The translations under genes and the position numbers were made by a program. From positions 1 to 21,522 of the forward strand of contig JBHGNT010000528.1 of assembly GCA_043228905.1 (NCBI GenBank): DNA of 21,522 nucleotides, read 5' to 3'. The stretch is from Azolla caroliniana (lineage: Eukaryota > Plantae > Polypodiophyta). The stretch's first letter is position 1, and each line of letters begins with the position of its first letter. Under the pieces are notes generated by a model. That model searched no databases, had not been told where the DNA came from, and saw nothing but the letters and a program-made list of their open reading frames with translations. Shown here one piece after another: positions 1 to 21,522 of the stretch.

Positions 1-543
1 ATCATGCATTTTTAGAGTGCGTGAATATTTTATAGAAAAACGCAAGCAACTAAAAAGTGACTCATGCACATCTAGCGTGCATGAGCACTATATTTAGCAA
101 ATAAAAGCAAGGATTAGAAAAGCATCACATGCACATTTAGTGTGCATGAACATATTAGAAAAAAAAGCATGTAGTTATGCTTAGTCTCTCCCATCACTAC
201 ATAAGGATGGGGAGCACAATGTAATAGTGTGAAAAATATTTGGGAAATTGGATATATTTCCTAAAACACCAATTAATATAATCGTGGGATTCACGAAAAT
301 AATATAATCTATACTTGTGGGATTCACAAGTTTCTTATATCTTTCTTTCAATCTAAGTACATATTCTTATCTAAATATTGATTAATCGAATACAATACAC
401 TTGTGGGATTCACGAAATTTCTATCTCTCTTTCTAATAATCTATTCATTACTAGCCTCATCTCATATTCTTCTTTCTCCTAGTCCAAAACCTCAGTGGTT
501 CCCACCCGACTCACGCAACGATCCGGCGCCGAAAGGCACGACA
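1..543 (+). mobile_element. 3' part of a Ty3/Gypsy-type LTR inserted into the minus-strand Copia
   Basis: Ends in CACGACA (537-543), the same terminus as the solo LTR ending at 14006. Its last ~65 nt (ctagtccaaaacctcagtggttcc...gatccg...cacgaca) resemble 13945-14006 and 10345-10400. Copia coding sequence resumes at 544. Confidence 0.7.
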
Positions 544-562
544 ACGTTCTTTACCTCCGGAT

Positions 563-1404
563 CATGGTTGTTTACGTACCCGTATTTAACGTTTAAATAC
601 GTATAGTACCTCATCATTTGTATAGTACGTACTATACCTCAATGTTGTTCAGTCAAATATCCTGTACATTTGTCCAATGCGGTATTTAATGTATTTATAA
701 AAAAACAGGTATAATACGTATTTATAAAGAAAATGTAAGTAAAACCCTAACAAAAAGCAAAAGAAAAAAAAGATTTTAGTGAAAAAGAAGCCAAAGGAAG
801 GAAGAAAGAAGAATAGAAGAGACGATGATGATGATGATGATGAAGAAGAAGAAGAAGAAGAGAGAAAAGAAGACATAAACTTGTCCTGAGTGTGATAATC
901 GCAGAAGATAGAAGAAGAAGAAGAAGAAAACGAAGAAAAGAGAAACCTATCATGAGTGTGATAATCGTAGACAATTCCTCAATCTATGAAGGCATAATTG
1001 TAAATAATTACAATTTGAAGTAGAACATCGTGATATACACTTACACTAATTTATAGAATAAGGGAATCTCGACATCCATATTACTACAAGTATTTTAGGA
1101 TGTGAAATGTTCAACTGTCTTATATGCATTTTAGGATGTATAACTATATTCTACATCACAAAATTGTGTAAACATAGATGTTTTTTACAATATTATAGAT
1201 ATTTTTTAGAAAGGTAAATAATTTTCAAATTCTAGAAGTATTTAACGTACTATACGTATTTTACGTACTTTATGTATTTTATAAGTATTTAACATATTAA
1301 GAAAACGTATTTAACGTATTTTTAAATTGGGAGGTACTATACGGGTATTAATACGTTAAATACGTATGGTATCCATACCGTACCTAACGTACCTAACAAC
1401 CTTG
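563..1404. mobile_element. Non-autonomous hAT-type DNA transposon (MITE), 842 bp
   Basis: Perfect 8-bp TSD CTCCGGAT at 555-562 and 1405-1412. Imperfect TIR CATGGTTGTT / AACAACCTTG. Many subterminal TACGT/AACGTA motifs. Removing it restores the Copia frame ...DDLNPEVKNV. Confidence 0.88.
785..940 (+). repeat. (GAT)n/(GAA)n microsatellite-rich tract inside the MITE
   Basis: gatgatgatgatgatgatgaagaagaagaagaagaa and further GAA runs are visible directly. Confidence 0.9.
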
Positions 1405-2791
1405 CTCCGGATTGAGGTCATCTTCGGCAAGTCTTCGCATCCCCTTCTCACTCATGTGACACAATCGCTTGTGCCACAAATCACGAACAGTATCGAATGC
1501 CACATTTACTTCCAACCGACATATCAAAGCGTGCATCAGATATAGAATGTTGGTCTTCTTAGCTCAGGCCACAATCAGGCTCCCTTTGCTTAACTTCATG
1601 ACTCCGTTGCAGATGTTACCCGTGTAGCCTTCGTCATCCAGTCGACCAACTAATATCAGGTTCAGTCGAGCCTCCGGAATGTCTCGAACATCTTTTAGTA
1701 CCAATCAACACCCATTCAACGTTACCAAGCACACATCTCCGATGCCGACAATTTGGCATTCACCTTCATTTCACATCCTTACAAGACCGTCGTAGTCTCC
1801 CGCCTTGTAGGATGAGAAGCACTTTCTGTCGGGGGTTAGGTGGAACGACACACCCGAATCGACTACCCATGTCGATTCATCATCGACAAAATTATGTTCG
1901 TTCTGCTCACTTATGAGCAGCAATTCCTCCTCACTTGTCACGATAGCCGACGTTCTTTTCCGATCCGAATTTTTCTTCGAGTCGGCATTGCCGGATCCCC
2001 CTTTCTCCTTTCGGAAGTGTTGGAAATTCTTCTTGAAGTGCTCCGGCTTCCCACAATAGAAGCACATGAGTCTCCCCCTCAACTTCGACCTTGTCCCCAA
2101 CTTTTCTCAGTTCTAGGGACTCCGATTACGGCCTGTACCTCTATGTGTATCACTTTTCGTGACTAGGGCCTTCAGGTCATACATTGCCTCCTTGTCCTTT
2201 TGACGAGCTTCCTCATCCAACAAGCTCAATTTTAGTTTTGCCAAGGATAATTGCTTCCCTTCCGATTCAGCATTGCCCAGTGTGACGACTCGCGTCTCCG
2301 AACTATCCGGAAGGGATCCGAGCAACAACAATGTCTGTACCGCGTCGTTTAGAGGTACTTTGAGAGAGGTAGTCTGGTTTATTAGCCCCTAGAAGGCGTT
2401 CATGTGCTCTATGATACTGGCACCATCTTGATACCTGAGTCTCACTATTTTCTAGAATACTAAGACTCGATTCATTGCATTGTTGTTTTCTAACATGATG
2501 TCAATCTTTTCCCAAAGGACATAAGCCTTGTCCTCCTCATTGAAATTGTTGTATAGGCTCAGGTCAATAAAGTATCTTATGTATACAGTTTTCTTCATGT
2601 GCATTACCTCCTATGTTGATGCATCAATCTTATTTGGTCTTTTGTCTCCAAATTGTACCGATAGCTAGAGATCTTTGACCACCAACATGTACCTCATCTT
2701 CGACTTCCACACTAAATAGTTGGAGCCAGTTAGCTTGAACATACCCCCAAATGAATCTTCCAGTTTTCTGAGTTATGCTTTGATACTAGTT

Positions 2792-3273
2792 TAATACGAA
2801 AAACAGGAACTCAACCACAACCGAGTTGAATGCAGAATAGGGAATCAAGTAGAATCAAGATAAATCAAATGAAATAGAGGTGCATAAGATATATCTTGGA
2901 AAATCCCAAATAGGGTAAAAACCACGGGTACCCACAAACACCAAACAAATCATAACGACACATACACATAGGCACTCACCTGAGTTCGTTCACTTCACTG
3001 ACTGGTGATTACAACACAGCCACTCACGCTTCGTCTGTTCTGGCTATGGTGGCAACGACCACGCACACACGTATTCACTAACACTCTCTACTGCATGATA
3101 AACACAAGACAACCCAACTAACTTCTTCACACTTCCTAAAGTTTGCCCTAGTTATCTTTATACTTAGATAACTTTCAAGCAATTTACATAACTGAACTAA
3201 GCTTGACTCAAAACCTATTTACATTTTCCAGATACTCATCCGAACCTCATCCAATTTCTGACCGGGTGTAACA
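2792..3273 (-). repeat. 5' LTR of Copia #1
   Basis: Starts TGTTACA on the minus strand at 3273 and ends next to the PBS. Shares blocks (cccaaa-tagggxaaaaaccacgg; aaagtttgcccta..tttatact) with 4172-4855. Confidence 0.7.
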
Positions 3274-3355
3274 TTTTCCTTTATCATTAGTTCAGGTCAT
3301 CTGAAAGGGACCTAAATCTCAACCGAACTGACCGCAAGTTGAGCTTGAGGGGGAG

Positions 3356-3991
3356 TGTTGAGGGCGCAAGCTCAACATGGGCCAAATCGGTTGAACAAGC
3401 CAAGAGCCAGATCGGATGAAGATTGATCCGCTAGGCCTGGATTTGATCGGCGAGCTAGATCGGTGGAGAGCCATATTGGAGAACCGGATCGGCGGGGAGC
3501 CAGTAGGCTGTTAGAAGCTTACGATGTTAGTGTTGATCGGACAAGCTCAACCGGATCCGAATCGGTTGAATAAACCAGAGCCGGATTGGTATCCAGAACG
3601 GAGAACCGGACAAGTATCCGGATCGGTATCCGGAACCAAGAGCCAGATCGGAGAACCGGATCGGATTGTAACCAGTAGGCCGTTAGAGGCCTATGGTCCT
3701 AGCCTAGTACGTAGGCCTATTTCTTGGAGTTAATGCCAGTCGCTCGTATGAGCATTGACGTACATGTCCGTACTTTTGTCAGTCCTTTTAAGAAGTTGTA
3801 TAAAAGTGCGGACTGAGCACATTGAATGTACACAGAGAGTATTATTATTGAAATTGAGTTTTATGCTATTCTACTCTCTCTGCCTCGTGTACACTATATG
3901 TTCCAAGCTCTCCATTAAACCTGTGTTTGTTTTATGTTGCTATCCAGTGCATCCAGATATGTCTACAAGCTTCCGCACTTTCACATTCACA
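3356..3991 (+). repeat. LTR of Copia #2, preceded by a PPT and followed by a PBS
   Basis: PPT gagggggag (3347-3355) followed by TGTTGAG. Ends ...ttcaca, then PBS TGGTATCAAAGC (3992-4003). Contains internal ccggatcgg-type repeats. Confidence 0.85.
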
Positions 3992-4003
3992 TGGTATCAA
4001 AGC
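3992..4003 (+). promoter_or_regulatory. Primer binding site (initiator tRNA-Met type)
   Basis: TGGTATCAAAGC, one mismatch from the canonical TGGTATCAGAGC, directly after the LTR-terminal CA. Confidence 0.85.
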
Positions 4004-4171
4004 GTGAGGGTTGAAAATCCTCTGTTGCAAACAAAAAGCGCTAAGTAGACAAGAAAACCTAACTTTTAGAAAAGAACAAGCTGAAGAAAGATGGACAGAG
4101 GAATGACTAGCTCACTGACGGGAACTACAACGCTCTTTATGCGCAACGCTTGGCCACAACCGAGCTTAGAA

Positions 4172-4855
4172 TCATACACAAAAAATAGGAATGAATGCAT
4201 GACACAGTGAAGAGAAGAGTACACAGAATGTTTACGTGGAAAACCCAAACTAGGGAAAAAAACCACGGCAGCCCACAGGCTGCAAACTATCACTATGTTA
4301 CAGTATACAACAATAAAGCATCGAGGCAACAACCTCGAGCTCTCTATCTTCGCCACAAGCGGCAGTTACGCACTCTGATCTCGCGCAGACAAGAATAACA
4401 ACAACACACTCAAAAGTTTGCCCTAAGTCATATTTATACTAATATGAATTTTCGGCTATTTACAAATATAGCCACGATGGACTCTCAGAAACATATTTAC
4501 GAATATGTCTCTTCATCCGGAGAGCGCTCCTCACCGGGCCTGCATCATCCGGATCTTGCCGGGCACTCGTCATCCGGTTCTCACCGGGTCTGCACCATCC
4601 AGCTCTTCGTAGCCGGGTACTCCTCATCCAGTTGTCACCGGGTATGCACCATCCGGCTCTCCGTAGCCGGGTACTCCTCATCCAGTTCTCACCGGGTATG
4701 CACCATCCGGCTCTCCGTAGCCGGGTACTCCTTATCCGGTTCTCACCGGGTCTGCACCATCCGGCTCTCCGAAGCCGGGTACTCCTTATCCGGTTCTCAC
4801 CGGGTCTGCACTATCCGACTCTCCGAAGCCGGGTAGTCCTCATCCCTTCCCATCT
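4172..4855 (-). mobile_element. LTR-like insertion related to the Copia #1 LTR, interrupting Copia #2 gag
   Basis: Shares sequence blocks and orientation with 2792-3273. Splits gag between ...PQPSLE and GPVSQHSLPMEKLDR. Boundaries are approximate and there is no clean TSD. Confidence 0.6.
4530..4845. repeat. 54-bp GC-rich tandem repeat, about 5-6 copies
   Basis: Unit approximately caccgggtatgcaccatccggctctccgtagccgggtactcctcatccagttct. It produces the 18-aa periodicity in ORF 4444..4836. Confidence 0.9.
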
Positions 4856-7800
4856 GGAGGGACCTGTCTCCCAACACTCACTACCAATGGAGAAGCTTGA
4901 CAGAAGCAACTATGCATCTTGTTCTTACAATATGCACCAATATCTGTAGGGACACGGGTACTATAGTTATGTCGATGGAGAAAATGAGGTAGCATCGGAG
5001 ACAGCACACAAGGACTTGCCAGCATGGGAGCAAGTAGCGAGCAGAGTGCTATATTGCCATGCGTCTTGTGTGCAAGATCAGATGCTCGGCTACATCAGAG
5101 ATGCAAAGTCGTCGAATGAGGCCTATGAAAATCTCCGAAAGCTTTTCGCCGCCAGTACCCCAGCCCGTAAGTTGCAGTTCTGGCAAGAGCTCAACAACAC
5201 CCGATAGAGAGACATGTTGGTTACAGACTATACCACCAAGGTAAACGAGATCTGCGACGCGCTCGGCTCCATCAACATGACGGTGGACGAAGACGAGATG
5301 GTGCAGATTTGCCTCGGTGCTCTAGCGTAGAGGTGTGCCGATACCGGAATGACCAGAAAAGGATCTGAAACCGGAAAACCGGAAAAGGGCCAGCCTTTGT
5401 GATGAAACACAAGGCGAACTCAATGAAGAAGAGCACTCCCGAATCGGAGGAAGTGTGGTAAGTTGACTCCGGAGCATCAAACCACATGACGAGCCACAAA
5501 GAGTGGTTCTCATGTTTGGAAAAACTAGAGCAATCGGGAGTTGTGAAAATCAGAGATGACACTCCTCATCCGATCGATCATGTCAGAGAAGTCCCTTTGA
5601 GTCATTTCGGACAAAAGGGAAAGTTGATGAATGTACTACATTTTCCGATTGATCATGTCAAAACCTCGTGTCGGTTGAACAGATCACCGACCTAGGGATG
5701 GAAGTGCGGTTTACGCGCCTCGGGTGCTTCATCAAAGAAGAGGTCCAGATCATCATGCAAGGGCACTAGGACGGGAGGATGTTTATCCTCGACACCAATG
5801 ACGTAGGCACTACTTTATTCTCAAAAGGACTGAAGGCCATGTCAATTATCAAAGGTTTTAGGACTTGTAGTCGAAACAGGTTGTATTCGGATTGCCAGCA
5901 TTTGGTGGTTGGGAGGCCCAAATCTGTGAAGCCTACCAGCTTAGGAAGCAACAACGGTTTCTGTTCCCCACTGAAAGAAACGAGAGTCATAACAAGCTCG
6001 ACTTCATTGATGAAGTGTATGGAGACTGGGACAAAATGTTAGTCTTGGTGGGAGTCGATATTTTGTCTCCTTCATCGACGACAACAGCCGACACACATGG
6101 ATCTATCTCATTGAGAAGAAAAGTGAGGTCTTTGAAAGTTTACGAAGCCTGCAAAGTCTTGTTGAACAGGAAACAGAGAGGAAGATCAAGTGCTTGCGGT
6201 CAAATAGCGGAAAATAATACTTTTCTGTCCAATTCAACAATTATTTGCAACAAAAAAGAATTTGGCGGGAATGCAGTTGTCGATACACACCGGAACAAAA
6301 CGACATAGCCGAGAGGAAGAACCGGTCGATTGTTGAGGCGGCACGGGCAATGCTGGAAGAGAAGAGCATGCCCAAGTGTGTCATCATACGAGCTGTATTT
6401 CGGGAGGAAGCCAAATTTACGACACCTGCGGATATTCAGTAGCATAGCTTATGTGCATGTATCGGATGAGAGGCAGAGACTGCTAGAACCGAAGTCGGAG
6501 AAGTGCATATTGGTTGGTTACTCACATGAATAAAAGGGGTATAAGTGCTATAACCCCCAGGCCAAACAAAGTTCGAGTGAGTCGAGATGTCAAATTCGAC
6601 AAGTCGGCATCATGTTACTCTCTACCGACTTCGACCCCCCAACTCCGACCCAATTCCAGAGAATGAGTCCAGTGAGCCCGAAACGACCCGAGCAGAAGAC
6701 GAAGAAGGATTTGGTACTCTAGACGAGAGTCCGATCTCATTCTGACTGAGTGGGCCGAATGAAGAGCTGAGTCAAAAAGACTAGCAAGATGAAGAGCCAA
6801 CGAGTAGTGGAGACTCTGACATGCTCTCCCCATGCAAGGAACGAAGGAGACGATGGTTCACACGAAAGGAGAAGGAGAAGAAGAAGATGTCGGAGTACGA
6901 CAATGGCATAGATGAGTCAAATCAAAGAGAATCCGATTCTGGAATGAATGAAGACGGACCTTCGGGAACGAATGTCGAGTCGGCCAAGAAGGCCTTGAAA
7001 TCAGCTAATGAGAAATTACGTTGATCGACCCACCAGAAGAACCCTGTAAAATGGTACGGTTATAAAGTATACAAGGCGCACCACATTGTGTACATGAAGA
7101 AAGTGGTAGGAGTGCGTGAACCAGAGAGCTACGCAGAAGCGACAAAAGACGCAAACTGACATGCCGCGATGGAGGAAGAAATGCGGGCACTCGATGCCAA
7201 CAACACCTGGGACCTGGTTGACCCTCCCTGACATTACAAACCAATCGGTTGCATGTGGGTGTACAAGGTAAAGCACAATGTTGACGGTTTGGTCAACCGG
7301 TACAAGGCCTAGTTAGTTGCCAAAGGATATGCGTAGACCCATAGAATCGACTATAATGAGACCTTCACTCTGGTAGCAAAGATGACGACAATTCGTGTGG
7401 TGTTGGCGGTTGCTGAGGAAAGGGGATGGCATCTTCATCAAATGGATGTGAAGAATACGTTTGTTCAAAGGCAATCTTGATGAACAGGTCTACATGATCC
7501 AGCACCCCGATTTTCAGTCGAAGATGAACAAGTCGGTAGTTTGCCGAATCAAGAAGTCACGTTTTGGACTAAAGCAAGCCCCCCATGCCTGGAATTAAAA
7601 AATAACTCATCGGTTGCGTAAGATGGGGTTTGCGGCTCTAAGTCTGATTCGTCGCTATTCATCTAGAAAGTTCTGGGAGGTTCGGTATGTGTATCTTGTT
7701 GTATGTGGATAATCTAGTCATCACCGGACACGAACTCACTGAAATCGACAAAGTAAAGTCCCAACTGTTGGACTCATTCGAAATGAAGGACCTGGGGAAA

Positions 7801-9204
7801 CTTCATTATTTCCTCGGGATCGAAGTGATCCATACCCATGTTGACATATTGCTCTCACAACGACACTATGTGTTGAATATGTTGTACAAGTTCAGCATGA
7901 CTAACTGCCGACCAATGTCCACACCCCTGGACTGGAACCTGAAGCTTCGTCTCGACTTTGGACCTACCTACAATGAGAAAGGGTTTCGACAAATTGTCGG
8001 AAGCCTCATCTATCTTACAATCACTTGACTTGACATAAGCTATTCCGTTGGGATGATAAGTCAATTTATGCAGAAGCAGACCGTGGAGCACCTCTAGTGC
8101 GTGCACCGAATACTCAAGTATGTTCGCGGCACTAAGGACCGGGGAGTGTTATACCGACATGGTATAACCGAAAAGGTAGTCGATTATACAGATGTTGACT
8201 GGGTCAGTGACACGTCGGATCGTCGGTCCACATCTGGTTATACGTTTTCTCTGGGTAGTGCGGTTGTTGCACGGAGTAGTAAAAAGCAACCAACAGTGGC
8301 TCTGTCGAGCATTGGGGTTGAGTATCAAGGCACTACCATAGTCACATATGAAGCCATATCGCTTCGGAGGCTGCTGTAACAAGACCTTCGGATCAAAGTA
8401 TCGATTCCGATCCCGATCTACTATGACAACATGAGTAGCATGCAGCTGGCCAAGAATCTCGTGTTTCATGCTCACACTAAGGACATTGAGGTGCATTATC
8501 ACTTCGTGCGCGAGCGGGTCCCCAGCGGGGAAGTCTAACTTCGGTATTGTCAGGCGGATCAGCAAGTTGCCGACATTTTCACCAAGGCACTCGGAACTAA
8601 CAAGTTGTAGCACTTTTCGGAGATGCTTGTTCTTCAGCATCTCAACGTGCCACACTTGAGAGGGTGAAAGGAAAAAGAGGAAACCAAAATGGAAGTCGAG
8701 AAAACCGGCAAAGGCACCGAACAATTAGTCGGAGAGAAGGAAACAACCAAAACAGGGGGAGACAAGAGGGAAAAGGGAATGGAGCCAACTGAAGAAGTTG
8801 GCAGATCCGAAACAGTCGAAACTAGCGATAACAACGTCAGAGTCAAGAAGGACAAAGCCAACCGGAAGAAGAAGGCCAAGACCTGAACATGGTCTGATGT
8901 GGTAAAGGACCTAAAGATCAAGAGTGAGTTGGAGACAACCAACTTAGACAAGAGGGAAAACAAATCGGAGGCAACCGATTCGGTTCAACAGTTTGATTCG
9001 AAGGAGCTGGATCATTTGAAGGCCAAACAGACTAGAAGGCAACGGAAATCAACACCGACACGGAGGAAGCTGCATGTTGACCAAAGTCACAGTAGCGAAG
9101 GAGCTCAGATGGGCCTTATGAGCAAACAAGCCGACCGAGAAGGTCGAGGTGGGTGGAACCGGATGGCTACCGGAAAGCGAGACCGGACGGGTCGGGGAGC
9201 ACGA

Positions 9205-10400
9205 TGTCGTGTAGATTTTCGGCGATAGTGTGAAACTTGTGAGGAACATACGAAATCGAGTGTGGTTCTTCTCACGAAATATAAAACAATAATAGTGAAG
9301 ATACTATTTTAAATAAGTTTAATATCTTGGTACAAAAACATGGAGGTCTTGAATAGCTTTTGAATACACTTTGCTACATAACAAATGAACATCTAAGTGT
9401 CAAGTTATGTGGGTATGAAGTTTGCAAAGAAAAAGAGAAAAATAAAAAATTGTGAGATATCCCACATAGACAAGACAAACAAGGATCTCACCATATATAA
9501 GGCAAAGCAAAAGCTATTATCTCTGTGTTTATGTGTGAAGAATAGAAAGGATGAATGGAATGACTTAATGAATGGATGTACTCAAGTTCATTGCTTTTGG
9601 ATGGCCACAGAACCGACCGGCTGGTGACCGGCATTCAACAGATCCGGCAACCGGTAACCGACCACCGACCGGTGTCGGCATACCCGGTTACTGGCATCCA
9701 GCGACCTCAGGATGCGGACCGAACCGGTAACCGGAGACCGACCGGTGTCGGCAAACCCGGTTACTAGCATATGACAACCTCGGGATGCGGACCAAACCGG
9801 GCCATACCGAATGGATGTAAATCGGATGGATCGGTCGGGTCGATTGATCGTGGTGCTGGTGTTTTAAAGATATTTGGTCCAAAAGCCTAATAGTATTTTG
9901 TGCTTTAAAAGGTATGTAAGCAAGACTTGAACCTTACACCTCCAAGGTAGAAAGCAATATACTTACCACTAAGCCAAGTCATTTCCTTCAAGTTATATTT
10001 TTATCATTATAGTTTTACTTGAAAAATTCCCATATGAGAGCTTAAATGAGTGACATGGTTATCATGCATCATGCATTTTATGCATGTCTTGTACCCCACA
10101 TGCATCATATGCATGGGGGCATCTATAAAAGAGTGGATGAAAAAGAAAAACAAGCTATGTATGATTCAAGAATTTAAGGAGAAGAAAATTTGTTATCCAA
10201 TTGATGGTGTATCTTGTTTCTTAAGTCTAAAGTCAAGGGTTCAATTTTAATCTTTCTCTCTATCTCTCGCTCGCCATATAAATCTCTCTCTTTCAATCTA
10301 TCTTAAATACTTTCTTGCTAAACTAGTGCAAACTTTGAATCCTTCCAGTCCAGGACCCCGGTGGTTCCGCCTCACGATCCGCACATAGTGACGGATCTTC
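9205..10400 (+). repeat. 5' LTR of the Gypsy element (3' terminus and PBS apparently deleted)
   Basis: Starts TGTCGTG, the reverse complement of CACGACA. Shares tgtgagatatcccacataga (9452) with 12529, and ccgc-tcacgatccgcacatagtgacggat with ~13965-13996. The expected terminal cacgaca is missing. Two 73-bp tandem units start at 9650 and 9723. Confidence 0.75.
9924..9976 (-). promoter_or_regulatory. tRNA-like Pol III internal promoter (A box + B box) within the LTR
   Basis: Minus strand TGGCTTAGTGG (9976-9966) matches the A box and GGTTCAAGTC (9933-9924) matches the B box, with tRNA-like spacing. No convincing cloverleaf. Confidence 0.5.
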
Positions 10401-10622
10401 GGTTTAAGGCCCACACGGTCCTGCCTAAGTCTCTCCTGCACAAGCGGAACAATGCGACACCGTGCCGTAGAGCTCGAGGGTCAATTTGATGGGAGGAACG
10501 TTACGAAGTTCCTTGACGCATACAAAAGGGAGATGAATCAAAGGGATGTGTCTGAAGCACGGCAAATCACAAGTTTCAAGAGAGTGGTTGCCAACAACAT
10601 CCAAAGACGTGTCATCGAGCTT

Positions 10623-11501
10623 CAGGAAGGTAAGACAATATGGTCCGAGTTCGAGAAAGCGATATTAACGGAGTTCGCGACAGAAGACTCGACGAGGATG
10701 ACTCAACATGCCCTAGTGAAGTGGATAGAAAAGAAAAATAAGAAGATGAGCACCTCGAGGGTGTACGACGAGTTCGACCAAATGTTTAATCGTCTCCCTA
10801 ATACGGACCAACTGCTGCTTGAGGAGGACAAGACTTTATACTTCTTGAAAGTCATGGACATGAAGGATAGACGAGAATTGGGGACTCTTCTCGAAGACAA
10901 TACCCAAGCAAATGGCAGGAAGGTAAGACAATATGGTCCGAGTTCGAGAAAGCGATATTAACGGAGTTCGCGACAGAAGACTCGACGAGGATGACTCAAC
11001 ATGCCCTAGTGAAGTGGATAGAAAAGAAAAATAAGAAGATGAGCACCTCGAGGGTGTACGACAAGTTCGACCAAATGTTTAATCGTCTCCCTAATACGGA
11101 CCAACTGCTGCTTGAGGAGGACAAGACTTTATACTTCTTGAAAGTCATGGACATGAAGGATAGACGAGAATTGGGGACTCTTCTCGAAGACAATACCCAA
11201 GCAAATGGCAGGAAGGTAAGACAATATGGTCCGAGTTCGAGAAAGCGATATTAACGGAGTTCGCGACAGAAGACTCGACGAGGATGACTCAACATGCCCT
11301 AGTGAAGTGGATAGAAAAGAAAAATAAGAAGATGAGCACCTCGAGGGTGTACGACAAGTTCGACCAAATGTTTAATCGTCTCCCTAATACGGACCAACTG
11401 CTGCTTGAGGAGGACAAGACTTTATACTTCTTGAAAGTCATGGACATGAAGGATAGACGAGAATTGGGGACTCTTCTCGAAGACAATACCCAAGCAAATG
11501 G
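10623..11501 (+). repeat. Tandem triplication, 3 x 293 bp, in Gypsy gag
   Basis: Units start caggaaggtaagacaatatgg at 10623, 10916 and 11209. They are nearly identical; copies 2 and 3 share GACAAG where copy 1 has GACGAG. Confidence 0.97.
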
Positions 11502-12342
11502 GCTTGTAGCGGACTAGATCAAGGTGAAGCGAGCATGCAATAGGCTCGACAAGCGTCGTCAATGGGTTGATGACACCGACTTGGCGGGAGACTATCACGG
11601 AGAAAACGAGACAACCGAAAATAGCTGAGCAACCCAAACAAAGTAACCCGAAAGAAAAGAAGATCAACGACGACATGATCGAAGAACTAGCAAAGAAGTT
11701 CGAGATGGTCACGCTAGCCAACATGAATCGTCGAGGGCCCAAAGGAAAATAACCCTTTAGATGTGTGTGGTGCGATAGCATGGACCACATGAGAAGAGAT
11801 TGTTCGAGACGCCATTCGACAAAATATCGTGTACATGGATGGCAACATGATCTGCTCGAGTGAGACTAGGAGACCCCTGCGAGTGAATTTCGGAAGAGGG
11901 GGAATGAAGAAAGCAATGGAGGATGCCGAGGCGACTCATGTGGATGCGATGCACTATGCTGCATTGGCCGGAATAAGAGTCGGGAAAGACAAAAATGAAG
12001 CTGCGAAAGTGGGAGCAAAGTTTTGGTCTTCCGTTCTCGAGTATGAGAATATGGGGAAGGTCACATCGAACGAGGTAGAGCTTGCGAACCGAAGCGTGCA
12101 AAGCATAACTGGGTGGTCGGATCTAGTGGATGACAACACCATACTCGCGGAAGTGATGTGCGACAACCACGAGTTGTTCGTCGAAGAAAAGAGAAAAAAA
12201 ATAGAAGAGCAAGGCCCATTAAAAAGACATGAAACAAGGAATGCAAAAAAGAAAGAAGATCCAGAAACGAGTGGAACTTTACAAATGGAGGAAGGAGACG
12301 CTAGCCAAAAAGCGGAGTCGATCAAACGAGTCAAAGAAACGG

Positions 12343-14006
12343 TGTTGTGTGGTTTTTCACACACAATATGAAAACTAGTAAAATAATTATTTAATATTAT
12401 CTTAATGTATTCATATAGATAGGTGTCTTCAAGAGTTTTATAGCGTATTTTACTACGCATGAAACGGATAAACAAGTATCAAGCTATGTGAGTGTGAAGT
12501 TTCAAGAAGAAGAAAGAAAAGACAAAACTGTGAGATATCCCACATAGATAGGACAACATTGGAACGTAGGATATATAAGAAAACCAAAACATATTCATTC
12601 TATCAATGTGTGGAACACAGAATGTTCAAGGTGACTTCGGCTACATTGTGTGGTGTGCACGCATCGGGCATACGCGTGTATGCACGGACGTGATTACGCT
12701 TCGGACGTATGTGCGTATGTGTGTATGCACGGTCGCGTTAACGCTTCGGGCATATGCGCGTGTGCATGGCCATGTGGATGTCTTCGGATGACACGTATGT
12801 GTGTATGCACGGTCGTGTTAACGCTTCGGGCGTATGCGCGTGTGCATGGCCATGTGGACGTCTTCGGATGTACGCGCGTGTGCAAGTTTTCGCGTGGACG
12901 TTTCGGACAAGCGCATGGATACATACACGGCGTGGTCAGGACGTGGTATGCACGGTCGCGTTAACGCTTCGGGTGTATGCGCGTATGTGTGTATGCACGG
13001 TCGTGTTAACGCTTCGGGCGTATGCGTGTGTGCATGGCCATGTGGACGTCTTTGGATGACGCGTATGTGCGTATGCACGGTCGTGTTAACGCTTCGGGGG
13101 TATGCGCGTGTGCATGGCCATGTGGACGTCTTCGGATGTACGCGCGTGTGCAAGTTTCAAGCGTACGCGTGCACGGTCGCGTGGACGTTTCGGACAAGCG
13201 CGCGGATACGTAAACGGCGTGGTCAGGACGTGGTATGCACGGTCGTGTTAACGCTTCGGGCGTATGCACGGTCGTGTTAACACTTCGGCCGTATGCACGT
13301 GTGCATGGCCATGTGGACGTCTTCGGATGTACGCGTGTGTGCAAGTTTCGGCCGTACGCGTGCACGGTCACGTGGACGTTTCGGACGAACGCGCGGATGC
13401 GTACATTGCGGCGCGGTCGGGACTTTTGCATGCGGACGAGCGCGCGGACGACCGCATAGTGTACGCATCCGCGCGCTCGTCCGCACACACGCGTGCAACT
13501 AAAAGCAGAGGCCATGCAACTAAAAATAGAGGCCATCCGACTAAAAGTGGGCATGCAAAGTAACATTGGGGAGGGAGGATCAACGAGGAGTTGGATATAT
13601 GTCCCATTTTTTCCCTACTAGTTTTTTTTTCCCCTCTTCCTTCTTCTTCCCTTTGGGTTTTCGAGAAACAAATTATCTCACATATTGATATCAAACTCCT
13701 AGCTTTGGGGACTCGATCTTTCTTGTCAAAAATTATCTCTCGTATTCATATCGGACCACTCCTTGCATGGTTGTTGGCTCCTTTCTTTGAAAAAATAATC
13801 TCTCATTTCCATACCCAACCCATTGTAACACGATTCTGAAATTATAAAGAATCGATTTTCTTTTGCAATAAAGGAATGATTTGTCTCTCCCACTTGTCTT
13901 ATGCTTAAAACTTGCTTGTGTTGTACGTGTTGCACTAAATCCTTCTAGTCCAGAACACCGGCGGTTCCGTCTCATGATCCGCACATAGTGACGGATTTTC
14001 ACGACA
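12343..14006 (+). mobile_element. Solo LTR (1664 bp) of a related Gypsy family
   Basis: TGTTGTG...CACGACA termini with a 4-bp TSD ACGG (12339-12342 and 14007-14010). Excision restores the in-frame gag ...RVKETVRPMKIGVEDP...YKLRSDIE. Confidence 0.92.
12650..13500. repeat. Complex CpG-rich, purine/pyrimidine-alternating minisatellite inside the solo LTR
   Basis: Core gtatgcacggtcgtgttaacgcttcggg recurs at about 12723, 12803, 12947, 12991, 13071, 13233 and 13262, with a higher-order period of 268 bp. Confidence 0.9.
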
Positions 14007-15206
14007 ACGGTTCGGCCCATGAAGATTGGTGTCGAAGACCCCGCTCGAAAGACAAGGACTGTGTGTACTTATAAGCTAAGGTCGGACATAGAGTAGACGA
14101 CAGACCTGAAGAAGATTCTTGAAGAACGCGTTCTTGATAGCCACGTGACTTTGTCCTTCAGGGAATTACTCGGCATTACGAAGAAGGAGTTCCTTGACAC
14201 GATCGTGGACCTTGTAAAAAGAAAGAGGCAACAATCGGACGAAGAAGAAGAGAAGCCACAAAAAGCAAAGACAAATGCCATAATGATGGCAAGGGACGAA
14301 GTTGATGAAGATATGGTGGACAGCCACTATACTCGACCTCATTGGGCACGAGCGACGACGGAAACGCCGGTGAAGATCGGGGAGAAGAAAGAGATTGTGG
14401 TAGCCTTGATCGACCATGGCTCGGAGATCAACCTCATGTCAACCGAGTTCTACAAAAAAGTAAGATGGCCTATCAATACAAACCACGGATGGAAGATTTG
14501 AGTGGCAACAAAGTCTACGGAGGACTTGTACGGAGCTTGTCCCAATGTTAAAGTCACGATCGGGGATGTGGAGATGGATCAACACTTTCGTGAAAGAATC
14601 GGCGTCGCATCCTGTCATCCTAGGACAATCGTATATCACATCATCCCGGATGGAGACCAAGGTGTTTGATAATGGAGCAGCCTTCGCACGAATCAAGAGT
14701 CTTGACAATCAAAGATTTGTTCAATTCCTAACGGTGCGAGCTAATCATGAAAGAAATCGAGATAGTCTTGCAGGCGAATCCCCGGATTTTTAGAGCGGAC
14801 TATTGAAGTATGGGGCACAAATAGTCCGAGCAATCACAAGTCCCCACAAGAAAATAGAGCATGTGGATTGCGAGGAGAAGCAACATGTGTCACACCTAGT
14901 GGCGCATGTAAACTAGTACTACCCGACAAGAAGGACAAGCATTGGATGCAAGACTTCGAGAAGATGCTGAAAGAAGAAAACATAATAGAAGAAGAGGAGT
15001 TCATGACCCATATTATGGAAGAAGCCTCATTTGAAACAGGTAATATGTCGCATTTTAAGAATACTACATTGAAAAAGGGCACAAAACCACGAAGTTTTTT
15101 AACATCTAAAAGTAATTTACAAAGTTTCAGATCATGTAGTAAAACGATCCCAAGCTTGAACCAAGTCAACATTTTAAGACATGTCTGATGGACTGGAAGA
15201 GCATTC

Positions 15207-16871
15207 TTACGTCTCATCCTCATCATCAGTGGCAATCAATGCATTATCTTTGTCCAATTCCAAGCCAACATCTTTTTGGTTATGAGAATTGCTTTTGGTT
15301 AGTCTCTGTATATTGTTTGATACCATATTTGGGATTTTCTCCTTTATTATCTTGATGGTGTCTTGGCTTAGATGGCCTGATTTTGTCAATGAGAAGTCGT
15401 ATACTAGTATGTCAACACGGTCTAGTGCAAGAGTAGCTGTGCTCGGTATATTCTTTCTTCTTCTCTTTCTGCTTGAACATCTGACATCCTTAACCATCTC
15501 TAAAGAATACTTTCTCGTAAATGCATCAGGTGAAGATGTCTGACACCAGTGGACCACAATTGACTTTGTCTGATTGCCTTCTTCATCTTTCACTAATTCA
15601 ATAATTTTTGCAATCCAAAATGGATGGCCCAAGTTATCAACCCCAGCTAATGTTGCGACCAACATTCCAACTTGTAATTCTTGCAAATTACCTTGCCATC
15701 TTGCCTCAACAATACGTGACTTTCTTGGTCCCACGTAAATATCTCTTTGCAGTGGTCGAACTAAATTATGAAGCTCTATATTATTCGATGGTTGATGATG
15801 AGTCGGCGATATCATTGATGGCACCCCAATATTCCATGTGAATGGGTTATGGATTGGCCAAAATCCGGCGATGTAATTATCTAAAATGGTGTGTTGATGG
15901 GTGAAGAAGATCTCCCACCATTCAACATCCTCATCACCAGTGTACTTCTTGGTGCGATCAATATTCTTTTGTTTCTCTTCAAGACATCGCAACCAATATG
16001 CCCTTTGTTCATCAATAGAACTATTGGGTGCCACATTTTTATGATCATCATATGGAATTTGTTGTGCACCATGCAGTGGTGCATCTAGGATATGAAGTAG
16101 GAGCCTACAACCTTCTTGGGGCTCCCATTGTGTACTAGATGAGTATTGTTTTGCAAACAACACCGTCATCTTGAGGTGGGCCGAGGTTTGTTTTATGAGG
16201 AAGACATGGTTGAAACTTATATTATTAAGAGGTGCAAGCACCCTACATTTAGTCTCATCACCATCCATGCAGAAACATTTAAAGTCGTACACTTCACTCA
16301 AGTGATGTACTTCAGGCTTTGGTGTATATGCTTCACTTATCAATTTTGATAGCGTGGTAAGCGTGAAGGAAGAGATTCCATAATTTAAAATGAAGAGATT
16401 CGCACAACATGTTTTGTTGAAGTCGCAAAGAAGTTGACGATCAGAACATAAAAAATTAAATCTCTTTTCACTAACTTGTCGAGGGATTCTTTTAAATACA
16501 AGTGGTTTACTAATACTACTATTATCTATAGAAGTATCGGACTCCGCTTCTAAGCTTACATGAAAAGGGCCATCAACAAGATCAATTGAAAAAAGAGAAT
16601 TCGAGGTACTAGGAGCCTCACTTTTCTATTTCTTACGCAAGCCTTTCGAATGTCTCTTGTAATCGTACTCTTCTATTGACAAATACGAGTTGTTGGACAA
16701 AGGAAAGGGGGCAATAGAAAAATAAGACGTTCTACTTGTAGAAGAATACATTCTCGAAACTATCAAGACAAACTCTATGGCACTACCATCAAAGGGCTAT
16801 ATACCAAACTCCTCTATAGAAAAGATTAAGGAACGTTGAATCTTTACTATATAACTATTAGAACTAGACAT
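15207..16871 (-). pseudogene. Putative transposase, probably internally deleted (DUF7869/Sola-like by recollection, unverified)
   Basis: One frame runs from ATG 16871 to stop 15207 (554 codons) with only two TAG stops (16797-16799, 16626-16628), extending the 378-aa ORF. Contains KTCCANL, then FTLTTLSKLISEAYTPKPEVHHLSEVYDFK..HVFLI..FAKQY..WEP and PFWIAKI..VHW..YSL..DFSLTKSG. No DDE catalytic core is recognisable. Confidence 0.55.
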
Positions 16872-17072
16872 GAGTTATTGGTTACACTATAACACTTTTT
16901 AGGAAGAGAAATTTCAAAAAACATTAATTAAAAATTAATTTTTATTTTAAAAAAACATATATATATATAATGAAGTTTCAATTTTCATTTTCATTATCGC
17001 GACAAAGAATCCATCGAGCTCAGACCACAGACTAATTTCAAGCACTCCGAAGCACTACCTCCGTCAGGCATC

Positions 17073-20000
17073 ATGAACAAGGGAAAGAAGATCGCCAGGT
17101 TAGCAATATTCTTTACATTTTTTAAGATTCTAAGAGATGCCTTAAAGATTCCTTTTCACAATAAGCAATAATCCCCAAATATTTTGTTAAGGAAACACAC
17201 CATCGAATTAAAATGCACTTAAACTTCACTAGATGGTTCAGGAGGAGTCATGTCACAATCAAGGCATTCAACCAAAATCCGATGCACTGCATCGGATTGT
17301 GGTTAAAAAATTGAGTTTTGCAGATAGAAAATTTATGTCCCTCATCACAGTTTTGTCATCATTTTGATACTATTTTTAGTGTTTTGCGTTTAATTGTTCT
17401 TTATTTTAGTGCTTTCTCCATCGTTTTTGTTCAAATAATATGGTCTTGTTCGTAATTAACCTAAATAGGATGTTGTCTTCATTTCAGTGACTCTCGTCAA
17501 AAAGTTCCTTCGTTTAAACTAAAGATTCACACTCCAACAAAGCGAGATTCTGACTCTTTTGTCAAAGATGTCTCTAGAAGAACTCTATTTGACTCAACGG
17601 GGGATGGAGCATCTAAGTCTTCTGTTACAACAACCAAAAATAGCAAGGGTGGGGCCTAGGAAGAGAAAACATCTAAACTTAAATATAAGAATTACCCAGA
17701 GTTAGAATGGTGTCTCTCTTATGTCGAGGAAGATGGGGTGCTACTCTTAATAACAGCTAAGTCAGACGGTAAAGGAAAATTGGAGCTTGGAAAAACATTT
17801 AACTATGGAGATGTAACCAAGCTAGAATATGAAGATAGTGATTCTTCGAGTATTATAATCGATGTCTTGATCTTTGTTGGCTCTAGACGATTGCGTCTTG
17901 ACGAGGGAAACCTAGTAGCAGAATGTTGCAACCCGAAGTCATTATGTAAAGACATTCAAACGATGAACAACTTATTAGTTGCACTGCGGTCGTATGTGAC
18001 AGGAGAAATGATGGGCAGTGAAGCACAAACTCCACCAAAAAAGTCTAGAAAGACAAATCCGGTTCATAAGAAATACAACAAACGACCACGACCCGACGAA
18101 GATGATGAAGAGGTTTTAGAATTTGTGGAGGAAGAAGAAGAGCACCAAGTCGACGTCATGGCTCCGGGAGGTCAACTATCTTCCGGTGTATTGACGTCTG
18201 AACAAAATAAAATAAGAGAAAATAGTGTTAAGACAAAACTTGTGCGTAAGGGGCAGTTGTTTCATTTGCCAATTACTTCAATCTAGAGACCTCCAATTGA
18301 TCCCTTGACTGGAAGACGTCCCCTAGAAATTAGAGGGTTGCACGTTGTCCATGTGCAAAACTTGAAGAGTAAAAGGAAAATTAATCCTCATGCTACTGTC
18401 GTGCCATTTTTAGTAATGGTCGATCAAGATCAATGTCCAACAGTAACAGACTTCAAGTATAGCTCTGTTGATGATTATACATATTATGTAATTGGAGGAT
18501 CGCATTCGGCTAAAGCTCGTAGACAACTTGTAAAAGAATACCCTCTCACCCCCTTCTTTAAGTACGCCGAATATAAAGTATATGTAGGACTCACTCACGA
18601 GGAGGCGAAGCTACTAGCATGGGACCATAACAATGATAATGATTATAAGCAAAAGATGTCATGCATTAAAAGGATGAGATTTTTTCATCATGAGTACCTA
18701 GATGCATTAAATTGTTTTGGCCCAAGGTTGTGGCCTGGTTTGCGTCGCTAGTGTTTACTGGAAGTGGGATTGCAGTGGATGAGAGCACAAAATCAGAAGG
18801 GCTATGAAAATATGATTCCTGGTCTCAACTAGCCTTTCGGACCGGAGAGGTGTGGGATCTCCAGGAAAAAATATTTAGCATGTGGGAGCGAAAAGAGGTC
18901 AAAGGGCAGAGGTCAAAGAAGGGAAGGATTGATCCACACGTTGAGATCAAATCGAAGTCAAAGGGCAAAAGCGACTTGGTAATCGAGGAGTTAGCAGAAG
19001 ACATGAAACTTTTACCTTGGAGGTCATTACAGGGTATTAAAGATGATAGGCTATTAATATCGGTGCTATCCCGAGTTGTTCCCAAGGAATTTAGTTTGGA
19101 CGAGATGGTTACTGAATTGCAAAAGTAAGGGTTTATAGTATACAATGTTTTAGGATATTCTTCTACTATTATTGATTTTTAATTTTTAATTTCATATATA
19201 TTGAATAGCCACAAGGTATACATGAAGATTCATGAGTTGATGATGCAAAAATTGAGTTTACCAACATGGGAAGAAGTGGAGCAAGCCTGCCCGATAACTT
19301 CTTCCTACAAGGCATTGGAGGAATATTTTATTGTTTTTAGAGAATGGGTATGTGTCATTTGAATGTTAATACATTGAAAGCTAATGTTCTCTCCTAACAA
19401 CATTGACACTTGCAGAAACCATTGAAATCAAAAAAGACCAACGACAATAATGATGGTATTCCAGCTGCCTTGATCACACACTTAGAACGTGCAAAGTATG
19501 AGAAGAGAACGACCAAAGGGAAAGAGATGGAACTGCCTGAGGATTCGGAGACTGTGAAGAGTTTTTTGCATAGGTCCAATCCTTATAAACAGTTACATTA
19601 TAGTGTATTTAATGGGGAAGTATCACAAATGCTCGATTTGTTACCGAGAAGGCACTACACTTTGCTGATAGCCAACATACCATATGGATTCCGAATTGCG
19701 GGATCAACATATGATGATGTGCCTTTCAAGTACCCCCAAATCGAGAAGATGGTAAAGGATTTCGTCGAACTGACATTGGCCCCCTTGTGGAGGATAATCA
19801 TATTCCATAGCATGGGGCAATCACTGTCAGCCACAACAACTCTGAAGTCACGTTGTCATGCCATTGAACACGTGCATTGGTGTGTCACAATTTGTTTTTA
19901 ATCATTATGATACTTGTTATTATATGTTGACATTCATACCTTTAAAACATGATTTTATTTCTCTGTAGGATTAAAACAAATATTACACATAGCCCTGGCG

Positions 20001-20671
20001 ATCGAATGGTTACTATGATTCAATAACAAAGAAGAAGGCTAGAGCACATGTCAACGAGCGTAACGTGGTAAATTATATCATGTGCCCAGCTGTCACAAAA
20101 AAATTAAGGCATGTTTCAGGTGATAAGAGTATGGTGAATCCTTATCAAAAACCTCAAAGATTGATCAACCGCCTCCTAGAGCTCTTCTCGAATCTAGATG
20201 ATTGGGTCCTAGACTTGTTCTCTGGCATAGGTATATAAAATATATTTACTTTGATTTCTGTCGATCAAGTTTAAGCCTTTAATTCTTATATATACGTGTT
20301 CGTGTTCATGCGGCCATTAGGTACTACAAACAGCTTGTGCATTGAAGATGTTTCGAAATTGTGTTGCGTTGGAGAAGGACCCTGCACAAGTTAACTTCAT
20401 CAAAATGAGGATCACAGGAATCTGGGACTATCCAGATCAGGATCAAGAAGTTGGAGCTAAGCACATCAATGAGACAGAGATGTTCCAAATGACTTCACGA
20501 GAACCAATGGAACCTATTGATGAAGAAGCAGGGGAGCTTGTGGACCTAGAAGATGTAACACAATTTGAACATACATCAGATTCAGGAGAGTGTGGAGATG
20601 ACACAAACGAGAATAGTCTAGAACAATCAGTGCCTAAAGAGCCTAGTGTGCCAGATTTGCTTATAGATTGA
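17073..20671 (+). pseudogene. Spliced ParB/Srx-like domain + beta-class DNA N6-adenine/N4-cytosine methyltransferase (~980 aa reconstructed)
   Basis: Exons 17073-17098, 17233-17301, 17488-19124, 19209-19347, 19416-19879, 19969-20230 and 20321-20671; all introns are GT-AG and phase-consistent (the first two exons are less certain). ParB-like YVIGGSHSAKAR (18485-18520) and YVGLTHEEAKLLAWDHN. MTase motif IV LLIANIPYG (NIPY 19674-19685), WIKTN, VNPYQKPQRLINRLLELFS (from 20134), and motif I WVLDLFSGIG|TTTACALKMFRNCVALEKD. Lesions: stops at 17657, 18284, 18749 and 18805; frameshifts near 18769, 20005 and 20329. Confidence 0.88.
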
Positions 20672-20805
20672 TTTAGATGGCATAATGTATACTTTGAGTA
20701 TTTTTGAGGCATAATGTATACCTTGACTTGATATTGTTTTTGTATATGAGAACAAAAGTAATCGTTTACCATTTAATTTTATTCACCCGTTCATAATTTC
20801 ACTAT

Positions 20806-21332
20806 TTAATCATTTTTTGAACTGTAATTTGTATATACATATGATTGGTCACCATGCTCTTCTCCAGTTTGGGGTATTAACATGATATTATACTTTCCCA
20901 TTTCTCCTAGCATGATTATATACATGAACTTGTGAATGTTCTTGATAATAAATGGTTTTTTGTTTGCTATGTTCCAAGTCTGTTGGTTTCAAATATTATA
21001 AATGAACGTGGTACATAATTGTTACTCTTACCAATTACATTGTGATGGATTATATGACATTATACAACGAAACTATCGATATACCCATCCAACAAGTGGG
21101 GGACTACTTTTTTCCTCAACCCTAAACCACATATTAACAGTTATGGTTTATGTAGTTTTACTCTACAATTTGAATATGCATACCAAATAAAGATGTTTAA
21201 TATTCAACCTAATATTCAATTGTACTCCAGGATATACAAATTGACACGAAAACAAGACGTATACAATTCACCAAATGCTTGGATTTTATTTGGTTCTATA
21301 TTTCACCATCCATTCGCAAAATAGGTACGCAT
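20806..21332 (-). pseudogene. Small two-exon gene of unknown function inside the TIR element
   Basis: Intron 21122-21183 (GTATGC...TTTAG on the minus strand) joins ...EPNKIQAFGELYTSCFRVNLYILEY...IFIW to VEEKSSPPLVGWVYR...MGKYNIMLIPQ. About seven internal stops. Start uncertain. Confidence 0.35.
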
Positions 21333-21430
21333 GCATTGTACATTTTTGAAATCATGCTAAATTAGGATACTTTTCTGCATCTCACCAACTATGGCAAAAG
21401 AGAATACGACATATTACCTGTTTCAAATGA

Positions 21431-21522
21431 CCCGGTGTTCAAGATCTTCAACCCATCAACAAGGTGACAATTTGAAATGCTGGAATCGGTCCGAGCGTGG
21501 ACGAATTTGTCGAGGCGTTTGC
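21431..21522 (+). pseudogene. Gypsy reverse transcriptase fragment (continues beyond the window)
   Basis: Translates to VQDLQPINKVTI*NAGIGPSVDEFVEAF, matching the Gypsy RT N-terminal 'D(L/Y)xxLNKVT...P..DE' motif. Confidence 0.85.

Follow-up and report, generated by a model that had tools for sequence, protein, structure and literature searches.

Can a plant DNA transposon carry a prokaryote- or phage-type DNA amino-methyltransferase as an integral part of its own equipment, and what is left of such an element at this locus? The question is raised by the 21,522-nt stretch of Azolla caroliniana DNA analysed here (the window), in which a preliminary description had recognised terminal inverted repeats (TIRs) around a divergent pair of genes. 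Our analysis upholds that reading for the family, which is a real, multi-copy plant DNA transposon in which a phage-style DNA methyltransferase gene adjoins the transposase gene; the same pair is found within homologous TIRs elsewhere. Positions 15027-21439 of the window are probably a dead, internally deleted copy of a ~7.6-kb cut-and-paste element of this family, whose intact ParB-like methyltransferase perhaps methylates the element itself (Table 1).

Table 1. Features of the element copy in the window and the evidence for each (., no strand)
Feature	Positions	Strand	Evidence
Left TIR, inner 28 nt; outer 9 nt (AACACCGGG) of other family ends missing	15027-15054	.	inverted-repeat search
Transposase, C-terminal part (residues 501-898 of the 912-aa P0135, 71% identity)	15177-16370	-	alignment
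BAH-like domain	~15354-15704	-	BAH fold on P0135 model residues 723-839
Junction of internal deletion; 1,112 bp of L080 (1701-2812) gone	16370-16377	-	alignments to P0135 and L080
Transposase, N-terminal part (P0135 residues 1-130, 42% identity)	16377-16751	-	alignment
AT-rich spacer between the divergent genes, 32% GC	16752-17503	.	
41-bp palindrome, core CGATGCA-T-TGCATCG	17267-17307	.	same place in L080
Methyltransferase gene, N-terminal region, homologous to gene start in L005, L008 and L002; TAG stop 17657-17659	17504-18283	+	
ParB/Srx-like domain; GGSHS 18494-18508	18287-18748	+	VIA-align of model
1-bp deletion (frameshift) relative to L005 and contigs of other copies	18765-18766	+	
Pair of conserved segments (18808-19125, 19183-19359), fold unknown, lying between the ParB-like domain and the methyltransferase domain	18808-19359	+	
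Methyltransferase domain, first half; motif IV NIPYG 19674-19688	19407-19898	+	
Methyltransferase domain, second half; NPYQKP 20137-20154, motif I DLFSG 20212-20226	19993-20235	+	Pfam N6_N4_Mtase, E 4.8e-7
Last conserved piece of methyltransferase gene	20321-20668	+	
Right TIR, full 37 nt, terminates in CCCGGTGTT	21403-21439	.	59 flanks; L080 alignment reaches 21439

The perfect 24-bp TIRs first reported are real, but the terminus of the family extends nine bases further, which moves the right end of the copy outwards and leaves its left end clipped. The arms at 15027-15054 and 21403-21430 are 28 nt long and 96% complementary, their first 24 nt pairing perfectly; the pairing is limited to these inner 28 bp because the outer 9 bp are missing on the left. 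The complete 37-bp terminus is conserved at 59 ends and paired in two relatives, L005 and L080. As it borders 59 distinct flanking sequences, the family must have inserted many times, and short contigs of 85-100% identity from four public runs map onto the element by the thousand. A contig from a human-gut metagenome (L053), a chance match to a 17-mer, was excluded from all analyses.

It had been expected that independent insertions would define a target-site duplication. None flanks the three complete copies (L001, L005 and L080), and readings with duplications of 2, 3 or 4 bp or of TA, TTAA or AWWT were rejected, as none fits the window and these three copies. The profile of the 59 flanks, some of which may be chimeric in the genome-skim contigs, yields no duplication either, with a weak T at position -1 (26 of 59) and no AWWT. 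Given the clipped left end of the window copy and the lack of a duplication at the complete ones, the footprint of cut-and-paste insertion is missing. A long direct repeat shared by the window's two flanks was no better than chance. The proposed nesting of the element in a Gypsy pol gene was drawn from motifs read by eye, a protease-like ALIDHGSEINLM near 14400 and a reverse transcriptase-like INKVTI in the right flank, and is not borne out: the adjacent flank matches no Pfam family, and the nearest retroelement domain recognised by Pfam is a Copia-type RVT_2 at 7687-8028. Rfam has no match in the window.

The minus-strand gene contains a 472-codon open frame (16625-15210) whose relatives are DUF7869 proteins. 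Its designation as transposase-like is justified by this relationship, but what remains lacks residues 131-500 of the reference protein P0135, a stretch that includes D363, D444 and the GHTH..D486 motif, i.e., all three conserved acidic motifs. From these alignments, a deletion of ~1.1 kb has removed the entire catalytic core. The transposases of intact relatives are ~900 residues long and match DUF7869 in Pfam with an E-value of ~1e-51; the 472-codon frame has kept a sub-threshold DUF7869 tail only. Among 34 relative sequences, D444 and D486 are invariant and D363 is nearly so in this region, which is absent from the window copy. Among named relatives, the nearest transposase belongs to the fern Ceratopteris, and a bryophyte host, as first supposed, is not supported.

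Strands and helices of the core of the relatives are predicted in the order expected for an RNase H-like fold with three acidic residues. The best structural matches of the core model are transposases and integrases, among them Mos1 (Z 9.1), SETMAR (Z 8.8) and Sleeping Beauty (Z 7.4). The core is predicted to be RNase H-like and of the D..D..D type, with mariner-type transposases as its best counterparts. The spacing of 42 residues from D444 to D486 makes it compact. Unlike Tc1/mariner elements, the family shows no TA duplication and has a protein of ~900 residues with a BAH-like domain. This domain is suggested by comparing residues 723-839 of the P0135 model with the BAH domains of SHL, EBS, DNMT1, MTA1 and ORC1 (Z 7.2-5.7, rmsd ~3 A); this segment has no Pfam match. 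In Pfam, neither Tc1/mariner nor any other transposase family matches the protein in sequence. Sequence profiles run against the PDB returned nothing for the transposase or the methyltransferase protein, nor did the ESM Atlas return anything usable for the transposase remnant.

On the plus strand, the methyltransferase gene is found in exon-like pieces from ~17504 to 20668. None of the RNA runs holds the element; every search, alignment and fold used these pieces singly, or natural annotated proteins. The gene codes for one protein in which a predicted ParB/Srx-like domain is fused to a beta-class N6_N4 DNA methyltransferase, an architecture common in phages. The segment at 19993-20235 scores 30.4 bits against N6_N4_Mtase (PF01555), above the Pfam cut-off of 26.7, and the full-length relative P0041 reaches 65.7 bits. 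In the window as in all relatives the domain is permuted, with motif IV upstream of motif I. Both motifs are conserved across the family. Motif IV reads D-[IAFL]-P-Y-G in the family and N-I-P-Y-G in the window, so that the first proline of the (D/N/S)-P-P-(Y/F) signature is replaced throughout, and both activity and base specificity are predictions.

For the ParB-like piece, the 22 best VIA-align rows, taking the best chain per PDB entry, are all of the ParB/Srx fold (Z 6.6-3.4 over 59-100 residues; model pLDDT 68.6), the reference folds being the N-terminal domains of ParB, Noc, KorB and sulfiredoxin. Rows of unrelated fold start at Z 3.1. Foldseek gave E-values of 0.1 or worse, and the piece matches no ParB family in Pfam. 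A conserved GG-S/G-H-x-x-E-A-R-R follows the second strand of the domain, where Box II of ParB would presumably lie; one of its arginines may correspond to that of the Box II GxxR. With the N-terminal half of the Ginkgo protein as a query, the ESM Atlas gave only leads below 0.9, one of which is a phage ParB_N cluster, and a word-indexed search with the Ginkgo protein returned Ginkgo paralogues only.

A ParB-like methyltransferase gene is present as first described, but the window copy is a pseudogene, with three TAG stops and a frameshift. In addition to the early stop, a TAG at 18284-18286 precedes the ParB/Srx-like domain, where other copies have CAA (L005), CAC (L007), AAT (L008) or AAC (L002), and a third one follows that domain at 18749-18751, with CAA in L005. 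As both of its genes are broken, the window copy cannot move or write any mark by itself. In contrast, the family's methyltransferase exons show strong purifying selection: comparing the window with L080 gives pN/pS values of 0.06-0.18, and across subfamilies pS is saturated, with pN far lower. Selection of this kind implies that the methyltransferase gene serves the element.

The two genes are indeed separated by an AT-rich spacer, but their start codons are farther apart than the ~200 bp first estimated, the coding starts at 16751 and ~17504 being ~750 bp from each other. The palindrome found in the spacer is tandemly repeated in some other copies, with joints going back 38-41 nt, and arrays of related palindromes are present in L002, L005, L007 and L008. 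Of the subfamilies examined, L001 alone has no palindromes between the genes. As for a possible third gene, no long frame is seen in 20669-21402. Apart from the terminus, this region has no DNA-level alignment to L005; it aligns with the close relative L080, which says nothing about coding.

The divergent gene pair is shared by seven further loci, namely four plant genome-skim contigs (L001, L002, L005 and L008), Ceratopteris richardii (L007), the liverwort Riccia sorocarpa (L009) and the green alga Cymbomonas tetramitiformis (L012). Gene order is kept across species, and the pair is old, extending from a chlorophyte alga to a liverwort and ferns. The initial reading would have been contradicted by a lack of other TIR-bounded loci with the same gene set; on the contrary, homologous TIRs bound the pair in L001, L005 and L080, the last being a near-intact relative. 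In Riccia, the pair is enclosed by an inverted repeat of 32 nt that differs from these TIRs. Long inverted repeats suspected at the Ceratopteris locus gave many alignments offset by multiples of 4 bp; they were taken for short-period tandem arrays and not used. At an oyster DUF7869 locus, no methyltransferase lies within 10 kb, and one Chara methyltransferase gene likewise lacks a DUF7869 neighbour over that distance. The association of transposase and methyltransferase is therefore not universal.

The preliminary description did not recognise the element as belonging to a described family. This needs correction, since the family is a land-plant member of an already reported design and not a new system: similar designs in brown, red and green algae were published in 2025 (PMC12477816; bioRxiv 10.1101/2025.02.11.637652). 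Sola1-1_Ec32 of the brown alga Ectocarpus harbours a ParB-like/DNA methyltransferase gene on the other strand from the transposase, and its authors cite similar proteins for transposons of green and red algae and propose that the protein binds and marks its own element (Genome Biol 2025, PMC12477816). Its published two-gene layout is that of the family described here, a likeness of arrangement. However, Sola1-1_Ec32 is 21.5 kb long compared with ~7.6 kb here, its protein has 1104 residues compared with ~670-860, and it resides in a brown alga instead of a green plant. The family shares terminal inverted repeats with Sola1, but the 4-bp AWWT target-site duplication that has been called a Sola1 hallmark (PMC3845634) is not seen in it. 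DUF7869 proteins occur in bivalves, and Sola1 elements have been reported there. In red algae, Petroll et al. 2025 described PAG2 and PAG3 as accessory genes of Plavaka, Zisupton and Mutator elements (bioRxiv 10.1101/2025.02.11.637652). These resemble our family in that PF01555 methylase and ParB-like domains are borne by transposons, with inverted-repeat arrays beside the ParB-like gene, and self-binding and self-modification were proposed there too. In contrast, their domains are distributed over two proteins (methylase and SET; ParB-like and 2OG oxygenase) instead of one, and the red-algal transposases belong to superfamilies other than DUF7869.

Outside transposons, fusions of the ParB fold with PF01555 are frequent in phages (bioRxiv 10.1101/2025.10.10.680097). 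The ParB-CTPase-fold/N6_N4 methyltransferase fusions of phages and prophages have the same domain content as our family, and tblastn against phage records gave a marginal match of ~90 residues around motif I only (37% identity, E 2e-4). Unlike the phage fusions, the plant genes contain introns as well as an additional conserved region in the middle. Prokaryotic-type amino-methyltransferases in eukaryotes also include Marchantia DN4MT1, bdelloid N4CMT and DIRS-borne enzymes. DN4MT1 and N4CMT are encoded by host genes and reportedly write N4-methylcytosine (4mC), whereas the gene described here is borne by a transposon. The methyltransferase domains of DIRS elements fall into a separate group and, by prediction, lack activity (PMC4738411).

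How might the two genes of an intact copy, set divergently between 37-bp TIRs as in the intact relatives, work together? One may speculate that the ParB-like part guides the enzyme to the palindromes of the intergenic spacer. The enzyme would then methylate the DNA of its own element, and the mark might tune transcription or transposition. Alternatively, the methyltransferase might be a recently captured host gene, as in Pack-type cargo, or a mere neighbour with no role for the element. Host gene fragments are often captured by plant transposons, but here the gene keeps the same divergent position across subfamilies with transposases no more than 30-56% identical and with hosts that range from a chlorophyte to ferns. 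It also lies within the TIRs in four elements and bears the signature of purifying selection, all of which makes capture highly improbable. There is equally little to recommend the idea that we are looking at part of a larger virus-like or giant element, the 28-37-bp repeats being internal rather than transposon ends. The published relatives are giant, as illustrated by Ectocarpus (PMC12477816), and the Riccia element spans ~11 kb. Nevertheless, conservation halts sharply outside AACACCGGG in all 59 contexts, L005 (6.4 kb) and L080 (7.6 kb) are closed at both ends, and no further gene is seen between the repeats.

Other alternatives concern the mark and its purpose. Motif IV (D-x-P-Y) would point to N6-adenine (6mA) rather than N4-cytosine as the predicted target. 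Adenine enzymes typically have D/N-P-P-Y/F, and N4-cytosine enzymes S-P-P-Y/F. It is therefore unlikely that the enzyme writes 4mC and that host 4mC enzymes, Marchantia DN4MT1 among them, stem from this family: the family motif begins with D (N in the window), and no Marchantia protein is present among the 30 source-named hits of 118. Yet PF01555 includes both N4-cytosine and N6-adenine enzymes, Riccia sorocarpa, a relative of Marchantia, has multiple copies of the family, and MpDN4MT1a/b reportedly group with beta-class 4mC enzymes of prokaryotes (10.1101/2021.02.12.428880). The broader proposal that transposon-borne ParB-like methyltransferases gave rise by domestication to land-plant host enzymes, DN4MT1 for example, while intact copies still write 6mA or 4mC, strikes us as quite unlikely. 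We also find it doubtful that the methyltransferase couples transposition to DNA replication in a Dam-like manner, with fully methylated ends or promoter inactive and hemimethylated ones active, instead of serving self-marking or protection from silencing. Dam regulation of IS10/Tn10 and IS50/Tn5 sets a bacterial precedent, and the enzyme is selected beside the transposase with shared upstream palindromes; however, no methylation target motif was identified in the TIRs, and nothing here bears on timing. A transposon with its own, perhaps self-directed, methyltransferase, of which the window holds a dead copy, remains our preferred reading.

Transposons with a DNA-modifying enzyme of their own are a recently recognised theme, with TET/JBP in fungal elements and a methylase plus ParB-like domains in red and brown algal ones. 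Our study now places the ParB-like/methyltransferase design in land plants and in relatives from Ginkgo to Chara. The design is ancient in the green lineage, where it is maintained by selection, and its transposase gains a putative BAH domain resembling those of chromatin readers. Although the window copy itself is only a relic, elements of the L080/L005 type and the Riccia genes are concrete intact candidates for testing whether plant transposons carry DNA methylation other than 5mC. The same candidates bear on a possible origin of host enzymes, the 4mC writer of liverworts for instance, from elements of this kind.

We confirmed the core of the preliminary description. Inverted repeats whose first 24 nt are perfect, the best inverted pair found in 14000-21522, enclose two opposed genes, the spacer separating them is AT-rich as described (32% GC), and the plus-strand gene matches a Pfam methyltransferase family and has a permuted motif order. 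As for the third gene considered possible, none was found in 20669-21402.

Features of the element and of its surroundings in the window
Feature	Position	Strand	Remarks
Second gag-pol fragment	1414-2526	minus	
Copia-type pol	5447-8598	plus	RVT_2, E 2e-19; blastx to Copia polyprotein from L004
Inverted-repeat arms	15027-15054 and 21403-21430		28 nt, 96% complementary
472-codon open frame	16625-15210	minus	Inside inverted repeats; transposase
41-bp palindrome	17267-17307		In spacer; equivalent place in L080
Series of frame-switching open pieces	~17504 to 20668	plus	Inside inverted repeats; methyltransferase gene
Premature stop TAG	17657-17659	plus	Methyltransferase gene
Premature stop TAG	18284-18286	plus	Relatives have CAA, CAC, AAT or AAC
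Premature stop TAG	18749-18751	plus	CAA in L005
1-bp deletion	~18765	plus	Absent from other copies

Other loci in which such repeats surround the same genes clearly exist. In L001, a plant genome-skim contig, the pair is bounded by 34-nt repeats with a GAAGAACAGGYAATAT core common to the window repeats, and the window's own repeat is present at both ends of L005, another such contig, and of L080, a 7.6-kb close relative. DUF7869 proteins match the minus-strand frame at up to 71% identity, and contigs encoding such matches pair the DUF7869 gene with the full set of methyltransferase pieces, which lie on the opposite strand in unchanged order and diverge from it. This is the case in L001, L002, L005 and L008 (ENA assemblies), in the fern Ceratopteris richardii (L007, chromosome CM035423.1), in the liverwort Riccia sorocarpa (L009, chromosome CM100794.1) and in the chlorophyte Cymbomonas tetramitiformis (L012). 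In Riccia, an annotated 856-aa N6_N4_Mtase gene adjoins an annotated 1076-aa DUF7869 gene, and a different 32-nt repeat surrounds the pair. The Riccia element (~11 kb) is flanked by two annotated genes encoding Ion_trans and EF-hand domains (L009 1-3804, 24013-24286), and on the left it runs up to an assembly gap. No methyltransferase lies within 10 kb of an oyster DUF7869 locus, nor a DUF7869 gene within 10 kb of one Chara methyltransferase gene; the link is thus typical of green-plant elements rather than of every DUF7869 gene.

In four public runs, which carry three organism labels, thousands of short contigs align with the element at 85-100% identity, in agreement with a multi-copy family. 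To define its terminus, metagenome contigs were scanned with 17 bases of the repeat, which yielded 119 stretches, and the extended terminus was then required: 62 ends with 59 distinct flanks read AACACCGGG and then TCATTTGAAACAGGTAATATGTC. Of 59 ends, 48-57 agree at any one of the nine outer positions, and at position -1 the agreement abruptly ceases. A terminus this sharp against 59 flanks is what many independent insertions leave behind. The conserved outer bases place the right end of the window element at 21439, while its left end is without them. Two contig pairs, L040/L096 and L054/L083, share identical flank and terminus sequence and probably represent the same insertion in each case; L054 and L083 come from different samples, and the sample of L096 is not listed. 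In contig L071 (3616-3760), the terminal repeat occurs in three partial tandem copies at one contig end. No target-site duplication of 2-4 bp was found at L001, L005 or L080, all from low-coverage assemblies with possibly chimeric flanks, and the flank profile shows nothing beyond a weak T preference at -1. Nor was AWWT seen, the duplication given as a hallmark of Sola1 (PMC3845634).

Full-length relatives of the transposase have ~870-930 aa. Among 34 aligned plant, algal and animal members, the motifs IIDGMDQ, LQLDNTxRENKN and GHTHxDIDQ are invariant or nearly so; their acidic residues are D363, D444 and D486 in P0135, a 912-aa relative. In an AlphaFold model (pLDDT 73.8, core mostly >85), these fall on a strand, a strand-end and a helix, as expected for an RNase H-like transposase. 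The best VIA-align matches to residues 297-518 are Mos1 (Z 9.1, 175 residues aligned, rmsd 3.6 A), the SETMAR transposase domain (Z 8.8) and Sleeping Beauty (Z 7.4), followed at lower Z by IstA, TnsB and retroviral integrases. Foldseek agrees with this ranking, at weak E-values. Residues 723-839 match BAH domains (SHL, EBS, DNMT1, MTA1, ORC1; Z 7.2-5.7). These scores, all middling, indicate fold, not function.

The methyltransferase gene was searched as single exon-like pieces, whose boundaries coincide in L005, L007, L008 and L001, as would be expected of conserved introns. Piece 19993-20235 matches N6_N4_Mtase (30.4 bits, cut-off 26.7) and has NPYQKP and motif I DLFSG, and motif IV, NIPYG, lies in the preceding piece. 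Motif IV upstream of motif I is the permuted order of beta-class amino-methyltransferases. Piece 18287-18748 has no Pfam match. For its model (13 homologous segments, pLDDT 68.6), VIA-align places ParB, PadC, Noc, KorB, sulfiredoxin and SbnI in the top 22 rows, each of a different PDB entry (Z 6.6-3.4), and unrelated rows begin at Z 3.1, which gives moderate support to a ParB/Srx-like domain. Annotated full-length relatives, namely Ginkgo Gb_37443 (670 aa), Chara GBG66685 (699 aa) and GBG86584 (two units, 1825 aa) and Adiantum proteins, keep the order ParB-like, middle region, methyltransferase. In P0027 (Diphasiastrum complanatum KAJ7514498.1), a cytochrome P450 domain (2-294) is joined to a homologue of a methyltransferase piece (297-437), probably a gene model that has taken in part of a transposon. 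Adenine-N6 enzymes typically have D or N at the start of motif IV, and cytosine-N4 enzymes S. As the family motif reads D-[IAFL]-P-Y-G, we lean, without proof, towards 6mA as the predicted mark.

Selection argues against the methyltransferase gene being a passively captured fragment: between the window and L080, pN/pS is 0.06-0.18 in six pieces of that gene and 0.29 in the transposase C-terminus, and between subfamilies, where synonymous sites are saturated, pN remains 0.07-0.25. Selection has thus maintained the gene throughout the history of the family. The window copy itself is dead, a relic. It is without 1,112 bp present in L080 (81-91% identical), corresponding to transposase residues 131-500 and hence all three acidic motifs; its methyltransferase gene has premature stops, a frameshifting 1-bp deletion and N in place of D in motif IV. 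All three stops are TAG, with CAA in L005 at two of them. L001 and L008 are likewise damaged in the methyltransferase domain; the compared pieces of L005 and most of those of L080 look intact. Identity to L080 is uneven: 91% without gaps on the transposase side (15099-16367, pS ~0.2) and 81% with many gaps on the methyltransferase side (16376-21439, pS 0.3-0.5). Either the halves have separate histories, through recombination between subfamilies, or L080, a high-coverage contig, is a mixture.

Related palindrome arrays with a GTCGATGC...GCATCGAC core occur in L002, L007 and L008, with variants in L005, and the corresponding place in Riccia holds a palindrome cluster of another kind; a scan of 186 bp of L001 found none. 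The window's unit is tandemly repeated in some contigs. By analogy with ParB and parS, these palindromes are candidate binding sites, as proposed for such repeats in red and brown algae (10.1101/2025.02.11.637652; PMC12477816).

The suggested nesting in Gypsy pol is weakly supported: motif readings point to a protease-like ALIDHGSEINLM at ~14400 and an RT-like INKVTI directly right of the element, but no Pfam family matched at these sites. Further left, one ~100-residue stretch (...EGKTIWSEFEKAILTEFATEDSTRMTQHALVKWIEKKNKK...) without Pfam match recurs in several overlapping plus-strand frames at 10392-11514, which suggests tandem duplication. At 12579-13560 lies a GC-rich block, reaching 55% GC, in which a motif with the translation ...RVHGHVDVFGCTRVCKF... 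recurs many times; it resembles a tandem repeat array and separates the Copia element from the Gypsy-like flank.

The design of the element is published. The accessory genes of red-algal Plavaka, Zisupton and Mutator elements include one for a PF01555 methylase and one for a ParB-like protein, accompanied by inverted-repeat arrays (10.1101/2025.02.11.637652), and ParB-fold/PF01555 fusions are common in phages (10.1101/2025.10.10.680097). In the Ectocarpus survey, which cites Petroll et al. 2025, the 21.5-kb Sola1-1_Ec32 family encodes a ParB-like/DNA methyltransferase on the other strand from its transposase (PMC12477816), as in the window family. We found no mention of DUF7869 in the literature searched, and no publication describing the combination of a transposase with ParB-like and methyltransferase parts in land plants. 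The element is thus a land-plant representative of an already published kind, to which it adds a BAH-like domain, a defined terminus, and evidence of how old the gene pair is and of the selection on it. The feature itself is real, has good support and is of biological interest.
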